A stretch of 64,000 nt of DNA from an uncultured delta proteobacterium (GTDB lineage Bacteria > Myxococcota_A > Polyangia > Fen-1088), in NCBI GenBank assembly GCA_963796685.1, contig CAWCMR010000018.1:29288-93287 (forward strand), in the 5' to 3' direction. Shown here one piece after another: positions 1 to 64,000 of the stretch (position 1 is its first letter; each line of letters begins with the position of its first letter). The notes below the pieces were generated by a model. The model was not told the origin of the DNA. It searched no databases and worked only from the letters and a program-made list of their open reading frames with translations. Made by a program: the position numbers and the translations under genes.

Positions 1-1
1 C

Positions 2-283
2 TGGCCATCGCCCGACGGCGGCGAGCGATCGGTCTGGCTCGATCTGGGCGCGGGCGCGTTCTTGGCCTTGGAGCGTGCGGAGCGGCGCGAGCCCGAAAAG
101 GCCGAGGACGCGCCCGGGATCCACCTCGTGGCCCTGCACATCGCACGCAGCGAGCGCGAGGCGTGGATCGCCAGGCTCGAGCAGGCCGGGCACCCCGTCT
201 ACCAACAGACCGCCCACACGATCTATGTGCGCGATCCCGAGGGCAACCGCATCGGGCTGTCCCACTGGCCGGAAGATCGCTGA
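2..283 (+). CDS. VOC/glyoxalase family protein (5' partial)
   Basis: Frame is open from the window edge; GIHLVAL and IYVRDPEGNRIGL are typical VOC motifs. Confidence 0.8.
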   Translation, partial: WPSPDGGERSVWLDLGAGAFLALERAERREPEKAEDAPGIHLVALHIARSEREAWIARLEQAGHPVYQQTAHTIYVRDPEGNRIGLSHWPEDR

Positions 284-298
284 TCGTTTCGCTGACCG

Positions 299-1871
299 CT
301 ACTGCGACTTGGGGCGTGTGCCCAGCCACTGGCCGAGCGAGGCGACGCGCGTCCCGGGTTCGAGCTTGTCGAACTGGGCGAGCAGCCAGTCCGCGGCGAC
401 GAGTCTCCCCTTGCCCCGGAGCAGCGCCGCGAAGGAAGGCGCGAAAGTCTCGTTCGTCGGCGCCGCAACCGCCGCGGCTCGCTGGTCTTTGTCCAAGGCC
501 GGCCCGGCCAGGATCTGCAGCTCGGGTTTCGTCGCAGTGGCCAGGGTGGCTTGAACCTTGGCCGCGTACTCGTCGCGCCGAGCGGCCAGGGCACGGGCAG
601 CCGCAAGTCGGATGCGCGGATTGTCCTTGCGTAGGAAGCGTCCAAGCATGTCGGCCGAGGCCGACCCGGACAGCTCGGCCAGCTCGGGTGCGATGGTGAC
701 GTAGACGACGGGATCTTTCTCCCTGAAGATCAGGAACAACTGCGGGAGCGCCGCCTCGCCACCAACGCGAACCAAGGCCGCCGCCGCGGCCGCGCGTACG
801 GCCACCGACTTGTCACGCAGAAGGGGCGTCAGGCGGAAGACGGCGCCCTTTCCGGCGCCCGGTCGCGCCTCGGCAAGAATGGCCGCAGCGGCAACGTTGG
901 GCTCCGGATCCTTCAGCTCGTCCTTGAGCGCGGCCCGGGCCTCGGCGCTGTCGCTGTGGCCAAGGCTCGCAAGCGCCAGCGTCCGCTCCTCGCGCCCGGC
1001 GGAGCGGTTCTTGGCCGTGGCAATGACGAGCTCCAGGCACTCGCCGTCCGTGCCCTCGCCAAGCGCCCACAAGAAACGTTCGCGCGCCTCGCCGGATTTG
1101 CCCTTGTTGAGATAGTCCTTGATGAGCGGACAGATGGGGATCTTCAGGGCCGCGAGCCCGTGCACCACGCCGAAGGTCGGCTCTTTCGCGGCCGCCTGGC
1201 GCAGCCGCTCGGCCCCGCGGTCGTCACCCGCGACGGCGTTGGCCGCGGCGACGTCCACGGCCAGGAGCTTGTCGTTCTCCATGCCGTCGAGCCACGCGCG
1301 CGCGAAAACGTCCATTCCGGCCAGGCGGTCCTGGTCGTCCGTCTTCTTCGAGCCGGGCAACCGCGGCGTCATCCCGCTTCTGGGCTACCATGGCCTTCAG
1401 CGCATCGGCCAACGGCAGCTCGCGATGGGCGAGGGCCAGCCCCGAACAACGGCGGTCGTTGCGGGCGAAGGTCCAGCGCAAATGGACCTTGCCGTCGTCG
1501 GACAGGACGTCTCCCGGCGCGCTAGCGAATGGGCCGGATGCCTTGACGACATCCACGGCCGAAGCATCGAATTCGGCGGCCCCCGATGCTTTCGCGACCC
1601 GAACGTCGAGCAGCTTGCCCTGGGCCGAGAGAACGAGCTCCAGATCCGCGGCCCGAGACATCACGTTGATGGGGTGGTCCTTGGGCAACTGGGTCGCCGC
1701 CATGGCCAGAAAGTTGTCGGTCCACAGGCGGTGCACCTTCGTGTGCAGCTCGCGCAGGTAGGGCAGGGCGCTTCCCTCGCCCTGCACGGCCGGCTCGTCG
1801 CCCGCGCGGACGACCGCTGGTGCGAGGAGCAATCCGAAAATGGCCCAAACCACGGTCGCGCGCTTCGACAT
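299..1871 (-). CDS. Secreted TonB C-terminal domain + HEAT-repeat protein, split by a +1 frameshift at ~1347
   Basis: ORF 1224-1931 has a signal peptide and a TonB-C motif (VRVAKASGAAEFDASAVDVV). ORF 299-1372 has HEAT repeats. Removing one T at 1347/8 (CTTCGAG->CTCGAG) joins them as ..ARLEKTDDQDRL.., 523 aa from ATG 1871. Confidence 0.75.
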
Positions 1872-1925
1872 CGAGATCTCCCGAGGGGAAATGAGACATC
1901 TACTATAACGCAGGTGGGATGAACT

Positions 1926-2035
1926 CACCACAGAGGCACGGAGAGCACAGAGGGCGGATAAGAAAAGGGTCCGGATCGTGCGGATCCGAACCCCTTCCTT
2001 CTTGTCCGACTCTGCGACTCTGCGTCTCTGTGGTG
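1926..2035. repeat. Palindromic REP/MITE-like element, family A copy 1
   Basis: Terminal IR CACCACAGAG/CTCTGTGGTG, roughly 9-nt periodic CAGAG arms and an inner hairpin GGGTCCGGATC..GATCCGAACCC. Confidence 0.8.
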
Positions 2036-2039
2036 CGTC

Positions 2040-4160
2040 CTAGCCGGCGGCGCGCTTGGATCCGCCGGCGTCCTTTTCTTTCTTGGTGCGGAACTCGAGG
2101 ATCATGGCCTCGCGCTGCTGCTTGGGGAGCTCGGCGTAGCGCTTGAACTCCATGCTGAACTCGCCCTTGCCTTGGGTGGCCGAGCGCAGATCGGTCGAGT
2201 AGCCGAACATGTCCGCCAGGGGCACCTCGGCCATGGCCTGCACGTAGGTCTCGTGCTTCTCCGTCGACATGATGGCGCCACGGCGCTGGTTGAGCTGGCC
2301 GATGACCGCGCCCTGGAACTCCTCGGGGAACTGCACTTCGACCAGCATCATGGGCTCGAGGATCGTGGGCTTGGCCTTGTTGTAGGCCTCGCGGAAGCCC
2401 ATGAGGGCGGCCGTGCGGAAGGCGATTTCCGACGAGTCCACGGGGTGCGAATTGCCGTCGTTGACCGCGCAGCGAACGCCCACGATGGGGAAGCCGATGA
2501 GCGGGCCCTTGCGCATGGCCTCTTGGAAGCCCTTGTCGCAGGCCGGGATGAACTCGCGCGGGATGGCGCCACCCTTGATCTCGTCGAGGAACTCGTAGCC
2601 CGTGGGGTGGTCCATGGGCAAGGGCTCGATGTAGCCGGCCACCTTGCCGTACTGGCCCGAGCCGCCGGTCTGCTTGCGGTGGGTGTAGCTGTACTCGCCG
2701 CGCTGGACGATGGTCTCGCGGTACTTGACCTGGGGACGGCCGGGAATGACCACGCAGTTGTACTCGCGCTTCATGCGCTCGATGTAGATTTCGAGGTGAA
2801 GCTCGCCCATGCCGCTGATGATGGTCTGGCCCGATTCCTCGTCACGGTGCACGCGGAAGGTCGGGTCTTCCTTGGTGAAGCGGTTGAGCGCCTTCGAGAA
2901 GTTGGTGGCCGTGGTCTTGTCCTTCGGCTCGACGGCGAGCGAGATGACCGCGTCCGGCACGTGCATGGAGGTCAGGGTGTAGTTGACCTTGCCGTCGGTG
3001 AAGGTGTCACCCGAGGCGCAGTCCACGCCGAACAGGGCCACGATGTCGCCGGCCTCGGCGGAGTCGATGTCTTCCATCTCGTCGGCGTGCATGCGCACGA
3101 GACGCGGCACCTTGATCTTCTTGAGGTTGGACGAGCAGTTGACGATGAAGTCGCCCTTGCTCACCTTGCCCTGGTAGATGCGCATGTAGGTCAGTTGGCC
3201 ATAGCGCCCGTCTTCGAGCTTGAAGGCCAGGCCCACGAAGGGCTTGCTGGCGTCGGAGACCAGGATGACCGGCTCTTCATGGTTGTTCTGATCGAGGGCC
3301 TTGTTTTCGACCTCGAAGGGATTGGGCAAAAAGGCGTTGACGCCGTCGAGCAGAAGCTGCACGCCCTTGTTCTTGTAGGCCGAGCCGATGAAGACCGGCG
3401 TGGCTTTGAAGGCAACCGTGGCGCGGCGAATGGCCGGGACCAAGTCCTCGGGCGTGATGGGTATCTCGGCCAGGAACTTTTCGGCCAGGATGTCGTCGAC
3501 GTCGGCGATGGCTTCGATCATGCGCGTGTGGGCCGCCTTGGCCGTCTCGAGGAGATCGGCCGGGATCTCGGCTTCGCGCAGATCTTCACCGCTGTCGCCC
3601 TCGAAGTAGATGGCCTTCATCTTGATGAGATCCACCACGCCCTCGAAGCGATCCTCGGCGCCGATCTGGATCTGGAGAGAGATGGGGCGTAGGGCCAGCT
3701 TGTCCTTGAGCTGCGCGGTCACGCGCTCGGCGTTGGCGCCCGCGCGGTCCAGCTTGTTGATGAAGGCCAGGCGCGGCACCTTGTACCGGCGCATCTGGCG
3801 GTCCACGGTGTACGACTGCGACTGCACGCCGGCGACGCCGCAAAGCACCAGCACCGCGCCATCGAGTACGCGCAGGGCGCGCTCGACCTCGATGGTGAAG
3901 TCCACGTGCCCCGGCGTGTCGATCAGGTTGATGGCATGGCCATTCCATTCCGCGCTGGTGGCCGCGGACTGGATGGTGATGCCCTTCTCGCGCTCGAGAT
4001 CCATGAAGTCCATGGTCGCCCCGACCCCCGACTTGCCCTTGACCTCTTCGATTTTGTGGATCTTCCCCGTGTAGTAGAGGATGCGCTCGGACAGCGTGGT
4101 CTTGCCCGAGTCGATGTGAGCGGAGATTCCAATGTTTCTGACCTTCTCGATGGACGCCAT
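2040..4160 (-). CDS. fusA: Elongation factor G, stand-alone (spd/mtEF-G1-like)
   Basis: [43 protein letters not shown] and [13 protein letters not shown] motifs; 706 aa. Confidence 0.97.
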
Positions 4161-4328
4161 TACTTCCTAACCTGTTCTTTCTTGAGTTGGCCCACCCCGG
4201 GCCAAGGGACCTTGCTAAAGGCGCGGCAGTTTAGCGAGCAGCGCCCCAAAAGCTAGATAAATTTCTTCGTCAGGTGCGCTACTTTTCTGCAACCCCACGC
4301 AATCGCCAAGGCCCGGAACCGATAATTT

Positions 4329-4498
4329 TCTAAGGAAGCCAGGAAAGCAGGAAAAGAGAGAACAAGCGGGATAACCGGCAGTGTCATCGGCGCTTCACCG
4401 GCTGGACCCGTCGGTGGCTTCGGTCAACGCTCGAAATCAAGCGCGTCATTGCCTTCCAACGGCCCTACCCCCATTCCTGGATTCCTGGCTTCCTTAGA
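4329..4498. mobile_element. MITE-like element with 17-bp terminal IR enclosing a probable GxxExxY gene remnant
   Basis: TCTAAGGAAGCCAGGAA (4329-4345) and TTCCTGGCTTCCTTAGA (4482-4498). The interior encodes ITGSVIGA (4371) and, in another frame, TLEIKRVIA (4427-4453). Confidence 0.65.
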
Positions 4499-4554
4499 GG
4501 TTAAGCACCCTACGTCGTCTCTGCCGTTGCATTTTCGCCGGCAAGTCGCGTCTA

Positions 4555-5514
4555 ATGCCCGGCGTGCCAGCGAAATCCGATCTGTTTGACAAGGGTTCCT
4601 CCCAGCTCCACCTGAATATTGCCACGGACAAGTCTCTCACGAGAAAACAGGAGGTCGAGACTCCTTATTCGCGACCGTTCTTGAAATGGGCGGGTGGCAA
4701 GACCCAGCTCTTGCCGCAGCTGGCGCGTTTCTATCCGCCGAGGGGTAGCGTCAAGCGTTACATCGAACCCTTCCTTGGGAGTGGCGCGGTGTTCTTCCAC
4801 TTCAAGGCCCTGGTCGAACCCAAGGCCGCCATCCTGTGGGACAACAACCGCGAGCTCGTCGAGACCTTCCAGGCCGTGCGCGACGACGTGGAACAGGTGA
4901 TCAAGCTACTCAAGAAGTACCAGAAGCGGCACAGCAAGGATTTCTTCCTGGCCATGCGCGAGAAGGCCCCGCTTTCCATCGCCACCAAGGCCGCGCGCCT
5001 CATCTACCTGAACAAGACCTGTTTCAACGGGCTCTACCGCGTGAACAGCCGCGGCGTCTTCAACGTTCCGTTCGGCAGGTACGCCAATCCCGGCATCTTC
5101 AACGAGAACGGGTTGCGCAGGACCTCCGAGCTGTTGCGCGGCGCACGGATCGAGGCCGAGGACTTCAGGTTCCTCAAGGTCGAGGCCAGGAAAAACGACT
5201 TCATCTACTTCGACCCTCCCTACCATCCGCGCTCGAAGACGTCCTTCTTTACGGCCTACACGCGGGATCTGTTCGGCGAGACGCATCAGCGGAAACTGGC
5301 GGAGCTCTATCGCGCGCTGGACAAGAAGGGCTGTTTGCTGATGCTGTCGAACAGCGATACGCCGCTCATTCGCGAGCTGTACAAGGATTTCGACATCCGC
5401 GAGGTCTCCGCCCGGCGAAACATCAACTCGAAGGCGGATCGGCGCGGTTCGATCTGCGAGCTGGTGGTGCTGAACGCGAAGCTGGTGCAAGCTTCCAGCC
5501 GTGGGCGAGCGTAA
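4555..5514 (+). CDS. dam: Dam/D12-class DNA adenine methyltransferase (orphan)
   Basis: PFLKWAGGK, EPFLGSGAVF, YLNKTCFNGLYRVN, FNVPFG and DPPY motifs. Confidence 0.92.
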   Translation: MPGVPAKSDLFDKGSSQLHLNIATDKSLTRKQEVETPYSRPFLKWAGGKTQLLPQLARFYPPRGSVKRYIEPFLGSGAVFFHFKALVEPKAAILWDNNRELVETFQAVRDDVEQVIKLLKKYQKRHSKDFFLAMREKAPLSIATKAARLIYLNKTCFNGLYRVNSRGVFNVPFGRYANPGIFNENGLRRTSELLRGARIEAEDFRFLKVEARKNDFIYFDPPYHPRSKTSFFTAYTRDLFGETHQRKLAELYRALDKKGCLLMLSNSDTPLIRELYKDFDIREVSARRNINSKADRRGSICELVVLNAKLVQASSRGRA

Positions 5515-6052
5515 CATCCACCACGGCGACGGAGGCGAGACCCAGCTTGGCAGCGGGCAGCGGGTGCGCAAGGACGACCTGCGCATCGAGTGCGTGGGCT
5601 GCGTGGACGAGCTGTCGTCCTTCCTCGGGCTGGCGCGCGCCGGCTTGGAGTCGCAGGTGCAGGCTGCGGGAACGGCGGCCATGATCGCGACCTTGCGGCG
5701 GATCCAGCACCAGCTCTATGAGCTGGGGGCGGAGTTGGCGAGGCGAGGGGGCGAAGGGGAAGCCAGAATGACCGCCGACCACGTGGCGACGCTGGATCGC
5801 GAGATCGCCACCATAGACGCCGGGTTGCCCAAGCTGCGCGCGTTCATTCTTCCTGGCGGCGGCCTGGTTGCGTCCCATCTGCACGTGGCGCGCGCGGTTT
5901 GCCGCCGGGCCGAACGCCAGGCCGTGCGCCTGGCCGCCGATGAAAGTCTGGGCGCCCAGGTCGTTCCCTTTCTGAACCGACTCTCGCTTCTGCTGTTCTC
6001 GCTGGCGCGCCAGGCGGCGCATCTCCTTGGCGCAGGCGACGACCCGGCCTAG
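5501..6052 (+). CDS. Cob(I)alamin adenosyltransferase, PduO type
   Basis: GDGGET, G-VDEL-S-LG, FILPGG, HVARAVCRRAER and LNRLS motifs. Confidence 0.9.
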   Translation: MGERNIHHGDGGETQLGSGQRVRKDDLRIECVGCVDELSSFLGLARAGLESQVQAAGTAAMIATLRRIQHQLYELGAELARRGGEGEARMTADHVATLDREIATIDAGLPKLRAFILPGGGLVASHLHVARAVCRRAERQAVRLAADESLGAQVVPFLNRLSLLLFSLARQAAHLLGAGDDPA

Positions 6053-6058
6053 TTGCGT

Positions 6059-8113
6059 CTATTTTTCCTGCCCGCGCAGGCTTTTCGCGCGCGTCAGGGC
6101 TTCGCGCACCTCGGGCTCTTGCGGCGCCAGGGACTGGGCCTTTTCGAAGACCGCGATGGCCCCGTCGAGCTTGCCGCTGTCCATGAGAGCCTTTCCCAGG
6201 TGGAAAAGCAGGGGCACCTCGTTGGGCCCGAAGCGCAGCGCCGAATGGTATTCCTCGATGGCTTCACGGTAGCGCTTCTGGCTGGCCAGCGCATCGGCCA
6301 GGTTGGCGTGCGCAAAGAGCTGGGCGTCCTGGAGTCGGATGGATTCGCGGTATTGCGCGACGCCTTCCTCGACCCGGCCCTGCGACACCAGCCCGAGTCC
6401 CAGGTTGTTGCGAATGTCGGAAGCGTCCGGTTTCAGGCGCACACCCTGGGCGAAATGGAGAGTTGCCCCGCGGATGTCGTTGCGTTCGAGCAGGGCCGCG
6501 CCCAATCGGGTTTGCGCTTGCCACGCGTCGGGATTCTTCGCCACGTTGTCCGTCCACAGGGTGTACTCGCTTCGGTAGTCCATGGCGCGCGCGAAGGTCA
6601 TGGCGGCGAATCCGGCTACCAACGCGACCGCGAGGCCCGCGACCAGTCGGCGGCCGTTCCGGGCGGCCTTGCGCCATAGCAGCGTGCCTGCGGCGCAAGC
6701 CAGCGCGATGATGCCGATGTCGGCGAGGTATTGAAAATGGTCCGCGACCCAGGCGGCTCGCATGTACGACATCTCGAGCAAGCCGACGACCAGCAGCAAG
6801 GCGACGAGAAAGTAGGTGAACGCGAAGAACGCCGCACGGCCGCGCCCTTGGCGATGCTTGGCGATCCACGCGTACAGCGCGATCATTCCGAGGCCTGGAA
6901 TGAAGTCGTACCAGACCGGCGGCGTCACACGCCAGCGCGGGTAGATGGTGACGAGCGGCCAGGTGGTCAGCTTGCCGCGCGGCCAAGCCGGCGCCGGGTT
7001 CGCGGGACGCGTGCCGGCTAGAAAAGCCTGGGCCTCGGGCTCGGTTTCGATGGGGCGCTCGGGCATCTCGTACCAGACGATGGTGGGCGAGATGGACTTG
7101 AAGAGGTACCACCAGGTCGCCTTGCCCGCGTTGGCCACTCTCGACGCGGCGCCACCGATGGGAAGCTGGTATTCACCGATGGCGCGGCCGAGCTGGAACG
7201 ACACCGTGATGGCGCCGAGCAGAACGGCCACTTGAAAGAACGCCAGGGTGCGCGGGATGCGTTGGGGGCGCAGAAATTTGCGCGCCCAGAAGCTCGCGAA
7301 GATTCCCGCCGAGCCGGCAGCGAGACACAGGACCGCCACCAGCCAGGATCCGCGTGCGACGATGCCGGCCAGGATGACGAGCGCGCCCACGAGCATGTTG
7401 AGCGGCCCCAGCCAACGCTGTTCGCGTCGGGCTTCCGCGGGGGCGGGCTCCGGGCGCCGTTGCCACCACGTGGTCAGCAGCAGCACGACGGGCAGGACGA
7501 CGACGGTGGTCTTGCACAGCAGGGCGCAGACGAAGAGCAGCAGCGAAGCGACGTAGCTGCGCCCGCGCTGTCCTCGTTCGTAGCCAAACCAAGCCAGCAA
7601 GGAGAGCAAGGCGAACAGCAGGGAGAGCGTATTTTTGCACTCCGAAACCCAGGCTACCGATTCCACGTGCGTGGGATGGACCAGAAAGACCAGGCCCGCC
7701 CACAGCGCGCCGGGGATCGATAGGCGGCGCAGCACGCGCCATAGCAGTGCGGCATTCACCGCGTGCACGGCGACGTTGAGAATGTGATACGGCGGCGTAC
7801 GCCCGCCGAACAGTTGATACACCAGCCACAGCACGGTGGATTTGAGCGGGAAGTAGTCCGGGTCGCTATGCCCGGCCCAGATGTCCACGAGCCCGTGCCA
7901 GGATCGCAGGGCGAGATTGTTGGTGATGGCCCGGCCGTCGTCCCAGATGAAACCCGCCGTCAGGATCGGCGCGTAGACGACGAACGCCAGCGCCATGAAG
8001 AGAAGAATCGCGCTGCCCTCGCCGCCTGCCACCTCTCGTTCCGGTTGCGTTGGCACCGGTGCGCCCGTCAGGTGTCGCTTGCTGACGTGTCTTTGACCGG
8101 CTGCCTGGGCCAC
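6059..8113 (-). CDS. TMTC-like multi-TM GT-C glycosyltransferase with C-terminal TPRs
   Basis: GFIWDD loop, YH-NV-H, HPTHVESVAWVS, ADHFQYL, about 12 hydrophobic segments and terminal TPRs. Confidence 0.8.
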   Translation of the reverse strand: MAQAAGQRHVSKRHLTGAPVPTQPEREVAGGEGSAILLFMALAFVVYAPILTAGFIWDDGRAITNNLALRSWHGLVDIWAGHSDPDYFPLKSTVLWLVYQLFGGRTPPYHILNVAVHAVNAALLWRVLRRLSIPGALWAGLVFLVHPTHVESVAWVSECKNTLSLLFALLSLLAWFGYERGQRGRSYVASLLLFVCALLCKTTVVVLPVVLLLTTWWQRRPEPAPAEARREQRWLGPLNMLVGALVILAGIVARGSWLVAVLCLAAGSAGIFASFWARKFLRPQRIPRTLAFFQVAVLLGAITVSFQLGRAIGEYQLPIGGAASRVANAGKATWWYLFKSISPTIVWYEMPERPIETEPEAQAFLAGTRPANPAPAWPRGKLTTWPLVTIYPRWRVTPPVWYDFIPGLGMIALYAWIAKHRQGRGRAAFFAFTYFLVALLLVVGLLEMSYMRAAWVADHFQYLADIGIIALACAAGTLLWRKAARNGRRLVAGLAVALVAGFAAMTFARAMDYRSEYTLWTDNVAKNPDAWQAQTRLGAALLERNDIRGATLHFAQGVRLKPDASDIRNNLGLGLVSQGRVEEGVAQYRESIRLQDAQLFAHANLADALASQKRYREAIEEYHSALRFGPNEVPLLFHLGKALMDSGKLDGAIAVFEKAQSLAPQEPEVREALTRAKSLRGQEK

Positions 8114-8152
8114 GCGCGCAGTCTACTTGGTCGCGTCTTGGACGAGAAGGGC

Positions 8153-8232
8153 GGCCCAAGATCCGTGTGGCCCAAGATCTGAAAACCCTTTCTTTTCCGG
8201 CCTCTGCGTTCCCTGCACTCTCTGCGCTCTCT
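8153..8232. repeat. Partial (right-arm) copy of family A repeat
   Basis: GATCTGAAAACCCTTTCTTT followed by CTCTGCG..CTCTGCG resembles the right arm of 1926-2035; GGCCCAAGATC occurs twice in tandem. Confidence 0.5.
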
Positions 8233-8277
8233 TCTTCCCTGGGTTTTCGTCGCTTCGGTGGTATACGAGGCCGCTTC

Positions 8278-10362
8278 ATGACAACGTTTGCCGAGCTGGG
8301 GCTGCCCCCGGCACTTTCAGAGGCCATCGCCGCGCGTGGCTACGTGGACGCGATGCCGGTGCAGGTGGCGGTGCTGGACGAGGCCCATCGCGATCGCGAT
8401 CTCTTGGTTTCCTCGCAGACCGGTTCGGGCAAGACCCTGGCCTTCGGGACGCTGCTGGCACGCACGCTGGTGCCCGTTCCCGAACCGGCGGGGAAGGTCG
8501 AGTCCGCGGGCGCCGCACCGCTTGCCAGCGCACCCAAGAAGGCCGCCGCGTACAAGCCGGCGGGCCGTCTGCCCTCGGGGCTGGTCATCGCGCCGACGCG
8601 CGAGCTCGCCAATCAGGTACGGACCGAGCTGGCCTGGCTCTTCGCGCGGGCCAAGATCCACGTGGCCGCGTTCACGGGCGGCAGCGATCTGCGCCAGGAT
8701 CTCAAGAAGCTTCACGCGGGGGTGGACATCGTCGTGGGTACCCCTGGGCGACTCGTCGATCTCCTCTCGCGCGGGGCTTTGCATCTCGAAGCGGTGCAGA
8801 CCGCCGTGCTCGACGAAGCCGACGAAATGCTCGACATGGGTTTCCACGAGGACCTGGAGACCCTGCTGGGCGCGGCCACGGCGCGCACGCGGACGCACAT
8901 GTTTTCCGCGACCCTGCCCAAGCCGATCTTGTCCCTGGCGGCCAACTACCAGAAGCACGCCGTTCGTCTGGACGCGCACAAGCTGGGCGAATCGACCGAC
9001 GGCAGCCACGAGGACATCCGCCACGTCACGCACCTCATCGCCATCGGGGATCGCACGGCAGCGGTGATCAATGTGCTTCGCCAGAACGCCGATCAGCGCG
9101 CCATCGTCTTCGGCACGACCCGCGACGGCGTGGCCGATCTGCACCGCGAGCTCGTACGCCAGGGGTTCCGCGCGGTGGTGTTGTCGGGGGATCGCGCCCA
9201 GGCCGAACGCAACCGCGCGCTCTCGGCCCTGCGCGAGGGCGAGGCCCAGGTCTTGGTGGCGACCAACGTGGCGGCGCGCGGCCTGGACCTGCCCGAGGTC
9301 GATCTCGTGGTGCACGCAGATCTTCCGCTCAACACCGAGGCGCTCACCCACCGCAGCGGCCGCACCGGCCGGGCCGGGCGCAAGGGCACGAGCGTGCTCA
9401 TCGCCAACCTGGCCGAGCGGCGCAAGGCCGAGCGCCTGCTCGCCGGCGCGCGCGTGACGTATACCTGGACCGCAGCGCCGGGGGCGGCCGAGATCGCCAG
9501 CGAGGGCGAGAAACGCCTGGAGGCGGCTTTGGTGGCGGCGGCGGAAGCGAGCCACGAGCCCTCCGCGGGCGTGCAGGCGGTGGCCGAGCAGCTCGGCAAG
9601 CACATCAAGAAGGATGCTCTCATCCATCTCCTCCTCGAGCGCGAGCTCTCCCGCGTCCCGAGGGGCGAGACGCTCAAACCCGTGGACCTGAAGGTGGTCG
9701 CGCGCGACGCCTTCCGCCCCACCGGGCCGCCGCCCGATCGCGAGGAGTTCTCGCGCGACGCCGTTCGCTTTCGCATCAACCTGGGAGCCGACAGCCGCGC
9801 CGAACCGGGCTGGCTGCTTCCCCTCATCTGTCGTCGCGGCGGTGTCACCCGGCGCGAGATCGGCGCCATTCGCGTGGTGTCCGCCGGCTTCAGCGAGTTC
9901 GAGATTGCCGGTCCCGCCGCGAGCGACTTCGCCTTGGCAGCCTCGCAGTCCGATCCACGCGCTCCCCACGTTCGCATCGAGCGCGTGCAGGGATTTTCGG
10001 GCGCCCCGTCAGCAGCTCACACCCGTCGCCGCCCCTACGAAGACCGGCCTCGTCCCTATCCGCCGCGCAAGCTCGACGGACCCCCGCTGCCAAGCCGCGC
10101 GCCACGTCCTGCCGACATCCGTCCATCGGAAACGCCCCGCCGTGCTCCCCATCCCGGCGATTTCCGCCGGTCCGAGGCGCCCCTGTTCGCGCCTCGTTCG
10201 CGGGACGGACACGCGCCTTGGCAAGGCAAGAAGAACCCGGGTCGTAAGCCGGCACCCTGGGAGGGCTCTCCTTCCGTCCCGCGTTTTGGCCGAGCCGGGC
10301 AAAGCTCGCCTCCACCATCTCGACTTGGTAAGAAGCCGTTCGGCAAGAAGCCCCCAGGCTGA
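8278..10362 (+). CDS. DEAD-box RNA helicase with DbpA-type RNA-binding domain (DeaD/CsdA-like)
   Basis: Q motif, QTGSGKT, PTRELA, DEAD, SAT, ARGLD, HRSGRTGR; WLLPLICRRG domain; Pro/Arg-rich tail. Confidence 0.93.
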   Translation: MTTFAELGLPPALSEAIAARGYVDAMPVQVAVLDEAHRDRDLLVSSQTGSGKTLAFGTLLARTLVPVPEPAGKVESAGAAPLASAPKKAAAYKPAGRLPSGLVIAPTRELANQVRTELAWLFARAKIHVAAFTGGSDLRQDLKKLHAGVDIVVGTPGRLVDLLSRGALHLEAVQTAVLDEADEMLDMGFHEDLETLLGAATARTRTHMFSATLPKPILSLAANYQKHAVRLDAHKLGESTDGSHEDIRHVTHLIAIGDRTAAVINVLRQNADQRAIVFGTTRDGVADLHRELVRQGFRAVVLSGDRAQAERNRALSALREGEAQVLVATNVAARGLDLPEVDLVVHADLPLNTEALTHRSGRTGRAGRKGTSVLIANLAERRKAERLLAGARVTYTWTAAPGAAEIASEGEKRLEAALVAAAEASHEPSAGVQAVAEQLGKHIKKDALIHLLLERELSRVPRGETLKPVDLKVVARDAFRPTGPPPDREEFSRDAVRFRINLGADSRAEPGWLLPLICRRGGVTRREIGAIRVVSAGFSEFEIAGPAASDFALAASQSDPRAPHVRIERVQGFSGAPSAAHTRRRPYEDRPRPYPPRKLDGPPLPSRAPRPADIRPSETPRRAPHPGDFRRSEAPLFAPRSRDGHAPWQGKKNPGRKPAPWEGSPSVPRFGRAGQSSPPPSRLGKKPFGKKPPG

Positions 10363-10452
10363 CGGAGAGCCCTGGGAGCTCGCGGGGCGGGCCACGCTGG
10401 AGGGCCCCCAGAAAATCTGTCTCGATCGGTCGCGGCCCGGTATGCTTGTGAA

Positions 10453-10863
10453 ATGGCAGCGCAGACGTCCATCGATGTGGCCGCGCTGGCCCGGATTTGC
10501 GCGGGCCATTCGGGCATACGTCTGGTCGTGCTGTTCGGATCCGTCGCCCGTGGTGGGGCCAGGGCCGATAGCGACGTGGACGTGGCGGTGCTGGGGGGCG
10601 AGTTTTGGGATCAGCTCGATCTCGGCAACGAGATGGCCGCTTTGCTGGCGCGCGAGCCTCACGTGGTGGAGATGGGGGGCATCTCTGATTGGCTGCGCTT
10701 CCAGATCGCGCACGACGGAGTCTTGGTCTACGAAGCTGCGCCCGGCCTGTGGACCCGATTCAAGGCGCAGGCCATGGTTCTCTATTGGGATCTTGCCCCA
10801 ACCATCGCACTTTGCTCGGCCGGGGTGAAACGCCGCCTGGTGCGCGAGGCCCGGCATGGGTGA
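10453..10863 (+). CDS. Minimal nucleotidyltransferase (MntA-type antitoxin)
   Basis: LFGSVARG..DSDVDVAV motif; 136 aa. Confidence 0.88.
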   Translation: MAAQTSIDVAALARICAGHSGIRLVVLFGSVARGGARADSDVDVAVLGGEFWDQLDLGNEMAALLAREPHVVEMGGISDWLRFQIAHDGVLVYEAAPGLWTRFKAQAMVLYWDLAPTIALCSAGVKRRLVREARHG

Positions 10864-10959
10864 TTTTTGGTGCGTGAGCTCCCGACTGGCCTGGACGATG
10901 TTCGCCACTTTCTCGACGAAATCGTTCTGGCATCCGCGAAGGCTGAGCTGCTGCGTTGA
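10856..10959 (+). pseudogene. Probable remnant of HepT/DUF86 toxin
   Basis: ATG 10856 overlaps the MNT stop. It is followed, out of frame, by LVRELPTGLDDVRHFLDEIV, which resembles a DUF86 terminal helix. No Rx4H core is present. Confidence 0.45.
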
Positions 10960-10972
10960 GTCGGCTCTTGCG

Positions 10973-12415
10973 CTACCTGGTGATTGCCAGACCGACGTTC
11001 ACGTCCGCTTCGACCATGAAGTCGGGTAAGCCGGCGAGCAGGTCGAGTGCGCCATACAAGCGGAAGGCATCGTTCAGTTTGTAAGTGATGCCCGTGCCGA
11101 CGCCCGCCAGGCCGATCCCGCCCAGCACGGTGTCCTTGCACGTGGTCGCGGCGCCGCACCCCGTGAGGTTCGCGCTGACCGGTGTCTGGACGCTTTGTCG
11201 GATCTGACCGGCGCCGCCCTGCACGGAGAGGAAGGGCTGCAACCTGCGCTCCTTGTCGCCCAGGAGTCGGGTTGCCTTGACCAGTCCGGCGAAGGCCATG
11301 CGGGCCGGGTGGTAGGTCTTCTGTCCGATGTGAACGTCTTGCGCACCCGTCACGAATTGGAATCGCCCCTGCGCAGAGAGGATCCAGTGGTCGTCGTGAA
11401 AGTATCCGATCTCGGGGGCAAGGTGCAAAAGTCGTGCGACCCCGAAACCCGAGACGTGGATGGCCTGCGGCGGCGTGCTGGTGTCCTCGGGATTCATCTC
11501 CGGCGCCCCTGAAAAGTAGCCGCCGCCGCTTCCTACCGCCAGAACGAACCACAACCCCGCACCACCGGATGCTTCACGGTCATGCCTCGCCCCTTTGGGC
11601 TCTGTCGAGGCGTAGGCCACGAGCACGATGCGATGGGGATCTTCAGGCGTCCCGCTGTGCGCTAGGGCTTGGTCGTCGGCGTTTTGGGCTTCGATGTAGT
11701 ACGACACCTCCCTGCCCCGGGTCGCCGCGGAGGGGATTCGGGCTTCGAACCAGCTTGCCGCGTTCTCGACGGGAAGCATGTCTCGGGCAAGAAATTCGTC
11801 GCCATTCTCCGCCCGATAAGCCAGCACGATCTTGGCGGCGCCGAGGCCTGGCGGAACCTGGGCCTTGATGGCGATGGCTTGATTGCGCATGGCCTCGGTC
11901 ACGACCGGATGGTTGATTTCATAGCCCACGGCTTCGGCGGACAAGCTCCGCGCGGATGGCTCTTGGCCGGTGGGGAAGGGGAGTGGCTTGGCCCCGACGT
12001 GGGGCTTGGCGGAAGTGGCCTGCGCTTCGGCGAAAGCAGCCTGCACCTCGGGATTGACGAGCGACTTGGCGATCCTGATCTTGGGGTCGATGGCGAGAGC
12101 ACGGCGGAACTCGGTCAATCCGCGCTCGCGGTTCTTGAGGCCGCTGACGTAGACCACGCCCAGGAGAATGTGGGTGCGCGCCGCGGTCGGGTGGTCGTCG
12201 AGATGCGCGTTCTTGCACAGGTCCAGCGCTTTGGTGAGCAGCGCCGCCGCGCCTTCCATGTCCAGCGACTCGTAGAGGGCCAGGGCCTTCTTGTTCATCT
12301 CGACGACGTTGTTGAGGGCTTCGTCGTCCTTTTCGGTGGCTCGCGCGGCGCCCGCCAGGGCGAGCACGAGGCCGGCTATGGCCGCATGCCGGAAACCAAC
12401 GCGCCTGGACAGCAT
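10973..12415 (-). CDS. Secreted TPR protein with C-terminal beta-barrel-like domain
   Basis: Signal peptide, TPR (AARTHILLGVVY..EFRRALAIDP), an Ig-like middle, then alternating beta-strands to the C-terminus. Confidence 0.7.
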   Translation of the reverse strand: MLSRRVGFRHAAIAGLVLALAGAARATEKDDEALNNVVEMNKKALALYESLDMEGAAALLTKALDLCKNAHLDDHPTAARTHILLGVVYVSGLKNRERGLTEFRRALAIDPKIRIAKSLVNPEVQAAFAEAQATSAKPHVGAKPLPFPTGQEPSARSLSAEAVGYEINHPVVTEAMRNQAIAIKAQVPPGLGAAKIVLAYRAENGDEFLARDMLPVENAASWFEARIPSAATRGREVSYYIEAQNADDQALAHSGTPEDPHRIVLVAYASTEPKGARHDREASGGAGLWFVLAVGSGGGYFSGAPEMNPEDTSTPPQAIHVSGFGVARLLHLAPEIGYFHDDHWILSAQGRFQFVTGAQDVHIGQKTYHPARMAFAGLVKATRLLGDKERRLQPFLSVQGGAGQIRQSVQTPVSANLTGCGAATTCKDTVLGGIGLAGVGTGITYKLNDAFRLYGALDLLAGLPDFMVEADVNVGLAITR

Positions 12416-12431
12416 GGGCTGGAGCCCCGGA

Positions 12432-13031
12432 CTAGCTGCCGCCCCCGCCGCCACGTCGCAGCTCGGTCAGGACCGCCTTGGCGATGGCCTTCAGGGTCTC
12501 GAAAACCCCGACGCCAGTGGTGGCGCAGGCCTCGAACTCGGGCGCGTGCGTCGGGTTGAGCAGCTGGCGCAGCTCATCCAGGGGCGCGGCATTGGGCAAG
12601 TCGCGCTTGTTGTACTGGATGATGTAGGGGAGCTTGTCGAGATTGTAGCCCTGCTCGGTCAGGTTCAAGCGCAGGTTCTCGAGCGACTCCATGTTGGCCT
12701 CCATACGCTCGTTCTGCGAGTCGGCCACGAAGACCACGCCGTCGACGCCCTTCAAGATCAACTTGCGGCTGGCGTCGTAGAAGACCTGGCCGGGCACGGT
12801 GTAGAGGTGGAAGCGCGTCTTGAAACCGCGGATCTCGCCCAGCGACAGCGGCAGGAAATCGAAGAACAGCGTGCGCTCGGTCTCGGTGGCCAGCGAGATC
12901 ATCTTGCCCTTGGCCTCCGGACTGGTGCGCGCGTAGATGAACTGAAGGTTGGTGGTTTTTCCGCCAAGCCCGGGGCCGTAATAAACCAGCTTGCAGTTGA
13001 TTTCCCGGGAGGAGTAGTTGATGAAGCTCAT
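12432..13031 (-). CDS. mglA: Mutual gliding motility GTPase MglA
   Basis: [51 protein letters not shown]. Confidence 0.97.
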
Positions 13032-13043
13032 CGACCAGGGCGC

Positions 13044-13523
13044 TCAATCATTGAAGAGTTTATCGATGTCCGCGTCGGTGATCTCGTTCAAGATCGAAGG
13101 TCCCGTCTGGCTTGCGGCCTTGCGCGTGACCTGCTCGAACAGTCGGGCCATCTCCTCGGTGGCCTTGCGGACGCGCAGGCGTACCAGGCCCAGCGACGAG
13201 CGCTCGTCGAAAAGCACGACCAGGATGGCTCGTCCGGCGACCAGGGTGATGTGCACGTGGGTCTTCTCGCCCTCGTGGAACTGGCTGGTGAAGTCCTTCT
13301 CGCGCAAGATCTTCGAGATCCCGCCGGTGGCGGCCACGTTGCCCGCGGTCAGGGAGGACAGCGAGGTGACGTCGATTTCACCGACCTCGCCGGCTTCGGC
13401 GATGGGCTGACCGTCGCGGCCGATGAGCAGCACGGCCTTGGCATTGGAATCCCGATGGAGCCGCTGGCAGACGCTGGCGATCAGCTTCTGCTCTTCGGGG
13501 AACATGACGTCTGGGCCACTCAT
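13044..13523 (-). CDS. mglB: MglB roadblock/LC7 GAP
   Basis: SLTAGNVAATGG, SSLGLVRLRV, EITDADIDKLF; directly upstream of mglA. Confidence 0.95.
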   Translation of the reverse strand: MSGPDVMFPEEQKLIASVCQRLHRDSNAKAVLLIGRDGQPIAEAGEVGEIDVTSLSSLTAGNVAATGGISKILREKDFTSQFHEGEKTHVHITLVAGRAILVVLFDERSSLGLVRLRVRKATEEMARLFEQVTRKAASQTGPSILNEITDADIDKLFND

Positions 13524-13836
13524 CTCGCTTCCATTTCTGCGTAGAACAAAAAGAACCGACCTGAAGGCACCTCGTCCCGCGTAGCGCGGAGAGAGCGCCG
13601 AGCGCGGCGTGGCGGGTGAGGGGCTTGACTCTCGCGATGGGCCGCGGCCGTCGCGCTGGGGGTGGGCTGGGCTAGCATCGGTGGGCCGCGGCTTCCAGGT
13701 TGTGGTGAGGCGTTGAATTCAAGGGGGGCTCTCTCAAGTCCGGTAGCTTAACAGCTTTTCGCAGGTCGCACACGACCGCGATGAAGAGGAACGTCAGGAA
13801 CTCGTGATGGCTTTACGACGCATGCGGACAGAAAAA

Positions 13837-14434
13837 CTAGAGCCTCTCGGCGGCCATCGATGGCCCGCGCCAGGGTCAGACGGTCGGCGTACTCGAGCTC
13901 GCCACCCATGGGAACGCCCGTGGCGATGCGACTCGTGCGCACGCCGAGGGGGCGGAGCAACTTGGCCAGGTAGATGGCCGTGGTTTCTCCCTCCACGCTC
14001 GGATTGGTGGCCACGATGACCTCACCCACGTCGCTGCCACCGCAACGTTTGACGAGCTCGGCGATGCGCAGATCGTCGGGACCGATGCCTTCCAGGGGCG
14101 AGAGCACCCCGTGCAGGACATGGTAAAGGCCGCGGTAGCCGCCTGTGCGCTCGATGGCCAGGACATCCTGTGGGTGCGCCACGACGCACAGAAGGCCGTG
14201 GTCGCGCCGCTGGTCGCGGCAGATGGCGCAGGGATCGTCCTCGGTGAAGTCCCAGCACTGCCCGCACAAGCGGATCTTCGCCCTCAGCTCCGAGATGGCG
14301 CTGGCCAGGGCGGCGGCGTCTGCTTCCGGGGCACGCAGGATGTGGAAGGCCAGGCGCGCCGCGGTCTTTTCGCCCACGCCGGGCAGCTTGCCTAGCTCGC
14401 ACACGAGGCGCGCGATGGGACCTGCAGTGCTCAT
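13837..14434 (-). CDS. recR: Recombination mediator RecR (apparent +1 error near the 3' end)
   Basis: LPGVGEKTAARLAF, C4 zinc finger, Toprim EGETTA, GVPMGGELEY. Removing one C at 13843/4 (GAGCCTC->GAGCTC) gives a normal ..GRREL* end at 198 aa. Confidence 0.93.
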
Positions 14435-14455
14435 GCTCAAATCCTGCCCGACGAA

Positions 14456-14785
14456 CTATCCCCCCAAAAGTCCGCTGGGCATGGGAAAGCCGGCGGTGGC
14501 CTGCGCGATTTGTTCCTGGGCCAAGCTGTGCGCGCGCGCGATGGCGATGTTGACCGCGCCGACAACCAGATCCTCGATCATCTTCACCTCGCCCGCCGCC
14601 ACCAATGCCGGATCGATGGCGACGGCGGTAAGCTCGCCCCGGCCGTTGGCCGTGACCTTGACCATGCCGCCGCCGGTTTCGCCGGTGACGGATTCTTCGC
14701 CAAGCTGCGTTTTCACCTTTTCCACCTCAACGCGCAAGCGTTGCCAGGTGTCAATCAGGCCGGCCAGATCCGCTCCTTCGGTCAT
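14456..14785 (-). CDS. ybaB: YbaB/EbfC nucleoid-associated protein
   Basis: GETGGGMVKVTANG, MIEDLVVGAVN; lies between dnaX and recR. Confidence 0.92.
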   Translation of the reverse strand: MTEGADLAGLIDTWQRLRVEVEKVKTQLGEESVTGETGGGMVKVTANGRGELTAVAIDPALVAAGEVKMIEDLVVGAVNIAIARAHSLAQEQIAQATAGFPMPSGLLGG

Positions 14786-16503
14786 TGCGTTTTGATCTCC
14801 TTGGGCGCGGTGCCGAAGAGCTCCTGGGCCTTGCGCACCATGGGGTGTTGGCGTGCCTCGCTTTCGCGCAGGTGCTGTTCGGCTCTGGCGGCCTCCGCCT
14901 CGCGGCCCACCTCGGAACGCACCAGCGACTTTCCCGACTGCGCCGTGCCGAGCTCCAGCGAAACGTGCGTAGGCGATCCGGTGATCTGCGAGAGCACGCG
15001 CTCGATCTCGACCCTGCTCTTCGCGGTCTGATCGAGGGCGAATTTCTGGTCGAAGAGCAGCGTGACCTGGCCGCCTTCCCACGAAGCGACCTCGGCGTGG
15101 TCGAGCGCCGCCGCGATGGACGGCCGGTGGCCGAAGGACTCGCACACCCGGCGCCACACCCCGGCGATGTCGGACTCGGGCGAGCCGCGTTCGATGGGCT
15201 TGGCCATGGCAGGTGCCTGGGTGCCTGCGCCGGCAGGCACGGGCGATGCGACCGCGGGGGCAGGGGACGGAGCTGCGGGCGGCGCGGGCACCACGGCCAG
15301 ACGCGGGCGCGGGCTCGAGCCGTGCGGGGCCGGGGGCGCACCGGCGGCGCCGCCCGCGAGCCGCGCTTCCAGCTTGCCCAGCCGATCGAGCAGGTCGCCG
15401 AGGGGCAAGAGCGGCTCGGCGAAGCACAGATCGACAAGGGCCATCTCGACGATCAGGCGCGGCGTTTGGGAACGCGCGGCTTCCTCGACGGCGCGGGCCC
15501 AGCGTTCGAAGAGCGCGGTCACCAGTCCACGGGGCGCCTTTTGCGCGAGCTGCTTGGCCTCGGCGATCTCTTCGGGCGTGGCATCGATGAGCTCCGCCGC
15601 ATCGGGCACCAGCGACACGATCTCGAGATCGTGCAGCAGGCCGAGGAAGCTGCGCGCGAGCTGGACCAGATCCACGCCGCGATCCACCGCCGCCGCCAGC
15701 GCGCGCAGGGCCTGCGCGACGTCGTGTTCCAGCACCGTGCCGGCCAGTTGGAAGAGCAAGGTGCGATCCGCGACGCCCAGCACCTCGGCGACGCGCTCGC
15801 GCGTGATCTTGTCCTTGCCCACGTAGGCCAGCACTTGGTCGAGCAGGGACAGTCCGTCGCGCACCGAGCCGGCGGCTTCGCGGGCCAGCAAGCGTACGGC
15901 ATCGGGCTCGCTGTCGATGTTCTCCTTGACCAGGATCTGCGCGAGATGCGCCGCCAGCGCGTGGGTGGACAGCAATTTGAAATCGTAGCGCTGGCAGCGC
16001 GAGAGGATGGTGGCCGGGATCTTGTGCGACTCGGTGGTGGCGAAGATGAACACCACATGGGGCGGTGGCTCTTCCAGCGTCTTGAGCAGCGCATTGAAGG
16101 CGCTGGTCGAGAGCATGTGGACCTCGTCGATGATGTAGACCTTCTTGCGCGCCTCGGCCGGCAGGTAGCGCACGCCCTCGCGCAGGGTGCGCACGTCGTC
16201 CACGCCGGTATTGGAGGCGCCGTCGATCTCCAACACGTCCACCGATTGTCCGCTGGCGATGGATTGGCAGATGGCGCACTCGCCGCAAGGATTGGCGATG
16301 GGGCCCTTTTCGCAGCACAGGGCCTTGGCCAGGATGCGGGCGGCGCTGGTTTTGCCGATGCCGCGCGCCCCGGTGAACAGGAAGGCGTGGTGCACGCGGC
16401 CGAGCTCGATGGCGTTGGTCAGGGTGCGCGCCACGTGCTCCTGACCGGCCAGGTCGTCGAAGCGCTGCGGACGGTATTTGCGGGCAAGGACCAGGTACGA
16501 CAC
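14782..16503 (-). CDS. dnaX: DNA polymerase III subunit gamma/tau
   Basis: YLVLARKYRPQ, GARGIGKTS, IDEVHML, FNALLKTLEEPP, SRC; GTG start at 16503. Confidence 0.96.
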   Translation of the reverse strand: MSYLVLARKYRPQRFDDLAGQEHVARTLTNAIELGRVHHAFLFTGARGIGKTSAARILAKALCCEKGPIANPCGECAICQSIASGQSVDVLEIDGASNTGVDDVRTLREGVRYLPAEARKKVYIIDEVHMLSTSAFNALLKTLEEPPPHVVFIFATTESHKIPATILSRCQRYDFKLLSTHALAAHLAQILVKENIDSEPDAVRLLAREAAGSVRDGLSLLDQVLAYVGKDKITRERVAEVLGVADRTLLFQLAGTVLEHDVAQALRALAAAVDRGVDLVQLARSFLGLLHDLEIVSLVPDAAELIDATPEEIAEAKQLAQKAPRGLVTALFERWARAVEEAARSQTPRLIVEMALVDLCFAEPLLPLGDLLDRLGKLEARLAGGAAGAPPAPHGSSPRPRLAVVPAPPAAPSPAPAVASPVPAGAGTQAPAMAKPIERGSPESDIAGVWRRVCESFGHRPSIAAALDHAEVASWEGGQVTLLFDQKFALDQTAKSRVEIERVLSQITGSPTHVSLELGTAQSGKSLVRSEVGREAEAARAEQHLRESEARQHPMVRKAQELFGTAPKEIKTQ

Positions 16504-16589
16504 GCCGGCATCATGGGGAGGATGCCGGGGGGCCGTCAACAGGCTTTCGGCACCTTTCCAGGGTTTGACGCCAATCTCGCCTTTTGGGC

Positions 16590-16617
16590 TCAAGATTCGG
16601 ACCGAACCCGTCGCAGT
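16590..16617 (+). promoter_or_regulatory. Possible sigma-28-type promoter for cheX-RR
   Basis: TCAA-N16-GTCGCAGT; the -10 box is a weak match. Confidence 0.35.
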
Positions 16618-16687
16618 AATGGTTGCCCATGAACCGGTGTCTTGCGCGGTCGCGACTTGTCGCGGCGGATCCAGGAGAGGAACGACG

Positions 16688-17158
16688 ATGAAGCCCATGC
16701 CCAAGGCCGAGCGCTTGGCCGCTCTGGTTTCCAACGTCACAGAGACCATGCTGGGGCTCTCGTTCGCGCCGGCCGAGAACAGGCCCGCGCACCCGTCCCT
16801 GAACTGGCGAACCGCCATCATGCTGGTGGATGGCCCGCGTCCCGTGAGCGTGGGTCTCTCCTCCGACGAAGGCGGTTGTGTGAAGCTGGCGGCGGCCATG
16901 TTCGGCTGCAAGACCGAGGGGGTCGACGTGGGCATGGTCAACGACGCGCTCCGCGAGCTGGTCAACATGACCGCGGGGCTTCTCAAGCGCGAGATGGCGC
17001 TCGACCAGGCCCTGACCGTGCCCGCCATCGTCGACGACAAGGAGTCTCTGGCCGAGATCGCACGCCAGCACCCGGCGCTCGTGCTCATCGCGCGCGAGGT
17101 CGGGATCGCCCTGTGGGCTTGCGACGGCCTTCTCAAGTGGAGCGTGAAGGCCGCCTAG
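16688..17158 (+). CDS. cheX: CheX-family phosphatase
   Basis: DALRELVNMTAG (ExxN motif); SD GGAGAGG upstream. Confidence 0.8.
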   Translation: MKPMPKAERLAALVSNVTETMLGLSFAPAENRPAHPSLNWRTAIMLVDGPRPVSVGLSSDEGGCVKLAAAMFGCKTEGVDVGMVNDALRELVNMTAGLLKREMALDQALTVPAIVDDKESLAEIARQHPALVLIAREVGIALWACDGLLKWSVKAA

Positions 17159-17184
17159 ATGGCCCGAGACAAGGAGCAAGTCAC

Positions 17185-18315
17185 ATGCCACGTATTTTGA
17201 CGGTAGACGATAGCCGGCCCATTCGCATGATCGTTTCCAAGGCCCTGGTCGAGATGGGCTTCGAGGTGGGAGAGGCCGAGGACGGCAACGACGGCCTCAA
17301 GAAACTGCAAGAAGGGGCCTACGACCTGGTGGTCCTGGACGTCACCATGCCGAACCTGGACGGACCGGGCATGTTGGCCAAGATGCGCGAAGTGGGCGAC
17401 AAGACGCCCGTGCTCATGCTGACGTCCGAATCGAAGACGTCCATCGTGGCCGCGCTGATGAAGCTCGGCATCCAGGACTACGTGCTCAAGCCCTTCAAGG
17501 GCGACGAGCTACGCGGCAAGGTGCTCAAGGCTCTCAAGTTGCCGGCCAACTACGTGGCCCAGAACGGCGGCGCGACGGCCGGCGCGGCCGAGACGGGCGA
17601 CGGCAAGCTGACCATCCTGGTCATCGACGACATGGAGAACGTGCACAAGAAGCTGCGCTCCATGATTCCCGAGGCCGTCGGGCTGGAGACGGCGCTGACA
17701 GTGCAAGATGGTCTGAACGCCGTTCGCAACAAGAAAGTCAAGGCCATCCTGGTCGACGCCGAGATTCAGGCCGGCGGCCCCGCGCCCGTGGTCAAGCAAT
17801 TGCGCCTGCTGCAACCCGGGGCGGGCATCTGGGGCATGGCCCTGCGCAGCGCCAACAACGTGGCCAAGGAGATGCGCGATCTCGGCTTCGACGATGCCTT
17901 GCTCAAGCCCTTCACCCAGGATGCCATCGACGCCTTGATCGAGCAGTACGCGGTCAAGAACGAAACCCTGTTCGTGGCCAAGGACGACCTCATCCAGATC
18001 ACGCCCTTCCTGGGCAAAGAAGACAGGCTCGAACGCTATTTCGTCAAACTTGCCGCGGACGTGAAGACCGTGGTGCAGAAGCTGGGCGAGGCGTGTTTCG
18101 AGAAGGCGGTCATCGACGCCATCAACCTTCCCCTGCAGCAGCCCGCGCGCGTGGCGCAATTCCTCGTCGACACCTTCAAAGTGGCCGGCGATCTAGGAAT
18201 TTCGGTGAAGGTGGTGGGTTCGCCCGAGCTGCCCAAGGCCATGCGCGGCTTCCAGGAGACCAAGGACCTGCGCTGCTTCACCACCGTGGACGAGGCGCGT
18301 GCGCAGGCGGCGTAG
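17185..18315 (+). CDS. Response regulator: REC-REC-STAS-like
   Basis: First REC canonical (VDD, LDVTMP, LTS, KPF). Second REC has IDD/VD/KPF. C-terminus is STAS-like (AVID..VKVVG..FTTVDEA). Confidence 0.8.
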   Translation: MPRILTVDDSRPIRMIVSKALVEMGFEVGEAEDGNDGLKKLQEGAYDLVVLDVTMPNLDGPGMLAKMREVGDKTPVLMLTSESKTSIVAALMKLGIQDYVLKPFKGDELRGKVLKALKLPANYVAQNGGATAGAAETGDGKLTILVIDDMENVHKKLRSMIPEAVGLETALTVQDGLNAVRNKKVKAILVDAEIQAGGPAPVVKQLRLLQPGAGIWGMALRSANNVAKEMRDLGFDDALLKPFTQDAIDALIEQYAVKNETLFVAKDDLIQITPFLGKEDRLERYFVKLAADVKTVVQKLGEACFEKAVIDAINLPLQQPARVAQFLVDTFKVAGDLGISVKVVGSPELPKAMRGFQETKDLRCFTTVDEARAQAA

Positions 18316-18383
18316 AAGACCTCCATCCCCACCGGCCCAACCGGGGGCGCACGATCGCGGAGGGGCGGCGTCCGGCAAACGCG

Positions 18384-20072
18384 TCAGACGCTGAATTGTC
18401 CAACCAGGGCTCTCAGCTGTTCGGCCAGCTTCGACAACTCGGCCGCGCTGATCTGTACCTGCTCGCCGCCCTTGCGGACATCGCCAAGCGCTGCATTCAC
18501 GCTTGCGATGTCCCGAGCTATCGACTTCGCCACATCCGCGGACTGAGCAATGCGTTCGTTCGCGTCCTTCACGCCTCCCGTGGCCTCGGCGATATTGCCC
18601 GCCACGTCCCTGGTCACCGCAGCCTGCTCCTCGATGGCGGCGGCGACGTCTGCCACGATGCCGCCAACCTCTCGGATGACGCCGAAGATCTTGCCGATGT
18701 CCGCCATTGCCTCTCCGGTGGACGTCTGCACACCAGAGATCTTCGTCTTGATGCCCTCGGTGGCATGGGCCGTCTGTCCGGCAAGATCCTTGATCTCGTT
18801 GGCCACCACCGTGAAACCCTTACCCGCCGTGCCGGCCCGGGCCGCTTCGATGGTTGCATTGAGGGCCAGCAGGTTCGTTTGCGAGGAGATGTTCGTGATG
18901 GTTTCGGTCACCTGCCCGATCTGCTGGGCTGCCTGCTCAAGCTCGTGCATGAGCGAGGAAATCGCCTGGGCCCGCGCAGAGGCATCCTCGCTGATGGCGT
19001 GAGCCTTCGCGACCTTCGCTGCAATGTCCCCCACCGTTGCGCTCATTTCCTCCGTCGCGCCTGCGACGGAAACGAGATTCGTGGCCGCCTGCTCCATGCT
19101 GGCGGCGACAGTGATCGTGTTGGCGCTGGACTCCTCGGCGGCCGCCGCCACGGTGCCTGTCCTTTCCGCCATGGTTGCAGTTCCAGAGGAGGTCTGGGAC
19201 GCGATGGCGGAAAGCTCGGTGGCGGAGGAAGCGAGGGTGTGCACGCCTTCTGTAACCTCGCGCAGCAGTTTTCGAAGACCCTTGCTCATGCTGTCGATCG
19301 CCTTGCCGAGATCGCCTGCCTCGTCCTTGCGATCCCGAAGGTTCGCGGGAACCTCGACCGTGAGATCGCCCTTGCTGACGAGATCGAGTAGGTGCACGCC
19401 AGCGTTGATGGGAACGGTCAGGCTGCGCGCGGTTCGGAGGCCCGCGATGGCAATGAACGTTGCCAGAATCGCGAATACGACGATGGTCCATATCTCGGTC
19501 GAGTCGAGAACGGCGCCGGCTTTCTCTTCGATGGCCGCCTCTTCCTTGTTGGCCTCGGTCACCACCTGATCGATGGCGGCCCGGTGCTGTTCGTAGGCGT
19601 CGTTGAGTCGCCCCCCGCTGCTCTTCATCGTCTCCGCGTCCTGCTTCATCACGGCGGGGAAAAGCTCATCGGTGGCGATGCGAAAGAACGCTTGGGCGGG
19701 CTGGTAGGAATCCTTGAGGAGCAAATCGTGCAAGACGCCAGCCGGCAAGTGCGAAACCCAGTATTCGTGGCGCTCTTCGTAGCTCTTCTGGAGCTTCGCA
19801 AACCGGGTGGCCAACGCGTGCCGGCGAAGATCTGCCGATTCTTCCTGGAATTGCTTGGCGACTAGGAACGCCTCGATGACGTACTCGGGGGGCGGCAGCA
19901 CATCCGCGACGAGGTCTTTGTTCGCAACGATCTCCCGATACAAGGGACCGTTCACGGCCACCCGGCGCGTGGACAAGAGACCGACAAGGAAATTCCCGAT
20001 CAACCCTGCCAGGGCCGTGCCGATCAGAATCAATAGCTTCGTTCGCATTCTCAGGTCATTGAAACCGGTCAT
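18384..20072 (-). CDS. Methyl-accepting chemotaxis protein (2 TM, HAMP, long signalling domain)
   Basis: [17 protein letters not shown]; ATG 20072 preceded by SD GGAAGGA. Confidence 0.95.
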
Positions 20073-20102
20073 GGTTCGGATCCTTCCAGGTGACTTCATT
20101 CT

Positions 20103-20129
20103 CTATCGGACGACCGGTTGTGGTCTTGA
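20103..20129 (-). promoter_or_regulatory. Sigma-28 (FliA)-type promoter
   Basis: TCAA-N15-TCCGATAG versus consensus TAAA-N15-GCCGATAA. Confidence 0.65.
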
Positions 20130-20149
20130 CCCGGACCGGTTCGGCGCTT

Positions 20150-20361
20150 CGGCGGCTCAAGCCCATCGTCTATCCCATCGAGAAGACCGGCCTATGGGGC
20201 GATGGCGTACACGAGAAGCGCCCTGTGGTCACCAACGACTACAAGTCCCTGGTGAGGCCCACCAAGAAGGGGTATCCGGCCGGTCACGTAGACAGCAGCG
20301 ACACGTGAACGCGTACATGATGCACGAAGGGATGATCGTGGGCGTGCGCTTGACCTTGTGA
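20150..20361 (+). pseudogene. GAF-domain sensor fragment
   Basis: YPIEKTGLWGDGVHEKRPVVTNDY..KKGYPAGHV continues after a frameshift as HVNAYMMHEGMIVGV; no start or output domain. Confidence 0.55.
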
Positions 20362-20466
20362 ACCTCCCGGAGTCCTAGAGCACCGAACGAGTTGAATTCC
20401 TTCTGAATCCAAGGGATTGCCTGGCGCCGCCGAGGTCGCTGTGCACAGCGCGCACGAGCCCTTTTT

Positions 20467-20578
20467 CACCACAGAGAACACAGAGGGCACAGAGGCCAGG
20501 AAGAGTAAGGGTTTTCCGGATCTCGATCCGAACCCTTCCTTTCTCACCCGTCTCCGTGTTCTCTGTGTCCTCTGTGTT
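20467..20578. repeat. Palindromic REP/MITE-like element, family A copy 2
   Basis: CACCACAGAGAACACAGAGGGCACAGAG..CTCTGTGTCCTCTGTG, with the same inner CCGGATC..GATCCGAACCCTTCC core as copy 1. Confidence 0.8.
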
Positions 20579-20629
20579 TAGAATCCGGAAATTGCCCGGT
20601 TTTCAACCCGTTCGGTGCTCTAGGTTGGT

Positions 20630-21697
20630 TCAAGCGCACAGCCGAAGTGCTTCATGCGCGAGGCTTCCCAGGGGAAGCACTTTGTGTACGCCTCCGCGCT
20701 TGATGGCCTCGGCGGGCATGCCGAACACGACGCAGGTCGATTCGTCCTGGGCGAGATTGGTGGCGCCGGCCTCTTTCATCTCTGCCATGCCATTGGCACC
20801 GTCGTCGCCCATTCCTGTCATGATGACTCCGACGGCGTTGCTGCCTGCGTAGCGCGCCACCGAGCGAAACAGGACGTCCACCGAGGGACGGTGCCGCGAG
20901 ACCAACGGTCCATCCTTGACCTCGACGTAGTACCTGGCGCCGCTTCGTTTGAGCAATGTGTGTCGATTGCCAGGGGCGATAAGCGCGCGCCCGCGGATGA
21001 CGCTGTCTCCGTCCTCCGCTTCCTTCACCTGCACGGCGCATAAGGAGTCGAGCCGCTTGGCAAACGCGGCGGTGAACTTCTCCGGCATGTGCTGAACGAT
21101 GACGATGCCGGGACAATCGACGGGCAAGACCGCGAGAAATTCGCGCAAGGCCTCCGTGCCGCCCGTGGATGCCCCCACCGCGACGATGCGCTCGGTCGTT
21201 TGGATCATGGCCTGACCCGACCCCTTGGCGATCACCGCATCGGCATTCAGCTTGGGTTGGACCATCGGCGGGGCGGACTTGCCTCCTCGAACGCGCACGC
21301 CCGCGGCGGCCTTGACCGCGTCGCAGATCTCAATCCTGGATTCTTCGAGGAACAGCTTCGTTCCAAGCTTGGGCTTGGTAATGATGTCCATGGCCCCGAG
21401 CTCGAGTGCGCGCAAGGTGGTATCGCAGCCGTCTTCGGCGAGACTGGAACAGATGACGACCGGGATAGGATGTTGAGCCATCAGCTTCTGCAAGAAGGTC
21501 AACCCGTCCATGCGGGGCATTTCGATATCCAGGGTAATGACGTCGGGCAGGAAGGTGCGCATCTTCTCGGCGGCGACGTAGGGATCTGACGCGCTTTCCA
21601 CCGTGCCGATCTCTTTGTCGGAGGCCAAGATCCCCGTCAACGTCTGCCTGACGACGGCGGAATCGTCGACGACTAGGACCTGAATCTTCTTCGGCAT
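20630..21697 (-). CDS. cheB: Chemotaxis methylesterase CheB (cluster 1)
   Basis: REC plus GASTGG, QHMP, HRPSVD and MTGMGDDG. Confidence 0.96.
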
Positions 21698-21704
21698 GGG
21701 GCAG

Positions 21705-22586
21705 CTACCTCGCTTTTCGGTAGATCGTCGGTGCGATCTGAACCAGCGGAACCGACAGACCGTTGATGGTTTCCGAATGACCAAGGAAGACAAATCCACC
21801 CGGACGCAGCAACCCCGTGAATCGCAAGAGGATTTGCGCCTGCGTGGCCCGATTGAAATAGATGAAGACGTTGCGACAGAAGATGACATCGATGGGGCGC
21901 GGAAGGTTGTAGCTCCGGGAAAGCAGGTTGAGCCGCTGAAACGTGACCTTTTGTCTGAGGCGGGGGCTGATGCGAACCAGGCCCTGCTCGCGATCGCGGC
22001 TGCGCAGGAGATACTTGTACTTGAGCGCGCCGGGAATGGTGGCCGCGCACGCCTCCGTGTAGATGGCCCGCCGAGCGCGATCGAGCACGGAAGTGGATAT
22101 ATCCGTGGCCAGGATCTGCCAGCTCATGACCCGGGACTCCGCGAACTCGCTCAGCACCATGGCCAAGGTGTAGGGCTCTTCACCGGTCGAGCTGGCTGCG
22201 CTCCACACGGTCAAGGGACGCGAGGGATGGTTGGCGCCTGACGCCAATAGCTCGGGAAGGGCCTCGTCAGCGAGGTACGCGAAGTGATGGGGCTCGCGAA
22301 AGAAGTCCGTCTTGTTGGTCGTGACTACGTCGATCAGGTGGACGATTTCGGCCTCGTCCCGGCTCGGCCCGAAGACACGGGTCACGTACTCGTGGTAGTC
22401 CGAAAGTCCCAGCGCCCGAAGTCGCTTTCGCAAGCGAGCTTCCAGCATTACCCGCTTGGTCGGCGGCAGTTGGATGCCGACTTCCTTCTCGATGAAGGCG
22501 CTCAACTGCGCGAAATCGCGCGTGGCGAGCTGGCCCTCGCTCCACGCCTGGGGAATCGAGGGAGTCTCGACCTCGGTGTCTCCCAT
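21705..22586 (-). CDS. cheR: Chemotaxis methyltransferase CheR (cluster 1)
   Basis: [32 protein letters not shown]. Confidence 0.96.
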
Positions 22587-22587
22587 G

Positions 22588-24592
22588 TCACGCCGCCTGC
22601 TGGACGCTGCGAAGCAGCGCCGGGACGTCCACGATGAGGGCCAAGGTTCCATCGCCGAGAATGGTTGCCCCCGACAACCCGCGTACGTTCTGGTACATCC
22701 GGCCGAGCGACTTGATCACGGTTTGGTGCTGTCCCACGACCCCATCCACGACGAACCCGAAGCGCTTCCCTTCGACCGTCGTGACGGCAACCTGCTCGAT
22801 GGCCGGCCTCTCACCCGTGCTGCCGAAGCAATCGCGAAGCCGGATGTAGGGAACGAGCTCGCCCCGGACATTGGCCAGGCGATTGTCGTGAGAGCGCTCG
22901 ATATCGCGAGCGGTCAGCTCCACACACTCCTCGACCAGCGACATGGGCAAGACGAACTTCCCTTCTCCGACCGCGACCAAGAGACCTTCGATGATGGCCA
23001 GGGTAAGCGGTAACTGCAGGCGAAAGGTGGTTCCCTTTCCGAGCTCGCTCGTGATCGAGATCTGGCCGCGCAGGGCTTCCACGGATCGCTTCACCACGTC
23101 CATGCCGACGCCGCGGCCCGAAACATTCGTGACGGCCTTGGCCAGAGAGAACCCGGGCAGGAAGATCAGCTTGTAGAGCTCTTCGACGGATGGTTTGGCG
23201 TTCTCGTCCAGAAGTCCGGAGGCGATGGCCTTCTTGCGAATGCCGGCCGGGTCCAAGCCCGCCCCGTCATCCCTGATCTCGACGAAGACGTTTTGCCCCG
23301 AGTGGTACGCAAGCAGACGGACGGTTCCGCTGGGATCTTTGCCGGCCCTACGGCGGTTCTCCGGCGATTCGATGCCGTGGTCGCAGCTGTTGCGAATCAG
23401 GTGCACCAAAGGATCGAAGAGCCGTTCGATGACGGTCTTGTCGAGCTCGGTCTCTGCGCCCTCGGTTTGCAATTGAATGTCCTTGCCGAGGTCGGACGAA
23501 AGGTCGTGCACCAGGCGCTTGAAGCGGACGAAGGTCGTGCCGATGGGGACCATGCGGATGTCGAGGGTGTTGTCGCGCAGCTCGGCGGAGAGACGACCGA
23601 TGTCTTCCGCAACGGAGAAAAGCTGATCGTCCGCGCGGTTCGAGGCCAACTGGGCCAACCTGGCTTGTGCGATGACCAGCTCGCCGACCAAATCGACGAG
23701 GCTGTCGAGCTTTTGCGCCGACACACGAATGCTGGAGGAGCCCTCCGCAGATCGATTCGCGGGAGATGTCTCGAGGGCACGTGTCTGCGCGGGGACGGCG
23801 GGTGGCGCGGCGAGCGCGACAGGGGTGGGTTGGTTCTCGATGGCCGCGCCCGAGGTCCCGCCTTGGGCTGGAAGGACAGGGAAAGTCGAGATGGTCAGAT
23901 CACATCGATCCTCGACGAAGATGAAGACGTCGCGAACATCGTTCTCGCTCTTCGTCGTGTGCAGAAGAACGTCGAATTTCAGGTAGCACGTCTCTGGATC
24001 GAGATCCTCCAGGCAAGGGAATGAGTCGAAATTCGTGGTCGTGCGACACGATCCCAGGTCGTTCAGCTCGGCGAGGATGCCGAGCGGATTGCTGCCGTTC
24101 TGGAAGTAGTCGGAATGCGGAATCCAGGCGATGCGAACCTGGGATATCGCCGGGCGGGCGTTGACCCGATCGGGTTCGCGTGGGAGGGGCGGCGCCTCCG
24201 GGGTGAGTGCCGGAGCCTGCCCCAAGATGGCCTGGAAGGAGGAATGCAAGCGCTCTCTCGCATCCGGGGGGACCGTGGCGAGCGGGTCGAGCAAGGACCG
24301 GATGAGATCCTTGGTCGCCAAGGTCAACGCGATGATATCAGGGGTGGCTTGCAGCTTGCCCTGGCGAATCTGCACGAAGACGGCTTCGACCTCGTGCGCG
24401 ACCGCGGCGATGGTGTCGAACCCGGCCATGGCGCCCGAGCCCTTGATGGTGTGCAGGGCGCGGAATGCCTGGGAGATCAGCTCCGGATCCTGGGGCCGTT
24501 GCTCGAGCTTCGAGGAGGGTGTTTTCCAGCACGGCCAGATGCTCGGCCGCCTCTTCGCGGAACATGCTTTCCAGTTGATCGTTGCTACCCAC
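22588..24592 (-). CDS. cheA: Chemotaxis kinase CheA (cluster 1), +1 frameshift at ~24509
   Basis: Hpt FRALHTIKG, P2, HLIRNSCDHG, SGRGVGMD, CheW domain. Removing one T at 24509/10 restores 667 aa. Confidence 0.93.
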
Positions 24593-24601
24593 GGAACCGT
24601 C

Positions 24602-24967
24602 CTATCCGATGATGCGTTTGACGACTGAAAGCAGCTGCTCGGGCGTGAATGGCTTCACCATCCAGGCCGTAGCACCGGCACTTTTTCCCTCTTGCTTCTT
24701 GGAATCTTTGGACTCGGTGGTGATCATCACGACTGGCGTCAGGCGATGCTTCGCGCTGGCACGAACCTGCTTGATGAGGGACACACCATCGATATCGGGC
24801 ATGTTCAGATCGGTCAGAATCAGATTGAACGTAGCGGTTTCCATCTTGCCGATGGCCTCCTTGCCCCCGTTCGCGGAGGAGACTTCGTATCCGGCCTTCG
24901 CGAGCACCGTCTCTTCCACCTGGCGGATCACCGCCGAATCGTCAACGACCAGTATCTTCTTTGCCAT
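24602..24967 (-). CDS. cheY: CheY-type single-domain response regulator
   Basis: 121 aa; VVDD, TDLNMP, ITTES, VKPF. Confidence 0.9.
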   Translation of the reverse strand: MAKKILVVDDSAVIRQVEETVLAKAGYEVSSANGGKEAIGKMETATFNLILTDLNMPDIDGVSLIKQVRASAKHRLTPVVMITTESKDSKKQEGKSAGATAWMVKPFTPEQLLSVVKRIIG

Positions 24968-25250
24968 GGCTGAAATCCCCTTGGTTCCAATCCTGCTCGG
25001 CGAGCCCCAACAGGCGCAGACCGGCCCCAACCACCGGCCCGTGAAGCTCCGTGGGAAAGCGGATTGGAATCTTGGCGTTGGCCGCGCTTCGCAAAGCAGC
25101 AAGAAGAACTTGGAGTCCCGCAGCATCGACCTCGGTCACCTGCCTGGTGTCGAGCTCCAGGTCGCCCGCACCGGCCAGTGCGCGCAGAAGCCTCTGTTTG
25201 GCCTCGGCGGCGGCCCCTATGGTGAGATCGCCTGTCAAATGACATTGCAT
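24942..25250 (-). CDS. STAS domain protein
   Basis: LTGDLTI, LDTRQVTEVDAAGLQVLLA. Confidence 0.85.
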   Translation of the reverse strand: MQCHLTGDLTIGAAAEAKQRLLRALAGAGDLELDTRQVTEVDAAGLQVLLAALRSAANAKIPIRFPTELHGPVVGAGLRLLGLAEQDWNQGDFSHGKEDTGR

Positions 25251-25289
25251 GGAATCGTGTCGCTCCTGTGAGGAATGGGCTGCGCTCCG

Positions 25290-27062
25290 TTAGAAGAACT
25301 CGATCGATCCTTCCGATGACGTCTCATCGACAGGTTTTGGAATTTCCACAGTCGAGGTCTGCACATGACCATCACTGAGCGCAGAGCGTTGAACCTGCCG
25401 CTCTTGTTCCATGGTGTGACGGCGATTCTCGGCGTGCAAACGACTGGCTGGGGGCCGTGCGCCGCCGGCCCCGGATACGGCTTGTCGGTGGATGTCGGAA
25501 AGGTCCTTCGAGACGGTCCGGAGTCGTTTGGTCTCTGCCGTCAATCGGTGGAGATCATCGCTGATCGCCGCGACCTCTGAACGAAGGTCGCTGCTGCCGG
25601 CAAGAAGCAGGTCGACGGCCCTGGCGAGCGACGACTGATAATTCCCCAGATTCGTCATCAACCTATCCAAGTCTGCCGCCACGTCATCACCACCACGAGC
25701 CGATGCCTTCCCGACAGCAGAAGAATTCACCAATAAGCCCGCTTCATTTCCAACCGACTCCATGATGGTGGCTGCGGACGACGTGAAGACTTGGATCTGA
25801 TCCGAGATGTCTTGAATTTCCCGGGCCAGCACCGTCAGCGTTATTCCCGCTTGGCCGATGTGGACGGCCTTCACCATGGCGTTCAGACCAATGAACCTGG
25901 CGTCCCGACCTAGCCTGGCGACCTCGTCGACCAGCGTTTCTATCCCGGTGGCGGTGTCGGCGACCTTGCGGAGGGCCTGCAGCATGGAAGCCTCTTGCGC
26001 GTCATGCGCACGCAGTGCTTGGGTCGTGGTACGGATGCCGTGCTCCAACTGATGAAGAATCGAGCTGTTGCTACTCTTTCCCGAAAAGCTCGAGCTTTCC
26101 TTGGCCAATGCAGTCAGTGCGGACACGATCGCGAGGAGGCTGCTATCGATTTGGGACAGCCCGGTGACCAGACGGTCGCACGCGTTTTCAAGCTGCGCCG
26201 CCTCCACGTGGCTCACAATCGCAAGCTCGGCCAACCACGAACGAGGATCGTCACCGGTCCCGGAGGCATCGATTGCCTCTTGCGCACTGACGGCGAACTC
26301 CTCCAGATTCTGGACGACGTGCTCGAACATCTGGCGGGCGATATCCTGGATTTGCAAAGACTGCAGAACCTTTCCGATACTGGACCGCACCTTGGCCACG
26401 CTTTCGGTAGACTTGTTGGCCAAGGCGTACGAGGTGTTGCAGGCTTCCGACATGCCGGCCATGTGGGTCCGGGTCTCCTTGCGGAAGGTCGTGACATCGC
26501 GTCGATGGCGATCGAGGAAGGTCCGAGCATGTCCCAGCGCAGACTGGACCGTCGTACGCACCTCCCGGCCATGGGACAAGACCTCGCTGAATTTCGGTTT
26601 GATCTGCACAGCCATGGCACGCAGATCGCTGACCACGCTGTCGAATCCGGTCTGTCCCGTGCTCCTTCGAGAATTCTCCAAATGCGTGGTCGACGCCAGG
26701 GCAAACAGAGTGGCCACAATCCTTTGGAACTCGCCATCGAGGGACGACAGGTTCTCGATGGCCGCCAGGACCGCCGACAGGGTTTGCAGCCCCTTCTCGG
26801 TGTCTGACTGTCCATGCTCGAGGTGTCGATCGAGCTCGGCAAGCCCCTGGCGCAGACTCTCGGCCGGATTGTCGGTGTCGTCTCCCATACGGGTAGCGCT
26901 CGAGGATTCGGTCAAGATCCGATTGGAATCGTCCTCGAGGTGCTGGAGCTTGGCGCCGGTCTCCAGGAATACCTTTTCGGAATCGGACATGAACCGAGTG
27001 AGGCCGGCCGCCATGGCCTGAAAGCGATGGATGGCCGACTTGAGCGACTCCGTTGCGTCCAT
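25290..27062 (-). CDS. Cytoplasmic atypical MCP-like protein with CheZ-like QxQDxxxQ motif
   Basis: No TM; two degenerate hairpin tips (LASTTHLE..GFDSVV and IGLNAMVKA..LTVLAREIQ); LQIQDIARQMFEHV; ends in SIEFF. Confidence 0.65.
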   Translation of the reverse strand: MDATESLKSAIHRFQAMAAGLTRFMSDSEKVFLETGAKLQHLEDDSNRILTESSSATRMGDDTDNPAESLRQGLAELDRHLEHGQSDTEKGLQTLSAVLAAIENLSSLDGEFQRIVATLFALASTTHLENSRRSTGQTGFDSVVSDLRAMAVQIKPKFSEVLSHGREVRTTVQSALGHARTFLDRHRRDVTTFRKETRTHMAGMSEACNTSYALANKSTESVAKVRSSIGKVLQSLQIQDIARQMFEHVVQNLEEFAVSAQEAIDASGTGDDPRSWLAELAIVSHVEAAQLENACDRLVTGLSQIDSSLLAIVSALTALAKESSSFSGKSSNSSILHQLEHGIRTTTQALRAHDAQEASMLQALRKVADTATGIETLVDEVARLGRDARFIGLNAMVKAVHIGQAGITLTVLAREIQDISDQIQVFTSSAATIMESVGNEAGLLVNSSAVGKASARGGDDVAADLDRLMTNLGNYQSSLARAVDLLLAGSSDLRSEVAAISDDLHRLTAETKRLRTVSKDLSDIHRQAVSGAGGARPPASRLHAENRRHTMEQERQVQRSALSDGHVQTSTVEIPKPVDETSSEGSIEFF

Positions 27063-27110
27063 GGTCTGTCTGGTGGCGACTGGAATGCGCCGCTTGCATT
27101 CCGAAAACGA

Positions 27111-27629
27111 CTAGGCGTTCGGCCCTTCCGGGGTTGACGGGCTGACCGGTGCCGTTGCGCTCGACGAACGAAGCTCGCTCGCGGTGAAGACCTTGTCGAG
27201 GTCCAGGATCATGATGAATTGCTCCTCGCGCTTCCCCATTCCTCGAATGACCGCCGCATCGACACGGCTTCCCATGTGTGGCGGAGGCGCGACGTTACTG
27301 GCGTCCAGATCGATGACCTCTTGAACGGAGTCGACGAGCGCACCCAGAACGGTGCGCTCGCCATCCACCGCAACCTCGGAGATGACGACACAGGTGTCGA
27401 CCGTCTTCTCGGTCATGGTCAGGCCGAGCTTCAGCCTCATGTCGACCACGGGGACGACATTGCCTCGCAGGTTGATGACCCCACGCATGAAGTCCGGCAT
27501 TCGTGGCACCTTGGTCATGCTGGTGAACTCGAGGACCTCCCGCACCTTGCCGATGTCCACGGCGAAAAGCTCTTGGTCGAGCTTGAAGGTCAGGTATTGC
27601 GAGGTCGAGCTGTCGCCTTGTTTCTCCAT
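27111..27629 (-). CDS. cheW: CheW (cluster 1)
   Basis: QYLTF, GVINLRGNVVPVVD. Confidence 0.95.
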   Translation of the reverse strand: MEKQGDSSTSQYLTFKLDQELFAVDIGKVREVLEFTSMTKVPRMPDFMRGVINLRGNVVPVVDMRLKLGLTMTEKTVDTCVVISEVAVDGERTVLGALVDSVQEVIDLDASNVAPPPHMGSRVDAAVIRGMGKREEQFIMILDLDKVFTASELRSSSATAPVSPSTPEGPNA

Positions 27630-27631
27630 GG

Positions 27632-29447
27632 TTACCCCTCCGGTGTGGAGAACTCCTCGAATCCTGCGTCCTCTGCGTCGGTTCCGAGGTTGAGGGTCAG
27701 CCCCTTGCCGTTGCTGCCATTGCGCTTGGGTTGGGGAGTGCTGGCAGGTGCTGCGTGGGGGGGCGTCAGGACCACGGGGCGGCTCTTCTTCTTCAGGTGA
27801 GTCGGGGTCACAGGGATGCCGGAGGAGCCATTGACCCTGAAGAACGCAATGGCGGTTTGGAGTTGTGCGGCCTGGCTGGCCAGCTCTTCGGAGGTCGAGC
27901 TGGTCTCTTCGGAGCCCGAGGCGTTCTGTTGAATCACCTGGTCCAACTGCTGAATGGCCTTGTTGATCTGGGCCGCGCCGCTGTCTTGCTCACGGCTTGC
28001 CGCCGTGATCTCTTGCACCAATTCCGAGGTCTTCTGCACGTCGGGAAGGATCTTGGACAGAAGCTCGCCGGCCTTTTCGGCAACCTTAACACTCGACCCG
28101 GACAACTCGGTGATCTCGCCGGCCGCCTTTTGACTGCGTTCGGCAAGCTTGCGTACCTCCGACGCCACGACCGCGAACCCCCTGCCGTGCTCGCCCGCGC
28201 GCGCGGCCTCGATGGCCGCGTTCAGGGCTAGAAGGTTGGTCTGTCGGGCGATCTCCTCGATGATGGAAATCTTGCTGGCGATTTGTTTCATCGCATCCAC
28301 CGTGCGCGCCACGGCGTCGCCGCCCTCCTTGGCGTCCGAGGCAGCCTTGAGCGCGATCTTCTCCGTCTGCATGGCATTGTCGGCGTTCTGCTTGATGTTC
28401 GAGCTCATCTCCTCCATGGAGGACGAAATCTCCTCGATCGAAGACGCTTGCTCGGTGGATCCTTGGCTGAGCTGCTGGGAAGACTCGCTGAGCTGCTCCG
28501 AGCCGGCGGCCACGTTGTCCGCCGAGCCCTTCACTTCGATGACCACCTCGGAGAGCTTCTTCACCATCTCGGCCAACGCCTTCATCAACGTGTCGCTCTC
28601 CGAGCGCGGACGTACGTCGACCAGGAGATTGCCGCCTGCAATCTCCTGGGCCATCCGGGTCACCTCCTGCAGGCTCTTGACCGTGGTGTCCATGGTGCGA
28701 AGCAGTTGTCCGGCTTCGTCTCGACCGGCGTCTTCGATCTTCATCGAGAGAATCGCCTTGGGCAAGACGCTCGGCGACGTTGACACCCGTTCTGAGTGCG
28801 CGGCCAATCGTCTTGGCGATGACCAGGGCCAGCGCGATGCCGAGCAGGGCGCTCAGGACCATGACGACCGAGATGAGGATACGGGCGCTCTTGTAGATGC
28901 TCTCGGCGTGTCGAGTGGATTCCGCGGAGCCTTTGGCGCTGAGCTCGATGTTCTGCTGGAGAGCTTCCATGGTCTCATCGAATGGCTTGAGCGCCCCTGC
29001 ATTGATGGTGGTCGCTTCCTGTTTCTTCAGGGCTTGGCTCAGGCTCAAGACCTGGTGATGAATCTCCACGTACGATGCCCAGGAGGACCGCATCTTGTCG
29101 AAGAGCCTGCGCTCCTCGTCGCTCGAGATGAGCTTCTCGTACTTGGCCTCTGCGTCCTTGAGGTCGGCTGCCGCTTGATCGATCAGCCGTTCGTAGCGAG
29201 CCATCTTGTCCTTGTCGGTCACCAAGATGTGGGCGAGATCGGCTCTGCGAAACAGGTTGATGGCCATGGATATCTTGCCGAGCGCCTGTACGCTGGGCAA
29301 CCAGGTTCCCGAGATCTCGTTACTCACATCGTTGACCTTGGAGAGCTGGATGACCGAGAACACCCCGAGGAGCGCCGTCATCGCCACCACCGAGAGTACG
29401 GTGAACATCAACTTCATTCCGATCTTCAGGTTCTTGAAGAATTCCAT
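27632..29447 (-). CDS. MCP (4HB sensor, two HAMPs, short signalling domain), +1 frameshift at ~28751
   Basis: Removing one A (GAGAATC->GAGATC) joins ..[16 protein letters not shown].. to give 604 aa; [17 protein letters not shown]; GFEEF near the C-terminus. Confidence 0.92.
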
Positions 29448-29504
29448 CGTGCCTATCCTTCCTGTCTCAGTCCTCTGTTGGTCTCGCCTGCCCGCAGCAG
29501 GGGA

Positions 29505-29531
29505 TGATCGGTGGACGATGCATAAACTTTA
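29505..29531 (-). promoter_or_regulatory. Sigma-28 promoter of che cluster 1
   Basis: TAAAGTTT-N11-ACCGATCA versus E. coli FliA consensus TAAAGTTT-N11-GCCGATAA. Confidence 0.75.
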
Positions 29532-29551
29532 GGAGAAGGGCTCAGATCGGC

Positions 29552-29579
29552 TCAAGCCTGCCTTCCAAAATGCCGATGG
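29552..29579 (+). promoter_or_regulatory. Sigma-28-type promoter of cheD
   Basis: TCAA-N16-GCCGATGG. Confidence 0.65.
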
Positions 29580-29595
29580 GGGACTTGGGTGTAAG

Positions 29596-30150
29596 GTGTC
29601 AGAGTTATCGAAACGCTTGTTGGGGTCGACACTGCCAGCTCCCGATGCACGCAAGCGAGTGCCGCTTGCCATCGGAAGTGTGGTCGTTGCCAAGACTCCG
29701 TCCGTCGTGCGGACCGTCCTCGGCTCGTGTGTCGCGGCCATCCTCCACGTTCCCCGCCTGCGTATCTCGGCCCTGTGCCATGGCCAAATGCCTGAGCGAC
29801 ACAGCGATGGACGGTGCCGCGATTCCTGCCCGGGACCTTGCACGGTCGACGTGCCTGACGCGAATGAGCTCAAGTACGTTGCGTGCTGTATTCGCTATAT
29901 GCTGCGCGAGTTGCGCCGGCTCCGGGTCACAAGAAGGGAGATCGTCGCCACGGTTGTGGGGGGGGCAAACGTGGTGAGGAACATCGATTTGCGCTGGTCG
30001 GTCGGAAGTCGAAACGTTGCCGTTGCAATGGCGTTGCTTGAAAGGGAGGGGATTGCGGTCTCCTACTCCGATACAGGTGGGACCAGGGGTAGGGTTATCG
30101 AGCACGTTTCGGACCTGAATCGAACGAAAATCCGGTACCACGAGGAATGA
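29596..30150 (+). CDS. cheD: Chemoreceptor glutamine deamidase CheD
   Basis: TVLGSCVA, CHGQMP, GGANV, VGSRN, DTGGTRGR. Confidence 0.88.
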   Translation: MSELSKRLLGSTLPAPDARKRVPLAIGSVVVAKTPSVVRTVLGSCVAAILHVPRLRISALCHGQMPERHSDGRCRDSCPGPCTVDVPDANELKYVACCIRYMLRELRRLRVTRREIVATVVGGANVVRNIDLRWSVGSRNVAVAMALLEREGIAVSYSDTGGTRGRVIEHVSDLNRTKIRYHEE

Positions 30151-30154
30151 AGCG

Positions 30155-30850
30155 ATGTCTGTACGGGTATTTGAAACAGGGTTAAACCATGTCGCTGAAG
30201 GATTGGCCTCATTGTGCGCGCCGACGCCCGACGCCATCGAACAACTCGCAAACGATTTGCGAAGACTTGCCCTTGCCTCGTCACGGTTGGGCCATGCTGC
30301 ACTGGTCACGGCCGCCCAGGAGGCGGAAACGAGCGCACGTTCCATGATGATCAGCGCGGAGGGCGCCCACGTCGCCTGTGCGCGCTCTCTCTATCAATTG
30401 GGCGACATCCTTCTTCTCGAGCTGCTCCACCAGGCGGAAAGCAAGAGAGTCTTCGTGGAGTCTCGTTGGTTCCTCGAAAGGAAGATCCTCGTGGTCGACG
30501 ACAGTCGCGTCTCTGCCGTCGCGCTGTCCAATGCGTTCGCGGCTCGTGACTTCATGGTACGATCGGTAGCGACGATGGAGGAAGCCCTCACAGAGCTCAG
30601 CTCGTTCTCCCCCACCATTCTCGTCAGCGACGTCCACATGCCGAACCTGGATGTTGCTGTCCTGTGTCGCACCTTCCGAGAGTTGTCCCATGGCCGCCCA
30701 ACTCGCATCGCGTTGGTATCGGGTACGACCGGAGACGAGCTGCAGATCCGTCTGGACGAAGTCAAGCCGGACGCTTTCGTGCCCAAGATGGCCGGAACAG
30801 CATCCGTGGTCCAACGGGTTCTTGAGATGTGGGACGCAATGAACGAGTGA
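30155..30850 (+). CDS. Response regulator with N-terminal pseudo-Hpt-like helical domain
   Basis: REC (ILVVDDS, SDVHMP, FVPK); the N-terminal pattern LRRLALASSRLG..A..E lacks the acceptor His. Confidence 0.7.
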   Translation: MSVRVFETGLNHVAEGLASLCAPTPDAIEQLANDLRRLALASSRLGHAALVTAAQEAETSARSMMISAEGAHVACARSLYQLGDILLLELLHQAESKRVFVESRWFLERKILVVDDSRVSAVALSNAFAARDFMVRSVATMEEALTELSSFSPTILVSDVHMPNLDVAVLCRTFRELSHGRPTRIALVSGTTGDELQIRLDEVKPDAFVPKMAGTASVVQRVLEMWDAMNE

Positions 30851-30962
30851 GGCGGTCGATCCTATCGTCGCGTGGGGTGCGTCGTTCCGATCTGTTGGTT
30901 TCAGCTACGTGTGCGCGATGGTCGCGGCCGGGGCAGTGTCGGTAAGGCGTGAGAATTCCAAC

Positions 30963-30990
30963 TCAAGAACGCCGTCAGACTTTCCGATGT
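30963..30990 (+). promoter_or_regulatory. Sigma-28-type promoter of che cluster 2
   Basis: TCAA-N16-TCCGATGT. Confidence 0.55.
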
Positions 30991-31047
30991 GAAGAGGCGT
31001 GATTGGATTTGATCTTCCCCGCTGTCGGCGGGTGTCGAGGAGCTTGG

Positions 31048-31362
31048 ATGAGCCGCTTTTTGCTGGAGCGTGAGGGCTCTAAGGTCACGGTGACGGTGGG
31101 ACCGGAGTTGGCGGTTTCCTGCGTGCCCGAGCTGCGCGAGCTTCTGTGTGCGGTCCAAGACGATGGGGTGCGGGATCTGGTGCTGGACTTCTCCAAGACC
31201 GTGTTTCTGGACACCGCCGGGCTCAGTTTGTTGCTCGCCACCTGCAATGGATTTTCCCAGAGCGGCCGCTCCCTGAAACTCGCAGGGGTGCAGCCTTCGA
31301 TCTTCCTCTTGCTCCAGACGCTTCGCCTGGACGAACGCCTGAACGCAGAGATGGGGTCATGA
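31048..31362 (+). CDS. STAS domain protein
   Basis: LVLDFSKTVFLDTAGLSLL; SD GAGGAG upstream. Confidence 0.87.
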   Translation: MSRFLLEREGSKVTVTVGPELAVSCVPELRELLCAVQDDGVRDLVLDFSKTVFLDTAGLSLLLATCNGFSQSGRSLKLAGVQPSIFLLLQTLRLDERLNAEMGS

Positions 31363-31374
31363 GGCGTGGGTCCC

Positions 31375-34300
31375 ATGGATGATGAGATTCTGAAAGAGTT
31401 CGTCGCCGAGGCGCGCGAGCACCTTGCAACCATCGAGACCGATCTTCTCGCCATCGAGGACAGTGGCGCCGATATCGACGAGGATCGGGTCAACAAGGTC
31501 TTTCGCGCGGCCCATTCCATCAAAGGGGCAAGTGGCTTCTTCGGCCTCGACAAGATCAAGGAGCTGGCCCACAAGGCGGAGACAGTCCTCGACCTGATCC
31601 GCTCGCGCAAGCTATCGCCCAACGCGGAGATCACCAACCTGCTCCTCGGCGCGTTCGACAAATTGCGGGAAATGGTGAACGACCCGGGCCGAAGCGAGTC
31701 GGCGGACACGCAGAGCTTTCTGGCCGGCCTGGTCAGCCTGGCGCAGTCGAGCGACCCGCGCCCCCATCCCGCTCTCATCGGAACGATCGTCAGCGCCACG
31801 GGCACCGAGTTGCCGGTCATCGTCCAGGACGACACCGTCGAGCTTCCCAAGGCCAAGCCGACAAGCACGCCGAGCTACGTCTACGAGGTAGAAGCTCGAT
31901 CTGTTTGCCGACGTGGAAAAGCAGGGTAGGACCCTGAGCGAATTCATCGACGATTTGCGCAGTGCCGGGGAAATCGTGGATTGCAGCGTCGATGGTGACG
32001 GTCCAGGATCCCTGGAATCGCCGGGCGGCAGGAAGCTGCCCACCAAGATGACGTTTTCGAGTCGGTCGAAGATCGACGCGACTGCGGCGCCATTCTTCAT
32101 CAGCAACAACCAGCTCAAGTTGCTGAGCGGTCCGGCCGAGCCATCGCTTGTGTCCGAGCCCGCAGTCGGGGAGCCTACATCGTCGGCGCCCGTCGTTGCA
32201 CCCGGTCCTCAGGAGGCACGGCCGTCGCCCCCTCCGTCGAGGACGACGGGGACCGCGCCCTCGCCCTCCGCCAAGGAAGGCGCCGGCGAGGGCACGCTGC
32301 GGGTCAGCGTCCAGCTGCTCGAGTCGCTGATGAATCTGGCCGGCGAGCTGGTGCTCAGCCGAAACCAGCTGCGCGCGGTCCTGAACCAACACAAGCTTCG
32401 CGGGGTACAGGCCAGCTTCCAGCGCATCAACCTGGTCACGTCCGAATTGCAGGACGCCATCATGCAGACGCGCATGCAACCCATCGGGAACGTATTCGCC
32501 AAGTTTCCGCGGGTCGTGCGCGACATGGCCAGAAATCTCAAAAAGGACATCCAGCTCGACATCCGCGGCAAGGACGTGGGGCTCGACAAGAGTCTGATCG
32601 AGGGGCTGTCCGATCCCCTGACACACATGGTCCGCAATGCCGCGGATCACGGCATCGAAAGCGTCGAGGAGAGGTTGCGTGTCGGCAAGCGCGCGACCGG
32701 CACCTTGCGCATCGAAGCCCGCCATGAGGCCGGGCAGGTGGTGCTGGAGATCGCGGATGACGGCAAGGGACTCGATCCGGCCAAGATCGCCGCTGCGGCG
32801 GTCACGCGCGGGCTCGTCTCGCCCGAGGCCATGCAAGGCATGTCCGATCAGGAGAAGATGCACCTCATCTTCTTGCCCGGTCTGTCCACCGCCGAGAAGG
32901 TCACCGACGTCTCAGGCCGTGGTGTGGGCATGGACGTGGTCAAGACGAACTTGGCTCGCCTGGGCGGCAAGGTCGACATCGAGTCGGAGGTTGGGCAGGG
33001 GACGCTCTTTCGCATCAAGCTGCCGCTGACCCTGGCCATCATTCCTTCCTTGGTGGTCAGCGTGAACGACGAGCGCTTCGCCATTCCGCAGATCAGCGTG
33101 GTGGAGCTGCTGCGTATTCGCGCCGAGAAGGTCAAGGAGCGCATCGAGGTCATCGGCGACGCCGAGGTCCTGGTGCTGCGCGACGAGCTCATTCCCATCG
33201 TGCGTTTCGCGGACCTCCTCGATATCAAGCGCGTGCGTCTCGATTCGGACACGGGCGAAGCCAGCGACGAGCGCCGCGGGCGACTCGCGGACAGGCGGTC
33301 TTTCGCCCACGGGGACGACGGTGCCGCACGAGTGGATGCCATCGAACAGCGACACGGCCGCGATAGGCGACAAAGCGCCAGCAGCGATCTCGAGATCGTC
33401 GTCGTCAGCACGGGCGCCATGAAATACGGCCTGGTCGTTGACTATTTTCTCACCGGCGAGGAGATCGTGGTCAAACCGCTCGGTCGCCACCTCAAGGGAC
33501 TACCGGAATACGCCGGGGCCACCATCATGGGCGATGGCACGGTGGCGTTGATCGTCGATGCGGCCGGACTCGCCGCCAAAGCGCAGCTCGCGAACGTGGC
33601 CGCGTCGGCCCGCGAGGACGAGGTCGAGACCACGTCCGAGAAGCTGGTGGAGAATCGCTCGTTCCTGCTCTTCAACAACGGTCGCGAGGAATTGTGCGCC
33701 ACTCCGCTCGAAAGCGTGGTGCGCGTGGAGAAGGTGACGCGCAAGCAGGTCGAGAATGTCGGCGGTAAGCGCACCATGCAGTACCGCGGAACCTTTCTGC
33801 CCCTGGTCACGCTTTCGGACGTTGCCCGCGTGGGGAGCATCGACGAGGAGCAAGAGCTGGCGGTCATCGTGGCCAGGCTCGGGGAGCGTGAGGTCGGACT
33901 GCTGGCCGCCATGCCGGTGGACGTGATCGAAACCAAGGCCATCGTCGACACCGTCACCCATCGCCAGACCGGCATCGCCGGCTCGACCATCATGCGCGAT
34001 AGCACCGTGCTGGTGGCCGACATCTTCGAGCTTGCGCAAACCATGTTTCCGGAGTGGAGCTTGCAGCGCACTTCGGAAGCGCGGGCGTCGCAATCGAGCT
34101 GCGCGGTGGTTCTGGCCGAGGACTCGGATTTTTTTCGCGCCCAGGTAAAACGCTACCTGGAATCGGGCGGCTTCGCGGTGCTCGAGGCCGAGGACGGCGA
34201 AGCGGCATGGAAGCTTCTGCAGGAGCACGGGGACACGGTCCAGGCCCTGGTGACCGACATCGAGATGCCGAACCTGACCGGCCTGGGGCTGGCTTCGCGC

Positions 34301-34522
34301 GTGCGCCAGGACGCAGTCCTCGGCCACCTGCCCATTCTGGCGCTCACAAGCTTGGCCAGTGAGGAAGACATCGCCAAGGGTAAGGCCGCGGGCGTGGACG
34401 ACTATCAGATCAAGCTGGACCGGGACAATCTGCTCACCGCCCTGCGGGCGTTGTTGGCCGCGCGTGGTGTGGACGCGCCGAACGGGCAGGCGGCGGAGCA
34501 AACGCAAGACGGCGCCAGCTAG
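31375..34522 (+). CDS. cheA: Hybrid CheA (Hpt, kinase, two CheW domains, REC), +1 frameshift at ~31892
   Basis: FRAAHSIKG, HMVRNAADHG, SGRGVGMD, a second CheW-like domain and C-terminal REC. GAAGCTC->GAGCTC restores 1048 aa. Confidence 0.92.
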
Positions 34523-34552
34523 TCGACCGGAACGGAAGGAAGCGAGGAAACG

Positions 34553-36230
34553 ATGAACGGACTGGCGAATATGCGAATAAGAAAACGGCTGTTGGTCGCC
34601 TTCGGGGCCATGACTTTGTTGATGGCGGCGATCACCCTGGCCTCGATCTGGGCCCAAAATGCGCTCAGCGAGATCGACGCGAGCTCGTCCGAAGCGCAGC
34701 AACGCGCCTTTCTTGCGGCGCAGGCTTCCGAAAACATGACTGGAGTTGGCCGTGAATTGGCTGTCGCGCTGCTCATTCACGATCGAGCCCAGAGGGAAGA
34801 GCGGCAGGATAGGCTGCGCTCCTATCGGGATAACTACCGAAGAAATCTCGAGGATCTCAAGACATTGAACCCTTCCGCAAAGGAACGATCCCTGCTCGAC
34901 CACATAGCGGAAGTCATCGTTGAAGCCAAAGAGGTGAATCAGCGTGTTGCGAAACTCGCGTCGGTTGGACAGGATGCCGAGGCGGCGAGTTTGTTCCTGG
35001 CGTCCAGCTTCCCCAGCATGGACAAGGCAATAGGGATCGCCAATGAGCTGAAGGATGCAGGTGCTCTCGGGGTCAAGGAGGCCCAGGAGAAGGCGCGGGT
35101 CTTCATGACCTCGACCCGACGGATTCTCATCGCATTCGGTTTGGTCGCGTTGGCACTGGCTGCATTCTTTGGCGTGTCCATCACGCGCTCGATTTCCGGC
35201 CCCATCAACATGACGGTGAAGACCCTGTCCGAGGTCGCTCAGGGCAACTTGAAGGCTGAAACGACCCCCGATCTCCTGCTCCGCAAAGACGAGGCCGGCG
35301 ATCTGGCGCGCAGCACGCAGGAGCTGACCAAGAACCTGCGCTCGATGATCGGCGAGGTGGGAAGCGGGGCGGATGCTCTGGCCATGGCATCCGGTGAGAT
35401 GACCACCGTCGCGGATGGTTTGTCGACCGGGAGCAAGGACGTGGCGGGCATGGCCAACACGGTGGCGGCTGCGGCCGAGGAGTCCAGCGCCAACACCACG
35501 TCCGTGGCCGCCGCCATGGAGCAGACCACGACCAACCTGACCTCCGTCGCCAGCGCTACCGAGGAGATGAGCGCGACGGTCGGCGAAATTGCCTCCAACG
35601 CGGAAAAGGCCCGCGCTATCAGCGGCGAGGCCTCGGAGCAGGCCCAGGCCATCTCGGCCATGATGAAGGAGCTGGGACGCGCGGCACAGGACATCGGCAA
35701 GGTCACCGAAACCATCACCAGCATTTCGGCGCAGACCAACCTCTTGGCTCTCAACGCCACCATCGAGGCCGCCCGCGCGGGCGCGGCGGGCAAGGGCTTC
35801 GCGGTGGTGGCCAACGAGATCAAGGAGCTGGCCCAGCAGACGGCCGCCGCCACCGAGGACATCAAGTCCAAGATCTCGGGCATCCAGGCCTCCACCGGCG
35901 GCGCGATGGGCGACATCGAAAAGATTGCCCACGTGATCAAGGAGGTCGGCGATATCGTGGCTTCCATTGCGGCGGCCATCGAGGAGCAGTCGACGGTCAC
36001 GAGGGACGTTGCCACCAACATCGCCCAGGCCAGCATGGGCGTGAAGGACGCCAACGAGCGGGTTTCGCAGACCGCCAGCGTGTCGCAAGGCATCGCCAAG
36101 GACATCGCCAATGTGAACACCACGGTGGCGGCGTTGGTCAGCGGTTCCGAGCAGGTCCGCGCCGGCGGTTCGGAGCTCACGGGCCTGGCCAAGGAGCTCG
36201 AAAGAGCGCGTGGGCCAGTTCAGGATCTAG
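34553..36230 (+). CDS. MCP (cluster 2), +1 error near the 3' end (~36200)
   Basis: 2 [23 protein letters not shown]. Removing one base gives ..ERVGQFRI*, ending 3 nt before cheW. Confidence 0.93.
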
Positions 36231-36233
36231 GGT

Positions 36234-36722
36234 ATGGCAGTCATGGCTGCGCAGGCGAACCAAGATAGCCAACTGCTGGTCACCACGTTCCTGGTGTCGG
36301 GCTCTCTTTTCGGGTTGGACACGTCCATGGTTCAGGAGGTCGTGCGCCTGACCTCCGTGACCCCGGTCCACCACGCGGCACCGTGCGTGGTCGGGGTCAT
36401 GAACCTGCGTGGCCACATCTCGACGGTCATCGATTTGCCGGCGCGCCTCGGCCTCGGGCGCGCGGATCTTTCGGGCGACAAGCGCATCATCATCGTGGAG
36501 TGGTCGGGCGAACGCGTGGGACTGGTGGTGGACACCATGGAGGAGGTCCTGTCGGTGGATCGCGAAGCCATCGGGCCTGCACCCGAGAACGTGCGCGCGG
36601 CCCAGAGTCATCGCATGCAGGGCGTGTTCCGCAATGGCGACCGGATCGTAGCCATGCTGGATCTGGACAAGGTGCTTTCCCTCGAAGGCGACAACGAAAA
36701 GGGTGCGGCCACTCCAGCGTGA
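36234..36722 (+). CDS. cheW: CheW (cluster 2)
   Basis: [18 protein letters not shown]. Confidence 0.93.
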
Positions 36723-36785
36723 GGCGCGGCCATGCGAGACGGGAACGCGCTCGGCATGCGCCGGCAACGCTGAGGGAAGGGACGG

Positions 36786-37895
36786 ATGGCGCTTCGAGTC
36801 TTGGTTGCGGATGATTCCTCGGTGTTTCGGCGAGCCATCAGCGAGGCCCTGGCGAGCCTTCCCGACGTGGAGGTCGTGGGCAGCGCCCCGAACGGCAAGA
36901 TCGCCCTGCAGAAGGTGATCGATCTCCAGCCCGATCTCCTGACTCTCGACATGGAGATGCCGGAAATGGACGGGTTGGCCGTCCTCGAAGCGCTCAAGCA
37001 GGCGGGCCGCACGACGTCGGTCATGGTCATCAGCGCGGTGACCTCGCGCGGTGGGCGTCTCACCATGCAGGCATTGGAGAAGGGCGCCTTCGACTTCCTG
37101 ACCAAGCCGCAGGGCAAGGACGCCGCAGAGAGCAAGGCCATGATGGTGCGCGAGCTGGCGCCGCGGCTACGGGCGCTTGCGCACCGGCGGCAGATCCGCA
37201 ACATCCTTAGGCCCGGTGCGGGCGGTATTGCCCCGCCCATGTCGTCGAGCTTGGCGACACCGCCCGTGCAGCGTCCCGCGCGCGAGGGCATCGCCCGTGT
37301 TTCCGCCGGGACGCCGGAGATGGTCCTGATCGGGGTATCGACCGGCGGTCCGGCGGCGCTCGCGCGTCTGCTGCCGCTTCTGCCCAAGGATTTCGGCGTG
37401 CCGGTGGCCGTGGTTCAGCACATGCCACCCATCTTCACGCAGTCGCTGGCCGAAAGCCTGTCCGGCAAGTGCAGCCTGCGAGTACGCGAGGCCGCCGACG
37501 GAGACAAGCTGGAGCCGGGGTCGGTGCTGCTCGCACCAGGGGGGCGGCATATGCGCCTGGCACCCTGCCCGGGCGCCCTTGCCCACGCTCAGATCACCGA
37601 CGATCCGCCCGAGAACAATTGCCGGCCAGCCGTCGACTATTTGTTTCGATCGGCCGCCAACAACTTTCCCGGGCGGGCCATGGCGGTCATCCTGACGGGC
37701 ATGGGCAGCGACGGCACGCTGGGATTGCGATTGCTCAAGCGACGCGGTTGCTTCACCATTGCCCAGGACGAGGCGTCCTCGGTGGTGTTCGGCATGCCCA
37801 AGGCGGCCATCGAGGCCGGCGTGGTCGATCTCGTCCTGCCCCTGGACGCCATCGCGGCCCGGATCCTGGCTGCGGTCAAGGGGCGGGGGACGTGA
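36786..37895 (+). CDS. cheB: CheB (cluster 2)
   Basis: REC plus GVSTGG, QHMP, CRPAVD and LTGMGSDG. Confidence 0.95.
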   Translation: MALRVLVADDSSVFRRAISEALASLPDVEVVGSAPNGKIALQKVIDLQPDLLTLDMEMPEMDGLAVLEALKQAGRTTSVMVISAVTSRGGRLTMQALEKGAFDFLTKPQGKDAAESKAMMVRELAPRLRALAHRRQIRNILRPGAGGIAPPMSSSLATPPVQRPAREGIARVSAGTPEMVLIGVSTGGPAALARLLPLLPKDFGVPVAVVQHMPPIFTQSLAESLSGKCSLRVREAADGDKLEPGSVLLAPGGRHMRLAPCPGALAHAQITDDPPENNCRPAVDYLFRSAANNFPGRAMAVILTGMGSDGTLGLRLLKRRGCFTIAQDEASSVVFGMPKAAIEAGVVDLVLPLDAIAARILAAVKGRGT

Positions 37896-38743
37896 ACCGG
37901 CTGGACGACAACGAGTTTCGCCTGTGGGCCAGCTACGTCTACGCGCTCACCCGCATCACGCTCGATGGCAGCAAAGGCTACCTGATCGAGACCCGCCTCG
38001 CGTCCCTGGCGCGCGAGACGGGTAGCCAATCCTTCAAGGAGCTGCTCGCCAAGGTGACCGCGGACGGCTCGGGCGCGCTCAAGCGCAAGGTCATCGGGGC
38101 CATCACCACCAACGAAACTTCCTTCTTCCGCGACAGTTCGCCTTTCGAGATGCTGCGCCACAAGATCCTGCCCGACCTGGTGGACGCGCGAAGGCGGCAA
38201 CTTGGCAAGAACCGCGCGTTGACCTTGCGCTTCTGGAGCGCGGCTTGCTCGACCGGGCAGGAGGTCTACAGCACGGCCATCGTATGCAAGGAGACACTGC
38301 CCGATCCGAACCAATACGACGTACGCATCCTTGGAACGGACATCTCCGACAGGGTGATCGCGCAGGCCAGCGCGGGCAAATACACCAGGCTGGAGGTCGA
38401 TCGGGGCTTCCCGCCCGAAAAGGTGGCGACGTATTTCCAACCGGATGGCTCCGATTTCAAGGTGCGCGATTCCATCCGCGCCTCGTCCAGCTTCAAGAGC
38501 ATCAATCTGCTGGAGCCGCTGTCCTTCCCGTACCGGTTCGACGTCATCTTCTGTCGCAACGTGGCCATCTATTTTTCCGATCCCGACAAGCGGCGTCTCT
38601 ACGACGGCCTGGCCCGCGTCTTGGCCCCCGATGGCTACCTCATCATCGGGTCCACCGAATCCCTGACCGGCATCTGCCCGCGCTTCGAGCCCAAGCGCTA
38701 TTTGCGGTCGGTCTTCTATCAACTCGTGCCCGGCGCTTCTTGA
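37892..38743 (+). CDS. cheR: CheR (cluster 2)
   Basis: GTGA overlap with cheB; TTNETSFFRD, WSAACSTGQE, IFCRNV. Confidence 0.95.
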   Translation: MNRLDDNEFRLWASYVYALTRITLDGSKGYLIETRLASLARETGSQSFKELLAKVTADGSGALKRKVIGAITTNETSFFRDSSPFEMLRHKILPDLVDARRRQLGKNRALTLRFWSAACSTGQEVYSTAIVCKETLPDPNQYDVRILGTDISDRVIAQASAGKYTRLEVDRGFPPEKVATYFQPDGSDFKVRDSIRASSSFKSINLLEPLSFPYRFDVIFCRNVAIYFSDPDKRRLYDGLARVLAPDGYLIIGSTESLTGICPRFEPKRYLRSVFYQLVPGAS

Positions 38744-38747
38744 AACG

Positions 38748-38767
38748 CGGACTTCGCGAGTCCGTTT
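38748..38767 (+). terminator. Probable intrinsic terminator
   Basis: CGGACT-tcgcg-AGTCCG-TTT immediately after cheR. Confidence 0.5.
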
Positions 38768-38852
38768 ATCTCCAGGCTTCGCTGTAACGCGCCACCGGCT
38801 ACCGGCATCCTAGGTGTGCCCAGCAGGGTCGCTGGTGAAAGGGTAATAGAGC

Positions 38853-41075
38853 ATGGCTTCGATTTCGTACCGTCAAGGGGATCCATCGAATACTGGCAAC
38901 CGGGTAGATTTCGATTCGAGAGGGGGGGCGATAACAGCCCTCGCAAGTCTCCTTTTCGCGGCGGCACTGTTCGGGCCGGTGCTCCAAGGGTGCGGCGGAT
39001 CCAGCGGCGGCTCGCCCAAGACGCCGCTGTGCGTGCGCGCGAGCGATTGCACCGGGACCCTGGTGTGTATTCAGAACTTCTGCGTTCAGCCGTGCGAGTC
39101 GTCGAAGGATTGCTCGAATGGTGAGCGGTGCATTAAGGCGACGGGAGGCAATAGCTGTCAACCCCCTGAGAAGACGAGCTGCACATACACCAGCGACTGC
39201 ACCATCCCGCTCGTTTGCGGCGTAGACCTGCAGTGCCGCAGCCAGTGCCAAGCGAACATCGACTGCCTGGCGGGTCAGGTGTGCACATCGGTCAGCAAGC
39301 TCTGTGCCGATCCAACTGTCGACAAGGGCACCTACGACCCCACGACCAACGACTTCAAGGTCACCACTTCTATCGACGGTGGTTCGATGGATGCCGGAGC
39401 CTCGATGGACGCGCCTTTGGGCACCCCCGATACCAGCATTGCTGGGCAAGAGGTGGGCCACCCGGAGGTGGGTCCGATCGATTCGTCCGCAGTCGACACG
39501 CCGACACCCGGACCTGACACTGCGGGTGTCGTCGACGTCTCGCCCAACTTCGACGGCCCGCCCGTGCTCGTGAACGGCGTGGTGGTGACGCCCAGCCCGT
39601 CGGTCCGCCAGGGACAGATCAACGTCACCGTAACCATCACTCGGGCCGCGGGCGGCTTGGCCAGCGCGGGATCCTTCGACATGGGAGACCTGACCGCCCG
39701 CGCGCAGAGCGACAGCACGGACACCTCCTTGGTGCTCAAGGTTTCCGTGCCCCACGGCGCGCCGCTCGGGAAGCGAACCTTGAGGTTCGTCACTTCCTCG
39801 GGGGTGGTGACCGCCAGCGACGCCGTGGAAGTCACCGCGATTACCGCCGGACCGACGGGGGCGGATACCAACGCCGGATCGGCCGCTTCTCCCTTCCTTA
39901 CCCTCAAGCAGGCCATCCTGGTCGCGGACGTGGGCGACACCGTTCACCTGATGGACGGCACCTACAATACCAGGGGCGGCGAGACCTGGGGCTATGTCAT
40001 TCCCAATAACCTGACCATCGTGGGCGATTCCACTGCCGGGACCGTCGTCGATGGCGTGGGCGCGACCAACAATCCGAACGGAATCAATGCTTCGACGGCG
40101 GTCACGCTGCAAACGCTCACCCTCCAGCATTTCTACTACGGGATCGACATGCAAAAGCCATCGAGCACGCTGACGATGCAAGACGTGGTTTTGGGCGGAA
40201 ATTCAAGCAACGCGATCTACGTCGAGCAGGCGGCGACCGGTTCCACGGTGAACGTCCTGGGCAAGAATAGCCTTGTCGATCAGCCGGGGCAGACCGCCAT
40301 CAGCGTGTACAACGTCCCCAACGTGACGGTGAACATCACTGACGCGACCCTGCAGGGAGGCAGCCAAGTCGTCTACTTCGCCTACAACTGCTCGGCGTGC
40401 AAGCTCAACGTCTCAGGCGGAACCATCAAGCAATTGTCGAATTCCAGCGCGATCTACATGGGGGTAAGCTCCAATGCGGTCGGAAGCGCGGTCGTTCTCG
40501 ACAAGGCAACCATCGTCGGAAACATTTCGGACAGCGACGCCAAGGGCAGCATGACCATCACCGGATCGACCATCACGCAGAAGTACGGCAATGGCATCGA
40601 CTTCTCGGCGCTTGCCCTGACCATGGCCAATACGACCCTGACCATGAATGCGGCCACCGACAACGGGATCTATTTCTCCGGAACCCAGGCCTCGATGTCC
40701 TTGACTGGCGTCACGATCAGCGCCGGCGGGTACGGAATCAGACAGCTCGGCACCGGTAGCAGCGCCAAGCTGCGCGGTACCACCATCACGGGCACGGCCT
40801 ACGACGCTTACTACTTGACCGCGGGCGACCTCGACCTGGGCACCGCAACCGAATCCGGGGACAACACGATTGGAGCGCCTACCAGCACCTCGTACTGGTG
40901 CCTCGATATCTCGCGCCCACAAGGTGCCAGCGCGGGGAACCCGGTAACCTGCAGCGGGACGACGCTGAATGGACAGGCGCCCAGTCCCGGAACCATCGAC
41001 GCCTCCTCGGGGACGATCAACCTGGGGCCGCAACGGTACTACGTGTCGACCGGTAACAAGCTGGTCTTCTACTAG
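38853..41075 (+). CDS. Surface lipoprotein: Cys-rich repeats, low-complexity linker, Ig-like and DUF1565/beta-helix domains
   Basis: Lipobox-like VLQGC; C-x3-DC repeats; GADTNAGSAASPFLTLKQAI..GDTVHLMDGTY; T/S/N-rich beta-helix. Confidence 0.72.
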   Translation: MASISYRQGDPSNTGNRVDFDSRGGAITALASLLFAAALFGPVLQGCGGSSGGSPKTPLCVRASDCTGTLVCIQNFCVQPCESSKDCSNGERCIKATGGNSCQPPEKTSCTYTSDCTIPLVCGVDLQCRSQCQANIDCLAGQVCTSVSKLCADPTVDKGTYDPTTNDFKVTTSIDGGSMDAGASMDAPLGTPDTSIAGQEVGHPEVGPIDSSAVDTPTPGPDTAGVVDVSPNFDGPPVLVNGVVVTPSPSVRQGQINVTVTITRAAGGLASAGSFDMGDLTARAQSDSTDTSLVLKVSVPHGAPLGKRTLRFVTSSGVVTASDAVEVTAITAGPTGADTNAGSAASPFLTLKQAILVADVGDTVHLMDGTYNTRGGETWGYVIPNNLTIVGDSTAGTVVDGVGATNNPNGINASTAVTLQTLTLQHFYYGIDMQKPSSTLTMQDVVLGGNSSNAIYVEQAATGSTVNVLGKNSLVDQPGQTAISVYNVPNVTVNITDATLQGGSQVVYFAYNCSACKLNVSGGTIKQLSNSSAIYMGVSSNAVGSAVVLDKATIVGNISDSDAKGSMTITGSTITQKYGNGIDFSALALTMANTTLTMNAATDNGIYFSGTQASMSLTGVTISAGGYGIRQLGTGSSAKLRGTTITGTAYDAYYLTAGDLDLGTATESGDNTIGAPTSTSYWCLDISRPQGASAGNPVTCSGTTLNGQAPSPGTIDASSGTINLGPQRYYVSTGNKLVFY

Positions 41076-41099
41076 ATGGGGCAGGGCGCGGCCTGACCC

Positions 41100-42482
<1,383 letters not shown>

Positions 42483-42490
42483 GTGACATC

Positions 42491-44032
42491 GTGATACGAA
42501 AGAGAGCATGGTTGCGCGCGCTGGCGTGTGGGCGCGCGGGGTGGTTGTTTGGCCTCTCGTCGTGCGTGCTGGGTTTGGCCAGCGCCGAGATGGCCTCGGC
42601 CGCTCCTGCCACGACCCCCGCGCCCTCGGTCCAACCCTCGCCGGCCGTCAAAGCGGAAGCCCGCGATCGCTTCGACCGGGGCGTGCGACTTTTCGAAAAG
42701 GGCGACTACGCGAGCGCGCTGGCTGAATTCAAGCGTGTGAACGAGCTCATCCCGAACCCGCTCGTTCAGTACAACATGGGGCTGGTCTACGCCGCCATGA
42801 ACCGTCCGGTCGAGGCAGTCGATGCACTGGAGGCATTCCTGGCCCAGCCCAATGCGGCCCAGCGCGCGCAACGGCGACACGCCACGGAGGTTCGCGACGA
42901 GCAGTCGACGCGGATTGCGCGTCTGATGGTCAAGACCGAGATGCCAGCCATCGTGGACATCGACGGCGTCGAGGTGGGCCGCACCCCGCTTGCCCAGCCC
43001 ATCCGCGTAGTCAGCGGTGCCCACGTGGTGGGCGCCCAGGCACCCGGCTTCTTGCCGAGCCGCAAAGAGATCACTTTGGCGGGACAGGTCTCGGCGACGC
43101 TGGCGTTGACCCTGCTGCCGGCGGCGAGCCGGATGGCACAGTTGTCGGTCACGAGCTCGCCGGTCGGGGCCGAGGTGGCGGTGAATGGGCGAGGTGTCGG
43201 GCAGACGCCCTTGCCGGCGAGCGTGGCCGTCGCGCCCGGCACCGTTCGCGTGGAGTTGACCCGGCCCGGCTATCTTCGCACCGGGCGCACCGTGGAGCTC
43301 GGGGACGGTGCGCGTAGCGAGCTCGCATTCAACCTGGAAGAGGATCCCTCGGCGCCACCGTCGAGTCGGGGTGTGCTGCGCCTCTCCGTCAGCGGGCCGG
43401 AGGTCGAGGTCAGTGTCGATGGTATCCCGCGCCGGCTGGGTCCGGGTGGCTTGTTCTTGCCGATTGGCCAACACGAATTGAAGATCGCGAGCGTCGGCTT
43501 CGCGCCCTACGAGCGCACCGTGAACATCACCGCCGACAGAGAGGTGCCTCTTGCCGTGTCTTTGACGCCGACACCCGAAACTCGCGCGCGCTACGAAAGC
43601 GGCATCAGGACGCGCAAGGCAGTTGGCTGGACAGTGCTGGGGATCGGAGCGGCCCTGGCCGTCGCGGGTGGGGTGTACGGCGCGACCAAGCTCAAGGATG
43701 TCTCGGACGCAAGGAATCAGCTCAACACGGTTCTTGCCGCCGAGGCCGACTACAACAATCCGTGCTACGCACAGGGAGGCGACTACGGCCTGCGCCAATG
43801 CGCCGCGGTGAAAGCGAGCGCCCAGAGCAGAGTCGACAGCGCAGTGCTTCGGCGCAATCTCGGATTCATCGGAGCCGGTGTGGGGCTGGTCGCGGCTGGC
43901 GTTGGCACCTACCTTCTCCTGAGCGCGGGCGATCCCGACCGCTATCGCAAGAACGTCGGCGTGGCCCTGACCGATGGCGCGGTGTGGGCCGATGGGCAGG
44001 GGGGTGGCCTGTTGCTCCGCGGTCGCTACTGA
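42491..44032 (+). CDS. Secreted TPR + three PEGA domain protein
   Basis: Signal peptide, EARDRFDRG..YNMG TPR, PEGA repeats, two hydrophobic helices and terminal beta-strand GGGLLLRGRY. Confidence 0.85.
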   Translation: MIRKRAWLRALACGRAGWLFGLSSCVLGLASAEMASAAPATTPAPSVQPSPAVKAEARDRFDRGVRLFEKGDYASALAEFKRVNELIPNPLVQYNMGLVYAAMNRPVEAVDALEAFLAQPNAAQRAQRRHATEVRDEQSTRIARLMVKTEMPAIVDIDGVEVGRTPLAQPIRVVSGAHVVGAQAPGFLPSRKEITLAGQVSATLALTLLPAASRMAQLSVTSSPVGAEVAVNGRGVGQTPLPASVAVAPGTVRVELTRPGYLRTGRTVELGDGARSELAFNLEEDPSAPPSSRGVLRLSVSGPEVEVSVDGIPRRLGPGGLFLPIGQHELKIASVGFAPYERTVNITADREVPLAVSLTPTPETRARYESGIRTRKAVGWTVLGIGAALAVAGGVYGATKLKDVSDARNQLNTVLAAEADYNNPCYAQGGDYGLRQCAAVKASAQSRVDSAVLRRNLGFIGAGVGLVAAGVGTYLLLSAGDPDRYRKNVGVALTDGAVWADGQGGGLLLRGRY

Positions 44033-44034
44033 TC

Positions 44035-44088
44035 GTCAGACGGTCAGACTCAAGATCCGTGCCCGATCTGACGCATTTACAGTCAGAT
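44035..44088. promoter_or_regulatory. Operator-like GTCAGA repeats overlapping a possible sigma-28-type promoter
   Basis: GTCAGA at 44035 and 44043; ATCTGAC-N9-GTCAGAT at 44066-44088; TCAA-N16-GACGCATT from 44050. Confidence 0.4.
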
Positions 44089-44177
44089 ATGCACACAGAT
44101 CCGCATCGCGGGGGCGGCGGCGAGCGCGCAAGCCCTGCCTTGCGAGCGACGGGTCCTCGTGCACGAGACTGGTCCCC

Positions 44178-45014
44178 ATGAAACTGGCCGAGCAGCTGGA
44201 AATCATCCTAGAAAACCGCATCGCGCAGGACAGCCTGACGCTGCCGCTGCTGCCCGCCATCGTGGCCAAGGCCAACGACGTGATCCGCAGGACCGATGCG
44301 ACGGTCAAGGATCTGGTGTCCACCATCGAGCTGGATCCCATTCTTGCCGCGGTGGTGTTGCGTCTGGGAGCCGCTGCCGGAAGCCGTACGCTGGAACAAT
44401 CCGTGTCCAAGCTGGGCGCACAAAAGGTTCGCTCGATTCTGGCCGAGACCTCGGCCCATCGGGTGACCGAGTCCCGCGACGCCAAGACCGCAGAGGCGAC
44501 GCGAATCCTGTGGGACCATGCGCGCGCGGTGGCCATCCTGGCCCAGAACGTGGCCATCCTGGCTGGCGTCGAGGAGCCCGAGGTTTGTTTCGTCGCGGGA
44601 CTGCTGCACGATATCGGCAAGCCGGTGGTCGCGACCATGCTGCTCGAAGCCGAGTCCCAGATCGCGCAACGAAACCCGAAGCTGTGGAGTATCGACGGGG
44701 ACGCCTGGGTCGGCGTGGTGGAGCGCACCCACCGCAAGATTGCGATGGACTTGTCCAAGAAGTGGCAGTTCCCGGAAGAGGTCCAAAACGCGGTCTTGGA
44801 ATTTTCGGACTACGATGCCGCCAATCGGCAGTCCATCGCCAATGCGGTTCATTTCGCCAACGCCTTGGCCAAGCAGATGGGGATTGTCCTGGGCCAGGTG
44901 TCGGCTGACGACAACGATGCCCTGGTCATGGTGGGCCGATCCTTGCTCGGCCTGGACGACGAGGCCGTGGCGCGCGTGGCTGCGGATGCCAAAGCGCGTT
45001 GCCGGTTGACCTAG
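44178..45014 (+). CDS. HDOD domain protein
   Basis: LPLLP, IELDPILAA-VL, LWDH, AGLLHDIGK, WQFP. Confidence 0.9.
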   Translation: MKLAEQLEIILENRIAQDSLTLPLLPAIVAKANDVIRRTDATVKDLVSTIELDPILAAVVLRLGAAAGSRTLEQSVSKLGAQKVRSILAETSAHRVTESRDAKTAEATRILWDHARAVAILAQNVAILAGVEEPEVCFVAGLLHDIGKPVVATMLLEAESQIAQRNPKLWSIDGDAWVGVVERTHRKIAMDLSKKWQFPEEVQNAVLEFSDYDAANRQSIANAVHFANALAKQMGIVLGQVSADDNDALVMVGRSLLGLDDEAVARVAADAKARCRLT

Positions 45015-45030
45015 CCCGCATGGGAACCCT

Positions 45031-45109
45031 GGGAGGGTTTGCTCTGCACTCGGCACCTGCCACCCACCCTGCCACCCCCTCGCTGCGCTCGGCCTCGCCA
45101 AACCCTCCC
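45031..45109. repeat. REP-like inverted repeat
   Basis: GGGAGGGTTTG (45031-45041) and CAAACCCTCCC (45099-45109). Confidence 0.55.
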
Positions 45110-45237
45110 GCGATGCTTCGCTGCCGGCTAAGCCGTCAGGCTCCGCACGCGTTGAAAATCCGTATTTCGTGTGTTAGGCAAGGTCCAACCGAGACACGGG
45201 TAGTCCTTTTTCACCCAGACCAAGGAGAAACAACAAC

Positions 45238-45564
45238 ATGAAGACTCTCTTTTCGTTCCTGATGGCAGCGGCTTTCGTTGCCGGGACAGCGGGCACGGTT
45301 CGCGCGGACGGCGCCGAGATGTTCAACCACAAGTGCGCCGGCTGCCATGGCAAGGACGGCAAGGCCCAGACCTCCATGGGCAAGAAGCTCGGGATCAAGG
45401 ACCTGGCCGACCCCAAGGTTCAAGCGGCCTCGACCGACGCGCAGTGGGAAAAGATCATCCTCGAAGGTGTGAAGAAAGACGGCAAGACCGTCATGCCGGG
45501 TTTCAAGGTTTCGTCGGCAGAGGCCAAGGACCTGGTCAAGGCCGTCCGCGCCCTCAAGAAGTAG
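45238..45564 (+). CDS. Monoheme class I cytochrome c
   Basis: Signal peptide, CAGCH, distal Met in VMPGF; SD AAGGAG. Confidence 0.92.
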   Translation: MKTLFSFLMAAAFVAGTAGTVRADGAEMFNHKCAGCHGKDGKAQTSMGKKLGIKDLADPKVQAASTDAQWEKIILEGVKKDGKTVMPGFKVSSAEAKDLVKAVRALKK

Positions 45565-45658
45565 TGTCGATTCCTCGCGCCTCGCCCGAGCGCGATAGCA
45601 TTTGCGCGCTCGAGCGGGGCTGGCATGGACGGCCAGCAGGCCCGCACTGACGAGCTGG

Positions 45659-46811
45659 CTAGGGTGCGTAGTCGCCCTTCCACAGCCGCGCAAGGAATTC
45701 AGCCACGGGCAAGATGTCGATGCCGTCCTGGGTGCGGCGCGCTCGTGCCTCGGTACAGACGCAGACAAGCTTCTTGACGGAGGGTTGATCTGCGCGCAGA
45801 GCGCGCAAGCCGCCCAAATGGGTGTCGGCGACGTGCGCGGTGGATTTGACCTCGATGCCGACGGCCGCGTCGCCGACCACGAAGTCCACCTCGATGCCAG
45901 AGGCCGTCCGCCAATAGGCTATGCGGAGATCGGGCACATGGTAGGCGGCGAAGGCGGAGAGCTCGTGAAAGATCCAATTCTTCGAGCGCCTTGCCGAACA
46001 GCTCGGAGCGCGGCTCGATGCATCCCCGTCGCGCCAGCGTGTTCACCACGCCAACATCGGCGAAGTAGAATTTGCGCGCCTGGATCATGCGACGCTTGGG
46101 TCGCTTGGTGTAGGCGGGCAAATAGCGCCCAAGTAGGGTGTCGACCAAAATTTGGAAATACTCGCGTACGGCGGGGGCTGAGACACCACACTCGCGGGCG
46201 ATGTTGGCGCTGTTCACGAGCTCGGTGTCGGCAAGAGCGGCCGCATTGAGGAAATCCGCGAAAGCCGGCAGGTTGCGCACCAGTCCCTCCGCCGCGACTT
46301 CCTCTTTCAGGTAGTCGTCGACGTAGGCCGCAAGCAGCCGGCCGGATGACGCCGAAAGGTAGTGGCGAGGCAACCCGCCCTGGTTGAGCGCGCACAGCAG
46401 TTGGAATTCTCGGCCCAGCTCTTGCGAGACGAATCCGTGCAACTCGTAGCGGACCGCCCGACCACCGAGGAGGTTGGCGTGGCCGCGCCGCAACTTCCGG
46501 GCACTCGATCCGCACAGGCCAAAGACGATGCCGCGATTCTCGATGAGCCAGTGGATCTCGTCGAGAAGCAGCGGCAACTTCTGCACTTCGTCGACGATGA
46601 CCGGCCCTGTGGGTGGCGTGGCCGAGAGCTCCTCGCGCAGTAAGGCCGGTTGCCGCAGATAGCGCATGAACACGTCGGTCTTGAGAAGGTCGATCCATGT
46701 GGCCGACGGGTAGGTGGCGTGTAGAAGCGCGCTCTTACCCACCTGACGTGGCCCCCACAGGAAGAAGGTCTGTCCGGGGCGGGATTCGAGAGCCAGACTA
46801 CGAGAAATCAT
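45659..46811 (-). CDS. AAA_14 ATPase with DUF4143 domain, +1 frameshift at ~45981
   Basis: GPRQVGKS, VDEVQ, GSS, KFYFADVG, YWRT..EVDFV..IEVK. CTTCGAG->CTCGAG restores ..ALENWIFHEL.., 383 aa. Confidence 0.88.
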
Positions 46812-46819
46812 ATAATTTG

Positions 46820-46833
46820 TTTATCATGATAAA
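46820..46833. promoter_or_regulatory. Perfect 14-bp palindrome (putative operator)
   Basis: TTTATCATGATAAA, 8 nt upstream of the AAA gene start, in an AT-rich patch. Confidence 0.5.
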
Positions 46834-47116
46834 GGAAAGTAGACAAGTGCCCTGTCTTCCCTCTGGCCATCTCGTCTCCGGTTACGAGACACCGTCGCGG
46901 CAGGCGGGCCCTGCGAGGGAGGGGACCCGTCGTGCGCGGAGGTCGCGTGCCGCCTGTGCTGCAAGCGCACTCCGGAATCGTCGCTTTGTGCAATTTGCGA
47001 ATTGAATCGACCGCAGCACACGACGGGGAGCAAACCCGAGCTGACAGGACCCGCCACGCCGAAGCCGGCGGGTCGCCTAACAGCACTTTCCTAGGCTTAT
47101 CCGAACGGTATTGGCG

Positions 47117-50100
47117 CTAAGCGGTTCCGGCGCTTCGCCGCAGGGCGAGGCCGGAATCGGACAGCGCAAAGACCATCACCTCGCGGGTGACGGGATGGTC
47201 GAACAGCTTGGCGGCCAGCAGGTTGCCGGGCACCTGGCCCAGCTCCGGGTCGGTGCGAAGCGCTTGCATCAAGGTCGCGGTCAAGTCGCCGGTCACCACA
47301 TAGGCGGCGCGCAGTCCGGCGACGCGAATGGCCTGGCGCCAGGCCGAGGTGTCCGCCTGCGCGCGCGTACGCTGGGCGGCCTCCTCCAGCGCGCGCTTGA
47401 TCTTGCGACCCGCCGCCTTGGCGATGCGCGCTCTCCATGCGGACGCGGCCATCTCGGCGTTCGACGAAAGCTCGCCTTGCCCCCAAAGCTCGGAACCGGC
47501 ACGCAGGGCACCGAACAGGATGCCGTCCACGTCGTCGGCCGCAGTCTCTTCCACCCAGGGAACGCCCAGTGCCACGTAGGTCAAGAGGCGCGCCAGATCC
47601 GCCGCCTGGTCGATCTCGGGAAGATCTCCGAAGCCGCGGGGCAGGATGAGAGCCGGCGGGTCACCGGGCAAAAGGCGAGGGCTCGCGGTCCCGGTGGCGT
47701 CGACATGGAGATCGAAACGAAGATCGCCGAAGGCCCTGGCCACCCGATCCGCCAACGCCCGCATGGGGTGCGAGGCGCGCGAGGTGAGGCGCTCGTGCGA
47801 GGACACGCCAAACACCTCGGGATCGGGGTGGAGCAACTTGGAAACGGTTTCGCCCAACAAGGCCGCGACGCCGAGCAGCGGCCTTTGGGCATCGTCGTCG
47901 ATGAGCGACGCGAGCACGATGTCGTGGGCGAGGGAATCCGGATTGGGTGCGCTCATGGGCATGGTCTGCGAGCGGGACGGGTTGTCGGTATGGCTGCCGA
48001 GAGGCGACTTGCTCAGGAAGGTGAGGAGCTCGTCGGCCACCCTGGCAGTCCCGGTCCGCTGCGCTTCCCGACAGGTGCGCGACAGGATCGTGAGGATGCC
48101 CATCGCTTGCTCGCTGCTTGGCGAGGCACGACCGAGGTCGCCCAGCGCACCGGCGATCTCTCGCGCCGCTTCGTCGTAGGCGCTCCCGTGCGCGTCCACC
48201 AAAGCCTGGTAGATCGCGACGTGGCTCGGGGCGAGTCGCAGGGCTTCGTGCAGACGCGCCAGGCCCTCGCGGGGTTGGCCGAGCATGGTGGCCTCGACCT
48301 TACCGAGAGCCGCCAGCCATTCGGCCCGGCGGGGGCGGCCGCTGGCTTCGGCGAGGGACATGGCCTTGGTAATGGCTTGGGCCAAGCGTTCGCCGGCCTC
48401 GCGGCCGGTTCCGAACAGGGAGCACAGGTTGTCGAGCGCGATCGTGTTGTCTCCGCTCAGCACGACGGCTTGGACGAGTACGCGCTCGGCGCTCGCTTCG
48501 TCACCGAGGGCCCGGTACACGGCGCCCAGGCGAGCGACGACGTCCCCACTGGCGGTCCCGACCTGTTCCACCAACTTCTCCGCCTCCGAGGCCTCTCGGC
48601 GTGCCGTGTCCCGGAACGCGGGCGCACGCACGTGCACCTCGGCCAGGGCGATGGCGGCGCGCAGGCGTTCGACCGGATCGCGTGAGATCCCGAGCGCGCT
48701 GCTGGCCGCCTCCACGGCCTCGGCCTGCAGGCCGAGCGCGCTGCTGATATCGGCGAGCGCGAGCAGGTTGCCCACGTGCTTGGGGGCGCGCTTGCGTGCG
48801 CGGCGCAGGGCCTCGAGAGCTACGGTTTGGTCGCCCAAGTAGCGAATGGCCACGTGGGCGAGCGCCGCGCCCAGCTTGGCGGCCTGATCGGGCACCAGGG
48901 CGCGGTCGAGCGCGCTTCGCAGTGCCTCCGCCGCCTTCCCGGCGTCCAGGCCTTGCCCGAGGGAGGCAATTACGGCGTCCGCGGCCTGTACGGAATTGGG
49001 ATCTTCGCCGAGCGCGCGGCAGACCATGTCGAAGGCCTTGGCGGCATCCTCGGGCCGCCTGCGATAGCCCTCGGCGGCTTCCAACAGTCGCTCGCAGCGC
49101 GAGGTCGGCTCCATTTCCAGACCGCCCAGCGCGACCGCTGCCCGCACGAAGGTTTCGGATTCGCCCAGGCGCAGGGCCAGGCGGCGCGCACCGCGGGCCG
49201 CGGCCAGGCAGTCCGGCCAACCCTCGAGGGCCATGGCGAAGGCGAGGAGAGCCTCCTTTTGTGCGTGAGCTCCACCGTCGCTCCGGTGTTCGATGTGCAG
49301 GGCGGCTGCCAGATGCAGGGCAGCCCCGGCCAGCGGGTCGGGCGCCGCGCCTGCAAGGGTGACGAGCGCGGCCGTGATCAGGCCGCTTGGGGTCTCGCCT
49401 TCGAAACCAAGGCCGCTCTTTCTCAGCAGGAGCTCGTGGTGGAGCAGGTTGTCGGGTGCCAGCTTGGCCAGAAGCTCGCGCGCGGGTGGCTGCCCGTCGG
49501 GACACCCGGTGTCGCCGTATTCTTCGAGCGCCACGAGCTCGAACACGCTGCCCAGCTTGGCTTCGAGGGTGCCGAAGCATTCGACTTGCTTGCGCAAGAC
49601 CGCGTCCAGGTCGTTCCAGCGCTCGATCCGGCGTAGCGCGTGTTCGAGAATGCGAAGCGCGGCCGCGCCGACCACGTTGTGTTGGGAGAGGTCCGCCAGG
49701 CGCTTGAGGGCCTTCGCGGGATCCCGATCTTCGGCTTGCAGGCTGGCCAGCGCCAGCTGGCTGCGCGGGTCGGCGGATTCGGTGGCGTGCAGAAGGGCGA
49801 GCCGCTCGGCGCGTTTGCCCGTGCGCAGGTAGGCGCGGTCCAGGCGTTCGATAATGGCCATGTCGTCGGGCATGCAGGTGCGCGCCTCGGTCAGCAGGGG
49901 AATGGCGCGTTCGGCGTCACCCAGGCGGTCGTCGTAGATCTCGGCCGCCTCGAGCAGGAGCTCGCCGCGCTCCACCGGATCCGTCGTGGCCGCTCCGAGC
50001 GCCGCCAACTCTTCGGCGACCGCGCGATAGTCGCCATTGGCGAGCAGAATGCGTCGGATCTCGGCCCGCGGGGTGGGATTGCTGGGCTCCAAGCGGTGGG

Positions 50101-52633
50101 CTTCGCCCCAGGCGGTGAGCGCGTCGGCCGGACGATGCATGCGCTCGTCGAGGAAGCGGGCAATCTCGGCTTGGATGGGATAGGTGTTTTGATCCTTGCG
50201 CGTCTGCCCGAGCAGCAAGCGCAGTTGGGCGAGTGCTTCGGCCTGCCGGCCCGCCCGTTCATGGATGCGAAAGGCGGCCCGCAGCGCCGCGGGATCGCCC
50301 CCGGTGCGGCCGAGCACGCGCTTGACGAGGTCGAGCGCGGCGTCGGCATCTCCGAGTTGCTTCGAGGCCACGTCCGCGGCGCGCAGGAGCAGCGAGCGCT
50401 CCAGGAAGAGGTCGTTGTGGATCACGTCGGCTTCGAGGAGCAGGGCGCGCAGGAGCTCGCGTGCATTGCCCGCGCGGGCCGCGCAACGTGCCAATCCCAG
50501 GATGGCGCTACGCCGGCCCGGCTCGTGCACCAGGATCTCGCTGAAGACGGCGAGAGCTCGGTCGGGCGCGCGCACTTCGTCTTCCCAGATGAGCGCCAGC
50601 TTTTCCAGGTGGGCGATCCGGCGCGCGTTGTCCGACGCCGCGGCCGCCGCCTCGACGTAGAAATCGATGCGCGCGCGCACGCGCGAAGGATCGTCGGTAT
50701 CGGTGGGCGAGGGCGGCGTGCCCGGCGTGAGCAAGCGAACGATGGCGTCGGTGGTATCGGCGTGGCTGGGGTCGATGGCGAACGCCGAGCGCAGCGACTG
50801 CAGCGCCACATCCGGGCGGCCCATGTCGTGCTCGGCGATGTGGGCGGCGCACATGAGCAGCTCGACGCGCGTGGCCAGCGCGCTGGCGCGAGCCGCCTGA
50901 TCCGTGAACATGGCGACGCGCTGTTCGTGCTGGCCGAGGGCCGCGAGCGCCTGGTCGAGCTTGTCCCGCATGGGCTCGTCGTCCGGCTCGGCGCTGAGGA
51001 CGTGGTGGGCGTGGGTGGCCATCTCGGCGTGGCGCCCGAGGGCCTCGCAGCCTTGCACCAGGCGGCGGTGCCAGTAGGCCAGCTCGGCATCGCGCGCGAA
51101 GGCGAGAAACTTGTTTCCGGTGGCCACCGCGGCCTCGATGTTGCCCATGGCTTCATAGAGGCGATCCAGCTCGCGCAGGGCCGCGCGGCGGGTCGACGCA
51201 GTGGCGGCTTCACTGCCCGCCGCGCGCTCGAACAGGTCGATGGCGTTGGTCTTCTGGTCCAGCCTTTCCGAGGCGAGCCGGCCGGCGGCATAGAGCAATC
51301 GGGCGGCGCGCGCGCCATCGCTCTCGAGCCTGGCCTCCGTTGCCCAGGCCTCGATCAAGGGCTCGATCTGCCCCTGCAACAGAAGGTGCCGGGTGTAGGC
51401 GTCGCGGACCGGGCCGATCTGTCCGACGAGATCGAGCGCGGTCTCGAAGGCGGCGCGAGCTGCATCGGCGCGACCGAGCCTTTCCAGAAGCTGTCCGCGC
51501 TCGACTTCGAGCCAGGCCGACAGCTTGGTGTCGGCGCGGAAGACCGCGGCCATGGTTTCGAGGTGGGCAGCACGGGTTTCGAGCTGCAAGGCGGTCTCGG
51601 AGGCGCGTGGCGCGGTGGCGAGCGCGGTTTCGAGGCCGCGCAGCGCCCCAGGATGGCCGGGTTGGGCGGCGAGCACCGCGCGGTAGGCCTGCCAGGTTCG
51701 CTCGGCGGGCGCGCCGCTCGACAGCAGCAGCATCCCGAGCTCGAGCTGTCGCATGGTGCGCGTGGCGGGATCGCTGGCAGCGCGCAACTCGGCTTCAAGA
51801 AGAGCGAGCGCGGGGGCGGCCGGGCGCAGCGGCGTCAGTCGGCGCGCGGCAGACAGCGGCGCGACGAGGTTCGCGGAGATGCCGTGGGCGGCTCGGTACT
51901 CGGTCAGCGCACCAGCCGAATCGCCGGCCACGACTTCGAGCAAGAGGCCGAGCTCGGTGTGGGCGCGGGCCAATGAGGGGCGATCGCCCGCGGACGCTTG
52001 CTCGACCCGCTTGCGCTCGTCGGCGATCGCGGCCTCGGCCGAGAACCTCTCCGGCTCGGCGGACACGGGGACGGGGGCGGCGACGGCGGGCAAGGGGACG
52101 ACCTGCAAGGCGACCTGAGCGGTGACCGGCGCAGGGGGCGGGACAGGTTGGACGGTCCTGCGGCTCGACATGGCGCTCGGCACGGGCGCCGATACCGTGG
52201 GCGGCATGGGCACCGAAGCCGTGGACGGCGACGTATCCTCTGGCGAAGGGGAAAGTCGGGAAACGCCCGGCGCGCCCAGCGAAGGCCGTGTTTGCGTGGT
52301 GCGTGGCAAGGGCGGTGGCGGCGGTGCCGCGCGCGGCGGCGCTGGCGGTTGCATGCCTGGAATCGCATGCGCCTGGGAAGGCCTGGCCGAGGCGGGTAGG
52401 GGCGGTGGCCGCCGTGGGGGCATGGCAGCCTCTGGCGCGGCGGTCGAGGCGCCGGGAGGTGCCTCGCTGGCTCGAACCGGAAGCGTTACCGGTGCGGGGG
52501 TCGCTTCTATCAATTCAAGACCGCTGTTCAATTCTTCGTCGGAGGTCGCTTCCACTGCGGGCCCCACCGCCTTGGCGTCGCTCTCGTCGGTGTCGGGCTT
52601 GCCGGCAATTTCCTCGTCATGCTCACCACTCAT
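47117..52633 (-). CDS. Giant TPR protein with Pro-rich N-terminus
   Basis: 1838 aa; many TPR-like helical repeats (A-IWEDE, A-IYDDRLGD); resembles myxobacterial gliding-associated TPR proteins. Confidence 0.8.
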   Translation of the reverse strand: MSGEHDEEIAGKPDTDESDAKAVGPAVEATSDEELNSGLELIEATPAPVTLPVRASEAPPGASTAAPEAAMPPRRPPPLPASARPSQAHAIPGMQPPAPPRAAPPPPPLPRTTQTRPSLGAPGVSRLSPSPEDTSPSTASVPMPPTVSAPVPSAMSSRRTVQPVPPPAPVTAQVALQVVPLPAVAAPVPVSAEPERFSAEAAIADERKRVEQASAGDRPSLARAHTELGLLLEVVAGDSAGALTEYRAAHGISANLVAPLSAARRLTPLRPAAPALALLEAELRAASDPATRTMRQLELGMLLLSSGAPAERTWQAYRAVLAAQPGHPGALRGLETALATAPRASETALQLETRAAHLETMAAVFRADTKLSAWLEVERGQLLERLGRADAARAAFETALDLVGQIGPVRDAYTRHLLLQGQIEPLIEAWATEARLESDGARAARLLYAAGRLASERLDQKTNAIDLFERAAGSEAATASTRRAALRELDRLYEAMGNIEAAVATGNKFLAFARDAELAYWHRRLVQGCEALGRHAEMATHAHHVLSAEPDDEPMRDKLDQALAALGQHEQRVAMFTDQAARASALATRVELLMCAAHIAEHDMGRPDVALQSLRSAFAIDPSHADTTDAIVRLLTPGTPPSPTDTDDPSRVRARIDFYVEAAAAASDNARRIAHLEKLALIWEDEVRAPDRALAVFSEILVHEPGRRSAILGLARCAARAGNARELLRALLLEADVIHNDLFLERSLLLRAADVASKQLGDADAALDLVKRVLGRTGGDPAALRAAFRIHERAGRQAEALAQLRLLLGQTRKDQNTYPIQAEIARFLDERMHRPADALTAWGEAHRLEPSNPTPRAEIRRILLANGDYRAVAEELAALGAATTDPVERGELLLEAAEIYDDRLGDAERAIPLLTEARTCMPDDMAIIERLDRAYLRTGKRAERLALLHATESADPRSQLALASLQAEDRDPAKALKRLADLSQHNVVGAAALRILEHALRRIERWNDLDAVLRKQVECFGTLEAKLGSVFELVALEEYGDTGCPDGQPPARELLAKLAPDNLLHHELLLRKSGLGFEGETPSGLITAALVTLAGAAPDPLAGAALHLAAALHIEHRSDGGAHAQKEALLAFAMALEGWPDCLAAARGARRLALRLGESETFVRAAVALGGLEMEPTSRCERLLEAAEGYRRRPEDAAKAFDMVCRALGEDPNSVQAADAVIASLGQGLDAGKAAEALRSALDRALVPDQAAKLGAALAHVAIRYLGDQTVALEALRRARKRAPKHVGNLLALADISSALGLQAEAVEAASSALGISRDPVERLRAAIALAEVHVRAPAFRDTARREASEAEKLVEQVGTASGDVVARLGAVYRALGDEASAERVLVQAVVLSGDNTIALDNLCSLFGTGREAGERLAQAITKAMSLAEASGRPRRAEWLAALGKVEATMLGQPREGLARLHEALRLAPSHVAIYQALVDAHGSAYDEAAREIAGALGDLGRASPSSEQAMGILTILSRTCREAQRTGTARVADELLTFLSKSPLGSHTDNPSRSQTMPMSAPNPDSLAHDIVLASLIDDDAQRPLLGVAALLGETVSKLLHPDPEVFGVSSHERLTSRASHPMRALADRVARAFGDLRFDLHVDATGTASPRLLPGDPPALILPRGFGDLPEIDQAADLARLLTYVALGVPWVEETAADDVDGILFGALRAGSELWGQGELSSNAEMAASAWRARIAKAAGRKIKRALEEAAQRTRAQADTSAWRQAIRVAGLRAAYVVTGDLTATLMQALRTDPELGQVPGNLLAAKLFDHPVTREVMVFALSDSGLALRRSAGTA

Positions 52634-52887
52634 GGTTTTCCTTTGGCCAAGGACAGCCCTCGGGCCGCATCAGGTTCACGCGTCGTGCGGTCTTGTCGAC
52701 GAGCTCGGATTCACAGAAGGCTTGGACTACCTGCCCCAGACCCTGCGGTTTCGGACAGGCGTCGATCCGCCTCTAGGATACTCGCTCGTGACACGGCGGG
52801 AAGGGTGAAATTGCCAAGGCAATCGCGCCTGTCGCGAAGAAGAATAGAGTGAACGAAAATCGGCTCTTTGGACCACGCGCGCGAGGT

Positions 52888-53379
52888 CTAGGAGCAGGTT
52901 GCTCCGGCGTCCGACTGGCAGGCCTCGGGCACGGCCGGGCCCACGGAAGCCGAGAAGAAGTCCTTACACAGGCAAAGCTTCGTGCAGCACAGCTTGCCCT
53001 CGCCAAAAGGGATCGCGCAAGTGAACCCCTTCATGCACCGTGTGTCGTGGGGATTGCTGAAATCCCGGGTCTGACCGTTGCAATCGCTGTCCGAGTTGCA
53101 CCGAACGGTGCAGTACGGACCGGTGGTCAGCTCGCTCGATACGCCGGGCTGTACGGCCGGCTTGGTGCAGATCCCACTTGGGCAGTCGCGTGAATCGACG
53201 GTGTAGGCCGCCTGCAGCGGACTGGCATCGAAGGTGATGTCGCACGTCCGCCCGATGGCCTTGTCCTCACATCCGGATGCTCCGACCAGGAGGGCGAGGA
53301 ACAGTGGTGCGGACCAAGCGAGCCGCCCGGCCATGGGGCGAGGCTTGCGGTCTGCGGTGCGGGCGTAGTGGAACATCAA
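52888..53379 (-). CDS. Cys-rich lipoprotein, CglC-like
   Basis: Lipobox ASGC; IGRTC, DCPSGIC, YCTVRCNSDSDC, KLCLCKD; start may be ATG 53334. Confidence 0.65.
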   Translation of the reverse strand: MMFHYARTADRKPRPMAGRLAWSAPLFLALLVGASGCEDKAIGRTCDITFDASPLQAAYTVDSRDCPSGICTKPAVQPGVSSELTTGPYCTVRCNSDSDCNGQTRDFSNPHDTRCMKGFTCAIPFGEGKLCCTKLCLCKDFFSASVGPAVPEACQSDAGATCS

Positions 53380-53473
53380 GGGACTCCTTCCGTCCGTGCG
53401 GGCGATTCGCGGGGGACGATGCCGGACCCTAAAATAACCCGGACAGGGAATTCGAGTAAAGGAAAGCGGCCGG

Positions 53474-54526
53474 CTAGCGTGCTTTGGCCAGAAGCGTCGC
53501 CGCGCCGAGGAGCATATCCTCGGTTTCTTCCCAACCGATGCAGCTGTCGGTGATGGATACGCCGTATTTCAGCGGCACGCCCTGCATCCAAGTTTGCTTG
53601 CCGGCGAAGAGATTGCTTTCGATCATGACCCCTAGGATCGCCTTTTGCCCGCTCGCGAAATTCTGCACGACTTCGGCGAAGACCGATCCCTGCTTGGTGT
53701 GATCCTTTCCGGAGTTGTCGTGCGAGCAATCCACCATCACCCCCCGCACCAGGCCCTCGTCGCCGACCGCCTTGGCCGCGATGGCGATGTCCTCGGGATG
53801 GTAGTTGGTGCCCGAGGTACCCCCGCGCAAGACGATATGCGCGTCCTCGTTGCCGAGGGTTTTGACCACCGCCGATATGCCGTCGGAGTTGATGCCCAGA
53901 AAAGCGTGCGCGTGACGAGCCGACATCATGGCGTTGATGGCGTTTTGCAGCGCCCCGTCGGTGCTGTTCTTGAAGCCGACGGGCATGGACAACCCGCTGG
54001 CCATTTGTCGGTGGACCTGGCTTTCCGTGGTGCGCGCGCCGATGGCGGCCCACGAAACCATGTCGGAAAGATAGTGTGGGACAACCGTGTCCAGGAACTC
54101 CGTCGCGCAAGGCAGGCCGAGGGCGGCGATGCGCAGCAGGACCTTGCGCGCCAGGGACAGGCCGTCGGAGATCTCGCACGAGCCATCGAGGTGCGGGTCG
54201 CTGACCAGTCCCTTCCATCCCACCACTGTGCGTGGCTTCTCGAAGTAGGTCCGCATGACGACGAGCAGGTGTTCTTGCGTCGCGGCGGCGACATTCTTGA
54301 GCCGCTGCGCGTAGGCAAACGCCGCCTCGGGATCGTGAATCGAGCACGGTCCGACCACGACCATGAGCCGGCGCTTGTCTTGCCCGTGAATCATCGCCGA
54401 GATGGCGGCACGGCTCGCGCGCACCATTTCACGGATCTCTTCGGTCGGAGGCAGCTCTTCTTCGAGCTGGCGGGGCGTGACGAGGGGCGCGAACTCGGCG
54501 ATGCGTAGGTTCTTGGTCTGCAACAT
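53474..54526 (-). CDS. DAHP synthase class I-alpha (AroF/G/H type)
   Basis: VVGPCSIHD, RTYFEKPRT..GWKG, IGARTTESQVHR, VDCSHDNS, SITDSC. Confidence 0.97.
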   Translation of the reverse strand: MLQTKNLRIAEFAPLVTPRQLEEELPPTEEIREMVRASRAAISAMIHGQDKRRLMVVVGPCSIHDPEAAFAYAQRLKNVAAATQEHLLVVMRTYFEKPRTVVGWKGLVSDPHLDGSCEISDGLSLARKVLLRIAALGLPCATEFLDTVVPHYLSDMVSWAAIGARTTESQVHRQMASGLSMPVGFKNSTDGALQNAINAMMSARHAHAFLGINSDGISAVVKTLGNEDAHIVLRGGTSGTNYHPEDIAIAAKAVGDEGLVRGVMVDCSHDNSGKDHTKQGSVFAEVVQNFASGQKAILGVMIESNLFAGKQTWMQGVPLKYGVSITDSCIGWEETEDMLLGAATLLAKAR

Positions 54527-54543
54527 GGGAGCTTCCTTTTCCG

Positions 54544-54580
54544 AAAAACGAAAAAGGCCCTGAGGGTTGCTCAGGGCCTT
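54544..54580 (-). terminator. Attenuator terminator
   Basis: Minus strand AAGGCCCTGAG-caacc-CTCAGGGCCTT-TTTCGTTTTT, just upstream of the DAHP synthase RBS. Confidence 0.9.
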
Positions 54581-54604
54581 GGATGACTGCGATGCAAGCG
54601 TTGC

Positions 54605-54679
54605 TTAGGCGAGTCCCCACGGCCCTGGCTTCCACCAGGTATAGCAAAAATAGCCGAAGAACGCGGGGTGACGCTGCAT
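54605..54679 (-). CDS. Aromatic-rich leader peptide MQRHPAFFGYFCYTWWKPGPWGLA
   Basis: 24 aa with 3 Phe, 2 Tyr and 3 Trp, between the promoter and the terminator; below the ORF-track cutoff. Confidence 0.85.
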   Translation of the reverse strand: MQRHPAFFGYFCYTWWKPGPWGLA

Positions 54680-54691
54680 GGGAACCCGGCT

Positions 54692-54719
54692 ACGTTACCA
54701 CGTGCTCGGGCGCGGTCAA
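54692..54719 (-). promoter_or_regulatory. Sigma-70-type promoter of the leader-DAHP synthase unit
   Basis: TTGACC-N16-TAACGT with an extended -10 TG. Confidence 0.65.
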
Positions 54720-54728
54720 CTGGCGACA

Positions 54729-55772
54729 TCAGTCCGATTCGGGAAGCTCCTCGGCCAGACCGGTTTCCCGGCGTACGAAGTAGTCGACCACCAACCCCTC
54801 CTTGAGCGCGCTTTCGCAGATGAGCGCGTGCTCGTGTCCGACGAGCTCGAGCAGGGTGCGCAGCATGATCGTGCCAGGGACCACGGTGTCGGCCCGCATG
54901 GCCCCCACGCCCGGCATCGCGGCCCGCTCCGCCGGCGTGGCCGCCAGCAACCTCTGCTCGAGCGCACGTAGGTTGTCGAGCCTCAGCACCAGGTGACGGC
55001 CCATACCCTCGCCGGAGCGCCCGCGCGCATCCGCCACCTTCTCGGCATTACCCTCGGCCATGCGGGCCACTGCCAAGGCGGTACCCGAGGTGAAGGTGAC
55101 GAAATCGAAACCCACCTTGAGCATCTGGCGGACCGCGGGTTGAACCACGGCGCGAACACGGGTCTCGGCGGTCAGCAGCTCCTTGCGATCCGGCGGCTTT
55201 TCGAAGTTGCACAGCTCGCGCAGGCGCAGCACGCCCGTGCGCAGCGAGGTGGCAAACAGACAGTCCTTGATATCGCCCACCAGGGCCTTGATCGAGCCGC
55301 CGCCGACGTCGACCAGCGCGAATTTTCCCGCGCCGAGGTCGAGAGCCTGGCGCGCGCCCCAATAGATGAGGGTGGCTTCCTTGACCGGGTCCAGCACCTC
55401 CACCGAAAGCCCGACCTCGCGCGCCACCGTGTGCACGAAGTCCGAGCCGTTGCGGGCCTCGCGAATCGCGCTGGTGGCCACCGCCACCGTGCTCTCCGGC
55501 GCGAAGCCCTCGGCAATCTTGCGCAACTTGATGAGCCCGTCGAGCCCGCGCTGAAAGGAAGAGAAGGGAATGAATCCCTCGCGCAGGGACTCCTCGCCCA
55601 AGCGGACCATCTCCTGACCGCGCGCCAATTCGACCAGGCCGCCCGCTCCGTCGGATTCGGCGACCAGCAGGTGAAACGAGTTGGATCCCAGGTCGTAGGC
55701 GGCCACGCGGGGGCGATTTCCCCGCTGCTCCTCCGTGGAGGCGCCACCGCGCAAGAACTTCAGTCCGGGCAT
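54729..55772 (-). CDS. Ppx/GppA phosphatase (short form, no HD domain)
   Basis: DLGSNSFHL, VRLG, VATSAIREARN, DVGGGS, RAD, LKEG. Confidence 0.9.
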   Translation of the reverse strand: MPGLKFLRGGASTEEQRGNRPRVAAYDLGSNSFHLLVAESDGAGGLVELARGQEMVRLGEESLREGFIPFSSFQRGLDGLIKLRKIAEGFAPESTVAVATSAIREARNGSDFVHTVAREVGLSVEVLDPVKEATLIYWGARQALDLGAGKFALVDVGGGSIKALVGDIKDCLFATSLRTGVLRLRELCNFEKPPDRKELLTAETRVRAVVQPAVRQMLKVGFDFVTFTSGTALAVARMAEGNAEKVADARGRSGEGMGRHLVLRLDNLRALEQRLLAATPAERAAMPGVGAMRADTVVPGTIMLRTLLELVGHEHALICESALKEGLVVDYFVRRETGLAEELPESD

Positions 55773-55813
55773 GGGCGAGTTTGTATCACCGCCCGGCGGC
55801 GATGCGAGCCCCA

Positions 55814-58183
55814 TCAGTGCGAATTCTTCCACGCAATGCGCTGCAGGAAATCCCGGGCGCGCAGCCGGTCAGCCTCGCGCTCGGCGTGCTCGGCGAGCCA
55901 GGTATACGCCGTGCGGGCGGTGACGAGGTCGCCTGCCAGATAGGCGGATTCGCCGAGCAGGCGACGGCACTCTTTGAAAAAGAGGGGGTCGAGGGGAAGC
56001 GGCTTGCCACCGCCGGCGAGGGGACAAGCCTCGGCCAGTTGGGGCATTGCGAGCGTCGCATCGCGCCCGGCCAGTTGTCGACCGACGAGGTAGGGGCCCA
56101 GAGCCTCGTCGGGGAACTGGCGCGCGAAGTCGGTGACGAGGTACACGACGAGCCCGGCGTCGAGAGGGCGACCGCGCTCGTCACCGAAGAGGACGCGCCC
56201 AAGGGTTGCTCGCGCCTTCTCGTCCGCGAGCGCGCGCAGCTTGGCCCTGGCCGTCCGCACCTCACCATCCTCGGTGGCGGCCTGCTCGACCTGGACGAGC
56301 GCAGCCCGCGCCTCGGCCAGGCGCCCGGCGCGGAAGTCGATGCCGGCTTCTAGCGCGGCGGCGCGCTCACGCAAGGGACGGGTCAGCGTGCCCGAATCCT
56401 CTGCCGCGGCGAGGGTGGCGAGGGCCCGGTCGGCCTCGCCCGCCGCCACCTGTGCCTCGGCGAGATCCAGGCGAAACGTCGGTTCGCCCGGATCGTCGGC
56501 GCACGCGCTCGACAAGAGCGCGACCGAGTCGCCTGGCGCTGTCCTCAGTCGGCTGCGCGCCTCGGACACCCGCGCGGCCAGCTCGCGCGCGCAGACCTTG
56601 TGGAAGATCGCCGGGCGGCGGAAGGTCTCTTCGGCTTCGGCGAGGCCGCTCGGGTCGAGCGGCAAGGTGGAGAGAAACGCCCGCCAGTCCTTTTCCAGCG
56701 ACGTCAGGTCGCGTCCGTACACGCGCGGAAAATCGCCGGCCGAGCGGTAGAGCGCGCGCAGCTTCTCCGCGCCGAAGCGGTCGAGGAGAAAGCGGCAGAA
56801 CGATCCGGCGATGGTATAGGCGCGTGGGCCCGACTCGAAGGTGAAACCCGCGCCGAGCGCACGCCGGAGCTCGGGCGCCTTGCCGAGCGCGAGCATGGCC
56901 GCGGCCTCCTGGTGCAGGGTCGAGCGCCCCTCGGGGTCGTCGAAGTCGGCCGCCTCGGCCACGCCCTCGACCAGCCCGCTGGCCAGGGTGGGCCAGGGGA
57001 TCGGTCCCACGAAATGCCAGGCCAGCGACACGCCGAACAGCGGGTCGCCGAACGCCGACGCGAACACGTGGGCCAGCTCGTGGCGCAGATGCTGTGCGGG
57101 GAAGCGGTCGGCTTGCATGAAGATCTCCCGCGTCCACGGCTTGGCATAGAGCGTGTTTCCCGCGCCCACAGCATCCTTCTTTGCGGCCGCCGAAGGGAAT
57201 CGATACACGGTGATGGGTAGCCGCGGCTCGACGCCGAGGATGTGCACCAGTTGCTGGTAGCGGAACTCCAGATCCTGCTCGGCGAGGCCGATGTCGGCAT
57301 CGCTCTCCGCCGCAGGATCGTTGTACAGGACGAAGTGCCGCGTGCGTGTCTCGCGTGGCAACAGCCGTTCCAGGTCGGCGCGGCTGACCTCGAATCCGAG
57401 CGCGCCGCGCGCCTCGAACCAAGCCGCGGAAGCGGCGACCAGCGCCAGGGCGATGATTCCTCGCCGCCATGTGCGTACAAGGCCGGCAAGGGGGCGCAAG
57501 GTCAGGCGCAAGCCATGGGGTGACTCGCGGCACAGCCATTGGGCCAGAACGATGGCGGTGGCGAGCCAGGTCAGGTTGGCCAGTCGGAACCACAGAAGCC
57601 GCAGCGGGGGTCGCAGCGCCTCGTCGTAGATGGGCCCAGGGAAGAATCCGGCGAACGGATCGTAGGCGAAGACGGCAGGGTCGCGATACAGCCGCACGAG
57701 CGCCCAGACCACGGAAATCACGGGCAGAGCGAAGGCCGCCAACCTGCCGCTGCGACGGCCGGGAATGGCGCAGGAGATGGCGGCGCCCGTGCCCGCCGCA
57801 AAGGCTCCCGTGGACACGGGCAAGAGCGCGAAGAAGGCAAGCCCCGCGTCGACATTGCAGTTTTGCACGCGCAGGGCGTTGGCCAGGGAGAGCAGGAGGG
57901 GCAGCACGAGGATCGCCCAGGTGGCCACGACGGCCTTGGCCGCGACTTGCACGGGCGAAACCGGGCGCCCGCTTCGCCGGGCCGCGCTGACGGTGCCATG
58001 GCCGATATCGACCCCGGCCAGCGCGGTAAGAAGGCCGATGGCGAAGGCAAAGTCGAAGCCGAGCACGTTGAAAAGCGGCACGAAGTCGAGCAATGCAGCA
58101 AGCAGAACGAGCGCGCCCGCCCAAAAGAGCGTCCGCCAGCCGTAACGAATGTTGATCCAGGCCACCGTGCGTGCGAGGCTCAT
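55814..58183 (-). CDS. Multi-TM protein with zincin-like (HExxH) domain and TPR-like C-terminus
   Basis: About 7 TM segments; LRHELAHVF..EGVAEA; helical repeats. Confidence 0.7.
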   Translation of the reverse strand: MSLARTVAWINIRYGWRTLFWAGALVLLAALLDFVPLFNVLGFDFAFAIGLLTALAGVDIGHGTVSAARRSGRPVSPVQVAAKAVVATWAILVLPLLLSLANALRVQNCNVDAGLAFFALLPVSTGAFAAGTGAAISCAIPGRRSGRLAAFALPVISVVWALVRLYRDPAVFAYDPFAGFFPGPIYDEALRPPLRLLWFRLANLTWLATAIVLAQWLCRESPHGLRLTLRPLAGLVRTWRRGIIALALVAASAAWFEARGALGFEVSRADLERLLPRETRTRHFVLYNDPAAESDADIGLAEQDLEFRYQQLVHILGVEPRLPITVYRFPSAAAKKDAVGAGNTLYAKPWTREIFMQADRFPAQHLRHELAHVFASAFGDPLFGVSLAWHFVGPIPWPTLASGLVEGVAEAADFDDPEGRSTLHQEAAAMLALGKAPELRRALGAGFTFESGPRAYTIAGSFCRFLLDRFGAEKLRALYRSAGDFPRVYGRDLTSLEKDWRAFLSTLPLDPSGLAEAEETFRRPAIFHKVCARELAARVSEARSRLRTAPGDSVALLSSACADDPGEPTFRLDLAEAQVAAGEADRALATLAAAEDSGTLTRPLRERAAALEAGIDFRAGRLAEARAALVQVEQAATEDGEVRTARAKLRALADEKARATLGRVLFGDERGRPLDAGLVVYLVTDFARQFPDEALGPYLVGRQLAGRDATLAMPQLAEACPLAGGGKPLPLDPLFFKECRRLLGESAYLAGDLVTARTAYTWLAEHAEREADRLRARDFLQRIAWKNSH

Positions 58184-58196
58184 GGCGAGGTTGAGG

Positions 58197-58622
58197 ATGC
58201 CCCAGTCTTCCGATCGTCGCCAGCAGCATCGGGCTCCCATCGAGCTTCGGGTGGAATACCAGCGTCTGAATCGTTTTTTCTATGACTACACCAAGAATAT
58301 TTCGATGGGCGGTACCTTCATCAAGACCAACAAGCCGCTCGATGTCGGCACCGAGTTTCTGTTCAAGCTCATGATCCCCACGTTGCCCGAGCCGCTGGTC
58401 TTGCGCGGGGACGTGCGTTGGATCCTCCACGAGGGGGAAACGCGGATCGGGGAAGGCCCCGACGGGGCGGACGAGCCCGGCATGGGCATTCGCTTCATCT
58501 ACGAAGACGACGACCAGCGCGCCGAGGTCGAGCGCGAGGTCGAGCGTCTGATGGTGGGCAGCCTGGGACCGAAGATCTACGCCAGCCTTCATCGCGTGCG
58601 CGACCGGAAGAAAAAGCCGTAG
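58197..58622 (+). CDS. PilZ domain protein (TIGR02266-like)
   Basis: RRQQHR, NISMGGTFI, PGMGIRF. Confidence 0.9.
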   Translation: MPQSSDRRQQHRAPIELRVEYQRLNRFFYDYTKNISMGGTFIKTNKPLDVGTEFLFKLMIPTLPEPLVLRGDVRWILHEGETRIGEGPDGADEPGMGIRFIYEDDDQRAEVEREVERLMVGSLGPKIYASLHRVRDRKKKP

Positions 58623-58642
58623 CTCCGCGATAGCGGCAGAAT

Positions 58643-58768
58643 GTCGTGGTCGTGGCCGTCATCGTGGGCGTGGCCGGAGTGATCATGTTCGGCCACGGCC
58701 ACGGCCACGGCCACGGCTACGGGCACGGCCACGGCTACGGCTGCGGCTACGACCGCGGCTGCGGCTAC
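58643..58768. repeat. Hexamer-periodic inverted repeat
   Basis: GTCGTG/GCCGT-type units followed by about 12 CACGGC/TACGGC units; hairpin-forming; between convergent genes. Confidence 0.75.
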
Positions 58769-58780
58769 CGAACGTGCCTG

Positions 58781-59497
58781 TCAGGGCGCTCGGGTCAGGG
58801 TCTCGAGGGTCAAGCTGCCCGGTCCGCCACGTGCGACGAGAACTTTCGCGGCCATGTCGAAGAAGAGGCCGGTCTCGAGCACGCCAGGCATGGCGTGCAG
58901 GGACTGGTCCACCGTGCGTAGGTTCGCACCGGCGGCGAAGCGTACGTCGAGCACGAGCGCGCCGTTGTCGGTCACCACGGGGCCGTCCTTGCGAAGGGCG
59001 AGACGGAGGACCGGGTCGCCGCCCAGATTGCGAATGGCGCGTTCGACGTAGCTGCGCGCCGAGGGCAAGACCTCGACGGGAATGGCGAACGTGCTTCCGA
59101 GGCGGCCAACCAGCTTGGACTCGTCCACCGCAATCACGAATTCCTTGGCCATGGCGGCCACGATCTTTTCCCGCGTATGCGAGGCGCCGCCACCCTTGAT
59201 CAGGTCGAGATGGGGGTCGACCTCGTCGGCTCCGTCGATGGCCAGATCCAGGCTGGCGGTGTCCTGCATGTCGCGCACGGAAATGCCCAGCTCCAGGCAC
59301 AGAAGGCGTGACTGGAAGGAGGTGGGAACGACGGTGAGCTCGAGACCTTCCTCGCGCACCCGCCGCCCCAGCTCTTCGATCATGAACGCGATGGTGGAAC
59401 CCGTGCCCATGCCGGCCACCATCCCGTCTTGGATCAATCGCGCGGCCGCGACGGCGACGAACTTCTTGCCCTCGGAATGGCTCAGTGGATTCTTCAT
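58781..59497 (-). CDS. rpiA: Ribose-5-phosphate isomerase A
   Basis: GMGTGST, DGADEVD, KGGGA, REKIV, VTDNG, GVLETGLF. Confidence 0.96.
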   Translation of the reverse strand: MKNPLSHSEGKKFVAVAAARLIQDGMVAGMGTGSTIAFMIEELGRRVREEGLELTVVPTSFQSRLLCLELGISVRDMQDTASLDLAIDGADEVDPHLDLIKGGGASHTREKIVAAMAKEFVIAVDESKLVGRLGSTFAIPVEVLPSARSYVERAIRNLGGDPVLRLALRKDGPVVTDNGALVLDVRFAAGANLRTVDQSLHAMPGVLETGLFFDMAAKVLVARGGPGSLTLETLTRAP

Positions 59498-61017
59498 GCT
59501 CGCCTCCGCAGCTTGAGGATCTTGGAGAGCTTCTCGCGGTCGGTGGCGCCGAATTCGCGTAGCAGCGCCAGGGCAGCGGCGAACGCGATGCCCGCCACGG
59601 CGGTCGCGGCCAGACCGGCCATCTTCCCCTGGCCCGGCATCACGCGCCCAAGTCCCGTGGCCAGGATGGCCGAGGCAGCCACGCGCAGCACGGACAGCAG
59701 CGGCGGCAAGGCGTCGAAGCGGCGCCACAGGTACACGAGCGCGGCCACCAGCCCCGCCAACATCCCGAGGGCGGTGGCGAGCGCGGCGGCGGTCAGCATG
59801 GCGGGGCCGGGCGCGGTACCGGGCACGATGGCAAAGGCCAGGGCGCTGCCGACCCCGAGGGTCAGCGCGACCAGCACCACGGCGACATCGGGGCGGCCGG
59901 AGGCGGTGACGATGGAGCCGGCGATGGAGAGCAGCGCCAGGGCTACGATGCCGGCGGCCAGGATGGGCAGGGCCTGCGCGCCCACGCCGAAAGCCTTGGG
60001 GTAGAGGATGGCGAGCAGGGCGGCCGGTCGCGCGCTCAGCGCGACCGCGAGCGCAACACCCAGAATCAGGGCGTAGCGCAAGGTCTGGCGGACGTAGGCG
60101 GCCGTGGCCTCGCGATCCGCCGCGAAGGTGGTGCGCGACACCAGTGGGAAGACGACGAAGGTGACGACGAGCAAGGCCTGGTAAGGAAGGAGCGCGAGGT
60201 TGCGCACGGCCTCGTAGGCGCCGGCCAGGGCGTCGGCGGGCGCGCCGGCCACCGCCGCGCCGGCGAAGCGCCGGAGCAGAAGCAGATCGTAGTTGAGGGC
60301 AAGATTGATGAGCAGCGTGTAGGCCACGACGCCGACCATGAACGCGACCAGGCGCGGGGCCGGAAAGGTCTGTTGCCCCGCTCGCGTGCCGATGGTGCGG
60401 ACGGCGACGAGCAAGATGATCAGGGCCGCCGCGATGAAGCCGACGAAGGCGCCGGCCACGGAATGACCGAGCATGCGGCCGACCACGGCACCGGCCAGCA
60501 GCAGGATGGTCTTGGCGGTGGAGAAACCGACGTCGAAGCCGGCCTGAAGATGAAACTTGCGCAAGCCGTTGGCGGTGCCCACGTACACCGCGTAGAAGGC
60601 GTAGACGAGCGGGATGGCGGCGGCTAGACGAAAGAGCGAGACGTGCTCCGGCGCCTTGACGAAGCGGGCGATAGCCGGCGCGGCCAGGACAAAGCCCCCG
60701 GCGACGAGCAGCCCCAGCACGGCCTGCATCTTGAGACCGGCACGCTGGACGGCGCCCGCGCGGGCATCGTCCTCGGCGGTGAACTTGGATACCGACTGGA
60801 TGGTTCCCTGGACCATGGTGTTGTTCATCGTCGAGATGGCGTTGTTCACCACCGAGAAGGCGCCGTATTCCGCGGCGCTGACCACGCGGGCGAGGAGCAC
60901 CCGCTGCAAGAAACCGGCGACCATGAAGAAGGATTTGGCGAAGCCGATGAAAAGAGCGCCACGGCCGGCCTCGACGGCGCGATCCGGGCGGGAAGGTTGT
61001 GCGTTGCTTTCGGTCAC
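59494..61017 (-). CDS. MOP-superfamily flippase (polysaccharide/MurJ-like)
   Basis: About 14 hydrophobic segments; LLARV..EYG; FPLVS; GTG start at 61017. Confidence 0.75.
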   Translation of the reverse strand: MTESNAQPSRPDRAVEAGRGALFIGFAKSFFMVAGFLQRVLLARVVSAAEYGAFSVVNNAISTMNNTMVQGTIQSVSKFTAEDDARAGAVQRAGLKMQAVLGLLVAGGFVLAAPAIARFVKAPEHVSLFRLAAAIPLVYAFYAVYVGTANGLRKFHLQAGFDVGFSTAKTILLLAGAVVGRMLGHSVAGAFVGFIAAALIILLVAVRTIGTRAGQQTFPAPRLVAFMVGVVAYTLLINLALNYDLLLLRRFAGAAVAGAPADALAGAYEAVRNLALLPYQALLVVTFVVFPLVSRTTFAADREATAAYVRQTLRYALILGVALAVALSARPAALLAILYPKAFGVGAQALPILAAGIVALALLSIAGSIVTASGRPDVAVVLVALTLGVGSALAFAIVPGTAPGPAMLTAAALATALGMLAGLVAALVYLWRRFDALPPLLSVLRVAASAILATGLGRVMPGQGKMAGLAATAVAGIAFAAALALLREFGATDREKLSKILKLRRRA

Positions 61018-61028
61018 GGGGGCGCAGA

Positions 61029-61994
61029 CTACTTCGTCCAGGTTGCATGTGCGAGTGCTTCGATGCGCTCGATGCCTTCGGCAAGCTGCGCGCTGGACAG
61101 CTCGAGGGTGGCGCGCACGCTGGCGCCGTCGGCGGCCAGATGCACGGCCTCGAGATAGGGCGCGAGCCCACGCACCAGCATGTCGGGATGGCGCTTGGCC
61201 TGGTTCAGATAGACGCCGAGCCGGCGGGCCAGCACGACGGCGTCCGCCGTGCTCGACAATTCGGCGACCCCTCGGGCGCGTGCTCCAAGGGGCAGATCCA
61301 GGGAGCCCCACACGCGGGTGATGGAGGCGACGTCGGGGAAGCGTTGCTCCTGGATGAGCTGGCGCCGCACGGCAGCCGGAACGATCGCGGCAAACCAGAG
61401 ACCGTGGTCGGGCGCGGCGCGTGCGCACAATCGCCGCAGCTCTGCATTGTCGGCGGCGCTCGCAGTCAGCTTCTCGGCACGGTCGAGGGCCGACATGGGG
61501 CCTTTCCACGCTCCCTGGCTGATGACGATTTGATGGTGGTCGCGGATCAAAACCGAGGCGTTCTCGCCCAGCCGCGCGCGCAGCCACGCGGCCGTCCGCG
61601 CTTCGTCCGGGATATCCGCATCCGCGATGAGCGCCAGACGGTCGTCGTGCTGTCGCTCGGCGGGTAGGGCGACGGCAAGTCGGTGAAGCTGCCGGGTCGG
61701 ATCGATGCCCGCGCCCATGGCCAGGCTGTCGAGATAGGGCTTGGCGTCCCTGGCCAGGGCTGAAACGAGCATGCTCCAGACGGCTTGACCGCGTAGGCGA
61801 TCCAGGTCGAGCGAGAGCACCATCTCGGCTTCGGCGGGCACCCGCTGCAGGACCGCCGTGGTCCACGCCACCGCGGGAGGTTCCTCTTTTCCCGCGACAT
61901 CGCTTGGCGTGCGTTTGCAGCCCGACGCGCAGGCCAGCGCCAGGGTGACAAGGACCGCGGTGGCGCGGGCGTGAGGAATGGAATGTGCTCGCAA
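61029..61994 (-). CDS. Hypothetical lipoprotein
   Basis: Lipobox LALACASGC after a probable TTG start at 61994; same strand as the flippase. Confidence 0.6.
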   Translation of the reverse strand: MRAHSIPHARATAVLVTLALACASGCKRTPSDVAGKEEPPAVAWTTAVLQRVPAEAEMVLSLDLDRLRGQAVWSMLVSALARDAKPYLDSLAMGAGIDPTRQLHRLAVALPAERQHDDRLALIADADIPDEARTAAWLRARLGENASVLIRDHHQIVISQGAWKGPMSALDRAEKLTASAADNAELRRLCARAAPDHGLWFAAIVPAAVRRQLIQEQRFPDVASITRVWGSLDLPLGARARGVAELSSTADAVVLARRLGVYLNQAKRHPDMLVRGLAPYLEAVHLAADGASVRATLELSSAQLAEGIERIEALAHATWTK

Positions 61995-62037
61995 GTGGAA
62001 ACTCGAAACGAAATCAAGCAATGTTAGCCCCTGAACG

Positions 62038-62739
62038 ATGACTTGGTCACGGATGAGCTTCAAAGGGCAAGTGGTATGGGTGCGCGCGGACGACGGGGGC
62101 CGGCCCGTGCTTGACGCCGATGGGCGGGCCGAGATGAAATACCGGGAAAGCGACACGCGCAGCTACCGGCCGTTGCCGCAGAATCTCGGGCCGGCTACGG
62201 CTCGGGCCGCTGACGCCACTCAACCCGCGGCTCGGCCGGCCCCGCGCAAGCCGCGAGGAGAAAAGCCGGCATCTCCGTCGCCCTCGTCGTCGCACGCGTC
62301 GGCACACGCGTCGGCATCGTCCTCGCAAGCCGTGCACGTGTGGACCGACGGCGCGTGCTCCGGAAACCCGGGTCCCATGGGCATCGGCATCGTGGTGGTG
62401 GCGGGTGACCGGCGCAAGGAGCATGGCGAGTACCTGGGGCGTGGCACCAACAACATCGCCGAGCTCACGGCCATCCGCCGCGGCCTGGAGATCGCGTCGG
62501 AGCTCGTCTCCGGCCAAGACCGCCCGATCCGGGTGTACACCGATTCGAGCTATTCCATCGGCCTGCTTTCCCAGGGCTGGAAGGCCAAGGCCAATCAGGA
62601 GCTGGTCGCCGAGATTCGCGAGTTTCTGCGCGGCTTCCGCAACCTGCGCATGATCAAGGTCGAGGGCCACGCGGGCGTGCCCGAGAACGAACGGTGCGAC
62701 CTCCTGGCCCGCCAGGCGGTCGCCCAGAATCGCTACTGA
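62038..62739 (+). CDS. rnhA: Ribonuclease HI with extra N-terminal domain
   Basis: WTDGACSGNPGP, TNNIAEL, YTDSSY, KVEGHAG..NERCD. Confidence 0.92.
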   Translation: MTWSRMSFKGQVVWVRADDGGRPVLDADGRAEMKYRESDTRSYRPLPQNLGPATARAADATQPAARPAPRKPRGEKPASPSPSSSHASAHASASSSQAVHVWTDGACSGNPGPMGIGIVVVAGDRRKEHGEYLGRGTNNIAELTAIRRGLEIASELVSGQDRPIRVYTDSSYSIGLLSQGWKAKANQELVAEIREFLRGFRNLRMIKVEGHAGVPENERCDLLARQAVAQNRY

Positions 62740-63521
62740 TGGACATCTTCAGCTTCGAAGTCGTCGCCAGCCTGGTCAGCCTGACCTTGCTCGAAGTGGT
62801 CCTGGGGGTCGACAACGTCGTCTTCCTTGCCATTCTGTCCCAGCGTCTGCCCGACGCCCAGGCGAGCAAGGCGCGCCGGCTGGGGCTTGGCATGGGCTTG
62901 GTCATGCGTCTGGGCCTGCTCTTCACCTTGTCGTGGTTGGCCGGACTCGTCGTCCCCTTGTTCACCTTGGCCGGTCATGCGGTGTCGGGGCGCGACCTGG
63001 TGCTGCTGGGCGGAGGGCTGTTCCTCATCGGCAAAGCCACCTTCGAGATCCAAGCCAAGTTGGAGTCGGGGGACACCGATCACCTGCCGCGTCCCGGCCG
63101 TCGCGCGCCGACGCTGGGCTCGACGGTAGTCCAGATCGCGCTGGTCGACGTGGTGCTGTCCCTGGATTCCGTGATCACCGCTGTCGGCATGGCGCCGCGG
63201 CTGTGGGTCATGGTCGCGGCCATGGTTTTGGCCATGGCCATGATGATCGTCGCTGCCGACCAGACCACCGCGTTCATCCAGCGCCATCCCAGCATGAAGA
63301 TTCTCGGGCTGGCCTTCCTCATTCTGATCGGCGTGATGCTGGTCGGGGATGCCCTGGGCCACCACCTGCCGCGCGGCTACGTCTACTTCGCCATGGGCTT
63401 CTCGCTGGTCGTCGAGCTCATCAACACCCGCGTCCGCGAGCGCAGCAAGACCGCGCACAGGCTGGACGTGCTCGACGAGCCGATTACCCAGCCAGAGCGC
63501 AAGATCGTTGCGAGCAAGTAA
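62739..63521 (+). CDS. TerC family membrane protein
   Basis: LEVVLGVDNV, DVVLSLDSVITAVGM; TGATG coupling to rnhA. Confidence 0.93.
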   Translation: MDIFSFEVVASLVSLTLLEVVLGVDNVVFLAILSQRLPDAQASKARRLGLGMGLVMRLGLLFTLSWLAGLVVPLFTLAGHAVSGRDLVLLGGGLFLIGKATFEIQAKLESGDTDHLPRPGRRAPTLGSTVVQIALVDVVLSLDSVITAVGMAPRLWVMVAAMVLAMAMMIVAADQTTAFIQRHPSMKILGLAFLILIGVMLVGDALGHHLPRGYVYFAMGFSLVVELINTRVRERSKTAHRLDVLDEPITQPERKIVASK

Positions 63522-63527
63522 TACTGG

Positions 63528-64000
63528 TCAGTGTCCGCGCAACTGGTCGATGCGCTTTTCGATGATGGCCCGGTCGGTCGCCTTGGGCGCGGCCTTGAGA
63601 TAGAGCTTGAGTTGCTTGACGGCGTCCGCGTTCTTCCCCGACTGGGCGTAGGCGAGGCCGAGCCCGCGATGAATGGCAGGATCCCTCGGGTTCAGCTTGA
63701 GCGCCTGGTTGAAGTCGGCGATGGCCGCCGCGGTCTTGCCCTGGAAGAGACTGGCGTTTGCGCGATCGTAGGCTTCGTTGGCGCGCCGGTAGTCTTCCTC
63801 GCTCGGCTTGCCACCCGCGGTCTTGGGCTCGGGCGCGGCGGCAGGCTCTGCCTTGGGCTTCTCCGCGCTTGCGGCCCGTTCGGGGTGGGCCGGTTTCTCC
63901 GTCCGTTCCGACTTTTCCGCGGGCGGGGCCTTTTCAGCGTGGGAAGGCCGTTCCGATCTCTCCGCAGGCAGGGTTCTTTCCCCGCGGACCGGCTTTTCGG
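63528..64000 (-). CDS. TPR protein (3' end only)
   Basis: Manual translation: ..AIADFNQALKLNPRDPAIHRGLGLAYAQ..YLKAAPKATDR..QLRGH*. Confidence 0.75.
   Translation of the reverse strand, partial: EKPVRGERTLPAERSERPSHAEKAPPAEKSERTEKPAHPERAASAEKPKAEPAAAPEPKTAGGKPSEEDYRRANEAYDRANASLFQGKTAAAIADFNQALKLNPRDPAIHRGLGLAYAQSGKNADAVKQLKLYLKAAPKATDRAIIEKRIDQLRGH

Follow-up and report, generated by a model that had tools for sequence, protein, structure and literature searches.

The aroR leader, which lies before aroF of Corynebacterium glutamicum, was reportedly described by Neshat et al. in 2014. According to the accessible excerpts of two papers it carries Phe-Tyr-Phe, works by ribosome stalling and responds to Phe, with no response to Tyr (PMC11802643, PMC4046766). 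Going by these excerpts, attenuation of a DAHP synthase gene as such is already published. The sources cited for attenuation at aroF and aroH are said to be Camakaris 1980 and Zurawski 1981. The excerpt of PMC2659441 lists it as possible or proposed at aroF/aroH of E. coli and Shewanella. In the accessible part of PMC8632094, uORFC-13-1 before aroF of Acholeplasma is a uORF with an intrinsic terminator, predicted by comparative analysis with 24 representatives. The attenuators of E. coli trpL and pheL and of Shewanella leuA are described, likewise in excerpts, with a leader ORF that contains codons of the product (PMC11802643, PMC2659441).

A full-text literature search returned no report from the Myxococcota and no leader combining Phe, Tyr and Trp. 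This agrees with an earlier reading of the same DNA by a model that saw only the letters and open reading frames (here referred to as the sequence-only reading), which knew of no description in this phylum. Earlier attenuator surveys in subscription journals (Panina 2001, Vitreschak 2004, Lopatovskaya 2010) may include cases from delta-proteobacteria, and the supplements of PMC8632094, PMC11109978 and PMC2965389 could list the motif. No F/Y/W leader was present in the accessible parts of PMC4833913, PMC11109978, PMC2965389, PMC4448216 and PMC13236596.

The window, that is the whole stretch of DNA that was analyzed, comprises 64,000 nucleotides from an uncultured delta proteobacterium. It contains a gene for a DAHP synthase which is preceded by the following elements, given in the order of transcription:

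54714..54719, minus strand: TTGACC, -35 hexamer of what is probably a sigma70-type promoter, TTGAC invariant in 13/13 genus genomes
54692..54700, minus strand: extended -10 element TG-n-TAACGT, with TG, TA and the final T invariant in 13/13
54605..54679, minus strand: leader ORF of 24 codons, MQRHPAFFGYFCYTWWKPGPWGLA, with conserved ATG and in-frame stop in 13/13
54632..54661, minus strand: control codons F7 F8 Y10 F11 Y13 W15 W16; a modelled ribosome on F7-W15 would leave the antiterminator free
54624..54639, minus strand: protector hairpin (1:2), 6 bp over T14-W15-W16-K17-P18-G19, weak
54612..54627, minus strand: 5' arm of the antiterminator (segment 2), inside codons 18-23, indicated by frozen silent sites and covariation
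54572..54588, minus strand: 3' arm of the antiterminator (segment 3), overlapping the 5' arm of the terminator, indicated by folding and covariation
54544..54580, minus strand: intrinsic terminator, an 11-bp stem (54580-54554) followed by U5-CG-U5, about -19.5 kcal/mol
54534..54538, minus strand: AAGGA resembling a Shine-Dalgarno sequence ahead of the DAHP synthase gene, in a stretch that is purine-rich in 13/13 genus rows
53474..54526, minus strand: class Iα DAHP synthase, 350 aa (TIGR00034 467.6 bits, cut-off 173; PRK12755 487, cut-off 343)

The two promoter hexamers are 16 nt apart, with TAACGT at 54697-54692 and TG at 54700-54699, the extended -10 position. This is the promoter TTGACC-N16-TAACGT of the sequence-only reading; it is supported by conservation in 13/13 genus genomes, though a consensus promoter scan found none here and the -10 element agrees at only 3/6 positions. 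In the 13-row genus alignment the spacing is fixed in every genome while the spacer sequence varies. The leader ATG follows 12 nt after the -10 element (10-14 nt across the 13 genus genomes), so the leader's 5' UTR should be very short, an estimated 4-8 nt from a likewise putative transcription start. No obvious Shine-Dalgarno sequence for the leader ORF was found in the same alignment.

Eight of the 24 leader residues are aromatic (F7 F8 Y10 F11 Y13 W15 W16 W21, that is F3 Y2 W3), and seven of these fall in codons 7-16 in the order F-F-G-Y-F-C-Y-T-W-W, just as the sequence-only reading had counted. Such a density is rare: at least 7 F/Y/W in 10 codons occurred in 2 of the 34,225 small ATG ORFs (15-40 aa) of the genome, and among its 34 pairs of a uORF with a terminator only the DAHP synthase leader reached 7, the next best having 4. 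The other small ORF with this density (G000:C11 33160, minus strand) reads MRTPGNGCFACWADWWFFFSWASFG; no terminator was paired with it in the scan.

Folding of 54628-54566 gives the antiterminator as the structure of lowest energy (-29.2 kcal/mol, z -3.75, 0/200 shuffles as good). The arms of the antiterminator pair as first written (54627-54612 with 54588-54572) and are mutually exclusive with the terminator, whose 11-bp stem and U-runs were also read correctly. W15 ends 7 nt ahead of segment 2. The AAGGA lies outside the terminator, so control should act on transcription and not by hiding the ribosome site. The leader is single-copy in the genome according to a covariance-model search. It falls outside the curated Rfam families, the Trp, Phe, His, Leu and Thr leaders among them: the 5 Rfam matches at E<=10 in 53500-55500 were all far under the gathering score and none was a leader. 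On every computable feature except the protector and the promoter call the element would qualify as a classical leader-peptide attenuator. The trpL/pheL-type architecture ascribed to it is present with leader ORF, antiterminator and terminator, the protector being weak.

The nearest solved structures to the regulated enzyme were 6AGM and 1GG1, Tyr- and Phe-sensitive class Iα enzymes (E ~1e-110). The sequence-only reading had placed the control of DAHP synthase at the shikimate entry; the class Iα gene stood up, but it does not encode the sole entry enzyme, since the genome has another in a 678-aa fusion of chorismate mutase, prephenate dehydratase and class Iβ DAHP synthase (CM-PDT-class Iβ; L132:1471-3507, minus strand). 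Because of this fusion in the same genome, the attenuated class Iα gene is best read as an inducible second isozyme. Class Iβ was over cut-off in 10/12 relatives, with a partial match in an eleventh, and in 10/12 the match lay within open frames of ~680 aa or more.

No leader was found before trpE or the class Iβ fusion of this genome. TrpR (PF01371) and class II DAHP synthase (PF01474) were not found in the genome, which is 88.6% complete, and a search for TyrR with PF18024 gave 5 weak HTH matches. A Leu-rich leader with 6 Leu in 10 codons (L321:139-275; G000:C15, about 266038-266175, plus strand), a strong hairpin pair and a U-tailed terminator is located directly before 2-isopropylmalate synthase (PRK03739, leuA; fold z -6.35). 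It is a probable second attenuator, and leader-peptide control therefore appears to be in use in this genome.

The gene upstream of the promoter is Ppx/GppA-like (exopolyphosphatase, window 54729-55832, minus strand; TIGR03706 below cut-off). It ends 10 nt before the -35 box without a terminator of its own, so its read-through would also meet the attenuator. On the 3' side of the DAHP synthase gene a Cys-rich lipoprotein-like ORF of 163 aa without NCBIfam match is present (window 52888-53379, minus strand); a similar ORF is found in that place in ~9/13 genus loci. Elsewhere in the window, an ATPase-like ORF (GPRQVGKS; 45699-46811, minus strand) has a frame that seems broken near its 3' end.

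The DAHP synthase protein was present in 32/61 genomes searched. The leader ~150 nt upstream of the gene was found together with the terminator in 13/13 same-genus loci (protein identity 73-100%) and was absent at the 17 more distant loci examined (48-54%). The genes upstream of the 13 genus loci are of at least four kinds and are divergent in two genomes (L003, L006), which argues that the element belongs to the DAHP synthase gene. Elsewhere in this family, L014, L015, L017 and L022, which are from other genera, have two class Iα DAHP synthase genes in tandem; these are of a different clade and lack the leader.

Conservation of the uORF, which the sequence-only reading had named as a check, holds in 13/13 genus genomes with F, Y and W all retained. 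Invariant are the ATG, F7, F11, Y13, W15 and the in-frame stop. Changes at several of these codons are synonymous (F7 TTC 8/TTT 5; Y13 TAT 9/TAC 4; stop TAA 9/TAG 4), and the sole indel within the leader ORF is one whole codon (3 genomes). P18 is always CCA and G19 always GGG (13/13), that is, the silent sites of the antiterminator arm are frozen. At position 21, 6 of the 13 have W and the other 7 have R. The helices are 95-99% paired in the genus and the protector 100%; no helix showed two-sided pair changes within the 13 genus rows.

To look beyond the genus, a protein-based search gave 80 genome loci, 79 of which were examined (L122 was without upstream DNA). Five repeated genus genomes, 13 others had a related leader with terminator (3 from thermophilic cyanobacteria, 2 Binatia, 5 Myxococcota, 3 others), and 61 were without leader by the rule used, including all 45 Nitrospirota-group loci and L055. 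At L055 the absence is uninformative because an assembly gap (NN, near 2455) lies just upstream of the 79% identical DAHP synthase gene. L100 was entered by eye for its helices and has only one F and one W.

A pattern of the RNA alone, naming neither codons nor gene, matched at least 120 loci in metagenomes, of which 80 were examined. An aromatic uORF was present in 9/80, five times before a class Iα DAHP synthase, three times before class Iβ and once before a GxxExxY gene. The class Iβ-linked leaders (L136 and L202 with F, Y and W; L152 with only F) share the terminator scaffold and precede PRK08673-like genes. At L135:447-1032 a full F/Y/W leader with terminator is followed by a GxxExxY protein (TIGR04256) as first gene, where the fetched flank ends. 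In 4/80 loci (L149, L155, L177, L193) the same scaffold carries Ile-rich uORFs before threonine dehydratase/threonine ammonia-lyase-like genes, probably an Ile attenuator. The remaining 67/80 had neither an aromatic nor an Ile-rich uORF.

A covariance model built from 25 leaders found 9/150 phylum genomes at E<1e-6, one of them a training row. Within the taxonomic family it matched strongly in 12/12 genus genomes and in 2/11 genomes of one other genus, with no strong match in the other 65 family genomes. All 10 new model-found leaders (E<1e-6) precede a class Iα DAHP synthase. At the weaker matches (18 loci inspected from 20 phylum genomes with E between 4e-5 and 0.009; 7 family loci) the called downstream ORF was never DAHP synthase. 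One weak match, L291 (G083:C138:14095-14190, E 0.005), has a uORF with F4 W1 ending in R-P-G-P-A, but neither a clear terminator nor a following gene was called there. When the 199-nt leader was compared by BLAST with 400 phylum genomes, the best outside match had E 6.6e-7; of the six matches inspected, some were short and fell inside coding sequence, and the rest only resembled the terminator (three behind tRNA-like genes, one between two protein genes). The leader is too diverged for BLAST to be suitable for finding relatives.

In a quick tree of 71 proteins (38/46 Nitrospirota-group rows and duplicates left out), which informs on clustering only and not on the direction of transfer, a single clade of 45 rows (SH-aLRT 98) contains all 26 rows with a leader. 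Leaderless members are mixed in among them, so that 3-4 changes are needed. Other class Iα genes of the taxonomic family fall outside this clade. Within it, L067, L100 and L071 are possible decay stages of the leader: L067 has only a small terminator-like hairpin upstream of 2501, after an unrelated gene, L100:984-1135 retains both helices with one F and one W, and L071 is without leader.

Covarying stems, the other sequence check of the first reading, were found for both antiterminator and terminator in an alignment of 25 leaders (4/13 genus rows, 13 protein-found, 8/9 pattern-found). Compared with shuffles that ignore relatedness, the antiterminator core had 17 cells with two-sided change versus 7.8 and the terminator 19 versus 5.4, with 0/500 shuffles as high in either case. 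The terminator is 98% paired and 4/10 of its pairs show two-sided change. For both helices the covariation comes from distant rows, and for the antiterminator it is mostly that of one pair: columns 84/170 are A-U in 13, G-C in 10, G-U in 1 and unpaired in 1 of the 25. The same position flips jointly in segments 2, 3 and 4 (A-U in 13 rows, G-C in 10); the RNA search pattern had let these three switching bases vary independently. Across phyla the protector 1:2 is 83% paired with 16-19/500 shuffles as high and is the weakest-supported helix. Segment 2 is found in all three reading phases across phyla and is therefore kept as RNA.

Based on codons, conservation and folding, the element is very probably a ribosome-stalling, aromatic-sensing transcription attenuator before a class Iα DAHP synthase. 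Hardly less probable is the explanation as a whole, in which ribosome-mediated attenuation would raise this enzyme under shortage of Phe, Tyr or Trp. RNA polymerase would start a few bases before the leader ATG and a ribosome would follow on a presumably translated uORF. With charged tRNA-Phe, tRNA-Tyr and tRNA-Trp plentiful, it would pass W15/W16 and move onto segment 2 (codons 18-23). With segment 2 covered, the terminator could form and transcription would end ~30 nt short of the DAHP synthase gene. A lack of charge on any one of these tRNAs would make the ribosome wait at F7-W15, so that segment 2 could pair with segment 3 before segment 4 is made and no terminator would arise. Read-through would then add the class Iα enzyme to the CM-PDT-class Iβ fusion as a further isozyme. 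As the protector hairpin is weak in the genus, the switch would be a race for segment 2 and not a release from a strong 1:2 helix.

The ribosome was modelled by forcing the bases up to +11, +13 or +15 from the P-site codon, the footprint values used, to be unpaired. In the partial transcript up to the terminator loop, the predicted 2:3 helix is present for A-site positions as far as W15, reaches about half at W16 (+13) and is absent from K17 on. It reached P>=0.5 at some F, some Y and some W in 13/13 genus leaders with all three footprints and in 19-21 of 20-22 non-genus leaders. With the ribosome placed on the stop codon the model gave this helix in 0/35 leaders. In a ribosome-free partial transcript it is predicted to beat the protector in 13/13 genus leaders and to form in 12/22 others (P(2:3)<0.5 in 10/22), so in the genus the ribosome would have to cover segment 2 actively.

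At full-length equilibrium the modelled terminator exceeds 0.5 at every aromatic codon in most leaders; it fell below 0.5 at some F in 6/35, some Y in 6-9/33 and some W in 6-10/34. Since the terminator wins at equilibrium in most leaders, the switch would have to be kinetic, that is timing-dependent. The leader of the window is exceptional with a predicted equilibrium terminator P of 0.02-0.4 at F7-W15 for +11 and +13; at the +15 footprint its equilibrium fold terminates at W15.

How many amino acids are sensed is a separate question. F, Y and W all occur ahead of segment 2 in 43/45 leaders (genus 13/13, protein-found 12/13, pattern-found 8/9, model-found 10/10). When the pooled aromatic letters were reshuffled, 14.0 leaders with all three were expected against 21/23 found (one genus row and 22 others; p 1e-4), and 6.4 against 10/10 for the held-out model-found leaders (p 0.003); these p-values are overstated, because the leaders are homologues and were chosen either for their aromatic residues or through a model trained on rows of that kind. 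Natural variants place Trp codons 4 to 43 nt from segment 2. From codon content and modelling, we consider it rather likely that the leader answers to each of Phe, Tyr and Trp with a measurable response.

The main alternative is a sub-case of the attenuator, in which mainly Phe (or Phe and Tyr) is sensed and the W15 UGG is kept as 5' strand of the 1:2 hairpin, too near segment 2 to signal. W15 indeed sits in the protector stem, and 23/33 leaders have a Trp codon 4-9 nt ahead of segment 2. However, the protector is the least supported helix, and of the leaders that have no Trp in the last 9 nt before segment 2, 9/10 have one further upstream, versus 5/23 of the others (Fisher p 4e-4; 33 leaders, namely one genus row, 22 others and 10 new, with the 9-nt cut-off chosen after the data were seen, and with relatedness and the selection for aromatic content also inflating the value). 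Phe is the commonest aromatic codon (82/148), and C. glutamicum aroR shows a Phe response and no Tyr response in the accessible excerpt (PMC11802643); against this, Tyr is present in 43/45 leaders and Y13 changes synonymously. The sequence-only reading had cautioned that Trp15-16 lie close to the antiterminator and Trp21 inside it, so that the Trp response may differ. The modelled helix is allowed up to W15, and W16, with only about half of it at +13, is marginal as a sensor position; W21, which lies inside the arm and is Arg in 7/13, is predicted to be unable to signal and drops out as a sensor. Taken together we regard the mainly Phe-sensing sub-case as possible but unlikely.

A leader that works by something other than tRNA charge would be TnaC-like peptide arrest with a free aromatic metabolite, or an RNA controlled by a metabolite or protein. 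The pattern F-x-Y/F-x-W-x-x-P-G is conserved across phyla and P-G-P could itself slow ribosomes, but the aromatics differ greatly in order and number, and all three phases are represented for segment 2, which fits codon content plus RNA pairing better than a fixed peptide. F11 is TTT in 13/13 though TTT is the rarer Phe codon of the genome (4,240 vs 20,882). Stalling induced by the product would, however, switch a biosynthetic gene on when its product is plentiful, the wrong sign, and no Rfam family matches the leader. This mode of action is improbable.

That the hairpin merely terminates the upstream ppx-like transcript, with ORF and antiterminator present by chance, would fit the missing terminator of that gene 10 nt before the -35 box and the failed promoter scan, but it is largely refuted by antiterminator covariation, leader conservation and upstream genes that differ or are divergent (L003, L006) while the element follows the DAHP synthase gene across phyla, and is thus very improbable.

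For the aromatic-sensing attenuator, a wider statement is evenly balanced between holding and failing. In it, the leaders would form an undescribed family across phyla (Myxococcota, Binatia, thermophilic cyanobacteria, unassigned metagenome contigs) that truly takes three inputs, the charging of Phe-, Tyr- and Trp-tRNA, at the shikimate entry. The family would travel with one class Iα clade and have been lost or replaced several times, and its scaffold would be shared by unrelated class Iβ genes and, where the codons are for Ile, by threonine dehydratase. In the genus it would be translated without a Shine-Dalgarno sequence from a UTR of 4-8 nt, as the only aromatic attenuator found in the genome.

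If true, one short RNA would read all three aromatic end products at the first committed step, and classical attenuation would be extended to the Myxococcota. The mechanism itself is textbook and the surprise therefore moderate; this version is distinguished by the retention of all three codon types and the recurrence in several bacterial phyla. The family could serve as a test set for whether the presence of a codon suffices for sensing, which for Tyr in aroR it did not, and for the smallest distance that is possible between a stalled ribosome and an antiterminator. A pan-aromatic sensor of ~190 nt could also serve as a biosensor part.

Compared with the known systems, the element shares with E. 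coli trpL and pheL and Shewanella leuA the mutually exclusive 2:3 and 3:4 helices and the U-tailed terminator, as far as the excerpts describe them, and has a candidate counterpart of their 1:2 helix. While trpL and pheL, by the same excerpts, respond to one amino acid in terminal branches, the Myxococcota leader would act on the common entry step. Unlike these two, it has a weak protector, with the antiterminator predicted to form ribosome-free in 13/13 genus leaders, and no Shine-Dalgarno sequence. The proposals for aroF and aroH, as excerpted, also concern class Iα DAHP synthase genes, but with a single amino acid per isozyme. Acholeplasma uORFC-13-1 is predicted only and its U-run codes for at least one Phe; Tyr and Trp codons are not part of its description in the accessible text (PMC8632094). 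Closest is C. glutamicum aroR, according to its excerpts likewise an aromatic leader peptide on a DAHP synthase gene in an organism with a second DAHP synthase. It is set apart by its description there without Trp, whereas the 7 control codons of the Myxococcota leader include Phe, Tyr and Trp. The thrL and ilvL leaders are multivalent leaders of branched pathways, and with several amino acids in one leader the Myxococcota leader follows their logic.
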